A stretch of DNA of 64,000 nucleotides from Felis catus. Lineage: Eukaryota. Below are positions 1 through 64,000 of this stretch, piece by piece (within the stretch, counting starts at the first letter, position 1; each line of letters begins with the position of its first letter). Under the pieces are notes generated by a model. The model saw only the letters and a program-made list of their open reading frames with translations. It was not told the DNA's origin and made no database searches. Location: contig NC_058368.1 of NCBI RefSeq assembly GCF_018350175.1, positions 100,504,001 to 100,568,000 on the forward strand, written 5' to 3'. Position numbers and translations under genes: made by a program.

Positions 1-1360
1 TGGGTCACTTTTTCTGTCTATAACACATTATGAGACCTGTCTAATCCCTTTAGGAGACAGTGTGGAGCCTGAGTTTATAACAACCCTATTGTTGATACAG
101 CTCTTTGAATGCATGTAAGCAGTAAGTTCCAGATGGTTTCGCCCTATCATGTAAGAATATATTTCTGTTGAAACTTCAAGAGTTTTATTTTCAAAGCGTT
201 GGCATGGCCCATAAGAGGCCTGTCAAATTTGAGTTGGGAAGTCAAATGTGTTCTTACCAGTAGGAGGGAGTACTGTATGCTATTCACAGTTACTAGCAGT
301 GTTTCTGCGGTCAACTGTGGACCATTCTGTATCCTGGTGGGCACCAGAGGCCTAGAGACTGAGTTGAGAGGCAGTCTTGCAAATGTGGATCGTGTGACAA
401 ACTTAAGCTTGACAAGACGCAGGAAGGTATAGAAAAAGGGCCTAATATTCAAATGCCTTTTATGTACTAGCCACACTTACATGGAGATATTACCGTTACC
501 CTTTTATAGCTTCAAAATTAAAACTTTGGAAAGCTTAGGTCCTACGTCTGAAGTCATGCTACGTGTCACTAGCAGAATTGGCTCCGGCACAGGTGTGCTC
601 ATCATCACCACGGCACTGTCCTACTTGTCCTGCCCCATGTCCTCTCTTCAGTGCGTTACCCACTGGACTAGCACACAGGAATCATGAGTTGTGGGTATGG
701 GTTCCACTTCTGGACAACTCTGGTCGTGGGCAAGAAACCTTGCCTCCTCGAGAAATCTGGAAAAGAGCAAGGCCAGTAGGTAAGTTCCTTTCCATCTAGG
801 CATTTCAACCAGTTTGCTCTGTCCTTGTTTGGGTCTTATGAGTTCCCCTGGTTAGAGCCCAGTGCCCTGTGTGGTTCCGCCTTGCTCACCTTGTCTTTTC
901 CTCGAATGAGATGCCCTATTTTGATTTGGGCCCCTTGGACTCAAGTACTCTTTCTCCTTCTTCACATTTCCCTGCTGCGTCCTGGTGTTGAAATTCTAAT
1001 AGAGAATCTATGGCCAGCACGTGGGAAACCTAGATTCCCGTGTTTTCCGCCTGCTGCTGAAGAGATGACAGTAGAGTGACACAGCCAACCTTTTGGACTT
1101 AGTTCTAGAATGGGGCTTGCAAAGGAATGGGGACCCAGAGAGTGCTCTGTCTGTCCCCCTGAGGCACCCTAGCTTTGTTCTTAGACAGACAGGGTCTTTT
1201 AACTTAAAAGTTGAAGGGGCCTGAGCATTGTATAGCGATTCTGTGAGCCAGACACCGAGTTCTCAATGAAACATAGCAGAGAAAACCAAGAGTTTGAAAG
1301 AAAGAGACGCTACCTTGACCTAGAAAATTGGCATTTCAGTTGTTTATCAATGCAAGCATT

Positions 1361-1577
1361 TCATTTATTGATTTTTTGAATGTTTATAGATTTTTTTTAA
1401 GTTTTTATTTATTTATTTTGGAGAGAAAAAGAGAGAGAGGGGGAGAGAGAGAATCCCAAGTACGTCCTGCACTGTCAGCACAGAGTTCGACGTGGGGCTC
1501 AATCTCACACACCACGAGATGATGTCCTGAGCCAAAATCAAGTCAGATGTTTAGCCAACTGAGCCACCCAGGCGCCC
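1361..1577 (-). mobile_element. Can-SINE (SINEC)
   Basis: Reverse tRNA-derived head (..tgagccacccaggcgccc), (GA)n and T-tail; TSD caatgcaagcatt/caacgcaagcatt. Confidence 0.93.
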
Positions 1578-2744
1578 AACGCAAGCATTGCAGATACCAC
1601 AGTACTAAGCCCAGAAGAGAAAAGAATTAAAAAAAAAAAGGTAAAATCAGAAAATCAAGGAAACGGAGACTAGCCAGGCTGCCGAGGCAATGCATTCTGT
1701 GTCTAATGATGTTGTTAGGACACCACAGATGCTGATCCTTAAATCAGGCGTGTTCACCATCTTTACCATCCAAGTTCTTTATGAAATGGATAAATTATGC
1801 TTGCTTGAAATAAATAGAACTGATGTGTTCCTTACCACAAGCTTAGTTTTGTGCAGACTTTGTAAAATGAACACACAAAGTCTTCTACCTTTACAGAAAT
1901 GGAGACACACTTAGATGTTAAAGAAAGAGACAGTGTGTTTCCTTTAAGTAAGCTGAAGTCTGGGGCCCCTGCCCCACCTCCCTCCCCCTGGGCTAGTAAA
2001 GTGAGTGAAGCTCTAACTGCATGCCTAATTATATGCAGCAGAACAGGAAACTCAGCCCCACTGTAAAAAACTCTCTCAGCATCTGTCTGCATCTTTTAAA
2101 GACCGGCTTCTTTTATGCCACTGAAGGGACTCATATTGCCAAAGTTCAAACATCAAATTAACCATGTTTCTCAGAAAAGATAACAAGATACCAAACCTTC
2201 ACCACTTTGACTGGATTGAATTCCCATTCTTTATTCTCATAAACTAATGTTTATTGGTTATCGAGACCTCACCTCTAAGAAGAAACTTCTAGAGGTGCAT
2301 CGTGGCGTTAGGAGTGGGGATGAGACTCTTAAAGGGCATCTTCAAGTAAATTTTGAAAATTAATTTTTTTCCTCAAAGCAAATATTCGCAGACAACATAC
2401 TGGATCATACATGCTAGAGGAAATAACTATAAAATATTTAAATAACTGCCTGAAAGACTCCCAGATACAGAATGGGTTAAATGTTACTTCTTCAGTAGCC
2501 ACCTATATGCATAATTGGAGTTGAACTGATAAGGCCGAGTAAGAATAAGGGATCCATTGCAACAGGATTGATACCATTTCCCCACATAAAAATGGAGTCT
2601 ATGCTGTCTATAGCCTTATAACTGATCAGTCTCTCTAAAAGTCCTGTGTTATCTCTGGTATTATTCCCCCTTTATTCTTCACTGCACAGTTTAATATAAC
2701 TTTTTCAGTGCTTGATTCCTATCTCCTAACGAGACCCTATGTTT

Positions 2745-2943
2745 CTTTTTTGATGTTTATTTATTTTTGAGAGAGAGAGAAAGCGGGCAGGGGCAGACAG
2801 AGAGGGAGACACAGAATCTGAAGCAGGCTCTACGCTCTGAGCTGTCAGCACAGAGCCCGATGCGGGGCTTGAACTCATGAACTGCAAGATCATGACCTGA
2901 ACCGAAGTTGGACGCTTAACCAACTGAGCCACCCAGGTGCCCC
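2745..2943 (-). mobile_element. Can-SINE (SINEC_Fc type)
   Basis: Complete reverse head, body, (GA)n and T-tail; flanking ccctatgttt repeat. Confidence 0.95.
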
Positions 2944-3586
2944 TATGTTTTGTTTTGTTTTGTTTTTTTCATCTCAACAAGAATCTTTATGTCACCTCTC
3001 ATAAATGGTGGCTAGTAAATATCTACTGGCAATTTTTTTCAGTATTTTTCAACGCCTACAACCCTTATATCTGTCTTATTTTCTTCTCATTTTTCCCCAT
3101 TCTTCTTCCACCCCTTCCTCCTCCTGTTTCTCCCTTTTTCTCGCTCTCCTTACTTCCCTCACTCTCTCCTCTTTGCTGACATCTCCACACCCCATTTTTT
3201 CTCCTTTGTCTGCCCTAGGCTCCCAAGATCTGGAAACCCTTTTCATAGGATCTTCCTTGGAAGAAGCCTGGCAGAGGGGTTGCAGTAAATACAAACGTGC
3301 TGGACCCATACTTGCAGTGAAAAGGAAATCTCTCCTTTCTTGCCACAGAACAGAAGCAGAAACAATCCTCTTTCTATATGCCGATGTGGTCAACAGATTC
3401 TGATGGAGCCCATGCCAAGAATGGGGTCCTATGCTAGGCTCTCTCTTGGAATAAAAATAATTAAAAAAAAAAACACCCAGAAGTTGGCATTAACTACAGC
3501 GGGAGCATACAAGGATACATAAGTTAACAAATTGTGTATTTGGAAGGACCTGTGGGGAAAAAAAGTATTGTAATTGGTTCATAGCT

Positions 3587-3845
3587 TATTGGTTCTCAAA
3601 CTCTGCTGAACATTAGAATCTCCTGGGGGAACTTTTAAAAACTTGATGCCCAAGCCAACCCTATAATAAATAAATTCAGTTCTCCGGGTGGAACCCAGAC
3701 ATCAGTATTTGTAAAAACTTATCCAAAATTCCAATTAGGCCACCAATCTTTAAAACCAATGCCTTGCTACTCAAAGTGGGGCCAGGCAACGTGGCATTGG
3801 CATCAGCTGGGAGCGTATCATACATGCATGATCTGGCATCCACTG
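3587..3845. mobile_element. MER5B plus MER5A-like hAT-Charlie fossils
   Basis: tggttctcaaactctgctgaacattagaatc...aaaccaatg followed by ccttgctactcaaagtg, typical MER5 motifs. Confidence 0.65.
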
Positions 3846-4181
3846 TGGCCTCTGCTTCTAATTTTGTGATGCTGTGAATTGTCCTTTGAGACAGTACTTG
3901 AGAAGATACACAGAAAAAGACCCTTCCTCAAGGAGAGGGGAAGAATGGAGAGCCCTTAACCCTGGAGGTGGATATGAAGAGAGTATTAGGTGTTTTAAAG
4001 AAATATCAGTGGGCCCATCACGCTCTTCTTCTGTTTAGTGTGTCTGTGTGTTTAATGTGTAACTGTGGAAATCATATTCAACTGTAATTTCCTATGCAGA
4101 AAGTTAAAAATCATATAGAAAGGGAGACATCTTTTCTGAATGGGATAGGTAGAAGAGAGAACAATTTTTCAATAAGGTATC

Positions 4182-4395
4182 TTTGTTTTTAATTTTTATT
4201 TATTTTTTTGAGAGGGAGAGAGACAGAGCATGAGCAGAGGAGGGGCAGAGAGAGAGGGAGACATAGAATCCAAAGCAGGCTCCAGGCTCTGAGCTGTCTA
4301 CACAGAGCCTGAAGGGGGGCTCGAACTCATGAGCCATGAGATCATGACCTGCGCTGAAGTCGGACGCTCAACCAACTGAGCCACCCAGGCGCCCC
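4182..4395 (-). mobile_element. Can-SINE (SINEC_Fc type)
   Basis: Reverse head ..ctgagccacccaggcgcccc; B-box ctcgaac; T-tail. Confidence 0.95.
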
Positions 4396-5599
4396 TACTT
4401 TTTAAATCTTAGAGTAGCTTTTCCATTGTTATTTCTCAAGATTGTCTAAAATCTATACATAAAAAATCAAATTATCCAGAAGCTACCCATCTGACAGTGT
4501 TGTAATGAAGACCAAACACAGCAAAGCAAGGACTAAAACCCATCCTCAGTGTTCCTCCTCAACCACCACTGGGGGGGCTTCCCATGAATGTCAGCAAGAC
4601 ACAGGATATATTTTATGACTTCATGACTCAGTAGAGTGCCATAATGTATGCCAAAGACATTCCTCTGTTTACACAACACGCATGCACACACACACACACA
4701 CACACGAATACACAGTGTCTACCACATGCACAGCTCTGTCCCACGTGGTAGAAAGGCAACCATAAATCTAGGGTAATAAACGTATATAGCTTTTGATGAA
4801 ATGTGGAAAGTCTGAGTTAAACCGGATAAATTTGGAAAATATAGCCATCTGTTGTGACGTTGTGCTCATATTCATAGGAATATCGTATAACTGTATTTCT
4901 TTTCCTTCTACGGTATTTGTTCTTGCAGTTGCCCAGCCAGTCAGGAACAAGGAAGGATTTAACAGCTATTATTTGTGGTCAGCAGTGCTAGCTGCCTTCT
5001 CAGGATCCTTTCTCTTGTTCTTCCCAATTAGGAGAAACCAGTTAAATGTTCTCAGGTAAAATCACTTTACCAGATGCACTGGCAATTAGGAACGGTCACG
5101 TGACTGTTCTGGCGAATGAAAAGCCAGTAGAAAGCATACGGTGCCTCTGAATGTTTTGTGGAGGAAGAAGCTTGCCTGGCGTTTATCCTTTGCCGCTTTT
5201 CCCTTTCGGGCAGAGCAGCACCTCTTACAGCCATGAGAACAAAAGTTACATGCCAAAAAGGGACCAGAAGAAAAGAGATAGAACCCGGTTCCATGAGCAG
5301 CTACACAGGCCTTGGACTCTCCCCCCAAATTATGTGAGTAAAATAAGCTCTTTTCATTGACTAAGTCTCTTCCATCTAGCTTCTGGGAAGAGTAGCCCAA
5401 TATAAAACCGAAACGAGGTACTCATCCTAAAGAATAAAGAGTCTACATCTGGTCATTGGAATAGGGCAGCGTTTCACAAATTATATTTTGTCTACCATTA
5501 GGTTTGGGAAATATTTTAGCTGTGCTTCAGGATAAAAGTATGTTTTGCTAGTTTGGAAAAAGAAAACCGAAAACAAAAACACTGTGCGGAGAAAATCCT

Positions 5600-6027
5600 T
5601 TGATAGATTATGATGTGCCACCTTCAAAAGTCTGGGGCTTAGTCCCCAGTCATTGGCAGTGCTGCTGGCCCAGAGCCCTGAGATGTTAGCTTTCTCAGAG
5701 AGTTGCCATTTGCTAAAGAAAGCCACCTTGCCCAAGAGCACACCCTTTCCGAGGACAGCTTGTCCCCAGTGAGTGGTCTTTGTGGGGGCGTACAGATCCA
5801 GCTCCTTATCCAACTGGATACAACCCCAAAAAGCCATGCAAATTCAGAGCTCCCCATGGCTTTCACCCAACGTCCTCCTCTGCTTTATCCTGCTCTCCTC
5901 CTCTCCCTTCCCTCCCCCTCCTCTTCTCTCGTCTTCCTTAGGTGTTGTTTCCCCAAGCCATCTGCAATAAACTACGCACTCATCGCTAAATCAGAGTCTG
6001 TTTACCAGGGAACTCAATCTGTGAAAG
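5600..6027 (+). mobile_element. LTR16-like ERVL solo LTR
   Basis: 3' end aataaactacgcac...cagagtctgtttaccagggaactcaatctgtgaaa resembles LTR16 family. Confidence 0.6.
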
Positions 6028-7234
6028 CATATTAGCACATTCAAGTCTTGAAGAATCTCCGAATTTAAAAGCAACTGGTTCCTCTGTGTTGGGTGCTTCA
6101 ACGGATCTGTAAACCCAAGGATTTTTCCTCTGGAATGTTTGTTGGTCACATCCTCCAGGATTTGTCTTAGTAGGAGTTCGGGTCCTAGTGGAATCAATTC
6201 TAGATTATTGTACCTACATGGAGTTTGTTATGGTAAAGGCCCAGTGTCAAGTCAAAATGCATGTGTCAGGGCAGAGCTATTTAGCCAGATTTAAAAAAAA
6301 AAAATACAGCCAAAGTTAGATTCTGTTTTAATACAACTTCATTTGTTTGCTAATCATCTCAAGTTGATACTTAGCCTGTGGGCATTATTACTGTATCCCA
6401 TGGTTCCCAGGCTACAGGCCCAGACATAATCCATCAATCTCGTTTCACTGCTGAAGGTTGAACTACATCCTAAGTCCCCAAAGAAATGTCCTCTCTGAAC
6501 TATGGCATTTATCAAAAATCAATATAAGAAATGGCCATACAGGAAAAACAAAGTTTCCCTATATTTTTTTTTTATAAAACTGTTATTGAAACCATCATAT
6601 ATTTTCAAAGTCGATGGCTTTATAAGGGACCATAAAATAAGTTCTTCTTAAAGTTAGTGCTCGAAAAAAAATCTGCTTGTATAGAAAAACTGGCATGCTT
6701 TTTTTTTTATTAGCTAATAAGAACCTTATATAACTTGTGTTTTCCTTTTCGTCTTGCCTGCCAGGAAAAGGTCAGAAGTAAAGTTTGCATTCAATCTCAG
6801 TAGCAATCCTTAGCTCAGTGATTTCTCATTGTACCCATGCCAACTTCACCCCTTTGCTTTGTCCTTAGTTCTTTATTCTTTCTGTTGAAATATATTTGAC
6901 ATATAGCATTATATAAATTGAAAGCATTATATACATTTATCCTTTTTCATGATTGTGACACATCTGTGTCTTCTATTATAAGTCACTGCTAGAAACTTCT
7001 GAAAGTAAAGTAGGCTGAAATAAATGTTTCTTCAGGTTTGTTTTTTTTCCCAGCTTATACCCCAGGCTGCTCAATCCCTTTGCTTACCTGATGTCAAACC
7101 CCAAAACAACTATGTAAGGCAATGCTGATTCAAAGTGTAAGACAACTGTTACTTTCAAGTTGCTCGTTGTCTTTTGAGGATGGCAGAAGTCATAGACACA
7201 CAGAGGTCAAGTGCAAGGGAGAAACAGTATGTGT

Positions 7235-7482
7235 GGGGCTCCTGGGTGGCTCAGTTTGTTGAGCGTCTGATGCGATTTCATCTCAGGTCATGATCTTGTG
7301 GTTGTGGGTTCGAGCCCCATGTTGGGCTCTGCACTGAGCAGAACCTGCTTGGGATTCTCTCTCTCCCCCTCTCTTGACCTCTCCCTGAGCACATGCTCTC
7401 TCTCCATAATAAATAAACCGAGAGAAAGGAAGGAAGGAAGGAAGGAAGGAAGGAAGGAAGGAAGGAAGGAAGGAAGGAAGGA
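7235..7482 (+). mobile_element. Can-SINE with (GGAA)n tail
   Basis: ggggctcctgggtggctcag head; TSD agaaacagtatgtgt (7220-7234) / agaaactgtatgtgt (7483-7497). Confidence 0.95.
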
Positions 7483-7849
7483 AGAAACTGTATGTGTAGT
7501 GGGGGCTTAGTTCTTGAGAGTTGGGAGAAATCACTTTGAGTTTGGCTGAGGCCAGGCAGGTGCCCTGTAAGGTTAAAATTTAATAAAGGTGGACAGATAC
7601 ACTCAGATACACTGATTGACCACCCCTGTCCCCATATAATTCTATTATCAAAATGACAATTGCAGATATGAACACAGCATTACATGTCCACAGCAACTGG
7701 CCGGTAGCTTGCCCAACTCAGAGAATTTTGGAAAATGTTTAGTGAGCCCTTAACTTGATCAAGTGGTATTTTCCAACCCACAGGCAGGTGGGCAATGATT
7801 CAGAAGTGAGTTCTCTGTATAATTCAGCTTGTCTTCTTGCTCTCACCCA

Positions 7850-8346
7850 GACCCAGGGCCAAGGTCATAGACCCTTAGACCTCCACTATGATCCTTCCTG
7901 TGACAACACCACGTGTCCCTCCTGTGGCGGCCATGACGGTAACCCTGCTCAGCTGTCTTCAAGAGAAGCTACCGTGGGACATGCCTCCCACACCATTGTG
8001 GTACTCATCTCAGGGCCACACTCCCTGCCCTGTTTTTCTTGGACAATGACTGGGCACAGAAGGGGTATTAGAGCCCAAACATATCTTCCTGCCAGCTGGA
8101 CTGGGAGTCTCCTTAATCTCGCCATTATTTTCTCCACAATATTCTACTGTCTGAGGCTCTTCCCATGTGATTTCCGGCCCTTTCCTCTCTCCTTCCACAC
8201 ATGTCAACACTGCATCCCAGTCTGAAGGCTCCCCCTGCCTGATCCTGCCCTCTCTCCTTTATCCTTCAGACGTGTGTCCCTCAAGGAAGTTCTTACACAT
8301 CTAATCCCATTTAGGTGGTGGCTTCTCAGACGACCTTAATTCACAC
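7850..8346 (+). mobile_element. LTR33-like ERVL solo LTR
   Basis: 3' end cttacacatctaatccc...gcttctcagacgaccttaattcacaca; 5' boundary uncertain. Confidence 0.5.
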
Positions 8347-8921
8347 ATTCCTTGACCCTCCTCCTAGGTCTTCCCCCTGAAACTTCCCCCTACCACTCAG
8401 TTCAAGGCTCAGCCCCCTCTTGGGTTCAGCATTCAGCATGGGCTCTCCTCTCTTGCCCCGCGAGGCAGGTATAGAGTGGGGTGAGGATGGTGTTAAGGAT
8501 CTTCCACGTGGAGGTGGGTAGGGCTACCAGCCTTCTCTTCTCATGGCAAAGATGAACTTAATGCTACCATGGATACTGTCTGTAACTTACACTGAAAGAG
8601 TAACTTGAGTTACTCTTCCTTCCTCGCGCAACTTGAGTTAACATCACAAAAAAAAGCCTATTCTGTGTCCTTAGCCCCCGTAAGTTCCAAATGCACGGGC
8701 CAGGTCTTGGCTTGGTGGGAGAAAGAGCAGGGCCGGTGGGGCAGGGAGAGGTGGTATGTGATGAAGGAAAACTCACCCTACAACACAGGTAAAGCATGTT
8801 CTCTGAGTCAAAGAAAAGAATTGTCAATGAGAGGTGGAAGAGAAGTTCTCTTTTACATTAAGCTCCTCTCCCTCAATGCTTTTTTTTTTTTGCATCCATT
8901 TCCCATTGCTCAAAAAATCTT

Positions 8922-9135
8922 GAGGTGCCTGGGGGGCTCAGTCCATTAAACATCTGACTCTTAATTTTAGCTCAGGTCATGATCTCATGGCTCATCCAGT
9001 TGATCCCCACATCAGGGTCTCCATTGACAGCATGGAGCCTGCATGGGATTCTCTCTCTCCTCTCTGCCCTTTCTCTTCTCACACACATGCACGCTCTCTC
9101 TCTGTGTGTCTCTCTCTCAAAATAAATAATAATAA
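8922..9135 (+). mobile_element. Can-SINE (older)
   Basis: Degenerate head, (CT)n, aaaataaataa tail; TSD aaaaaatctt. Confidence 0.92.
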
Positions 9136-12100
9136 AAAATCTTTTCACAGGTGACTAACTCACATTCCCTTCTCTCCCCTCAGCCTCCTCCTTCACATCA
9201 TCAGCCTCCACATATATACTAACTTAGCACAAAGAACATGTAAGCAAATTACTAGAGTTACTCATCGCTGTAGCATTTCTCTCCCTTACATTCATCACTA
9301 TTGAAAAAGCTGTATTTTTAAACATAAACATATTTAAAACTTTCATGAACTTGGTCCAAGCAGTAAATTGCAGGTACAGGAAGTAAATATTGAGTAAATT
9401 GAGAAGTGACTAGTTGTTACTGATGGCGGTTGCCTTCTTCAATTCATGTGCAAGATTTATAGTCACAGCCTATTTCCCAAACCTGTCCAGGCTTTAAGGA
9501 GAAAAGAACAATTCTATTTGTGCCTCATCTGAATAGATTCTTGGCAACATGGCTGCAAACCTCAAGGCTTATCTGGATCCATGCACAAATCTTCGAGAAC
9601 AATCCTGTCGCGTCACATTCCCAACAGTTGCTGAATGGTAATGATAAGTCTCCAGCAGGAAGTAATTTATCCTTAAGTTTCAGAGTGGTCAGAGAAGGAT
9701 GGAACACCCTTTCTGCTTGTATCTATAAGAGCAGCTTTCCAAGTGAATTCCTAGGTATCGTTCCTTCCTAGAATTACATTCTGAAAAATCACACCTCTGA
9801 TTTCAGTGCCATTTTGCTAGAACTTTTCTTGGTCCAATGGACACTTAAAAATAGTTACTTTATTTGAATATCCTTGAATATCTAGACAAGACTCAAAGAT
9901 TTGAATCCCGTGCCCCTTCTGTTTTTCAGACATACCACAAACCCTAAGGAGCACACACAGCCCATACCGTAGAAAATGTTCAGCAACAGAGTTTCTCAGT
10001 TGGCTACCTAATCAAGTAAATGGCCTTGCTTGGAGGAAACCAAGTTAAAATAACGTTGAGGTCCATCCCTAAGCCCTCAAAAGAGAATAACATTAAAAAC
10101 CAGGGATGAAAATGTCTCCTCTTGGGCAATGAGTATTGCAGAATGTGTCAGATGAAGTTTCAAATATGCATCAGCATTTTCCTAAACACAAGTTCAGACC
10201 CCACGGTCTCCTTAAACATTGCAGGTCTGGCTGACATTCGTTCCTGGAGATTGTGCTGATAGAAACCATCACCATAGAAGTGGCTCTACCCACTCTACCT
10301 GCCATTACATCTTCTTACTGTAAGGTAAGAGCACACTTTCTTCTGCTTTTTGGTAATAAACATGTGGAAAGCAAAAGCATGGTACTCTGAGCAGAGACTT
10401 GAGAGGTCAGTGCCCCGCCCCCCATACTTGCTAGAACTAGTACGTGTATACCCTCTCGGATAATGGAAGCATGGGTTAAGTTTATTAACTCTCCAGAGAA
10501 TGAGATTCCACCAACCCTTTCAGTAACTTTTGTTTCTGAGTTAAATTAATGCCAGCCATTTCTTCCTCCAGGCCTACTCATTTCAGTGGGCCTGCCTTCC
10601 AAGAAAAGCTCTCATTCAGACTGATCGAGTTGACCATGACAAGTACCCAACCCCGTGCAAATACAGAAAGAGGGAGGAAGAATCAGCTCTGGAAGGAGAT
10701 CATTGAAAGAGAGGAATCAGATAGCACTTTGAGTGCCAAGTCTAATAACCCTAAAAGTACTAAAATAGGTCCCCTCAGAAAGCCATGTTTTACTAGCATA
10801 CATGGGGGTCAAAAAGATGAGAACCACCTGAAAGCAGGTAACTAGCTTATATTCCTCTTGACTCATGGAATAAATAGTCATGAAGGACAGACTTCTTGAG
10901 GTCATACATCAACTTGTTGGAGTATTTGTTATAATTCAGTGTTTAAAGGCATCACACCTACATAGCCAATTCTTACTGACAAGTTTGTACTCAATAGCCA
11001 GTACCATATGCTTCTAGTAACAGATACCCTTACATGAATTTAGTATAATGCGGCTAAAATCTAGTTTAAGTACGCCTCTCCTCCCCGCCAAGTTCCCGCA
11101 AAAATCTTTTACATTGGAATTACCTGATTCATTTCCATATTAGTGTGGGACATCCAATATGGCTTGTTAACATGGCTTACCATATTTTCTGGGCGTAAGT
11201 GTTTATAGGAAGAACTTGTGTACAAGACTTTGGACATGTGACTCATATAAACTGGAATAACAGCATTGTTGCTAAAACCTAGGGCTTGCTTTGAAGCCTC
11301 ATCATAGTGTTCCTGGGAAACCATTAAGCAAAATGCCCTGAAGGATAGGAAAAATTGCACTGAGCAATAAAATGTCAACAGACTACAGAATTTGAACATC
11401 AAGCACTTTCATCTAAACATGCCCTTCTCTCCTTTCACTTGGCAGGGGTTTGGTTTTTAAAAAGTAATAAACTCTAGCACTCCAGTTGACCTGGGGATGT
11501 GTTTAAGAAATCCAACCCCAGAGCCAGAAGCATTGTGACCTTTCGTATGGACTCCCTACCTCAGAAAAACCGTTGAATGAGAAATATAAACAGAAAAGGA
11601 GAACAGAAATCTGTGTCTTGATTGTCTAAGTCTTCAATTTTTTTTAAGAACAGGGTGCACAACAAAACTCTCGGCCAGAAGGAACAATCTTAAAATCTGT
11701 TGAAACAGGTGGCCAGCACTTACTGTCTCATGAACAGCAAATTAATATAACCACAGCACAGTATAAGATGGATATAAGCAAGGAAAACCAATCCACAAGC
11801 CTGTGTAACCTTATAAACCTGGGGCAGACACAGTTGGGTCTCAGAGCAAGACTGCAGTCAAGAAACAGCTTCCCGCAACCAAAAGTAATTTCAATAACTC
11901 AAACCCTTTCCTTAGGTTTCCTGAGAACCATAAAGGGGATCCAGATTCAAATACCATAACAATATTTATTAAAACCCCCTTCCTTCTTCTACTCTGCACC
12001 CCCAGCGTCACACTTGGTGCCAATACAGAGCCTTTCCATTCACAATTCCCTATAATATCTCTCAACACATAATTCTCCTTTCTCTGCCTTTCCTCACTAT

Positions 12101-13039
12101 TTTTTGTATCACTTCATCATGCATATTGACCTTACCTCTCTGTTAGCAGGAAAAAAAATTTTTTTTAGGAAGAAAAACAATCTGGAAATTGATTTGGTAA
12201 TTAGAGAATTCTCCTTGGCTGGATGGAGTAGAGGAATGACAGCAGTCATCCCACATTAATAATTTGATCCTAACATAACTGTGTCATGAATTAAAAATGA
12301 CAAGTGGGGGAGGGCTATGCTTTCAATATATCCTTAAAACTGAGACCTGAACAATCTGACATATGTTTGCCTAGTTCTAGAGATAATGTTCACCTAGAAA
12401 AACTCATCGGATTAAAGCACAGAGAATATCTCTGTGCTCTATCTCAAAAGAATGAAGTTTCCTCCTGGAAGGACGAATCTGATAGGTTACCAAGGGGAGG
12501 TCTAGAATTTCCTAGAGAAAGAAGCGGAAGGAGGCAATCGTACCCACTGGGAAATGTCACGTGGTTTGGAATGGTAAATCGGGGTTTGCCTGTACATGAC
12601 TGGCCTGAGTTTTCCAATAGGTTCTATCCCAGCAATTCAAGGGCTGTGAACCCAGATCCTGTTAAGAGTCAAGCCGTGGCCTAATCAAGTGACAAGGCTA
12701 GGTAGGAGTTACGACAAAATGGAAGGAGCCTACCCTTTCTAAAGTACTTACTCCTTTCCCACTAAATTCTTACCATGTAGGAATTTTGACTTAGTGCTGT
12801 CAGATTCACACTTTTTCAGGAGAATCTGAAAATCCAGATGCTATATGTAAGACCCTCCCCCTACAATCTTGGGTGTTGGCACTTGACTATTTTTCATCTC
12901 TGTGAATGCCAAATCACCATGCCTAAGGGCTGCTGCAGCCCACAGACCACATCAACTCTGGGGGGGGGGGGGAATTAAACATGTAAAATATGTAGGGTTA
13001 GGCCCAAGAAGTCGGTACAAAATGGGAAACTGCTTTGAA

Positions 13040-13400
13040 AGAGCATAACATAACAACTTACATAACAACTCCACTTTTAGAAAGCTATACAATGAAAAAA
13101 TGTCTTCCTTATACAAAAGTTAATGTATGAAGATATTTATCACAACCCTTTGTAACTGAAAAATTGGAAATAACTAAGCTAGCCAACAACAGCGATTTAG
13201 TTTAAATAAATTTCGTGTGATACTTCCGTAATGTACTAAACTGTATTCACTAAGAAAGGTGCTGCAGGGAATTATTTATCAGAAAGGTGTTCTTGATATT
13301 ACCATAAAGGAAAACAGGTTAAAAATACAAATAAAATATAATTCCGTTTCCTTATATGTTTAAATGTCTGTGTGTGTATCTTTGGTTCAAAGAAGACATT
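13040..13400 (+). mobile_element. Ancient L1ME-like fragment
   Basis: caactccacttttag...gatatttatcacaac...aaaattggaaataactaa motifs of the L1 ORF2 end and 3'UTR. Confidence 0.5.
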
Positions 13401-13576
13401 ACGAAGGCAGTTAGAAAAAAGCTTTAAAATAAAAAATAGGGAAAACACAATCCCACAAATTGTGGGATATAGCATCAGCAATGCTAAGTGGCAAACTTTT
13501 AAATTTAATGCATATATTGAAAAGAAAAGTCTAAAATCATTTATGTAAGTTTCCACATTAAGAAGCAATAAAAAGA

Positions 13577-13795
13577 GGGGGCGCCTGGGTGGCTCAGTCA
13601 CTTAAGTGTCAACTTCAGCTCAGGTCATGATCCCACAGTTCGTGGGTTCAAGCCCTGTGTCAGGCTCTGTGCTGACAGCTCAGAGCCTGGAGCCTGCTTC
13701 AATTTCTGTATCTCCCTCTCTCTCTGCCCCTCCCCTGCTGTCTGTCTGTCTGTCTGTCTCTCTCTGAAAAATAAATAAACATTTAAAATTTTTTT
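13577..13795 (+). mobile_element. Can-SINE (SINEC_Fc type) inside L1M
   Basis: ggggcgcctgggtggctcag head, (CT)n, A-tail. Confidence 0.95.
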
Positions 13796-14914
13796 AATGT
13801 TAAATAATATATAATTTGAATTAGATATTTTTTAAAAAACTTGGTGAAAATTTCAGATCAAGATAGTTCCACTAGTGAACTCTGTCCAGCGTTTAAGAAA
13901 TGATGCTGATTTCACAGAAATTCAGAAAATCAAGGGAGGGGTGTATATTTCCTAATTCATTTTATTACCCTGATATCAAAATCAGATAAATACATAAAAA
14001 GAAAACTGCAGATAAATATTCCTTGTGAAAACAGAAGCCAAAAATCTTCAACAAAATTTTAGCAAACTGAAGCTGGCAATACAGAGAAGAATAATACATC
14101 TTTACCCAGTGGGGCTTATTTCAGGGATGCAGGGTTGATTTTTACAATTTTTAAACGATTCAATACGATGTACCACAAAAAAACAATAAAATAGAAAAAC
14201 ATATGACTATATTAATAGTTATAGTAAAAGCATTTGACAAAACTTAATATCCCTTCACAAGTAAAAACTTGTAGACATTGAAGAAAAAGGTACATTTTTA
14301 ACACGATAAAAGCCATCAGAAAAGCCTACAGCTAATATTCTATATAATGGTGAAAATGTTACTATCTCCCTTGAGATTAAAATTAGGAATAAAGCCAGGA
14401 TGAGTAATCGAATCGCTGCAAATTGTAATGGAATTCCTGGACTTGTATTAATGCAAGGAAAAGCAATAAAATGCCTGCAATTTGGAAAAGAATAAAATTG
14501 TCTTCATTCACGAATGACATGATTGTGTGCAGAGAAAATACTAAGGAATATACAAAGTAAACTACTAGAATTAGGAAGTGAATTTTGCTTGGTCTCAGGA
14601 TATAAATCAATAAACAAAATAAATTGCATTTTTATATAGTATCAGTGAATAATTACAAAGTGAAATTTTAAAAATATTTTGCAATAGCATCAAAAATGAG
14701 ACTACTTAGTAAAAAATTGAATACATGTAAGACTTGTACACTGAAAACTACAAAACATTGAAGACCAGAAACAAAAGAATAAAGTTTGTTTATGGATTGA
14801 TATTTCTATATTGTTAAGATCTCGATTGTCCCAAATGGGTCTGTGGCTCCTCTACAATCCCAATCAAATTCCTGAAAGAATTTTATTTTTTAAGAAATTG
14901 GCATGTTGATTTCA

Positions 14915-15309
14915 AAATATATAAATATAAATATATAAATATTAAATAAATAAATATATAAAATATACAAATAAATAAATATATAAAATATATATAAATA
15001 TATATAAATATATTATTGTATATAATTAAATATTTATATTTATATATACATTTTATATATAATTCATATATAAATTTTTATATATAAATATTTAAATATT
15101 TAATTATATATAATCATTTAATCAATAGAATTGAATCAATAGAATTATTGATCTATTTAATCAATAGAATTAAATATATATTTATATATAAAAATTATAT
15201 ATAAAAATATAAAAATATAAAAATATATTAAAATATGTTATATATAAATATTATAAATATATATAAATATATATTTCAAAATATATAAATATACATATTT
15301 ATATATATA
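14915..15309. repeat. AT-rich low-complexity tract (~395 bp)
   Basis: Almost pure A/T with (TA)n-like units, interrupting L1 ORF2. Confidence 0.95.
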
Positions 15310-15594
15310 CAGAAATGCAAAGGATATAGAAAAGCCAAAATACCTTTGGAAAAGAGGGGGAAAGTGAAAGGATTTACCCTCCCTGAATTCAAGATTTGCT
15401 GCAGAACTACAGAACTCAAGACTGTTGTATTGGTAGATAGCTATATACATCAGTGGAGCAGAATAGAATCCAAAAGTAGAGAGACCCACACATATATGCT
15501 CAGCTGAGTTTTGACCACGTTCTCAGAGTAATTCAGTGGGAAAAGGACAGAATTTTCAACAAGTGGTCCTAGGACAATTGGATATCTGTGTGGA

Positions 15595-16005
15595 TGTGAT
15601 GGTGAAATTATGTGTCAGTTTGGCTGGGTCAGTTTGGCAAAATAATGTTTGTCCAAATATGTAGCCAAAAATTATTCTGGATGTTTCTTTTGGGATTTTT
15701 GTTTTCATTTTCTGATGAGATTAATATTTAAATTGGCGGACTTTGAGTGAAGCAGACTGCCCTCCCTAATCTGGGTGGGCCTCATCTAATCAGTTGAAGG
15801 CTTTAATAGAATGAAAACTGATGTCCCCTGAGCCAAAAGGAATTCTACAAGCAGACAGCCTTTGAACTGCATCTCTTTCCTGAGTCTCCAGCCTCTGCAT
15901 CAGATTGTGAACTTACCAAGCTTCTGTGACCACATGAACTCACTCCTTAAAAGCTCTCTTTCTCCCTCCCTCCCCCTCCCACCCTAGAGAACCCTGACTA
16001 ATACA
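15595..16005 (+). mobile_element. MLT2-type (ERVL) solo LTR
   Basis: TGtgatgg...ctagagaaccctgactaataCA termini; 5-bp TSD gtgga/atgga. Confidence 0.88.
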
Positions 16006-16748
16006 ATGGATAAAAGAAACTTGAATGCTAGAGCATAATAAAAATGAACTCAAAATGGATCGTAGACCTGTATATAAGTCTAACGTTTGAAATTTCTAGA
16101 GGAAGTATGAGAAAAATACTTGTGACCTTGGATTGGAAGCAAGGATTTTCCTGGACAGGGCGCCCTAACACCAAAAGAAAAAAAATAACTCGGAATTAAG
16201 AAACGTAAAAAATTTGCTCCTCAAAAGACACCACCAAGATAACAAAAGATAAGCCACAGACAGCATAAAATAACCACAGTACATATTTCTGTGGCAAACA
16301 CAGTCACCTTCATCATTAATTAGGGAAATGCAAATTAAAGCAAAATGAGACACCACTGAATGGAACATCATATAGTCACAAGAATGGCTAAAAAGACTGA
16401 CATTAATACCCAGTATTGTCGACGGCCTCAAGCACTGAAACTCTCTTACAGTGACGGTGGGAATGCGAAATGGTACAGACAACTGGCACTTTTTTTATAA
16501 TGTTAAACATACACCAACCACATTTACTCAGGAGAAGTGAAAACATAGCCACAAAGAGCTTATACCAAAATGTTTACAGAAACGTTATTCATCACAGCAC
16601 AAAACTGGAAAAAGCCCAAATGTGCATCAATAGGCGAACGGTTAACCGAGTCTTCATACTTTGATTCAGTGGAATACTACTTCATGACAGAAAGGAACAA
16701 ACTAGTGATATATGCAATGTAGATTCATCTTAAAAACATTATGCTGAT

Positions 16749-16948
16749 GGGACGCCTGGTGGCTCATTTGGGTAAGCGTCCTACTCTTGGTTTTGTGAGT
16801 TCGAGCCCTGCGTCAGGCTCTGCCCTGGCAGCATGGAGCCTGCTTGGGATTCTCCCTTTCCCCCCCTCTCTCTCTCTGCCCCTCCCCAGCTCGTGCTGTC
16901 TCTGTCTCTCTCAAAATAAATAAACTTAAAAACAAATAAATAAACATA
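16749..16948 (+). mobile_element. Can-SINE inside L1M 3'UTR
   Basis: Head, (CT)n, tail; TSD aaacattatgc/aaacattgtgc. Confidence 0.92.
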
Positions 16949-17508
16949 AACATTGTGCCAAGTCCGAGGAGGAGCCTGACATAAAAGGATATATGCTGTG
17001 ATTCCTTTACACAGATTTCAAGAACATTCAAAACTAATCTACACTGACACAAACGAGGAGTGTTGCCTGGTGGGTGGATCTGGGCAGTAAGGGGGTTGCC
17101 TGCAAAGTCACGTGGTGGAAATTTTACGTGTGTTGGACACGTTCTATGCCATGACTGGCGTGGTGGTTTCACACACTGGACAGTGCGATTGATGCATTTC
17201 ATTACATGCAAATTGTACTTCAATAAATTGAGAAAGTAGATTTTGGGAAAACATTCTCTTCGGACGGTTCCAATTCCACCGCACAGCTGCTCAAGACCTT
17301 CTGCACACTGCGGTGTCCGCCTGCAAACTCATGCAGAGCTTTTCCCCATTTTCTAGGGATCTCTGTGCTATGATTCTAGGGATCAGCACACACATCCCCC
17401 AGCCCTTGTCTGCTCCACTAGAAGAGGTGTTTATGTAGGAAGTGATCTCAGGTCTGGCTGGCTGGGCCTCACAGTCACCTGGCGTGCCCACTAAAAACAC
17501 ATGTTCCC

Positions 17509-17720
17509 GGTGGCGCCTGGGTGGCTCAGTTAAGCGTCCGATTTTGGTTCAGGTAATGATCTCATGGTTCATGAGATCCAGCCCTGCGTAAGGCTCTGTG
17601 CTGCCAGCTCAGAGCCTGAATCCTGCTTCAGATTCTGTGTCTCCCTCTCTCTCTGTCCCTCCCCTGTTCGTGCTCTGTCTCTCTCCCAAAAACAAATAAA
17701 CAGCAACAACAAAAATTGTT
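17509..17720 (+). mobile_element. Can-SINE
   Basis: Head ggcgcctgggtggctcag; TSD-like catgttcc on both sides. Confidence 0.93.
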
Positions 17721-19618
17721 AATGCATGTTCCTGGGCCCTATCCTTGGAAACTCTACTTGAAGTCCAAGACTAACGCCACAGTGCTGTCCTGTGTTCATT
17801 GTTCACATTCCTAACTATGCTAGATTTGAGTCACTGCTACAAGGCTCTGTTGAAACTCGATTCCCCCTTGTGTCCAGGCTGGCCTTACTGGACACTGGCC
17901 TCACTTTTTAATAACAGCCTTTCTCAAACTTCAGCATCTTAAGGGACAAAATGATGTCATTCTGATCATTCATGTAGCAAATTATGAGGGCTCCGAGACA
18001 AATTAACAGCTCAGTCTTTTTGTAGGGTCCCCATCCCTCAGTAACGCCAAGAACCTCTGGGGAAGGAGGTTACCTGGACTCAGGAATCAGCCCTACTCAT
18101 CATCACTGCTTGTCAGGAGAAAGGGAGTTCACACTTCCCCCTGAGATTCAGGATTAAGGGTAAAATCCTTTAATGGCAAAGCGAAAATGAGGGTCGCTGC
18201 TCTGGCTCCACGTCAAGGCGATTCTAAGGGGTTCTTACTACTCAACTGTTTTTGTGAAGTCAGAGTATGTTTCTCTGCATTCTGTGCTACAAGGCCGTAC
18301 AAATTGCACTGGTTCAAAAACATCTTTGTCTGAAAACCTTTATTTGCTAGTCTGGTCTGGTTAGAAAAATACCAAAGATTATCCCTGCAAACCCGTGAAT
18401 ATCAGGATATGCGTGAGTCTGCTCAGTTAGGATTTCTACCAATGTAAGGTTTTGTTTGCTGCCTCTTACCTTCCAGGGTAACCTTCCAGGGAAATAGGGT
18501 GGGAGGGGGGAGGGAGTGTGGAATGGTGTGCTCTGTGCATGTGTGCATGCAAAAAGAACGTATCTGACATGTCAATTTTAGTTCCATGCATTTAAGGTCC
18601 TAGAAGACCAGGCAAGACACTGGACCATTTTTTTCAAACTGCAAAAGCTCTTTAGGCCTCATTGAAACTTTGATAGAAGTGTTTTTAATCACTTGGGCTA
18701 CCATGAGAACCCGGGGGATTGGAACTCTAGCTGAATGAGAAGGAAACAAGATAAATCTCTGTGCAGAGCAGTAGAACAGTCAGGGAGGGGAAAGATTTAG
18801 AAGCCAAATGACAGCACGAGGAAATTCAATAGCTAGAGTCCAATAACTGGGGTGAAAAGTGGACTCAGAAAGAAAGAGGCAGGTTGGAATGCAAAATGCA
18901 AGCTTGACCTTCTCTGCAGCGTTGCCTGGGGCCCTGGTGACAGCTGTTCACTCTCAAGCTTCTCTCGGTGTTTGCCAACAAGGGTGCTTTGGAAAATACA
19001 GAGCACACCTTCCATCGTTTAGCCCAGTTTCCACTGTTGAAACACTCTGATTCTTTATTATGTCTTCCTGATTCTCTCTAGTAGAAAAGAAAAAAGAGAC
19101 AAGCCCATTACTTCCCTAAACATTCCCTCTTGTCAATATGATATTGACAGAATTCCCCCTGGTTTAGAATCTCCTGGGAATTGCCAAGGCATCCTATTTT
19201 ACTAAATTGGTGACATTTGAAGGATTTTAAGGACTCATACAATTTTAGAATTAGAAAGGACACTGGAAATTGTATAGTCCCAACTCTTAATTTGAGGCAT
19301 TTAATCATGTATGCAAATATACATATTGTCACGCCCCCTACTATGGAGCCAGGAATCAGAAAGAGCCCAAGACTTGTCCTCAAATACCACCATCTCCCTC
19401 ATTTAACCCCTCTAACAGGTGGCTGTTAATTTCCCTCAATGTGGGGCTGTGAGTTCTTTAGGTAACTCCCTGCCATATTCTTTATCTACATTCCTTATGT
19501 TATTCTTAAGTTCATCTCCTTTGGACTCTAGAGATAGAGCCTAGGGATACAGTCATGCATAAAACAGATAGAAATCCTGCCCCAGGTGAGCTTATATTCT
19601 AACAGACAAAGCACTCAA

Positions 19619-19746
19619 GAGGGGGAAGGAAGGGGAGACAGAGGATCAGAAGCAGGCTCTGTGCTGACAGCAGAGAGCCCGACGTGGGGCTTGAACCCAT
19701 GAACCATGAGATCATGACCTGAGCCAACTAATCTACCCAGGCGCCC
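19619..19746 (-). mobile_element. Can-SINE, partial
   Basis: Reverse body gagatcatgacctgagcc...cccaggcgccc. Confidence 0.85.
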
Positions 19747-20269
19747 GAGTTATCATGCATTATAAAGTAGACCACCAGAGTAAAGGCAGATTGCGAGCAG
19801 GATGAGTCATCCCCAAAAGGAATATGATGATTAACACAATTTTAAAGGAAGGGTACACTTGGAGAGATCTAACTGGGACTTTTCAAACGATGAAGGATGT
19901 AATAGGGTCTTAATGCAATTATGTTTATCGTTTGTTAAGGATGTTTTTGTGCTGAAGTCTAGACAATTTCAGTTTTTTACAGATCTGGAAAAAGAAGCCT
20001 CTGCAAAGCCAGTCCCTCATGAGCAATCCCCAAATAGTGAACCCTCAAGGGACGGTCAGAGGAGAGCCCAGGGTAACTGGTAGAGGTGAACTGCAAAGGC
20101 AGTGCCCAGTCTGTCATGCAGAGTGGGTCCAGTGGCAGGCCAACTGGGCAGAATGAGTCAGGAACCTGGCACCTCTTAACCCGGGTTGCTCTCCATCTTA
20201 CAGATCACACTGGTAAAATATAAATAGGTCTCGTTTTCCACAAAGTAGACAACTTCTCAAGTGAACTTG

Positions 20270-20483
20270 ATTTTGTTTTCATGTTTATTTATTTTGAGAG
20301 AGAGAGAGAGAGAGCATGAACCAGATACTGGGGCAGAGAAAGAGGGAAAGAGAGAATCCCACGCAGGCTCCACACTGTCAGTACAGAGCTTGATGTGGGG
20401 CTTGATCTCATGAACGATGAGATCATGACCTGAACCAAAATCAAGAGTCGGACGCTCAACTGCCTGAGCCATTCAGGCATCCC
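20270..20483 (-). mobile_element. Can-SINE
   Basis: Full reverse element; TSD ctcaagtgaact/ctcaagtggact. Confidence 0.93.
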
Positions 20484-23032
20484 TCAAGTGGACTCTAAAA
20501 AGCACTCTTCCCGAAGGGCTGTCTGTCCAGTCCCACTGCACAAGAGTGCCGCTCACTGAGAATAAGTGATTTTTTTTTTATCTGAAGTTTAGATAATTTA
20601 ATATGCTTCCCAAGAAACTAGTCCAGAATGTGGAAATTCCAAGACAACCACAAATCAATAAAAAGGAAAAACAAGTAATTTTACATACTTTGCATGTCAT
20701 TGAGTCTTAATTGAGCACTAATAAAGAGATATACAAGTTTTATTAATAAAAAATCAGTACCTCCTCACTCCTACCATGTAAAGATTAAACAAGTATACAA
20801 AGAATGTATCCATTTGAAGGGATACCAAGTGATTTACCTTACATGGGGCCTTGTATTTTGGGGTCCAGGCTGGCTTTCATGTTGTTTTCTCACATGTGTG
20901 GCTCCCCGTTGCCTTAAATGGAAATGAATATTTGATCCCAGTTGAGCCTAAAAATGTATTTGGATAAGAACCAACAGTGCTGGCCAATAGGTAAATGGAA
21001 GACTTGTTGGAGATGTTTTCCCTCATCTGGGACCTGGAATATGTAGGGGTTCAGATAAGAATCTGAGAGTCCAAAAGAGGTTAGAAGAGTTAGAAGCAGT
21101 ATAAGAAATCACTACGTACATAGCAGGTAAAGAACGTAACCCTGCACTGGGAGAAATTCATGGCCACCAGTTTAGAGGAGGTAAACAAGGTATGTCTCTC
21201 ACTCTTCCTGGTTCCATTAGGAAAGAGAGCTGAGCCCCTTCGCAAGGCATGCCTCGGTCTCTCCATCAGACAAACAGTACCCAGTACATAGGCAAATCTT
21301 AGGCTTATATTATAAGAATACATAGTTTAAGACCCTAAGAGGCAATGGCTTGGGGATCTTCTTACATTATCTTGATACTTGAAGGAGCTCAGAAGAGAAT
21401 TCTAGCAATTCAGAAGAATTCACATTTCATAGATGGTTGCCTGAGGAGTGTTTATCTCTTAGAAATATTTGTTGTTGGTTAAACTGAGACTTCTGTTTCT
21501 ACTCAGCTACTTGGCATTTGTGCCTCTCCGCATGATTCAAGGAGTTTTCTCTGACTAACCCCTGGCCTGGAATCTTCTCTAAATTCCTGAAGAACTATCT
21601 TTGCCCCTCATTTGTCATTGAATGTATATAGTTCTATAGGACCCTTCGTTCCTTCTTTTCCTCCCTCCCTCTTCCTCCCTCCCTTCCTCCCTTCCTTCCT
21701 TCCTTCCACTTCCCCTTCTCCCTCTTCTAAAATTTCCTGACTGCTTATTCTGTGAGCACTGTTCTCATCTCTTTTCAGTCAATTTTGTAATATAATCCTC
21801 TCAGGAACTCTCTTATCTAATCTCTCCCAGTTAGATTCTCTAATTCTTGGGTATAGGTACTATCTTACTCCTCTTTGGATATTAAGTACCAAATACTCTT
21901 ATTCATCCAAAATAATAATTGACCAAAATCTGTGTACAACTAGAGTCCACTTAAGTTTAACATGTCTCTCAGTATAACTAAAACATTAATTTTCGATTAT
22001 TCATCAGTTCAGTTATTATGTCTTCAGTCTGTAAGTATCATTCATGACAGGTCGTAAAACAAACAAAGATTTTTATAGAAACAAGGAAGAAAGGAAGGAA
22101 GAAAGGATAGAAGGGAGGGAGGGAGGAGAAGTGGGGGGGGTGGAGAAGAGAGAGGAGAGATTGGAACAGGACTGACGTGATACCTCATACTTTGATAAAC
22201 TGCAAAATAGGTCTCCTCTTTATATGCGTCTTCCCCTTCTGTATCTCATAAGTCAGCTGAGAGAAGATGGTTAATTTCTGGGAGAATGCTTTTCTATGTA
22301 ATTGTATAAAAATGTTCCTATATCCAAGAATGTGTATGTCCGGATGGTGGAGGCAAAGGGAGAACATTCCGTAAATCCTGATCGGCAGTCCTAAAAAGGC
22401 CATTTTCTCACAATTATAAATTTCCAAGAACTGGTTCCCTCTTTACAACTATTTAAAAACTCTACTACTACATTAGTTTGGATTGGTTCTAAGCCCTGAA
22501 TCCCAAAGGCCGGGGATTCAAACCTTGGCTTCAGAAACCATCAACACCCTACACACTCATAATGAGAAGTGAAAGAGGTTGGTCAAACCCCAGAACGGGC
22601 CGTAAGAAGGCCAAAATCCCTAAGCTCCTGGGGCTGCTGATCCCATTCTACAGGAATGTTGAAAACACCAGCTTTCCCGGAGAGAGACCCCAAACTATAC
22701 TTTTAGGTGATAGAATCCAAGCCAAGACATCCTTACGTGGCCAGAGACAGAGCCAAGGACATTTCTGTCCGTTTCTTCTTGAACTCATTGGTCACCAGAA
22801 ATCTGTAATTACAACAACCACAAAAATTATCCAAGAAAATTCACCATAGTAGTGAAATGGTAATAACTGTTGCCCTTTGAAGACCTACCACATGCCAGGA
22901 ATAACCAGCTGTACATCTTTTTAATTGTTACAATGACCATAGAAAATATTTTTATCGACAAGGATATTGAGACTCAAAGAGGTTAAGTAACTTAATATAT
23001 AGCAAAACCAGAATTGGAACCCAGGCCTATCT

Positions 23033-23240
23033 CAGTGTCTCTTCACAAGGGGAAGTTTTACCCCCTTGGGAACATTTGATAATGTCTTGGGATGTGTTTG
23101 GTTGTCATGGCCAGGAGGTTGCTCAGGGTATGGCGTGGGCAGAGGGATGGCACTCAGCATCCTTCAGTGCCCAGGACAGCCCCTACCACCCAGGATTATC
23201 CAGCCCCAAGCGTCAGTAGCGCCGAGGCTGAGAATTCCCC
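23033..23240 (+). mobile_element. MER20 (hAT-Charlie) fossil
   Basis: acatttgataatgtc...aggacagcccctaccacc..attatccagcccc..gtcagtagcgccgaggctgagaa matches MER20. Confidence 0.8.
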
Positions 23241-24666
23241 CATCTCGCTCATTCTAAGGCTGACTCGGTGCCTGGCAGAGCATCCAGCATCTGCATGTGC
23301 AAGGAAATACAGATGCGAGAGTGAGGATGTGGCTAAGAACAAAAAGAAGATGAAGGGAAGACATGGGCTTGAGGTAGAAATTTCCATTCATTTGTAATGG
23401 AGACGGGGAGTGAACAGGGAACACAACTCAAGCCAAGAAATTTCCCATCACTCTAATGACCTGTCCCCTTAGTCAGCTGATTAGCACCACCCAGCAGGGT
23501 AGATGATACAGATGATCCATGCCAATGGATCCGGACAAAACCAAGCATTCCAGTCCAGGGAACCTTAACTCTGGCTGCCTCCTGACCACGGTCAGCCTGT
23601 CTTGAGTTTGATGGAATAACCAAGGCAGCCCACGGGGTCTACTTATCTCAGCACCATAGCTGTCTGGAAGTAAGGCCGGGGCCAATATCTGCTTCCCCAC
23701 GGCCCAGCTGTGGCTGTCAGCTCCTGGAGCTGGGTCAGCCAGGGGACAGGCAGGGTGCCTGGTACCAGACACCCAGTCCCATTCTCTGTCCTCCCTCTAC
23801 TAAGAAATGGCTTCCCTGGTGCTGCCAATGCATGGATCATGGAATCTGTCAGCAAGACACCCGTTTTTCTATGCCTGCTTGGAGCATGAAAAGCAGAAGG
23901 TTTCTTGGACTGTAATTTAGTGTAGATGCTCTCTCTCACGTTTTCTTCACCATTAACCAGTCATAAATCATTCTACTCAGCAACTTCTGTACCTCTCTAT
24001 GTCAATTTCTTCAACCCTTCTGAAATTTGGGAATTACATACGGAGTTCCATAAGAGCCTCCTGTCTGCCCCAGCACGCCTTCCCTTCCAGTCCCAGGACA
24101 AGCTGTGGCTTTGTCCAGGTCCCGGGGCTTCAGTCCTTCTCTAGCACAGGACCCCCCCTTTGTGTGTCTAGGGGCTCCCAGCTCTGTCACCTACTGTCAC
24201 ACTGTCAACACACTGGCGGGCCTGGTACTGATGGCTGGATCAGATTACATTAGCGAAATGAATAAATGAGAGTTATATCCGGGCAGATATCCTTGGTAGC
24301 AGTTGTCTTTCCACATTGTCACTTTCGAATGTCTAGCTGGTCTACAAAACAGAAAGCTCCTTGAAAGCTGGGGCTGTGTCTTTGCTCCTTTGTATTCCCA
24401 CTGCCTGGTACATAACAGAAGCTGAAACAGTTAACTGAGTGAAAAAAGTAAATGGAAACAACTAATGAATCTAGTTTTGAGAGTTTCCAGTGTCGAGAGA
24501 TACCGCAGCTGCATACGCTTGATAAAACTGGGCACAAAATAGAGTGAATTTTGCTGGGGATAAATTAATTTTTTTAATGAGAAAGAATATAAGAAATGCA
24601 CCAGGGAAAACAAATCCCTTTAATATGTCATTGTGACCATTATAAAATTTAAAAGCAATGTTCTCT

Positions 24667-24880
24667 GGGGGCACCTGGGTGGCTCAGTCAGTTAAACGAC
24701 CGACTTCGGCTCAGGTCATGATCTCACGGTTTGTGAGTTCGAGCCCCACGTCGGGCTCTGTGCTGACAGCTCAGAGCCCGGAGCCGCTTCTGATTCTGTG
24801 TCTCCCTCTCTCTCTGCCCCTCCCCCACTCATGCTCTGTCTCTCTCCGTCTCAGAAATCAACATTAAAAAAAATTTTTTT
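24667..24880 (+). mobile_element. Can-SINE (SINEC_Fc type)
   Basis: Intact A/B boxes (gttcgagcc); TSD aaagcaatgttctct/aaagcaattttctct. Confidence 0.95.
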
Positions 24881-24913
24881 AAAGCAATTTTCTCTTTTAC
24901 AAACGTTCTAACA

Positions 24914-25135
24914 GGGGCACCTGGGTGGCTCAGTTGGTTAAGCATCTGACTCTTGATTTCAGCTCAGGTCATGATCTCATCATTTGTGGCTTTAAGCCCC
25001 ATGCCAAGCCGTGCACTGTGTCAGCACAGAGCCTGCTTGAAATCCCACCCCACCCCCCACCACTCTCTCTCTGTCCCTCCTCCACTCATGCTCTTTCTCT
25101 CTCTCCCACTCTCTCAAATAAGCATAAAAAAAACT
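24914..25135 (+). mobile_element. Can-SINE (tandem neighbour)
   Basis: Second head ggggcacctgggtggctcag about 35 bp after the previous tail. Confidence 0.92.
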
Positions 25136-26881
25136 CTTTTTAATGTTATAACAAAAAAGATGCATAGTATTACAGAAGCATCCCTTCCCTGTCATATAAA
25201 AAAGGAGTTATTTCCTAACTGTCTTCTAATTATCAGTGTAATCTTATTTCATATACAAGCTTTTGGTGAAAATGAGACATTTCCGGTTCCTGAAGGCAAC
25301 ATTCAGCTACGAATATGTCTTTTGAGAGTAAACGTTCTTTGGGTAGAAGGTAACTCTACTAGATCCTTTAAATGTTATGTGTTAACATTCCTGAGTTGTA
25401 AAAAGTTTATTTCGCCTGAAGGATCAATTTACGTCTATCCCAACATACTACGTCATAAAGAAGATGCGTGAACTGCCAGGAAGAGCTTTCTAGGAACAGA
25501 GACATAATATGGCCTTAGATTAATAGAATATTTTTGAAATTAAAAATATTCCATAATTTAAAATTTTGTTTAGAATGGGAAAAATGGATAATAAACAGGG
25601 CACCAGAGGTCACATCTTTGGCACAAAGCAACAGAATTGTCACATTCCTTCTCACAGCCTTCCACGACTCTTCCAGCTTTTGCCTGGATCACCTACCTCT
25701 GAATTCTTTTGGCACTTTCTGTTGGCATTTGTTGAGATGGAGATTGTCAGCCTAAGGCAGATTCCAAATAGACCACATGTAGAATGAATCCAGTAAGAGT
25801 TTAATGGATGTGTGTTATTTTGTTTGATTTGCAGTTTTGCAAACTTTTCAATTTGTGAACCTTTCTACCAATTGGCCGATGTCTCCTATGAATCCATTTC
25901 TCTTGAAGAATCAGAAAGATCTGGTAATGCTTAGTCCACATTCTCAAGTGGCTGAAGCCAAGTGGTGGCTAGTTTCTGTAGAAATAGCAGGTGCTTCTCG
26001 TTTGCCAGTGTCTCCACTGTCCTGTGTGTTTCCTCTCTGGCCTCTGTGGACTTTGAATATACAAGGCAGCCCACAGGCACGGTAAGTTGTATGAGACATT
26101 GGTGCAAACCCACTAGACATGGGAAAGCAGGCCAAGGCAGCTGCTGAGAACCTCCTAACCAGTGGTGGATCAAAGAACCTGATTGTTAGTATGGCCAAAT
26201 CCATAAAGCTTCAGGAAAGGCCCTCAGGCTTAGAGAATCAGGACATATCTATAGGGGTTGCAGATGCCTGTAGGATGGTCTAGATGACAGTGGGCAGGGG
26301 TCCCCTAAGAGAAGAAAGTGGAAACTGCATCAACAACACGCTGGTATCACCTGGGACCCACAGGTCATGACTTTTGACAGGCTACCCCTTGGCAGTTGCC
26401 TTCTACAAAGTTTCCTTCTGCAGAACCACAGGGTAGCAGGGATACCAGAGAAGTTCTCCCTGCTTCAAGGGGTGAAGGTTCTCATCACTGTCACTGCTCT
26501 CTTCTGATGCTGGGGCAGGCATTCTGGCCTCAGAAACCTTCACAGAGGCCTCATTTTGACAACCACCCATATCCTATCTGCTATTGGCTTTCAGTGTATG
26601 TTTTTACTTCTTCACTAAGGTAGTTGTTTGTGAGCCAGTGAAATGCCTTACGTTTCACCTGTTACCATGTCTGACAAACTACTGTGTGTTAGCCAAACAG
26701 CTCATGCTCCTTATTTGTTTCGAATTGAATCAGTCTTCACGGCATGAGTTAGACAAAATGGCCAAGCAATAATGGGAACAAGGCAGGTGCTTGCTTTGCC
26801 CTCCATGGGAGCCAGGATCTCTTTGGCCCCTGCCAGGCTGGAGATTCCACAAAGAGAAAAGACTCTTTAAGATGCATATGG

Positions 26882-27068
26882 AGGGCGCCTGGGTGGCTTG
26901 GTTGGTTAAGCGTCAGACTCTTGATCTCGGCTCAGGTCATGATCTCATGCTTTGTGAGACTGAGCCCCACATTGGGCTCTGTGCTGACAGCATGGAATCT
27001 GCTTGGGGTTCTCTCTCTCCCTCCCCTGTGCTCTCCCTCTGTCTCAAAATAAGTGAACTTTTTGTTTA
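26882..27068 (+). mobile_element. Can-SINE
   Basis: Head and body; TSD aagatgcatat/aagatgcgtat. Confidence 0.93.
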
Positions 27069-27812
27069 AAAGATGCGTATCTGGGAGCATTCCAAAGTAA
27101 CTCTCAGGTAGAAATGGAAGAGGTCTTAGGGCTCACCTGATTACACCTGAGAACAGGTAGTGCACAGCTACAAATCTCCATGGGCTTTTGAGGGCAGGTC
27201 TTCTTCCAAAGATTGTATAGTTCCAAACAATTCCCACCAGACTATCAAAAGGGATTTGTACCCTTACTCATAAAGGATTCTAACAGGAATGAGCTCAAAG
27301 AACCACAAGAAGGAGAATTCTTCTGTGGGTGTAAACACTGGTTTATCAGCCTTGCTTCTCATTAGCATACATCCTGCCTTGTAATTATGCCCTAATTTGT
27401 ACTGTGCAAACATCTAACAATCCCTCCACCAACAGCTTCTCTAATTAGTCAGAAAATCAGTGGCAGATGTGAAACTCGTGGGATGCTGAATATAAAATGT
27501 TAATTAATTTTAAAAACTTTGAAGCCTCTTGCAAAACCTTTCCTGAGAAAAGTTTATATGAGGGCTTCACTAACAGACATCCTTACACAGTTTTTCTGTC
27601 ATCATACTACGTTTAGCATCTGATTTATACTGTTTCTAGACTCTTCTCTGGGCCGGAGCTTTTTGGTGAATCCATTAACCATTGCTTGAGTAGATGTGGA
27701 ATTGGTTACTCTAACACCTCTGGCCAAATATCTGACTGAAATGTCTGACTCTGACAATCAGCAGGGACCTGCCCCCCCAACTCCAGGGTGGTATGAGAAA
27801 AGTCATAGAGTC

Positions 27813-27940
27813 GGGGCTCCTGGGTGGCTCAGTCGGTTAAGCATCCAACTCTTGACCTCAGCTCAGGTCATGATCTCAGGGATGAATTCAAGCCCCACAC
27901 TGGGCTCTACACTGGACGTGAACCCTACTTTAAAAAAAAA
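27813..27940 (+). mobile_element. Short Can-SINE lacking (CT)n (old subfamily)
   Basis: Head, short body, poly-A; TSD aaaagtcataga on both sides. Confidence 0.9.
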
Positions 27941-28426
27941 AAAAGTCATAGAACCTGTCAGTTTATCATGGTAAATGATGAGGGTTTGGGTGTCTCCTTG
28001 TGAATTTCATCATATCCCACATTCAGATAGTTCCCAAGACCTCTGGGGTTGCTCTTGAACTTTCGTGCAGCAGGATTGCCCCCAAAGATGATACAGTGTG
28101 AGGAGTTGCTCTGCCTTCAGATTTAATAGCCCTCACGCTTCAACAGTCATTTTCAGTCACCCCAACAACAAAACTTAGAAACTTATCCCTATCCCTGCTT
28201 CCCAACGTAGCTGGGCATTCTCCTTGAAGCCCATAAAGTTCTACTTGAGGTGAAAATTTGTGGCTCTGCCTCTGTTTTCCCTGCAATGTCTCTGGCTGTC
28301 ACTTTGGAGGACACCAGCTAACTTTGGCCAGGCTGGCATTCTCTTCCCAGTTTGGTTTCAGCCATCGCACCTCCCCAACATGTCTAAGGAAGGGTCCTCA
28401 TTGCATGGGTATAAAAACTCTCCGCA

Positions 28427-28618
28427 GGGGCACCTGGGGGGCTCAGTCGGTTAAGCATCTGACTTCGGCTCAGGTCATGATCTCATGGTTCATGAGTTCG
28501 AGCCCAGCGTCGGGCTCTGTGCTGATGGCTCAGAGCCTGGAGCCTGCCTCAGATTCTGTGCTTCCTCTCTGTCTGCCTCTTTCCCCCTCTCTCTCAAAAA
28601 TAAATAAATATGAAAACA
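28427..28618 (+). mobile_element. Can-SINE (SINEC_Fc type)
   Basis: Head, body and tail; TSD ctctccgca on both sides. Confidence 0.94.
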
Positions 28619-28729
28619 AAATCTCTCCGCAAACCAAAAATTACTCTCTACAGTTTTGCTTTTTAATAACATTTTCCTTTTGAAAGACTTAAAAACTGTT
28701 TCTTCAGAGCTGAACTGGAAGTCATAAAA

Positions 28730-28955
28730 ATACTAACACTTACTAGGTCCCTCAGCATGTCCTAAACACCATCCAAAGCACTTTGCATGGATTACGTTAT
28801 TTAACCCTCTCACCAAGTCAGTGAAGTGAGTGCTACTATCATTGCCATTTTACAGATGGGAAAACTGAGGCCTTGCAAAGTTAAGTAGCGTGCTGGGGTC
28901 ACAGAGTGGTAGAACTGGGATTCAAACTCAGGTAATCTGGCTCCAGAGTCCATGC
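28730..28955 (-). mobile_element. MIR
   Basis: Core ccattttacagatgggaaaactgaggc..gttaagt..gggattcaaactcagg. Confidence 0.8.
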
Positions 28956-29679
28956 TATGTGAGAAAAGGGACACCTCATGGTTGTATTGGAAAGTTTCCC
29001 TCCATCCAACTGCTAATTGCTATCCCCAGACTCACTAGATATGTGTCCCTCTGTCCCCTCAGGGTGGACATCTCTCCATGTGCCTGTACTGCCTCAGCTG
29101 GAAAGCTGTATTCTCCCCACCACGCCAAACTCCCCTTCGCCAGAGAGGCTCATGCCTGAGGGCTGGCTGATGGCCACCTCCCTTACCCTCAGTTATTTTC
29201 AGATGGGCTCTGGGCCTCGAACACATAAACACTGGGGGGGTTCCCTCTCCTCTTCCCATGGACCCCCACCCTACCCCTTTCAAGCTTCCCTCACTGTTGG
29301 CTGTTGACTCAGGTTGACATGTGCACATGTACGTACAACTGACCCCAGCTTTTAGCTCTCCAAGGGATAGCAGTGGCCATCTGCCCTCTGTGTAAATAAA
29401 GGGGGGTTTGAGAGAATGGGGCACATATATGACCCCAAAGAGCCTCACAATTTGCACAAATACTTACTGGAACCTCGGTGTCTGTTTCCATTGCTTTACA
29501 TGATCCTTGAAGCCAGTCACACTGCTCTAGCTACAAAAACACTCTGTTCTTAACATTTTGCTTTTTAGCTTGTACACTCTAGCAGATTTTGCATGAAGGT
29601 GCAAAAAAAAGTCTTTTTCTAAAAAAAAAAAATTTTTTTTTCAACAACCTAATATCATGCAGGTGTATAGAAAGCGACA

Positions 29680-29863
29680 CGCTGTGTTCCCAAACTTGGG
29701 TGCGTATTTTCATCATCTGGGGGAACTTTTACGAATCTCAGTGTCAGACCACACCCCAGACCAAGTTCACCAGAACGTCAGAGGGTGGAGCCCAGGTACT
29801 GACATTTTTTTTTTTAAAGCTCCCGAGGCAATTCCAATATGCAGCTTATTCTGTAAAACCACT
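29680..29863. mobile_element. MER5-like fossil
   Basis: gtgttcccaaacttgggtgc...ccacaccccagacc...aaagctcccgaggcaattc..aaaccact. Confidence 0.65.
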
Positions 29864-30009
29864 TTTTGTTTTTTTTTAAAGAAACGCAGGCTTCCTTCCT
29901 GCTAACCCCGTTGCTTCCAAAATTTCTGTATGGTTAGTAAGCTTTCTCCCTTGATGCTGGGCTCAGATCTTCCTTGGAGAGTGAAAAACTCAGCTTGCAT
30001 TGGAGATGA

Positions 30010-30240
30010 TAATATGTAACATATGCTGAGGGCTTCCTCTGCACGAGCAGATACTAGATGCTTCCTGTGGCGGGTCGTGTGTAATCCTCCCAAGAACACA
30101 GTGGGAGCCGACAGCAAAAGCAGTCTTATTCCCACTTTAGAGAGGAGGAGGCTAAGGCTCAGAAAAGCCAAATCCCTTGCCCAAAGTCAAACAGCTGAAA
30201 AATGGTGGGATCAGGATTTGACCCAAAGAGTCAGACTCTG
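30010..30240 (-). mobile_element. MIR
   Basis: attcccactttagagagg..aggctcagaaa..cttgcccaaagtcaaacagct..caggatttgaccca. Confidence 0.7.
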
Positions 30241-30279
30241 GAATCTCCCCGAGACAGAAATCTCTAAATTCTTCTAACG

Positions 30280-30870
30280 ACCAGGATCGGGGGTGGGGAT
30301 GGGGGTGGGGGTGGGGGGGAAGGGTAATCCGTTTTTTGTCTGCTTTGTACCACCTACGATTTGATTTGAAAATTCTAGCTGTGAATTCCCACAAGGAAAC
30401 TGACTCCTAATATAAAGACCCGCCCCCAGTCGTCCGTAGCCAATGCCTCCTTTGCAGATGCTTTCGGCTTGTTGGAAAAGCCATGCTCCCCAAAAGACAA
30501 AGAGTGTCTTCACCCACCCCACTTTCTGTGTTCCCGGAACCACAGAAACATGTGTTGCCTCTGCCAGGCGAAGCGCCAAGCGCTGACAGGGCGTGTCGTG
30601 TTCGGTCCTCACAGCAGCCTCTGGTCTCGCACAGTGCAACTCACACCCTCATTTTGCAATGAGCAAACGCGCAGAGCTTCGGGAACACCCGATGCTTCCT
30701 AGTAGCTGGCAGAGCTGGTCGTTTTTACGCGGCTGACCCCCCCCCCCCCCCCGCAGCCCCCTTTCGAGTCTTCGGACTCGAAAAAGTGAGCATTTTTATC
30801 AGTGAAGAGCACAGCTTCTAGAAAAACAAGGATGGCCGCGGACTATGCCGCAGTCTGGAGATAGTAAGAG
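30280..30870. promoter_or_regulatory. CpG-island-like promoter candidate
   Basis: Roughly 24 CpGs counted by eye in 30420-30850; TATAAAG 30411-30417, GC box 30417-30426, AGCCAAT 30438-30444; G4 motif 30289-30324; no repeats recognised. Confidence 0.55.
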
Positions 30871-31270
30871 TGGTCACCAGAGGGAGACAGAGCTTGAGAC
30901 ATCAGCAGGTGAATGTCTCTTTCAGCAACAATTCACAAGCCCAGGGCCTCCGGAGGAAAACAACCAGGGTGGAACTCTTTGTTTGGGTTTAATTTCTTCT
31001 TCTACTGCTGCTGTCTTCCTGTCCTCTTCCTCCACCTCCTGTCCTACGTCTTCCTTTTCCTTGCCTGTTTCTAAATGGTAAGGAGCAGCTTTACCGGAGT
31101 GTGCAAGTCCGAGGAGGATGTTTTGAGGAGGTCCAGCCCCTGCCCAGAGCCTCAGCCCTGGAAGCCTGAGCAAACACACTGTTGTCTGCGTGTGAAGGCA
31201 TGAGTTTCCACATCTCCTCCGTCAGATCCTGGGGCTCTTGACCGAGACACAAACGCAACACTAGATAAAA

Positions 31271-31318
31271 TTTCTTTTTTTCTTTTTCTTTCTTTTTTTT
31301 TTTTTTTTTTTTTTTTTT
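31271..31318. repeat. T-rich / poly-T tract
   Basis: Directly visible. Confidence 0.9.
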
Positions 31319-31588
31319 GGAGGAAAGCAATTGAACACAGCCAAGGCAAAGGAGAGTTTGATTGGAATTCATCTGTAGGATTTTTTTTTTTTGCCTCAAA
31401 AGTATGTTAGATTCTTAAATACCAAAACACTGCCTGTAAAGAACAGATACACGAAGCTATTCTGATATCTGGCATCGTTTTTTAAAGAACTAGTTTCTAA
31501 TTTCTGGATTTTAAACTCTCTGAAGGCTTCTCCCTACAATATGTGCCACAAAGTGGGAGCGAAATGAATTTTTTAAATTCATAGGATT

Positions 31589-31810
31589 GGGGCTCCTGGG
31601 TGGCTCAGTTGGTGAAGTGTCGGACCCTTGATTTCGGCTCAGGCCATGGTCTCACTGTTCGTGAGTTCAAGCCACGTGTCAGGCTCTGTGCTGACAGCGC
31701 AGAGCCTGGTTGGGATTTTCTCTCTCTCCCCTCTCTCTCTGCCTCTATCCCTAACGCACTTGTGCACGTGCTCTCTGTCTCTCTCAAAATAAATAAACAT
31801 TAAAAAAAAT
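31589..31810 (+). mobile_element. Can-SINE
   Basis: Head ggggctcctgggtggctcag, (CT)n, aaaataaataaacatt tail. Confidence 0.93.
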
Positions 31811-33239
31811 ATTTATTTGGTGTCTTGAGCCAATTGCTGTTGGGGAAAAGAGAATTATTTTTGGGCCAGTGCCCCCACTAAAACAGTAACTCATTGTCCT
31901 TGGCAGTTGGAGATGCCTACCAAGCTCTAGTCCCCTTTCCCTTGGCCCACTGTCCTCCAAGTGGACCACCAATCAGGCTCATTCCACTGATGAGATCTGT
32001 GACCGACCTGAGTCCTGAGGCCCTAAAGTGAGTCCTCAGGAAGGTGGCAAGATGAGAGGGCTAAGAACCCTTTGGTTCGTTTGGGGTTTGCTGTTTTTGT
32101 TTGTTTGCTTACCTGTGTGTTTTGCTCTCTTCACTTCGGGAGGAGGCATTTTGTCTCGCCGCACAGACTAAGGTGAGAAGCTCTCCATTTTTCTCTTTGC
32201 TCTAGAAGGGTTTCTAAAATACGTGTTTGGTAATACCTCTCCTATAACTCTACAAGGGCTCTGACTGCCTTGTCACCTATTTCCAAAATTATTTGTGGAC
32301 TCACACATTTCTTGATTTTAGCTCTTTGTGGTTTTTTTTGGATATATTCTGGAAGGCAAGAGTCTCGAGCTTATTATGAAAGGCTTCATGATGAAAACAC
32401 TTGTGCAGACCCATAGTTGGGGAAATAGAGAGGAGTGCCTGTCAAGAGTGGGGCAAGGGGTATACAAGACTCTGAACTTTGGGCTCTAGACAGCAAGGCG
32501 TTCGAAGGAAACATAATGCTTATGTAGCCATAACTTGGCAAAGAGGTTAGAGAAGGGCAGTGAATAATCAGGAAAAACACTGAGGCTTTAGCTCTGTTTG
32601 TCTCTCCCAGATGCTCTCCCTTAGGAACATGGCACACAAAACCGAGGTGAAAAGGAAAGTGACCCAGTACTGTTGAAGAGTTGCAGCTTAGACATCCCAT
32701 GTTCGAACTGTACTGTGCCTTCCATTTGCTGCATAATCTTGGTCAGTTGACGATCTCACTGAGTTTCAAGGTGCTCATGTAGGAAACTTGCGGGCCCCGG
32801 TTGCTAAGATGCCTACAGGACAGGCTCTCCGTGGCCACGACTAGCATTTGCCCTGTGTCCTCAGGGGTGGTACGTACATATCTTCCCACAGGCCACCAAT
32901 TGGTGTAGCTATACTTAGCTGTAGTGAAAACGAGGCTGGGTCGTGCCCAAACCTAACAGAAGGGAGCTGCATGACTGATTGACAACTCTGTGCCATGAAG
33001 GACTTACTTATTGGCCGTCTCTGTGCCAGATTAAGAAACCAGCTATGACAGTTCAGTTTTCCAATCTGTAAAGTGGTGGCTTCCTCCTTCAGAGGTCATA
33101 TAAGAAACAGAAGGTATGCTTTAAGACCTTTAATGGAAGGGCAGCAAAAGAGCTGAGGGTGTGGCCACAGGGTTGTGCTTTGAGCCAAAGTTGAGAAAGT
33201 GCCTGTATGTCAACAACTCCTTTGATATATTTAGGCCAC

Positions 33240-33443
33240 TTTTTTTTTTTCCAATTTTTTCTAACATTTATTTATTTTTGAGAGAGCATGATGAGGGGAG
33301 GAGCAGAGAGAGAGGGAGACACAGAATCTGAAGCAGGCTCCAGGCTCTGAGCTGTCAGCACACAGGCCTCAAACTCACCAACCGTGAGTTCATGGCCTGA
33401 GCTGAAGTCAGATGCTTAAACGAGGGAGCCACCCAGGCACCCC
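33240..33443 (-). mobile_element. Can-SINE
   Basis: Reverse body and T-tail. Confidence 0.92.
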
Positions 33444-34854
33444 TAGTCCATCCTTTTAAATGATCCCATAGTAAATCATTTTTCTTTTTAGTCAAGACAC
33501 CCTGTTCATAACAGGATTCTAAAAGTCCTATACCAGTTAAAATCTCCTGAACACACTAAGTTAAATAGGATAAGTTAGATTTATTTCTTGTTCAGTTAAT
33601 TGGGCTCTGATTGATTTTCCTCAAGTCATGCAACAAGATAAAAGTAATTCTGGGCAACAGTTGACCCCTCAGTGGCGGATGGACAGAAAGCCTCTGTCTC
33701 GGCTCTGTCCGCGCACCCCGTCGTGGCAATGCTATGTTGGAAACCCTGCACAGCGCAGAAGAAATAGAAGAACTGGGTAAAGGAGGCAGGGTAGAGAGAG
33801 CAATTCAAGATGGAAAGATTCAAGGTGATGGTAGCAGCTTTAGAGTAGAGTCCTCGTCCACGGGGGAGACCCCTGCAGCTCACATCAAGGATGGTGGTCC
33901 TTTGTGGGGAAAGTAAAGGTCGGGTGAGGTGGTCCTCTCTTGAAGGATTATGGCATGGAAGCTTCGAACAAGTTCTCCATCTGCTTCTTTACTTTGTCAT
34001 TTATTCATTTGGCAGATGGTGATCATCTACTGTGTGCCAGGAATGGGACTACTTGGGAACTGAAGAAACGAATTAGACCCCTTTCCAGGGGGTTCATAGT
34101 TGAGAGAGGAAGAAGGACACATACAGAGCAGTAAATGCTCTGGAAAAGTTATGAAGGTCTCTTGGCGAACAAATCTTCGATGCCTAGACTACTCATTGTA
34201 TGTGCACATAGATCACAGACTAAGAGCTGAAACTAGAGATAAACACATATTTATTATAAGCTTTGGTTTTCCATGGTTTTTAGGTCATTGGATTTCCAAA
34301 CTATTTTTATGACTCGGAAAGCAAGTTTTAAAGGCATCCTGGCCAGCGTATCTGGTTTAATTCTAGTCTCATTTGCTTCCTGACTCTTTAAATAAGCCTT
34401 AGCATTATTGCATTCACATTTAGTGAAGTAAATATAATTTGCAAAAATCCAGGTCTGTTTATGTGAGTTCTCATGATTATGTCAGTGCTTCTTATTTTTG
34501 GTTTATTTATTATGTTTATCCCTTTTCCTTCCATAAACAAAGCTATTTGCTTTGCTGCCATTTCACTGATTCCGGGGATATTTTTTGTTTTACCTCCAGC
34601 TGTTAATCAGTAGGCAAGTGCCCGCACCGGAGTAAAACCCTTCCCTACAGCCGCATGTAACTACTTAGCTCTGGAATCTTCAACAACATTTATAACCACT
34701 TTGCACCTGGTGGAATTTTTCAGGTAAATGAAAGAGATGATATCTCAGTCCTCCTTTTGCCTCAGATCCATATTCTAGATCCAAGTCATGGTTTATCATT
34801 CTGCTTATCTGATTTTTTATAGGAGCAAATGCTAATACCAGAACTGACAACGTT

Positions 34855-36667
34855 TTTAAGAATTTATTTATTGTTTAATTTACATCCAAGTTAGTTAGCA
34901 TATAGTGCAACAATGATTTCAGGAGTAGATTCCTTAATGCCCCTACCCATTTAGCCCATGTCCCCCTCCCACACCCCCTCAAGCAACCCTCTGCTTATTC
35001 TCTATATTTAAGAGTTTCTTATGTTTCTTCCCCTCCCTGTATTTATATTCTTTTTGCTTCTCTTCCCTTACGTTCATCGGTTCTGTGTCTTAAAGTCCTC
35101 ATATGAGTGAAGTCATATGCTATTTGTCTTTCTCTGACTGACTAATTTCACTTACCATAACACCCCCTAGTTCCATCCACATAGTTGCAAATGGCAAGAT
35201 TTCATTCTTTTTGATTGTCAACTAATACTCCATTGTATGACATTTGGGCTCTTTCCATACTTTGGCTGTTGTTGATAGTGCTGCAGTAAACATTGGGGTG
35301 CATGTGCCCCTTCAAAACAGCATCCCTGTATCCCTTGGATAAATACCTAGTAATGCGATTGCTGGGTCATAGGGTAGTTCTATTTTTAATTTTTTGAGGA
35401 ACCTCTGTACTGTTTTCCAGAGTGGCTGCACCAGTTTGCATTCCCACCAGCAGCGCAAAAGAGATCCTCTTTTTTCGCATCCGCACCAACATCTGTTGTT
35501 GCCTGAGTCGTTAAGGTGAGCCATTCTGACAGGTGTGAGGTGGTACCTCATCGTGGTTCTGATTTGTATTTCCCTGATGATGAGTGATGTGGAGCATTTT
35601 TTTCATGTGTGGGTTGGCCATCTGGATGTCTTCTTTGGAGAAATGTCTATTCATGTCTTTTGCCCATTTCTTCACTGGATTGTTTGTGTTTTTGGGTGTT
35701 CTTTATAGATTTTGGATACTAACTCTTTATCTGATATGTCATTTGCAAATATCTTCTCCCATTCTGTAGGTTGCCTTTTAGTTTTGCTGATTGTTTCCTT
35801 TGCTGTGCAGAAGCTTTTTATTTTGATGAAGTCCCAATGGTTCATTTTTGCTGTTGTTTCTCTTGCCTCTGGAGACGTGTTGAGTAAGAAGTTGCTGCAG
35901 CCGAGGTCAAAGAGGTTTTTGCCTGCTTTCTCCTCGAGGATTTTAATGGCTTCCTGTCTTACGTTTAGGTCTTTCAACCATTTTGAGTTTATCTTTGCAT
36001 ATGGTGTAAGAAAGTGGTCCAGGTTCATTCTTCTGCATGTCACTGTCCAGTTTTCCCAGCACCACTTGCTGAAGAAGCTGTCTTTATTCCATTGGATATT
36101 CTTTCCTGCTTCATCAAAGATTAGTTGGCCATACGTTTGTGGGTCCATTTCTGGGTCCTCTATTCTGTTCCATTCATCTGAGTGTCAGTTTTTATGCCAG
36201 TACCATACTGTTTTGATGATTACAGCTTTGTAATATCGCTTGAAGTCCAGGACTATGATGCCTGCTGCTTTGGTTTTCTTCTTCAAGATTGCTTTGGCTA
36301 TTCAGGGTCTTTTCTGGTTCCATACAAATTTTAGGATTGTTTGTTCTAGCTCTGTGAAGAATGCTGGTGTTATTTTGATAGAGATTGCATTGGATATGAG
36401 GATTGCTTTGGGTAGTATTGACATTTTATTATTTTCTAATTTTTTTTGAAGTTTATTCATTTTGGGGAGAGAGAGAATGTGAGTGGAGGAGGGGTAGAGA
36501 GAGAGACACACACAGAATCTGAAGCAGGCTCCAGGCTCTGACCTGTCAGCACAGAGCCCGACGTGGGCCTCGAACCCAGGAACTGTGAGATCATGACATG
36601 AGCTAAAGTCAGATGCTTAGCCGACTGAGCCACCCAGGTGTCCCTTTGGGTAGTATTGACATTTTAA
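34855..36667 (-). mobile_element. 5'-truncated carnivore/felid L1 (ORF2 C-terminus plus 3'UTR), frameshifted
   Basis: ORFs [19 protein letters not shown] and [20 protein letters not shown] are L1 ORF2 C-terminal segments; A-rich tail near 34855. Confidence 0.95.
36429..36643 (-). mobile_element. Can-SINE in L1 5' end
   Basis: Bounded by ctttgggtagtattgacatttta at 36406-36428 and 36644-36666. Confidence 0.95.
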
Positions 36668-37144
36668 TCCAAATCATACAAATCTTCTTAGAGGGAATCG
36701 GGCACTTTCTCTAGGCCTGGTACATGGTGGTGATAATACTGTCGAGATTATTTGGTGTGGCAACTATGAACTTGGCTGCAAGTTACTGGGCAGAGCCATG
36801 TGTCATCTTGTACCCTCTGCACCTGTCCCCCATGTGGCATGTGATATAAATGCCAATCAGTGCTGAACTGAATGTACTCTTCAATTATGTTTTAATATAT
36901 TTCAAAGCAGTGAATAATAGTGGAAACAATTTTAAAGCATCTGTTGTACTATTTTCTCACTTAAAATGTTTTGTTTACTTGCTTTTCAGTCTCTGTAGTA
37001 AAAGATCCTAGACCCTTGGTCTTTGGGCTTAGATTTCTGGAGTCATAATGCAAATCTAGTGCTCTTAGTAAGCCTAATGTTCCTAAAATATTTCTTTGAA
37101 CCAGGATGTCAAGAAATAGCTAGAAGGGAAAAAATTTTTCTTTA

Positions 37145-37687
37145 TGAGCTATCAGTTGGCTTTCTGTTACTAAATTACAAATTATCCCAAAGCTTAGTGG
37201 CTTCATAAATATTATTTTACAGATTCTGTGGGTCATGAATCCAGACACAGCTCATCAAGGTGCCTCTGGTTCATGGCCTGTTAGGAGACTGAGATCAAGC
37301 TGTCAGCTAAGACTGTAGCCTTCTCTGGGGCTCCATCCAGAGTGTAAGGCTTCACTGGGGAAGCATCATTCACTTGGAGGCCTCAGGTCCTCACTGGCTG
37401 TTGGACGAAGGCACTTGTCCTTTACCAAGTGGGCTTCTTCATGAGGCAGCCCACAACATGGCCGCTGGCTTCCCTCAGAGGGAACAAGTTAGAGAGTCAA
37501 AGGTCCGCAAGACAGAAGCCACAGTCTTTGGCACACAAACTCAGAAGTGATGTCTCTTCGCTTTTCTAGTTGCTGGAATCAAGTCACGAGGGCCAGTCCA
37601 CACAGAAGAGTGGGTGATTTTCACAAGGGCAAGAATTCTAGGGGAGGAGGGATTACTGGAAGCCCATCCTGGAGGCTACCTACCACA
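37145..37687 (-). mobile_element. MLT1-type MaLR solo LTR
   Basis: acaaattatcccaaagcttagtggctt..cagattctgtgggtc...ctacctaccaca. Confidence 0.8.
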
Positions 37688-37719
37688 GACCGAATATGTA
37701 TATGTGAGTATATGTGACT

Positions 37720-37910
37720 TCGGAAGCTGATCCTTCCCTAGTCAAGCCTCAAGATGGCTAAAGCCTCAGCCAACAGCTTGATTGCAGCTAGGTAACAGAC
37801 CATGAGCCACAGCCACCCGGATGTGCTGTGCCTGGGTTCCTGGGCTACAGAACATACAAGCTATATTTGTTGTTTTAAGTCACTAAGCTTTGGGATAATT
37901 TGTTAGGCAC
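37720..37910 (+). mobile_element. MLT1 3' fragment
   Basis: cagccaacagcttgattgcagc...tgttgttttaagtcactaagctttgggataatttgtta. Confidence 0.75.
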
Positions 37911-38649
37911 GTACATATGTGAGTGTGTGTGTGTGTATACGTACGTATATGCCTATACACACACACCACACACACAGGAATTAAACACAAATATCCTTCA
38001 AAACAAGATTCCTCTTCCGATAAGATGATTCCGTAGCTTGAGCCATCTGTTTTGTGTCACCAAACACATTCTTGATAGACAGGTTTACATTTTCAGGATC
38101 ACTCTCTGAGATATTTCTCAAGTTTGAAAATAAAATATTTACTTCTGTGGACGGAAGGAAAGAAGGAATCCATAACTTTAGTTGTTGTTCCTGGGAAAGG
38201 CAAGTGCGACCCTCCTGCCTGTTGGATGAGCCAAGCAACCTGGGTTAATTTGCTCAACTCTAATCATTGGAGTTTTCAAATGTGTCATTATAACGCCTTC
38301 TCTGGGCAGTCAAGAAAATAGGCTATTGTTAGGAAACAGTTAATATTAATAATGATATTGATGCCGGTACTGAATAGAGAAGGCAGAAGGAATGCCGGGA
38401 TAGAGTTCCTTCAGAGGCGTCTCTAACCCAGACAACACGAGCTCCAGCTGTTGGGAGGCTTTAAGATCTCCAGGATCAAGGAGAGGTCACATGACAGTCA
38501 CGAAGTAGAATAATTTTCAAGGTCGCTGCTGGATGCAGATACTTACTATGACTGCGCCAGGTGTAAAAGAGGCGAATGAGAAGAAGCCAAGAAAAAAGAA
38601 AACTATGGTGGCCTCGACTGGATCTTTGGCCCGAAAACCATCGTCATTC

Positions 38650-39170
38650 ATTGAGTGGTCCTTCCCGTGACCTTACAGATCCCGCCTGCACACATGAGCT
38701 GACCCCCCCGCCTTGCCCCCCTCATTCCAGCCATGCTCGCCTGCTGTTGCTCCAAGTCTTAGCATGCACCTGCTTCCGAGCCTGGTATGTGCTGATCCGT
38801 TTGGAACACTCCTCCTGTGGTTATCATCCCCAGGGCTTGTCTTCCGCAATTCCCTTAACGCCTCTTCCCAAATGCCGTTTTCCCAGAGAAGACTTTGCTG
38901 TCAAATAAACAAACAAACAAACAAATAACCAGAAAAGCTTTCTCTCTGTGAAAAAGTGCCCAGGTCATCACGTAGCCTTTACTCTTCTTTTTCCTTCACA
39001 GTGCACCCCTCCAGATGGATCTCACAAGTTTAGCATCTGTCTCCCCCAGCTAGACTGTGGGCTCTCTAAGGGCAGGATGCTGGCCATTTCATGCATTCAC
39101 TACGGAATCCCCAGAACTTGGATCGGCACCTGGCACATTGTAGGTACTCAATCAATTTTTGTTGAATAAA
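38650..39170 (+). mobile_element. L2 3' fragment
   Basis: ctagactgtgggctctctaagggcagg...cacctggcacattgtaggtactcaatcaatttttgttgaataaat is the L2 terminus. Confidence 0.75.
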
Positions 39171-39917
39171 TATTAAATGCTTATATACTTTGCCAGATAT
39201 AATTACCAGCAGTTCCAGACATTTGCTTCTACAGACCTTGCGAGAGCTGCTGGGAGAAATCTTGTTACCATTATCACTATTTGAGCGTTGGATTCAAAGA
39301 AGTTAAATTATCCAAAACTGCCCATTGAGTGGGTGATGGATGTGGCTGTGATCCCAGGACTGTCTTAGTCTGCGCTCTTAGCCTAATAACCCCTTTCAGT
39401 GAAATGATTATATAAATACAGTCAGCCTTGAAGTAGTAACAGAAACTCCTGTCGAATTGTATACATCATTGGGACTTTGCCTGGTCCCTGCTCGTGAAAA
39501 TAAGACAGAAAACTGCATCCAGGCCGGTATTGGCAGGTTCTGTCACTGCTATAATTGAGTTCCTTTCCTCCCTGGAGCCCCATCTTCCTTCCTTTTCTGG
39601 ACGAGAGCTCTCAAGGAAAAGTTTGGGTGAATTATCTTTAATTCGAAAATCAAGGGCAGAAAAGCAAACTCTCTTGGTAATTGCAGGAGGATTGAAGGGG
39701 GGGGATATTTAAAATCACAGGTTTGTTTCTGATGCCAGGAGAAGGCTGTTGAGGGCAAGGGATTGGAGCTTGGGATGAAATGACCAACAGCCAGATTCTC
39801 TTTCTGAGACCCTGCCAGCGCTCAGTCTGTAGAAGGAATTTAGGAGATTGGGGAGTGTGTGCTAGTCCCGGGAAGATAATGGCTTGGTTTTGTCTTCCCT
39901 GTTCTAGCACCTCCCGT

Positions 39918-40270
39918 TTGATTGCTTTCTGAGTGGCAGGCACCATACCGTGCACATAACCTACTATGTCCCTGCAAACTCTCAGCGAGAGCAGGGATTT
40001 GACTATCCGTGTGTTCATCGCTTAGAAACACCAGCCCTTGCTCAAAACATTAGTAACTAAATACATAGTGGTCGCTGAATACCATCTATTTTATCTGTGG
40101 AGTTAGACGCCAAAAGATTCTGGGTTTTTTCATTACAGAATACATGCCTGCACATCTGTTTAGCTTGGTGGATACAGAAGTAGGAAACCTAGGCTGGAGT
40201 CAAACGTAGCCTTGTATGCTCAGATTGGTTCTTCCGCATGACTTTTGCAGTATTGAGACGAGACAAACTC
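39918..40270 (+). repeat. 353-bp direct repeat, copy 1
   Basis: Same sequence as 40641-40993 at constant offset 723; ORF track shows the identical peptide starting at 40018 and 40741. Confidence 0.97.
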
Positions 40271-40640
40271 TCCGCCATAAACTTCTCTCTTTACACGGCT
40301 CGTGTTCCTGGTACGGCCTCATTCACCAGCACACCTGAAACTAATGACGTTGGTTAGCGTACTCACCGAGGTAGCGATTGTCAGTAACAGTGAGCCAGGC
40401 GGTGGGCGACAGCCTGCTAGAATCTTAGACGACAATCAGAGGAACCCCCTAAGATTGGGTCCATCTCCTTGGGGGCAGGATCACAGGGTTTTCAAAGACC
40501 AAGGATACATTTCTAGTAAAATAAAATAAAGACATAAGGGCACAAGGGTTCCCATAAAAATAAAAAAATGAAAATGAAAATGAAGAAAAGCAAGGAGGAG
40601 GACATAGTCCTGGGCTGCGGAGACAGCAAGGTTACGGTAA

Positions 40641-40993
40641 TTGATTGCTTTCTGAGTGGCAGGCACCATACCGTGCACATAACCTACTATGTCCCTGCAA
40701 ACTCTCAGCGAGAGCAGGGATTTGACTATCCGTGTGTTCATCGCTTAGAAACACCAGCCCTTGCTCAAAACATTAGTAACTAAATACATAGTGGTCGCTG
40801 AATACCATCTATTTTATCTGTGGAGTTAGACGCCAAAAGATTCTGGGTTTTTTCATTACAGAATACATGCCTGCACATCTGTTTAGCTTGGTGGATACAG
40901 AAGTAGGAAACCTAGGCTGGAGTCAAACGTAGCCTTGTATGCTCAGATTGGTTCTTCCGCATGACTTTTGCAGTATTGAGACGAGACAAACTC
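40641..40993 (+). repeat. 353-bp direct repeat, copy 2
   Basis: ttgattgctttctgag...gagacgagacaaactc, matching copy 1. Confidence 0.97.
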
Positions 40994-41547
40994 AATGCAG
41001 GGCCCCATGCAGTTCCCTTGCTGGCCAGCAGAGAGCGCTGTTGGCATGCACATGTAACCTTGCATCTCCAGCCAGGCCAAGCTTCGCTTACAGTCTTCCT
41101 GGAACGGGGTTTGATATGGGGAGGACAGCTTAGGTGAAGGTAAAAAGCACTGGACTCAGAATGAGGAGACATAAGATACAACCGTAGCCCAAGCTCATCC
41201 TTGGCAAGTCTCTGTGAATCAGTTTGGGGGCTGTCAAAGGAGGGGGTGGGCTGGACTAGTAAAAAAAATATCCTTTTCCATGTCCTGAGCACTTACTGCA
41301 TGCCAGACCCCATGCGAGGCCCTTCCATCAGCAGGGGTACCAATCCTGACTCTGCTGTACGTGGGGGATCTCTGTGATTTGGGTCAAGTTACTCACTCTC
41401 TTTAAACTTCAGTTTCCTTGTCTACTGATTAGCTAGAACAAATCTTCCTGAAATTACCCTGAGAATTAAATTAAGTGGATGTATACAAAGCCTTTAGACA
41501 CATCACCCGACCTGTCAACAAACGGCAGCTACCATCAATTACCGATT

Positions 41548-41767
41548 TCTTTTTTTCTTGTTTTTCTTTAAGTTTATTTATTTATTTATTTTGAAAGAGA
41601 GAGAGCACGAGCAAGGGAGGGGGAGAGAAAGAGAGAGAGAGAGAGAGAGAAGGGTTAGCACAAAATCCAGTGGGAGGCTCAAACCCAAGAAGCCAATCGC
41701 AAGATGATGCCTGAGCTGAAATCGAGAGTCTGGTGCCCACACGGGCTGAGCCCCCCAAGCATCCCCA
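41548..41767 (-). mobile_element. Can-SINE (older)
   Basis: Reverse body; TSD ttaccgatttc on both sides. Confidence 0.9.
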
Positions 41768-41902
41768 GTTACCGATTTCATTTTATCTCCACAATCATCC
41801 TGCAAGGTAGCGAGTCCATATTTTCTGTTCTGTAAGGACTCCTGAGGCTCAGTGATGTTCAGAATGTAGCTGTGGTGACCTAGTGTAAAAGTAGCATCAC
41901 CT

Positions 41903-42132
41903 GGGGACGCCTGGGTGGTGCAGTTGGTTAAGCGTCCGACTTCAGGCAGGGAACGATCTCGCGGTCCGTGAGTTCGAGCCCCGCATCGGGCTCTGGGCTG
42001 ATGGCTCGGAGCCTGGAGCCTGTTTCCGATTCTGTGTCTCTCTCTCTCTCTGCCCCTCCCCCGTTCATGCTCTGTCTCTCTCTGTCCCAAAAATAAATAA
42101 AAAACGTTGAAAAAAAAATTTTTTTTTTCAAA
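41903..42132 (+). mobile_element. Young SINEC_Fc
   Basis: CpG-retaining body; perfect TSD aaaagtagcatcacct(gg) 41887-41904 / 42133-42150. Confidence 0.96.
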
Positions 42133-43069
42133 AAAAGTAGCATCACCTGGATCAAAATCGAGCAGTGATCTTTCTACCACACTATGCTAAGCATTCTTCA
42201 ATCTTACACACTAAATTTGAACTCTTCCATCTTTTGGACTCTCACTTAGCCATGGGACTGAGCAGGTGGAAGCAGAAACAGCGTGACATTCACAAGATAC
42301 ACTAGGCTAAGCGAGCCACCCCCTAGGATCAGAGCAAGCTTACCACGTAAGGAGAGATGGAGTCAGCTCTGAAACTTGCCAGTTTGGTACCAGCCGCTTT
42401 AACCTAATGTCTTGGCAACTTTTGTGGTTGTTGTTTCGGCCGCTTTCTTTCACCCTTCAAAGTATGTGTGGAAATTAACTTTGTAAGGGGGGTATAAGTC
42501 ATCTTTTATCTAGAGATATCTGAAGGAGCAGTGTTAAATCAAGGGCTCTTGAATAAAGTCTCACAAAACGCCACTTGGGAAGCTTCTGCTTCCCCAATGT
42601 GTTGCCCTTCATCCAAGTAGATGGAACCCTCCCCTGCACCTGCCCCCCTTATGGACAAGGACCTTCCCGCTGCTGGATTGTATCACGCCACACTTAGCGC
42701 CTTAAGAATAACACAAGCCACCATCTATGTCTGCCTCCCTGTTCCATTCTGTGCTCAACACCCAACACATACTGTTCTCTGTTCTCCCAACAACACTGCA
42801 GTGTTTGGTTTTTTTTTTGTTTGTTTTTTTTTTTTTTTTTTTTGCCTGTTTGACAACTGGGGAAACAGAAGCCTGGAAGGAAGGGTGGTGAACCCCATAG
42901 TACATGACCGAACGGGGATGTGAACTCAGGATTGTTGGACTCCAGATGCCACTGCCCTTCTACCCCTCAATTTCCCCTCCCCAATAGTCCTCGCTATAGA
43001 AAAGGACTCTCTTCTGCACCTCAAGCTACCTCATGTCTTTGGAGAGCCACAGGGCTGTGTTCTGGCTCA

Positions 43070-43511
43070 GTTTGGTTGGTTTTTGTAAGAAGCATTCACT
43101 CTCCCGTCCCTTGTAGGCTTTCTAATAGGAGGAGCCTGGGATACGTTTCTTTCTCTTCCTTCGCACGCGGGTTCTGGGTAAAAATCTGTGCTCTGGACGC
43201 AGTGGGATGCATTGCATTGGATTTGGAAAGTTGGAAGCTCTTCTTTCCCCACCGACAGTGGCAACAGAGGCGTGGGCTGTGGAGAAGAGTAGCCTCCGTG
43301 CCCCCCTACCGATCACCAGCTCAGTGCTGAGGTGGTTCTCCAGGATCGCAACGGTTTCTGCAGCTCTCTGACTCCGGACCGCAGCTATGGCAGTGAACCC
43401 AGAAGCTAGTCACAGACGCCTAGCCTTTCTAGTCCTTTTGTCAGCACTTTAGTCTCTGTTTGAAATACTTCTAGTTATTTCTCCTTTCCTGTCTAAACCC
43501 TGACCGGTATT
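43070..43511 (+). mobile_element. Old ERVL-type LTR (family uncertain)
   Basis: 3' end ctctgtttgaaatac..tttcctgtctaaaccctgaccggta. Confidence 0.4.
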
Positions 43512-43800
43512 ATTCATAGCTTCTTCTGCATGCTTCTTTTCTTCTAAATACTCCTTAAATACAAGGGTGCTCTTAGATTCCGGATCTTCCTTTCCTGTCT
43601 TCTTACTTAAGACACTGTTTGGGATACCACTTGTATCTATGTTTTCACTTATAATCTTTATGCCAGTGATGTCCAGTTCGGCATTTCCAGCCTAGACCTC
43701 TGCTGTGAGCTCCCGTACATGTAGCCAAACCTTCAACGAGCACATTCATGTGAATATCTCACGTGCGTCACTGGGCACATTCACATGAATATCTTGAGTG

Positions 43801-44637
43801 TGTCCTAGTCCACATACTTTTGCTAGGTAGCAAACCACCCCAAAACATAGTGGTTTAAAACACCCATTTTAGGGGTGCCTGGGTGGCTCAGTTGGTTGAG
43901 AGACCGACTTCGGCTCAGGTCATGACCTCACAGTTTTTGAGTTGGAGCCCTGCATTCGGCTCTGTGCTGACAGCTCAGAGCCTGGAGCCTGCTTCCGATT
44001 CTATGTCTCCCTCTCTCTGTCCCTCTCCCACTAATGCTCTGTCTCTCTCTGTCTCAGAAATAAACAAATGTAAAAAAAAATTAAAAAACAAAACAAAACA
44101 AAAAAAAAAAACACCCACTTTACTATGCTCACAGATTCTTTGGGCCAGGATTTCAAAGGGGACACATGAGAGCTGGCTGATCTGTAATACACCATGTCAG
44201 AGACCTCAGTGGGGACAATTCAAGGTTCAGGCAAGTTGACAGTTTGGGCCTAAAATCATGTGGATATGTTTGGCGGTTGATGTGACCTGTTGGTTGAAAG
44301 CTTGGTGGAGCTGTTGCTGGGAAAACTGCACGGAGCCTCTGCATGTGGTGTCTCCACCTGGTGCCATTTTGGACATCCTCCCAATATGGCACCTGCATCC
44401 TGAGAGTAAGCATCCCAAGAGGGCAACAGAATAGGAGTGCGTGAAATTTTTATGATACAGCTTTATAAATCACATGGCATCAATTCTGTCATATTTCGTA
44501 TTTGTCATGGCAGTCACAAAGTCCCCACCCAGGTTCAGAAGGAAGGAACATAGACCCCCGTCTCTGAGCGGTGGACATATTGAAATCCAAATGTGATGAG
44601 AGCATGTGACCATCTCTAGAAAATACGATCTGCCACA
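43801..44637 (-). mobile_element. MLT1-type MaLR LTR, split by a SINE
   Basis: gcaaaccaccccaaaacatagtggtttaaaaca..ctcacagattct...aatacgatctgccaca. Confidence 0.8.
43872..44107 (+). mobile_element. Can-SINE in MLT1
   Basis: TSD aaaacacccatttta/aaaacacccacttta. Confidence 0.94.
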
Positions 44638-46879
44638 TATGAAAAACTCAGCATGTCCAAAACCCAAATCATCATCTTTCCTGCCCTCCTAATCTGCATG
44701 CCCTTAGTGAGTAATGCCATTATCCCTCAGTCACATGAGCCAGAAACTTGGGAGTTGAGCCAGAATCCTACCCAACCCCCTCACACGGAACCCTAGTTCC
44801 CACCCACTTAATTTGTTATCCAGTTCTTCCAGTCTTGCATTCTAAATAGATCTAGAACATATCTCTGTTTATGCCCATGGCTTTGGTTCAGGCCATCCAA
44901 TTAGGCGCCTGTCTCTCTCCTTGTTCTGGCTTCCCCCTCTCCACCCACCCCCAGGTCACACCTGTTTTCTGAGCTGCTGTCACGGTCCTTTTCTGAATTC
45001 CAAATCAGAGCTCAATACCCTTCATGGGCTCCCCAAACACCCTAATTTACTGTGTCGAGCCATCAACATGAGCTCTTCCTCTACCTCACTCTCATGGTGA
45101 CCATCTTTACCCTCCAGCTATACCAACCCATTTCTGGGTCCCCAAAGTCACTGAGGACCCTTCCACTGCTGCAGAGCCCTTGTGCACTGTTGCCCCTTCT
45201 GCTGTCCTTCGTCCCCCCCCCCCCTTCCTTGCCCTCCAAGACTCAGACAAGGAATTCCCTCTTGCAGGAAGACTTCCCCATGTCTCCTCCCCCAGGCTGA
45301 GTAGGCGGCCACCTTCTTGATTTTCGTTCACTTCTTCTTTATATTTAGCTAAACCATTAGCTTGCTTTGATTTTGGCAACCTTCCAATTCTGATTGCTCT
45401 GCAAAACATATGCAATATGGAACTTTAAAGCTGAAAGGCAGCTCGCCTATATGTTCCAACTTATACAGCCAAACTTGGATGTTATCATTTTGGAAACGAG
45501 AACCGTTGTCAGCCAGGTTATACAGATCAGACGTAGGCAGGTTGGGAACTTTCTCTTTGGACCCCTAGGAAGACTTAGCCCCTCTCCTCCAGGGAAAGAG
45601 GAGGCAAGGAGATTGTTTTTTAGCTTTTAAAAGATCTTCAGTTTTCTTTTACTGATCTCTCCGGTGAAAACATCCTTCATGAATGAATCAGGCATTTTCT
45701 TTCTTCTTTCTTTCTAATTTGTCTTATTTTACCTTTTCTGCCTAAAGTGAGGGAAAAAGCAAACTCACAGGATTCACCCTATCGAAGAAGTAACTCCAAT
45801 ACATCCAAACTAAATCAGAACTTAAGTTCTCTCTTTTCTTCTCAAGAGTATTTACTTCCTTCTTACAATGCTGCTGAAGGCAGTAGTTGATATGGTTCGA
45901 GAAAACCAACAGACATCAATAGCCCCAATAAATAAAATTGTCACAACCTCTTCAATTCCACATCTAGCTCCTTGATCTAAAACACTTTCTTCAGGAAGCC
46001 AAGGTGTGTTACTAGTAAAGTGATGTGTTTGCTCCCCAGAATGAGGAAGAGGTGAAATGTTTTTTTTAAAAAGACAGAAGAATATAGTAATAGGAAGCTG
46101 CTGTTTCTTCCCCTCTTGTGTAGGGGAGGAAAAAAGCAAAGATCATCTGTATTGCGACCGCCAGCATTTATCAGTTTTGTCTGCTCTCACTGCAGTCAGG
46201 TGCAGAGTTCTAAGAAGCAGAACCCTTGGAAATGGCTTCCATCACTCTCTCCAGTAGAACGAAGCAAGGGTGACGTGTTTTCCTACGGCAACTTCCACTG
46301 ATGCTTTAAATATAACAGGTACAAAAATACTTAATTCTTGCAGGTAAGGGAAGGAGAGGCCAAGAAGTGTTATAGTGGCTTTGAAACAAGTCATAATGAT
46401 TTGGCCTCTGTGAGACAAAGATGACACTACCTCGTTGTAGAAACTTTAGAACGTATCACCTACAAACAGAAGGAACATCTCCCATGGTCCTATCACTCAG
46501 AGATAAGCATCGCTAATATTTTAGTGCATATCCTAACAGTTCCTCTCTCTCCCCTTCTCTTTCTTCCTTCTCTCTCCATCCCCCTTCTGTGAGTGTGTGT
46601 GCGAATGTGGGCGTGTAAACGTGGACTCAGATACACGTGTTAACAGAATGAGAGCATACTTTAGTTCTTGTTTCATGACCTGAGTTTGAACCTACTTTTT
46701 GGAAACGTTTTTCTAAAATTGTATTTAATGAAACCATAGAACACCAACGTGAAATGGTAGAGGTTGTACCCAGTACTCTGCTGGTGGGTGACAATGGCCT
46801 TTGAATTATAGAATTTGGGGCATCAGTGACTGGCTAAGAAGGAAGCTGCTTTGGGTGGGAACTGGGAGGAGAATGAGAA

Positions 46880-47105
46880 ACTCAATGGTGCCAAAAACCT
46901 CGTTATTTCTACCCAACATGGACTCCACCAGTGGACATTCCATGCAGAGCCCCTGGTGACCTGACTCCGTCAGGATGGCATCACTGTCTGACGGCTTCCC
47001 CACCCAGCTCTGCTTCTTCACCATCCCTTCGCAGGCCTCGCTGCGGCTTAAACTTTGTGTTGCCAGCTCTGTCTCAGCATCTGCCTCCTGGCGAGCCTAC
47101 AGACA
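46880..47105 (+). mobile_element. LTR16-like 3' fragment
   Basis: ctctgtctcagcatctgcctcctggcgagcctacagaca terminus. Confidence 0.45.
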
Positions 47106-47157
47106 TAGGCCCTCCTGTGAGTCCCAAGAGCGTTCATTTGCACATTTGGCTTAGGAG

Positions 47158-47341
47158 TAGGATTGCCCAGTAGACTACGGAATACTCAGTGAAATTTGAA
47201 TCTCAGATCAACAAGTCAGTGTAAGTATGTCCCAGGCAACATGTTTAGGATATACTTATCTAAAGAAAGTCATTCATTGTTGATCAGAAATTCACATTTA
47301 ACTAAAAATCTTGTATTTTTATCTGCTGAATCTAACAACTC
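47158..47341. mobile_element. MER3-like hAT fossil
   Basis: cagtgaaatttgaatctcagat..gtgtaagtatgtccca..gatatacttat..cagaaattcacatttaact. Confidence 0.7.
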
Positions 47342-47835
47342 ACTTCTGGGGTTATCTTTGTGTCTATGAAACTTATCTCCTTAACTAGATCATAAGGTCT
47401 TTGAGAATATGGGCCTCAGGTTTTAGAATTTTTTGTTTCCCCAGAGCCTCCTCAGGAAGCAGTGATTTCTAACTGAGGGGTCCTTGAACAGTTCCTGGAG
47501 GGCCACAAACGTCCTAGAAAATGAAAGCTATGTTTTGTAGTTTTGTGCTCTGTAGATGAAAAGTAGCATGTACAATTGCCTGTAACTTACTCAGTATTCC
47601 TCAGTCCTCACAACACTGTGAAGTAAGCTTCCTCAAGAAAAAAAAAAAAAAACATAATTGCTGTTTCCATTTTACAGATTAAAATTAGAAAGATCTTGTG
47701 CTTGTGTGCACAAGATCACACAAAAGATAAATGAGATATTTAAGTCACATTCTCAGTCCAAGAAATCCTGTAGTCCTTCCTTCCTATAGGAACAACATGG
47801 CATAATTTTGTCAATTGAAAGATACATATGTTCAT

Positions 47836-48283
47836 GGGGCACCTGGGTGGCTCAGTCAGTTGAGCGACTGATTGATTTCGGCTCAAGTCGTGATGTCATG
47901 GTCATGGGTTGGAGCCCTGAGTCAGGCTCTGCACTGAGTGAACCTGCTTAAGATTCTCTTCGGGGCGCCTGGGTGGCACAGTCGGTTAAGCATCCGACTT
48001 CAGCCAGGTCACGATCTCACAGTCCGTGAGTTCGAGCCCCGCGTCGGGCTCTGGGCTGATGGCTCAGAGCCTGGAGCCTGTTTCCGATTCTGTGTCTCCT
48101 TCTCTCTCTGCCCCTCCCCCGTTCATGCTCTGTCTCTCTCTGTCCCCAAAATAAATAAACGTTGAAAAAAAAAAAAGATTCTCTCTCTCTCTCTCTCTCT
48201 CTTTCTCCCTCCCTCTCCCGCTCTCTCTCCCTGCCCCTCCCCTGCTCACAAGCACTCTCTTTCTCTCTAAAAAAAAAAAAAAA
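47836..48283 (+). mobile_element. Older Can-SINE interrupted by a young SINE
   Basis: Head 47836-47959; (CT)n and A-tail resume after about 48175. Confidence 0.9.
47962..48174 (+). mobile_element. Young SINEC_Fc (nested)
   Basis: CpG-rich body; TSD aagattctct 47950-47959 / 48175-48184. Confidence 0.95.
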
Positions 48284-48411
48284 GACAGCTTTAAGTTAGC
48301 TTTTGTGTAGAAATGAGTCTGTTGTTAAAAATGAATGACAGACAACAGTGTGCCTTTGTGTGGGAAGCCCCCATGGGCCCTTCTCAACTAAATAGGGAAA
48401 ATGACGTTGAG

Positions 48412-48779
48412 TGTTATAGTCTAAATGTTTGTGTCCCTCCCCAAATCCCTAGGTTGAGCCCTAACCCCCAGTGTGATGATGCTACAAGATGGGGCCCTTA
48501 GGAAGTAATGAGGTTTAGATGAGGTCATGACAGTGGGGCCCCATGATGGTATTAGTGCCCTTCTATGAGGAGGAAGAGACACCAGAGCTTTCTCTCCGCC
48601 ATGTGAGGTTAGCACAAGAAGGTGGCTGTCTGCAAGCCAGGTAGAGGGCCCTCACCGAGACCTGAATATTCCAGCACCTTGATCTGGAATTTCCCAGGTT
48701 CTAGAAATGTGAGAAAAAATATCTGTTATTTAAGCCACCCGGTCTGTGGTATTTCATTTCAGCAGCCTGAATGAAGACA
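48412..48779 (+). mobile_element. MLT1A-type MaLR solo LTR
   Basis: TGttatagtctaaatgtttgtgtccc...gaatgaagaCA; TSD ttgag/gtgag. Confidence 0.9.
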
Positions 48780-49155
48780 GTGAGTTTCAGATTGTCTCTG
48801 AGTCTTGACCAGCACAGCATTGTAACATTCAATACAACAAAGACTCAATGACGAACGTTAGGGCAACGTTCTTTGAGTTTTAGCCACATGGGGCTATTGG
48901 CCAGGAGTCCAGTTGCAGGCCTGCCATCACTGCATTTTCCAGAACTTACACTGCATTTTACAGATGATGATAAGAAATCAGAAGAAACAGTCCTACTGGC
49001 CCACCCTTGCCTGAATTTCTGTCCTGCACCCTAGAACTTGGCTGGTCTACCCTGAGCAGATTGTCTAACTCTGTTGTCAGCATTCCTATAGAAAAGGGGC
49101 ATTTCTCCCTTTCTTATAAATACAAATTGTGCTACTTGAAAATAAATCCAATACA

Positions 49156-49345
49156 GGGGCACCTGGGTGGCTCAGTCAGTTGAGCGTCCAACTTAGGCTC
49201 AGGTCATGATCTTGCAGTTCGTGGGTTCGAGCCCCACATCAGGCTTGCTGCTGTCAGCCTGTCAGCATGGAGCCTGCTTCCGACCCTCTGTCCCCCTCTC
49301 TCTACCCCTCCCCACTGTACTCTCTCAAAAATAAACATGAAAGTA
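49156..49345 (+). mobile_element. Can-SINE
   Basis: TSD aataaatccaataca/aatacatccaataca. Confidence 0.93.
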
Positions 49346-49677
49346 GCAATAATACATCCAATACACAAAAGCATGAACTCACAAAACATAAAGTTGGAGA
49401 TGGCTATTCACATTACACAGTGTCCTTCATTTAGATCCTTCTTTTCTGAAAAATCTTCCACATGGCACTTGCTCTTGATACAGAAGTCCTTAATATCTCA
49501 TCAGGGCCTTCACAATCAGGTTTTTCTCCAGCCGCTCCCATCTCCAAGGGCCCAGTACCCTGTATTCAAATTACAATCAGTTACTGGCTGTTTTATAGAA
49601 ATACCACAAGCATTTGTACCTTCTTTCCCTTTCTTTTGCTCCATTGGCAACAATCCCCCTCACACTTTAAAGCTTGA

Positions 49678-50600
49678 TGTGTATCATAAAGAATTTAGTT
49701 TTACCCAGAGACGCCTGGGTAGCTCAGTGGGTTGAGTGACGCTTGATTTTAGCTGAGGTCATGATCCCACAGTCTTAGAATTGAACACCATGTTGGGGTT
49801 CACCCTGACAGCATGGAGCCTACTTGAGATTCTCTCTCTCTCCCTCATCCCCCTCCCCTCGCCTCTCTCTCTAGAAATTGAAATTGAAAAAAAAAATATT
49901 AGTTCTGCCCAAAGAGAAGGCTTGGCCTTTTCCCTCAAGTCCTCAGAGGTCATCTCTGGGCTCTTGTAAGTGTCATGCTTGCTAAGAGGTTCTTGGTTTG
50001 CCTGGGGGTTTTAGGTAATGCTCTTTCTGGCAGTCTAACAATGTGACTTAGGATGGGACCGTCCACACCATGTGGTATTTGGAGTGGAGACTGTCCAGGA
50101 AGATCGATAATAGAAGGTAAAGTGGATACCTTAAGTAAAGGGGCATCAGTTGACTTGGAAACTGAGGTCAACCATGTGAGCAATGAGTTAATCAATCAGT
50201 TGTGACTGCATGATGGAATCCCAACAAAAACTCTACTGAGTCTTGGGTGAGCTCCCCTGTTTGGCACTGCTATGCACCACACACCAATATTGTCACACGT
50301 CAATGCCAGCAAAGTGAGGCTGTCCCCAAGTCAACAAGGAGAGAACAATGAAATATCTGCATTGGATACTTCCTCCCACTCTGCCCTATGTGCTTCCTCC
50401 CTTGGCTGATTTTAATCCATATCCTTTCCTTGTAATAAACCGTGATGATGAGTATAGTAGCTCTGAGTGAGCTCTGTGAGTCCTTCTTCAGAATTATTAA
50501 AACAGAGTTGTTTTAGGAACTCCCTGAACTTAAAGTTGGTGTCAGAAGTGAGAGCAGTCTTGCATGGATGGTGCTCCCAGTAACCTGACCATCCCTTGGA
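49678..50600 (+). mobile_element. MER21-like LTR, split by a SINE
   Basis: cttggctgattttaatc..gtaataaaccgtga..gagtatag..gtgagtccttc..gttggtgtcagaagtgag. Confidence 0.75.
49708..49897 (+). mobile_element. Can-SINE in MER21-like LTR
   Basis: TSD ttagttttaccca/ttagttctgccca. Confidence 0.9.
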
Positions 50601-50690
50601 GAGACTTTCTGACTCCTCCAGGAAGCCCCTCCTCTGGGGCCCCACATGTTTTCATACCACATAATAACACAACATATCAGGGTTCCTGTG

Positions 50691-51416
50691 TGTATTAGTA
50701 TCTGATTGCTGCTGTAACAAATTACCACAGGCTTAGTGGCTGAAAGAAACACTTCTATTGCCTTACTCTTCCAGCCCTCACAACTTCAAAATGAATTTCA
50801 CTGGGCTAAAATAAAGGTGTCAGCAGGGTTGTGTTCCTTCTAGAGGCTATAGAGGAGAATCTGTTCCTTTGCCTTTTACAGTTTCTAGAGGTTACCTCCA
50901 TCCCTTACCTCATGGCCTCTTCCTCTATCTTCAAAGCCAGCAGCCTAGCATCCTCCATTCTGTCCCATTCTGACAATCCCACCAGTTGTTCTAAGGTTTC
51001 TTGTGATTGGGGGAGAGGGGGTGCCCACATAATCCGGGATAACCTTCCTATCTCAAGAGTCTTTTTTATCCAAGTTTATTTATTTGTTTTGATAGAGAGA
51101 GAGAGAGATCTCAGGAGGGGCAGATGGAGAGAGACAGAGAGAGAGACTCCCATGCAGGCTCTGAACTATCAGTGCAGAACCCGATGCGGGGCTCAAGCCC
51201 ACAAACCCTGAGATCATGACCTGAGCTGAAACCAAGAGTCAGATGCTTAACCAACTGAGCCACCCCTGCACCACATCCCCCCACCCCCCACCATCTCACG
51301 AGTCTTAACTTAATCACACTTGCAATGTCCTTTTTGCCATATAAGGTAACATTCAATGGTTCTGGGAATGAGGATGTGGATGTCTTGGGGGAAGGGGCAT
51401 TATTCTGCCTACCACA
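50691..51416 (-). mobile_element. MLT1(C/D)-type MaLR LTR, split by a SINE
   Basis: tgtattagt..gctgctgtaacaaattaccaca...ggcattattctgcctaccaca. Confidence 0.88.
51064..51272 (-). mobile_element. Can-SINE in MLT1
   Basis: TSD atctcaagagtctt/atctcacgagtctt. Confidence 0.92.
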
Positions 51417-53757
51417 ATGCTTAATAATTTTGATCCAAAATTATCTCAGAGTTTATTTAAGTATCATAAGCCCCCTATTTGCATTAAAGTAACTAAGAAG
51501 AATTACAATGATTTACTTTGGATTTATTGCTGGGATCGCTTAACCTATTGATAATGGCAGATACATTTATTGATGATGGTCATAACAACTATAGGCTTGC
51601 TGTACACATCAGCTGAAACAGTTCCTATAAATCACTTAGAACAGTGCCTGGTGCATAGAAACTACACAATCCATGGTAGTTTATTGAAACTATTATTTCT
51701 CCTATTATTGTTATCATTACCATTATTTCTCTGATACATAATAATGGCGTGAAGTATGTGGGAGGTCAAAATGCCTCCCTGAAAGAGAAAAAAATATCAA
51801 ATGTTGGTTCTAGATCTTAAGAACATGAGAGAAGAAGAAGGGGGCGATGAGAAGGGAAGAACAACAAGAAATTGGAGGCATTTTATTGAGTTGAGAATCT
51901 CACCTTCGAACATCCATATCCAACACGTATGGATTATTCAGTGCAGTTAGAAACCAACACTGAGGGAAAGCAGAAGGGGGAGGGATAAAGGGCAACTCAA
52001 CTTTCTCCGGGCCTTTAGCGGGTCTGGGGCTGCTGAAAGGAGGGACGTGCCCCCTATCTGAGCTAGTAAAAGACACAGATCCCCACAGCCCCTTCAGCTC
52101 ACCCAGGACCGCCAGTTACCGTCTGCCTCACTGCCTCTTCAAGTCTAGGGGCAACGTGAATAAGGATAATGATGTGAAAGTAAATACAACATGCTGGTAA
52201 TTACTTCTAGGTTCTGCCCTTTCATAAAATCTAATAAAATCGGACTTTAAATGTCTATCTTCATAATGCAGCTGTGATATGTTTGTTCTGGTATTACTTT
52301 TTTTTTTTTCTTGGTCTGTCTCGAACTAAAAAAAGGTACGTTTCATTGGAAAACAGTACATTTTTTATTTTAAGTGGAATAGAAAAAAATTGATTTTTTT
52401 TTTCTAAGCTCTAATTGCAAACATGTCAAATAACATGTCACATTTAAAGGCTGTCATGGGAGCCGAACAGTGTAATTGTATATGGACAGTGCTATCTAAT
52501 TTAGCTGGGTTTGCATGATTTACTAGGATGTGTTGCCATCGGTTGCATTATTTAGATCTTTGATAATCTCCTTCTTTTCCCTAGTAATCTAAACCTGCAA
52601 ATTTTTCGCTTCTCTTGCATCAGGAGGTCATTTTTGTCAATCACATTATCTGGATGCAACAGGAATTAAGCCCAAAACAGAGGTGGAAAAAAGGAGCGAC
52701 CCAGCAGGTTAATAGTTTAGAAAGCCAGAACTGGTGTTCTGGGCACCCAGGATAAATGGGCTAGTCCGGGCTTTCAGGGATCTGCTTGTATATGTTTTGT
52801 GGAACTCTGTAATTGTTGCAAAAAGTCACGGCCAAAACTTTTTCTCACGAAGAAGGCTTCTTTATGTCCTAGTATCTCTGAATATAATATAAATTCAGGT
52901 CACAGCACTAATTTGTCAAACTTAGGTTGGGTTGCAACATTTTCAACACAATTTGTTTTCAGTAAGAACTGAAGTGAGCTATTTTCAAGCTTCTATGTCC
53001 TACACCAGATTAAGTTTTAAAAGCTTTGAACTTGATTAGTGTGAATGGGTCTCTGTATTTATGGGCCTACTGCCCCCTTAGGAGCCCTCTAGGCTTATAA
53101 AATAACAATACCCTTTGACATAGTTGAGATGCTCATAAAACACAATAATACTGATGGCTCTAGCTTGGGGCTCTTCACATGGGGCCATCCACATTCTCCG
53201 TTCTCAATCCCAGGCTCCAAGCCCCATGCAGGATAGGTGTGAACCTTGATAGCATCTGTCCGAGGGGAAAACAGCAGCTCAGTCCGAGGCAACTGATGAT
53301 TCATGAAAAGTTCTGGAAAAACAACTCATAAGTAATTGCATTAGGATGCATGCTGTGGCTACTCAGGCCCCTTTTTCCTTTTAATTTGCCGTGGACCTCC
53401 TATCTGGAAACTGGTTATCAACAAACGTCTTCTGGTGAGTGATTCATAGAGTGGAAACTAGCTCATGTGGTAGCTAGGTTTGCCATTGCTGCCACAACTT
53501 GAAAGGTGTGCTTTTTCTGAGAGAGAGGAAGTATGGTCTTCACTCAGGAAAATGAGTAATGTGGTTCTGGATCTTGCATAGCTATCACACTCTGAGCTTA
53601 GACACATTCTTTGAAATATACAAGGGAGAGTCTAGTTCTTTACCACGCGTGAGGCCATGATAAACAACTCTTGGAAAGGAAGAAAAGTGGAATCGTTGGG
53701 ACGATAATTAATTGACAAAGTGGGTGAAAGCAACTGACTGAGTCAGAAACACTTATA

Positions 53758-54412
53758 CAGACATAGCTTGTTTTATGGTGCTTCACAGACACTACATTTT
53801 TTAACACATGGGTGGTTTGCGGCAACTCCTTGTCGTGCGAGTCCCTCGGAGCCATTTTTGGTCACTTTGGGTCTCATGTCACATTTTGGTAATTGCCACA
53901 ATGTTTCTAACTTTTTCCTTATTATTATATTTGCTATGGTGATCTGTGATCAGTGATTATGACCACAGAGAGGTCAGAGGATAGCACTTTTTAGCAATAA
54001 GGTATTTTTTTTAATTTTTTTTTCAACGTTTATTTATTTTTGGGACAGAGAGAGACAGAGCATGAACAGGGGAGGGGCAGAGAGAGAGGGAGACACTAAA
54101 TCGGAAACAGGCTCCAGGCTCTGAGCCATCAGCCCACAGCCCGACGCGGGGCTCGAACTCACGGACCGCGAGATCGAGACCTGGCTGAAGTCGGACGCTT
54201 AACCGACTGCGCCACCCAGGCGCCCCACAATAAGGTATTTTTAAATTAAGGTATATACTTTGTTGTTTTAGATATAATGCAATTGCACATTCAATAAACT
54301 ATAGTGTAAACACGATTTTAATGTGACCTGGGAAGACAAAAAATTTATTTGACTTGCTTTATTCCAATGATCTGGAACTGAACCCACAATACCTCCAACG
54401 TATGTGGAGTTA

Positions 54413-54415
<3 letters not shown>
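53758..54415 (+). mobile_element. Internally deleted Tigger1-type (TcMar) DNA transposon, split by a SINE
   Basis: TA|cagacatagcttgttttatggtgcttcacaga.. start; tcacattttggtaatt; tctggaactgaacccacaatacctcc..gtatg end. Confidence 0.82.
54010..54226 (-). mobile_element. Very young SINEC_Fc
   Basis: Nearly all CpGs retained; perfect TSD caataaggtattttt. Confidence 0.96.

Positions 54416-54488
<73 letters not shown>
54416..54488. repeat. Compound (TA)n(CA)n microsatellite
   Basis: Directly visible. Confidence 0.97.
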
Positions 54489-54489
54489 A

Positions 54490-54529
54490 ATTTTTTTATT
54501 TTAGACAGAGTATGTGAGCAGGGGAGAGG

Positions 54530-54563
<34 letters not shown>

Positions 54564-54656
54564 CCCAAGCAGGTCTCGATCCCACGACCCTGGAATCATG
54601 ACCTGAAGCGAAATGAAGAGTCAGACGCCCAACCGATTGAGCCACCCAGTCACCCC
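54490..54656 (-). mobile_element. Can-SINE (internally deleted)
   Basis: Reverse head ..gagccacccagtcacccc, (GA)n, T-tail. Confidence 0.88.
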
Positions 54657-54853
54657 TTAAATATATATGTATTTTTAACTTCACACATAAATGTGCATTT
54701 CTTTGCCATTCTTTTCACTTAATGCCATTACTTTGTGTACATACTAATTGCAATCCTTTGTTGACTTTATTTCACAAACCAGAATGCATGATCTGTGATT
54801 TCTATTTCCGGTTTCTCTAAAATGCAATGAGATCTTTTAAAATTTGTGATGTA

Positions 54854-55075
54854 GGGGCTCAGTCAGTTGAGAGTTCGACTTCGGCTCATGTCATGATCTC
54901 TCCTTGTGTTGACTTCAAGCCTCACGTCGGGCTCTGTGCTGACCGCTCAGAGCCTGGGGCCTGCTTTGGATTCTTTGTCTCCCTCTGTCTCTGCCCCTCC
55001 CCTGCTTGTGCTCTGTCTCTCTTTGTCTCTCAAAAATAAATACACAAATGTAAAAAAAAAATTTTTTTAAATACA
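54854..55075 (+). mobile_element. Can-SINE (shortened head)
   Basis: TSD taaaatttgtgat on both sides. Confidence 0.92.
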
Positions 55076-55177
55076 TAAAATTTGTGATATAATCTTAGTG
55101 CAGGAGCCAACTAGGTTTGTATGCAGTATTTACCAGGATTTCAAAACTGTCTCCCTTGTACTATATTCGAGGGCAAT

Positions 55178-55393
55178 GTTTTTTTAACTGTTTATTCATT
55201 TTTGAGAGAGAGAGAGAGAGACAGTGTGTGAGCAGGGGAGGGGCAGAGAGAGAGAGAGACACAGGATCCAAAGCAGGCCCCAGGCTCTGAGCTGTCAGCA
55301 CAGAGCCCAAGGTGGGGCTTGAACTCACACAACGTGAGATCATGACCTGAGCCGAAGTCAGACGCTCAACCAACTGAGCCACCCAGGCACCCC
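55178..55393 (-). mobile_element. Can-SINE
   Basis: TSD tcgagggcaat/tcgaggacaat. Confidence 0.94.
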
Positions 55394-55619
55394 TCGAGGA
55401 CAATCTTTAAAAACAACTTTGCCAAGACCAAATGACTCTGACTGCTCTTTCATTCAGATCATTACTCAGAATTGATTTTGCAGTGACTTTGGAAGATAAG
55501 GTAACATCTGTCCCCAGACAGAGAGCAGACTTGCTTACTGCTTGCTTAAAGAAAAGTAGATTCCCCAACTCTAGTGATCCTCGGCTGTAATGCAAGCCAA
55601 CTGCACATGTAGTCTATCA

Positions 55620-55811
55620 CATTGGTGAGACTTGGAAGCAAAGGGGACTCCTGCAAATCTGCCAATGTTCCTGTTGCTTGTTACACCATGAGTAAAAAAG
55701 TGCTTTGTCCCTGACCCAATAGTCTTATGTCTTCTGCCAGCATCCATGAAATGATCATGGGCTGATTCATTAGTTTGTAAGTAGAGTAAAAATCAAATCT
55801 CAGACCTGACA
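55620..55811 (+). mobile_element. MER74/MER54-like ERVL LTR 3' fragment
   Basis: ctgaccc..gtcttatgtcttctgccagcatccatgaaa..ttagtttgtaagtagagtaaaa..tctcagacc. Confidence 0.6.
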
Positions 55812-56004
55812 ACCCTTAGCAAGCATGAAGCTCATCTGGTAGTTCTGGAAATATGCAGAGGTGTTCGAATATAACCTGTTAACTGCATGCATTCAATGTG
55901 CAATAAACTTCAATCCGAATGTTGGTTCTTCAGTGAAAAGCCGACATAGATATTCTGGTTAAGTTGGCTAGGTACAAGTAAATTAAGACAATACATACTA
56001 TATG

Positions 56005-56145
56005 AGGGGCATCTGGCTGGCTCAGCTGGAAGAGCATGTGACTCTTGATCTCAGGGTTATGCGTTAGAGCCACGTAAGGTGTAGAAATTACGTTAGATAC
56101 CACGTAAGGTGTAGAAATGACTTAAATAAGTGAAACTTAAAAAAG
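56005..56145 (+). mobile_element. Old short Can-SINE
   Basis: ggggcatctggctggctcag..gcatgtgactcttgatctcaggg; tail interrupted by an L1. Confidence 0.88.
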
Positions 56146-56156
56146 ATAATTAATTA

Positions 56157-57522
56157 TGGCACAAAAACAGACACACAGATCAATGCAACAGAATAGAGAA
56201 CCCAGAAATGGACCCACAAATATATGGCCAACTAATCTTTGACAAAGCAGGAAAGAATATCCAATGGAATAAAGACAGCTTCTTCAGCAAGTGGTGCTGG
56301 GAAAACTGGACAGTGACATGCAGAAGAATGAACCTGGACCACTTTCTTACACCAGACACAAAAATTAACTCAAAATGGATGAAAGACCTAAACGTAAGAC
56401 AGGAAGCCATCAGAATCCTCAAGGAGAAAGCAGGCAGAAACCTCTTTGATCTTGGCCATGGCAACTTCTTTCTCAACACGTTTCCAGAGGCAAGGGAAAC
56501 AAAAGCAAAAATGAACTATTGGGACTTCATCAAAATAAAAAGCTTCTGCACAGCAAAGGAAACAATCAGCAAGACTTGAAAACCAACTGACAGAATGGGA
56601 GAAGATATTTGCAAATCACATATCAGATAAAAAGTTAGTATCCCGAATCTATAAGGAATTTATCAAACTCAACACCCAAAACACAAATAATCCAAGGAAC
56701 AAATGGGCAAAAGACATGAATAGACACTTCTCCAAAGAAGACATCCAGATGGCCAACCGACACATGAAAAAATGCCCAACATCACTCATCATCAGAGAAA
56801 CACAAAACCACAATGAGATACCACCTCACACCTGTCAGAATGGCTCACCTTAACGACTCAGGCAACAACAGATGTTGGCGAGGATGCAGAGAAAGAGCAT
56901 CTCTCTTGCACTGCTGGTGGGAATGCAAACTGGTGCAGCCATTCTGGAAAAGAGTATGGAGGTTCCTCAAAAAACTAAAAATAGAACTACCCTATGACCC
57001 AGCAATTGCACTACTAGGTATTTTTCCAGGGGATACAGGGATGCTGTTTCGAAGGGGCCCATTGACAATAGCCAAAGTGTGGAAAGAACCCAAATGTCCA
57101 TCGATGGATGAATGGATAAAGAAGATGTGGTATATATATACAATGGAGTATTACTTGGCAGTCAAAAAGAATGAAATCTTGCCATTTGCAACTACGTGGA
57201 TGGAACTAGAGGGTGTTATGCTAAGTGAAATTAGTCAGTCAGAGAAAGACAAATATCATATGGCTTTACTCATATGGGGACTTTAAGACACAGAACAGAT
57301 GAACACAAGGGAAGGGAAGCAAAAATAATATAAAAACAGGGAGGGGGACAAAACAGAAGAGACTCTTAAATATAGAGCACAAACAGAGGGTTACTGGAGG
57401 GATTGTGGGGGAGGGGGATGGGCTAAATGGGTAGGAGCATTAAGGAATCTACTCCTGAAATCATTGTTGCACTATATGCTAGCTAACTTGGATGTAAATT
57501 TAAAAAATAAAATTAAAAATTA
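56157..57522 (+). mobile_element. 5'-truncated carnivore/felid L1 (ORF2 C-terminus plus 3'UTR)
   Basis: ORFs 56208-56579 and 56813-57286 are L1 ORF2 C-terminal; A-tail; TSD aaaaaagataat 56139-56150 / 57523-57534. Confidence 0.96.
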
Positions 57523-57879
57523 AAAAAAGATAATATTTTTTAAAAAAGACACCACATACTCTGTGAATAAAGGGTAACATGAACGTAGCTTTAATAAAAG
57601 TAATGAGTTAAAGCTGATCATGTAATATAAATAATGACAATCATGAAAAGGGGTAATAACATAGTTGAAACCTAGAATAAAAGTTAGTGAATATAAAAGA
57701 AAATTCAGTATGCCCTTGTATCCTTATATTAGTCACCTAATGATAAATGACTATATTTTCCACAGCAGTTAGGCTCTTCTTCAATATGACTTTTAGAAGT
57801 AGGAAGAATCCAGTCATCCGCAGTCATTTGTTAGGTCACATCTTGATTTGATTTCTATTAGATCTCGCTCTCTCTCACG

Positions 57880-57882
<3 letters not shown>

Positions 57883-57924
<42 letters not shown>
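57883..57924. repeat. (AC)21 microsatellite
   Basis: Directly visible. Confidence 0.97.
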
Positions 57925-57925
<1 letters not shown>

Positions 57926-58439
57926 GAGCCTCTTAACAATATGTATGCAAGAGTCAACCAATAACCTTTTTTCCACTTAAAATCACAAATTTTCCATTGA
58001 GTAAAATCAAATTAAGCTGTGAGAAAAATTAAAAAATATTTCTTCTTCCCAACTACTCACAATGTATTATGAGCTTAAAAATATTTTCTCCGTCTGTTAA
58101 AACTATCACTCTGGATGCCATCAATTCCATACACGGCCTAACTACACACATTTAATTTGATTTTATAATATCCAAAATCATAAATTTTATGTATTAGTTA
58201 TAAATGTTATATATACGAATGATAGAAAATGAAGACTATCCAGATGTATTCAGGAGAAAAAAAATAAAAATTATCAATGATCACAAAATAGTCACTGCAA
58301 CTTTGTTAGGGATTCAGCTTGTTTCCAATTGTTTGGTACTATTAAAAAAGATGCATATTAAGGTGATACTATACCACATAAACTATACCACATAAATCTC
58401 AATAGATTTCATACTTAATGTATTTATTTCCTGCTTATT

Positions 58440-58745
58440 CATTGCTCAGGTATGGTACAAACCAGTGTTTCTGGTCACGTTCAATGCAATGTCCTTCCAC
58501 ATTAAGGCTCTGCCATCTTTAACGTGTGGCTTTTAAGGTCATCGTGGAAAGGGCAAGAGCATAAACAGTCACCAGTGAGACTGGAAGTGACACACGTCAC
58601 ATATCACTTCTTTTCACATTCCGTTGGATAGGACTTAATCAGATGGCCCACTCTGACGACAGGGGAGGCTGGGAAATATGCATTAGCCATGTGCCCTGGA
58701 AGATGAGGAAATGGGGTTGGTGATTAGTTGATAGTTTCTACTGCA
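58440..58745 (-). mobile_element. Old MLT1(J/K)-like fragment
   Basis: ggctctgccatctt..catatcacttct..cacattccgttggataggactt..ggggaggctgggaaat. Confidence 0.6.
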
Positions 58746-61539
58746 TAGTGATTGCAGATAATCTTTGTGTGTAAGTGTCCTTTTTTAATGATTATTTCTT
58801 TAAGAGAAATTTCCAGAAATGGAGAATCATTTTATTATTTTAGAAGTATTTTGAACACGTGTCAGGCTTCTAGCTTTTCATCAGAGCCCTAAGCGATAGA
58901 TAGAATGAATATGTTACTATCCTTGTCAGGAACCATGGTTTCCTTTAACTTGGAAAAATCATGGATTCACAGGCTGTCTTTTCTGTGATCACTTCCCTAA
59001 TTACATGCCATTCATAAAAAGCTGGACTTTTCTAGATAAATGTGTGTGTGTGTGTGTGCATACTTATGTACGTATATGCCAGAGCCTAGTTAAATATAAT
59101 GTGAAAATACATTTCAGTTATTTTTAGAGACATATTCCTATTTTTATGCTACAAAAGGACAATTTACAGAAGTTTGGATGGAGAATCTTTCCTTAACATA
59201 GATTTGTTTTGAAAGTCATCCACATTTTTATCTGGCTAGCATAACTTAAAAATTCAAATACTATATTTTTGAATTTTCTAGTTTCTTAGAGACCAAAAGT
59301 TACTCTGAAATTATTTTCTATTCACTACTTCTCTCTCTACTATTCATAATCAACAAAAGGAGTCAGTAAATAAGGAAAATGCTAACAAGAATGAATATAA
59401 TTCCCTGGAATCTAAAGTATAAGTTAATGTTAGCAGTACTTAATATACATTTTCTGGCTTGTTTCCTCTACCCCATACATGGAATCTGTTCACTCCCCAG
59501 TGGAATTTGCCACTTGCTGAATGTGATCTGTGTTGTTTCCTGCATTTTCTCAGTTGATCACAAATCTGATTATTGCATTTGTTTCTTTTCAGTAATTTTT
59601 CTCCTCTGCTTCTACTTACATGATTGCACGTCTACTTAAGTAATTTATAAAAAGGATGTATTTCACACATCTAACTGCATGCGTTTTCTTATTTATTCTC
59701 AGTGCTAACTATGGCATTAATTTCCCTTCTGTGTTTCCTTTTTAAAGTGATGGTTAGCACGTAACAGTAATCCTGTCTTGAAATAGAAAATATGGTTCAG
59801 AGACTTGAACCAAATGAAATATCGATTCAGGTTGGAGAATATTTTGATGTTTTAGTTTTGTTACAGTTCAGTTGTTTTAGAAAATATGTAGGTTTGGATT
59901 TAGTTCAGACTGGTTCACTGGGTTTTTTGTTTTTAATGGATTTGATTTATAGTTCTGTAAAAAGTTTAATATTGGGTTTAGGTCAGAGAGGACACATTCA
60001 GCAAAATAGTTGTTTGTTTCCAATTTCGGTTCATGGGTCATTACGAGGACTTGGTGTTGTAACTATTTCCAAAGCCACAGCATGAAGTTCGCCCCGCACT
60101 GTGGAGTCCTCATCCAAGAGGACAATAGATGCCATTCACTCCCCGCCGAAAGGTGACTACTCACAGTGGACCTGATGCCGTTACATATACCCTATGCGAG
60201 ATAGGGTGACCACAAAGAGTTGCGTGTTTGGGGATTATTTGACTTTTAACTAACAGCAGGATTTTCTGTTTCTTTTTCTACCTATGGATAGGAGGGTTCC
60301 TAGAATATCAAACCTTAAATGTGTACAGTGTAAATTTTAAACTGACTTCTTCCTTCTGGTTTATTTAACCACTATTTGGTGGACTCTGCTTTCAGAATTA
60401 TTGCCCACGTTTTAGAGATTCGGCTGCAAGGCTGGTTCTCCGATGAATTCCATCCTCTCTTCTATTTTAATGGCTGAACACGGTGAAGGATTATCAAGCT
60501 ACTGCGTATAGTTGTAGTCACATTTTTTCCAGCCTGGGAATGTTCTATTCAAAACGACACTTTAAAAATATTACTGGGGTTTGTCACTGGGCATAACAAT
60601 ACTCAAGGTGAAGAAAGGGGGCAAAATCCTCCCGCTAGAAAAACTCTTTAAAGGCTGGATAAATAGTAAGGAGTGTGTTTAATACAACTAATTTATAGAT
60701 AAATGTGGTGCCAAACTAGAATACATTAACAAGGTAAGGCTTCAGGGTCTCTAGGTAAGATAATATATTGCTTTCATTAAAAAGCAATCTGCATGGACGC
60801 TATCCACCACCACTGGAAACTGCAGCTGTCACTACATTTTAATCACTGGGGTTTGTCAGGAACGAAAAACAGCCAGCTTCCCGCAAATCAACAGACATGT
60901 ATCCTGATAAGGGAAGTGCACTGGAAGAGGACAGCTACATACCACATGACACCACCTATTCCAGGGTGATCAAAGCCCCGTAATTGTTGAAGATAAATCT
61001 AGTGATTTGGGGCTTCAGGATGAAACAGTTGTCTCTGAGCGGAGCAGACACATACTTACACAGATTATCCGTGACTTAGAACATGTTTAGATCCGAGTGA
61101 ATTTTGCGGTGTGGGAAGTAATGGACGAGAAAATGGCAGTGTGAGGCATACACACCCTCACACTGATTGCTCATCTCGGGCTGTGTTATACTTTGATTAA
61201 ATTGAAAAGCCATCAGGGGAAAAAAAATGGAGTAAGAATCAGGACGAGCATATCCGAGTAGAAAAACAAAACAAAACAGAAAGAACCTGGACAAATAAGA
61301 CAGGCATGGGGCCTGTTTCCCACACGCTCACACCTCTCACACTGGCACTTAGGGAAACAGAGCCTAACCATTCAACCGAAAGTAGGGTCCTCACGCCAGA
61401 TCTCCTTATTTAGGAAAGCTTGAGAGGGTCTCCATGCTTTCAACATAAGAACTTGAACTTAAAAAACGAATAGTTTTTTTCCAAAGGTTGCAAACAAGCA
61501 AAAACAACCCAAAAAGTGCATATATATGATCACTGCGAG

Positions 61540-61760
61540 TTTTAAAAAATTTTTTTTAACGTTTATTTATTTTTGAGACAGAGAGAGACAGAGCATGAAT
61601 GGGGGAGGGGCAGAGAGAGAGGGAGACACAGAATCAGAAGCAGGCTCCAGGCTCCGAGCCATCAGCCCAGAGCCCGACGTGGGGCTCGAACTCATGGACC
61701 ACGAGATCGTGACCTGAGCTGAAGTCGGACGCTTAACTGACTGAGCCACCCAGGCGCCCC
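61540..61760 (-). mobile_element. SINEC_Fc (fairly young)
   Basis: TSD atcactgcga 61529-61538 / 61761-61770. Confidence 0.95.
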
Positions 61761-62182
61761 ATCACTGCGATTTTTTAAAGAATTGAGACACCATAAGGAA
61801 AAACTGTGCTATAGAAAGGTGGAGCTAATGCAACAGGGTTAGAATTTACAAATCAGAGTGCCTGGAAATGAATGACATCTTAAAGATCAGTCAAGTGTAG
61901 CAAGATGAGACACACAAGGATAAAACATCCTGGTAAAAAGGGGACCATTTACTCACAGCAGGGAGTCAACTGAAGGGAAACTGCATTCTAGCTTTGAAAG
62001 TCATTCAAGGTCCCAACCAAGGGGATCGTGATCTATTTTCGAAACCCAAACAAGGCTCTGGTTTAAATTACAGCTGTCAAATGCTGGCTACCCAAATATC
62101 GGTAGAACAACCTGTTAATAATACAAAACAATTTATTCCTTATCAAGGTAAGAGAGAACATAGCTCCATAGACTTAAAAACA

Positions 62183-62680
62183 TTGTTTTACTTGAGGTGA
62201 AATTCACATGACATAAAATCAACCATTTTAAAGTGGGCAGGTCTGTACATTCAGGAAACTCACAATGTTGTGCAACCATCACCTTTATCTAATTCCAAAA
62301 TATCTGCATCACTCCCAAAGGAAATCCTGTAACTATTAAGAAGTCACTCCCCGTTTCCCTACGTCTATCCCAAATTCCCAGCAACCATTTACTGCCCTCT
62401 TTATCCATAGATTGACCTACTGTGGATAGTTCATTTACATGGAACCATACAGTATATAACCTGTTGTGTCTGGCTTCTTTCACTTTGCATAATATTTTTG
62501 TGGTTTATCCACACTGTGGCATGTATCAGTACTCTGGTTTTTGTTGTTGTTGTTGTTGTTGTTTCTGTTTGTTTGTTTTTGGTTTTTTATGGCTGCTTAG
62601 TATTTTATTGTATGGCTCGACCACACTTTGTTAATCCATTCTTCTTCCACTGATGGACGTGTGAGTTTGGTTTCTTGTTG
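62183..62680 (-). mobile_element. L1MB-like 3' end
   Basis: ttgaggtgaaattcacat..aaccattttaaagtg..cacaatgttgtgcaaccatcacc..ttccaaaat..catcactcccaaagg. Confidence 0.85.
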
Positions 62681-64000
62681 CTGTCTCATCTTTTGGCTGT
62701 GAGGGAAGGGTAAGTTCTGATCTACTGGAATTATGAAGTCTGGGTTCAAGGGTCATCTTCTAAAGCCAGGACTTGAGTAGGACTGGGTAAGGATTATTAT
62801 ATAATAGTGTGAGATTCCTAGAAACAGCAAGCATTTTGAAGCACAAGCTTACGGAGTCTTGAGATTGTGGGCTGCCTGTTGATGCTTTCAGTTAAAGACT
62901 TGATGGATCTTTCAGGAAATTCCTGTAATAAACAATCCATTTATTTACTTGGGCAAGAGACTCTTGAAATAGTATTTCTGCTCTTGACAGCAGGGGGATC
63001 ATAAAGTTGTATTACTATAGATACTAGGCTTTGTGGTGTGGTCCTCACACTACAAGAGATCGAGATAGATGAAAAAGGATGCGTTTTCTGGCAACGCTGG
63101 GGACAGAACTGCTCTTGAACCATTCCAACTACAAAATTCTATAAAATAAGTTAACCAAGGACAATTCATATAGGTGCCTCTGATAAATGGCGAGATCCTC
63201 GGAGCAAGAACCGTATCTGTCGGCCATTTCTATCCCAACATCGTAAGTGATCTAGCATACAGAACAGCTTCCTAAAATCTCAAAGAGTAATAGTAATAGG
63301 ACATTCTTGCGGTGGTGATTAAGCAAACATTCATCTCACGATACTATGTATTTTGCCAATAAAAATGAGCACCACCTTAAATATCTTCAATTTGTTGCTT
63401 TGTACCATCTGTGCTCATGGGAAGCCATTTTATCATTGAATAAATAATGATCCTTTGCAGTTTGACCATTTACCCAATCTCTAAAAGGATATGGGAGTAG
63501 TTGGAATGTCCTTGCAAGGTACCAGCCGTAAAGACTAAAATAAACTTGGCAGCTAAGTTAAGTATCCAGTAGCCGATGCTGCCTGATAACACAGTGTATT
63601 TATAATAAGAGTTTCCCATAATTAAAGAAAAACTAACTGTAAAGGAGTAGAAAGAACAAATATTTCATTCCTGCTGCCTTTGGATCGATCAAAAAGAATA
63701 TTGCAAGAGTCAAGACTTGGCTATTTAATTTCAAATAGAAATCACTCAATATTGTAAGGCACAAGGAAAAAAAATAGTTGCGCTCGATAGGGCATATACT
63801 TCCGAAATCCTTGGTATCTTTTTTAAACTAAAAAGAGTGCTCTAGTTTACCTGCCTCTAACCAGTGTCTATGGGGAAAGAAAGTGGAATCACCCCCCAGG
63901 CCACTTGTCAATGAAAAACATTGGCTTGTTTTGGAATCAGAAAAAATTGCCTTTGCTGAAAATAATGAATATTACTTCAGAGAGATTTTTTTTTAAGATC

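What the first reader, a model, noticed from the sequence alone, without database searches (positions are those of the whole stretch)
39918..40993. Apparently perfect 353-bp non-tandem direct duplication flanking a 370-bp spacer
Seen: 39918-40270 recurs at 40641-40993 (offset 723) with no mismatch or indel that I could find by eye. The boundaries are sharp, and the unit is not a SINE, L1 or LTR family I recognise. Most other repeats in the window are visibly diverged. The repeat-spacer-repeat layout resembles a miniature LTR element (TRIM-like): copy 2 can be read TG(40642)...CA(40994), and a purine-rich run lies at about 40555-40603. Against that, copy 1 ends ..CT, there is no TSD (ccgtt vs atgca) and no TGG primer-binding site. 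Inference: a very recent local duplication (template switching), an unknown mini-element, or an assembly or engineered artefact. If real, it is a substrate for a 723-bp deletion by single-strand annealing or NAHR.
Basis: partly seen in the sequence, partly recalled or inferred. Interest (0 to 1): 0.7.

Follow-up and report, generated by a model that had tools for sequence, protein, structure and literature searches.

The report
Recent local duplication from DNA repair
A 353-base stretch of non-coding cat-family DNA was copied once, recently, to a spot 370 bases downstream, most likely as a scar of DNA break repair; it is real but ordinary, and not a jumping gene.

Summary
The repeat is exact: 39918-40270 equals 40641-40993, 353 of 353 bases, spacer 370. 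It is not a fault of this assembly. In 2 of 2 same-species contig sets from different studies, neither flagged as the source, the spacer contig carries unit sequence at both ends and another contig runs from the unit's end into the right flank. One set has a contig that is exactly the 353-bp unit, at 2.4-3.1 times its neighbours' depth. A non-felid outgroup run (about 87% alike) holds left flank, unit and spacer in line, with the unit laid once. So copy 1 and the spacer are ancestral, copy 2 is new, and the mini-LTR reading fails (also no TSD, PBS or adjoining PPT). Best reading: a repair-mediated local duplication (Pace et al. 2009), under about 2 My old unless gene conversion hides its age. 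An imperfect inverted repeat brackets the insertion point and may mark why it broke (post hoc). The empty site, the left-flank/unit join in the species itself and polymorphism were not seen. The scan noted one duplication of this kind before, in a primate. Ordinary.

The parts
39918..40270 (.). Unit, copy 1: ancestral position, the donor
   Evidence: exact limits; outgroup contig runs left flank, 39921-40004, spacer on one diagonal (constant offset 41274-41277 from 39737 on).
40271..40640 (.). Spacer, 370 bp of ancestral single-copy non-coding DNA, not an element interior
   Evidence: 430- and 427-bp contigs carry unit end + spacer + unit start; outgroup pieces at 40297-40364 and 40442-40518. 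No Pfam family at cut-off in 10 of 10 ORFs tested over the region; no Rfam match.
40641..40993 (.). Unit, copy 2: inferred new insertion, the acceptor copy, same orientation
   Evidence: identical to copy 1; both of its joins stand in X15 and X19; the outgroup contig lays on the unit once only.
40609..40635 (+). Left arm of an imperfect inverted repeat (10-bp perfect core 40626-40635) ending 5 bases before copy 2
   Evidence: score 24, reached by 2 of 1875 background positions; post hoc.
41054..41076 (-). Right arm of the same inverted repeat, 60 bases beyond copy 2; the arms would be about 65 bases apart without copy 2
   Evidence: the hypothetical pre-insertion site folds at -33.4 kcal/mol (DNA parameters), z -3.4; 0 of 200 shuffles and 1 of 425 window segments are as stable.
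40635..40645 (+). 11 bases across the spacer/copy 2 join that recur inverted at 41534-41544: possibly a 6-base templated filler plus 5 bases of microhomology
   Evidence: 1.4% of 2523 background positions have such a match; four joins were tested, so this is a lead only.
41534..41544 (-). Candidate second template for the filler above
   Evidence: inference.

Best explanation
A real, young, one-off local duplication made during repair of a germline DNA break. The ancestor read left flank - unit - spacer - right flank. A break (or stalled fork) at the spacer/right-flank border was mended by a free 3' end that annealed, probably by microhomology, to DNA 370-723 bases upstream on the same molecule, sister or homologue, copied 353 bases and rejoined (SDSA-like capture; microhomology-mediated template switching gives the same product). 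Shown: the duplication, three of its four joins in other animals, and ancestral unit and spacer. Inferred: that spacer and right flank were neighbours, the break, the pathway, and any role of the fold-back around the site. It has no function of its own; it is a neutral scar.
For: Exact 353-bp pair with no decayed homology beyond it (the one local hit of spacer against right flank, reached by 1.5% of 200 shuffles, is a 16-base A-rich match out of register). Spacer contigs with unit at both ends and unit-to-right-flank contigs in 2 of 2 same-species contig sets; a unit-only contig of exactly 353 bp at depth 17.1 against 7.06 and 5.51 in X19, which fits one extra copy best (unit/spacer 2.4, expected 2). 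Outgroup contig colinear over left flank, unit and spacer, 580 of 670 laid bases alike, unit laid once. Size, distance and lack of a poly(A) tail fall inside the class of Pace et al. (proximal, at most 619 bp, within 5 kb). The inverted repeat that spans the site once copy 2 is removed fits spacer and right flank having been adjacent.
Against: The empty site was not seen: the outgroup contig has 634 letters beyond the spacer's end that the tool did not show, and only 84 of 353 unit bases were laid, so a second, diverged outgroup copy could be missed. Microhomology, filler and deletion at the joins cannot be scored without it. The left-flank/unit join was not seen in the species itself (no left-flank contig laid in X15 or X19; X15 also laid no unit contig). 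The raw-read run X24 put 4 reads on the left flank and 0 on unit or spacer, where about 3.5 fragments were expected (P about 0.03; the tool warns that its filter makes dips meaningless). Unit/right-flank depth of 3.1 is above the expected 2.
Confidence: 0.8

Rival explanations
1. A 723-bp tandem duplication of unit + spacer (replication slippage or end joining) whose second spacer was lost afterwards or skipped in the same event, leaving unit - spacer - unit.
For: Gives the same final order and the same joins as seen; tandem duplications are the commonest short duplications (recalled; title of Messer and Arndt 2007 seen in a reference list).
Against: Needs a second, precise loss of all 370 bases: no spacer remnant follows copy 2 (2 of 10 and 9 of 40 bases match). 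Depth in X19 fits one spacer (unit/spacer 2.4; two spacers predict 1.5).
Confidence: 0.1
2. An old duplication kept identical by recent gene conversion between the two copies.
For: The copies are close and in direct orientation; the outgroup's sequence after the spacer was not seen.
Against: Identity stops dead at both ends with no diverged shoulder; the outgroup contig lays on the unit once although it runs 634 letters past the spacer.
Confidence: 0.05
3. An artefact of this assembly (false duplication at a contig overlap or merged haplotypes), or an engineered insert.
For: 100% identity; all 20 holder runs score 0.99, none 1.00, of 204 sampled words; left-flank/unit join not seen directly; no long read spans the locus.
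Against: Unit-to-spacer, spacer-to-unit and unit-to-right-flank joins stand in contigs of two runs from different studies that are not marked as possible sources; unit and spacer have outgroup orthologues in place.
Confidence: 0.02
4. A miniature LTR retroelement (TRIM-like) with 353-bp terminal repeats and a 370-bp interior.
For: Repeat - spacer - repeat layout; TG at 39919/40642 and CA ending at 40994.
Against: No 4-6 bp TSD for any boundary shift within 4 bases; no TGG after either repeat on either strand; no PPT next to a repeat; no TATA or AATAAA-type signal in the unit; copy 1 ends CT. Unit and spacer are old in-place DNA in the outgroup, and no further copy laid at 80% likeness in two whole contig sets.
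Confidence: 0.01

Closest known systems
Repair-mediated duplications (RDs) by capture of proximal DNA; Pace, Sen, Batzer and Feschotte 2009, PMC2671141 (read: abstract, introduction, results and most of the discussion, parts 1-5 of 8)
   Same: One donor and one acceptor on the same chromosome, more than 50 bp and under 5 kb apart; 353 bp lies under their maximum of 619; no poly(A/T) tail; identical pairs occur (7 human-specific cases, 1 of 10 tested RDs polymorphic); 192 RDs were counted in dog; deletion of the intervening DNA is named as a possible consequence.
   Different: Longer than their mean (162 bp) and closer than their average distance (1.2 kb). Their cases were found inside annotated transposons and confirmed by empty sites; neither could be tested here. 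Cats were not among the species surveyed.
Microhomology-mediated templated insertions (MMB-TI / MMBIR), PMC8421209 (seen: 12 passages)
   Same: Germline insertions copied from nearby templates, sometimes through several switches and in either direction; would account for a short inverted filler at the spacer/copy 2 join.
   Different: Their search takes templates within 100 bp and the yeast signature is short and inverted; here the main copy is 353 bp, direct, from 370-723 bases away. The filler is not established.
Short paired duplications ('doublets'), Thomas et al. 2004 (not held; known only as described by Pace et al.)
   Same: Near-identical, local, non-tandem pairs of unique DNA.
   Different: Those surveys dealt with duplicons under 100 bp; this one is 353 bp.
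TRIM elements, e.g. PbTRIM, PMC3532108 (seen: 5 passages)
   Same: Two direct repeats around a short non-coding interior.
   Different: No TSD, PBS, adjoining PPT or family of copies; the parts are ancestral in place.

Membership tests
Repair-mediated duplication (Pace 2009) | Insertion of at least 50 bp with one donor, more than 50 bp and under 5 kb away | tested here: met
   353 bp, 370-bp gap.
Repair-mediated duplication (Pace 2009) | [quoted passage not shown] | tested here: inconclusive
Repair-mediated duplication (Pace 2009) | No poly(A/T) tail of 5 or more at the acceptor's ends (not a retrocopy) | tested here: met
   Ends read.
Repair-mediated duplication (Pace 2009) | Empty orthologous acceptor site in a relative | tested here: inconclusive
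   Outgroup holds flank, unit and spacer in line with the unit laid once; what follows the spacer was not shown.
Repair-mediated duplication (Pace 2009) | Microhomology, filler or small deletion at the breakpoints | tested here: inconclusive
   Needs the empty site; candidates only.
Repair-mediated duplication (Pace 2009) | Acceptor interrupts an annotated transposon (their search criterion, not a property of the mechanism) | not testable with these tools
TRIM / miniature LTR element | Two terminal direct repeats around a non-coding interior | tested here: met
TRIM / miniature LTR element | Target-site duplication of 4-6 bp | tested here: not met
   None for boundary shifts of up to 4 bases at either end.
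TRIM / miniature LTR element | Primer-binding site just after the 5' repeat | tested here: not met
   No TGG in the 25 bases after copy 1, nor after copy 2 on the minus strand; not compared with a tRNA set.
TRIM / miniature LTR element | Polypurine tract adjoining the 3' repeat | tested here: not met
   Only runs of 10 or more: purines 40592-40602 (38 bases from copy 2) and pyrimidines 40282-40292 (11 bases from copy 1).
TRIM / miniature LTR element | Whole element absent from the orthologous site of an outgroup; dispersed copies | tested here: not met
   Unit and spacer present in place in organism B; no extra copies laid.

The most novel reading that the evidence does not exclude
The locus is a young, fully legible record of a hairpin-triggered, multi-switch germline repair: an old fold-back (arms 40609-40635 and 41054-41076) broke in its loop, the end copied 353 bases from upstream, switched through 5 bases of microhomology to an inverted template 540 bases downstream for a 6-base filler, and the insert then pushed the arms apart and defused the hairpin. 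The empty allele, or the 723-bp collapse, may still segregate in cats.
Probability: 0.15. Interest if true: 0.3.

Novelty: new member of a known kind. Interest (0 to 1): 0.12.

Why it matters
Little by itself: hundreds of such duplications are catalogued per mammalian genome, and this one touches no gene or RNA that could be found. It could serve as a presence/absence marker among cat species and as one worked example of whether fold-back DNA predicts acceptor sites, which is testable across all such duplications.

Tried and rejected
No whole genome is held for this window, so copy number genome-wide rests on laid contigs. The 0.99 word share of 20 runs does not show that they carry copy 2: an empty allele would lose about 6 sampled words, and 3 or fewer with P = 0.14; the rows are also picked for holding the sequence. 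X24 raw reads (about 0.8-fold depth) crossed no join and are uninformative. A 36-base piece of a second organism-B contig at 39415-39450 has unrelated loose ends and was treated as chance. A spacer-end pattern found 0 matches in JGI metagenome contigs. Rfam: 1 match in the whole window, a tRNA-like SINE head, and 0 at E up to 1 in 39700-41300. Pfam: 9 of 10 ORFs gave nothing, 1 gave a geminivirus AL2 hit at E 0.055, 14.4 bits against a cut-off of 26.8, rejected; 10 of the 31 ORFs listed were scanned. A crude exon scan gave 13 candidates in the window, none in 39200-46900, none followed up. A GAGACA hexamer on both sides of copy 2 (40620-40625, 40983-40988) is at chance level for 961 boundary pairs. 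The four existing joins show no unusual folding (z -1.5 to +1.2) and no G4 motif lies in 39000-42000. The cat structural-variant table (S6 Data of PMC7581003) was too large to read, so polymorphism stays open. Thomas et al. 2004 was not held. Four paper searches were run; none looked for this locus, so I make no claim that it is unreported.

Full report
Observation. The window is mammalian, rich in carnivore-type SINEs (family recognised from memory; repeats), and earlier notes on the same genome call it a felid. Exact extension gives 39918-40270 = 40641-40993: 353 of 353 bases, offset 723, spacer 370, no N in the window. The next longest exact direct repeats are a 55-bp microsatellite and a 46-bp SINE match. 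Identity stops at once on both sides: 0 of 10 bases match to the left, 2 of 10 to the right. Neither unit nor spacer has another copy in the window apart from A-rich hits. Ten of 31 overlapping ORFs were scanned against Pfam with no hit at cut-off, and Rfam finds nothing at 39700-41300. Below, A is the left flank, U the unit, S the spacer and B the right flank.

Is it real? The run search listed 24 runs; 20 hold 0.99 of 204 sampled words, all of one organism, from 10 studies, 14 of them marked as possible sources. I laid 4 of the 24 on 39200-40665 at 80% likeness: two unmarked same-species contig sets from different studies (X15, X19), one raw-read run of the same species (X24) and one run of another organism (X23). 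X19 has a contig of exactly 353 bp covering U (depth 17.1), a 430-bp contig that starts with the last 30 bases of U, runs through S and ends in the first 30 bases of U (7.06), and a 625-bp contig that starts with the last 30 bases of U and continues with the letters of 40994 onward (5.51). X15 has the matching 427- and 623-bp contigs. The length 430 is 30+370+30, and the B contigs end at 41586-41588, at the next SINE. Part of the S contig was not aligned because the tool skips repeats, so the S-to-U join is read from the contig's last 27-30 letters and its length. Three of the four joins therefore exist in other animals. The A-to-U join was not seen directly: no A contig was laid in either set, and X15 laid no U contig. 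It is inferred from the U contig breaking at 39918, which needs a second predecessor besides S, and from the outgroup. Depth ratios fit one extra copy best (U/S 2.4 against 2 expected; U/B 3.1 is high, with 15-20% sampling error on each). S is not thinner than B in either run (1.28, 1.37), so neither animal looks heterozygous for a 723-bp collapse. X24, read at about 0.8-fold, gave 4 reads, all on A; none on U or S, where about 3.5 fragments were expected (P about 0.03). The tool warns that its human-likeness filter makes such dips meaningless, and I count the run as uninformative, not as support.

Which copy is new? X23 has one 3080-bp contig that lays in six pieces from 39294 to 40518, 580 of 670 bases alike (87%), on a constant diagonal from 39737 through U (39921-40004) into S (40297-40364, 40442-40518). 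At that divergence it is not a cat. So A, U and S are old neighbours, and copy 1 is in its ancestral place. The contig runs 634 letters past the end of S without laying on U again, which suggests a single copy, though only 84 of 353 U bases were laid at all and those 634 letters were not shown. With 0.86e-8 mutations per base per generation at 3.8 years (PMC9290555, start of abstract in a search listing), zero differences put the 95% upper age at about 1.9 My, if the cat rate applies and no gene conversion occurred.

The mini-LTR idea fails. TRIMs have a TSD, a PBS right after the 5' repeat, a PPT before the 3' repeat and many dispersed copies (PMC3532108, passages). Here there is no 4-6 bp TSD for boundary shifts up to 4 bases, no TGG after either repeat on either strand, and no purine run adjoining a repeat. 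No further copies were laid, and above all the supposed LTR and interior are in place in the outgroup.

How it most likely arose. Pace et al. 2009 (PMC2671141; parts 1-5 of 8 read) describe 824 human and 192 dog duplications of 50-619 bp with the donor within 5 kb, no poly(A) tail, and microhomology, filler or small deletions at the joins, and attribute them to synthesis-dependent strand annealing at a double-strand break. This locus fits in size, distance, lack of tail and youth. The breakpoint signatures need the empty site, which I did not see, so the pathway is inferred. Two leads came from the joins. First, an imperfect inverted repeat (40609-40635 with 41054-41076, 10-bp perfect core) brackets copy 2. 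Only 2 of 1875 background positions reach its score at the pre-insertion spacing (0.5% of 1834 at today's spacing), and the site with copy 2 removed folds at -33.4 kcal/mol, z -3.4, matched by 0 of 200 dinucleotide shuffles, 1 of 425 window segments and 1 of 46 GC-matched ones. The alternative join (A to S) scores 14, near the background mean of 13. This favours S and B having been adjacent and offers a cause for the break, but the windows were chosen after the match was seen, and the left arm could itself be repair filler. Second, 11 bases across the S/copy 2 join recur inverted at 41534-41544, as a second template switch would leave (multi-template germline insertions: PMC8421209, passages); 1.4% of 2523 positions show as much, and four joins were tested.

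Rivals. A tandem duplication of U+S with loss of the second S gives the same end product but needs a clean second deletion (0.10). An old pair homogenised by conversion is not excluded but lacks diverged shoulders (0.05). Artefact (0.02) and TRIM (0.01) are effectively refuted.

Verdict. Observation confirmed; interpretation partly supported. A new member of a known kind, with no sign of function. The scan has filed one similar case in a primate (e1-614716), seen after I had found the paper and not checked by me. Polymorphism stays open, since the cat structural-variant supplement could not be read. Interest 0.12.

Noticed in passing
window 34871-36199 and 56157-57506: Two L1-like 3' fragments (family recognised from memory) in opposite orientation about 20 kb apart, 88-92% complementary, longest exact stretch 110 bp at 36002-36111 / 56245-56354.
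   Followed up: no
window 56062-56118: 30-bp tandem duplication (1.9 copies, 92%) at the edge of the second L1 fragment.
   Followed up: no
window 39918-40640: CpG observed/expected is 0.54 in the unit and 0.65 in the spacer against 0.30 for the window; unexplained, and below island level in G+C (44-46%).
   Followed up: no
window 39686-39737: The outgroup contig has 214 letters where the window has 50, i.e. about 164 extra bases, the size of a lineage-specific SINE.
   Followed up: no
window 41539-41779: Minus-strand SINE flanked by an 11-bp direct repeat (41539-41549, 41769-41779); the candidate filler template 41534-41544 overlaps its left copy.
   Followed up: partly
window 40994-41053: The 60 bases right of copy 2 hold small hairpins of their own, including an 8-bp stem, inside the loop of the larger inverted repeat; may be the remains of an old palindromic element.
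   Followed up: partly
window 14915-15309: About 400 bp of degenerate AT-rich simple repeat.
   Followed up: no
window 55304-55388: The only Rfam match in the window, tRNA at 43.4 bits, lies in a SINE head.
   Followed up: no
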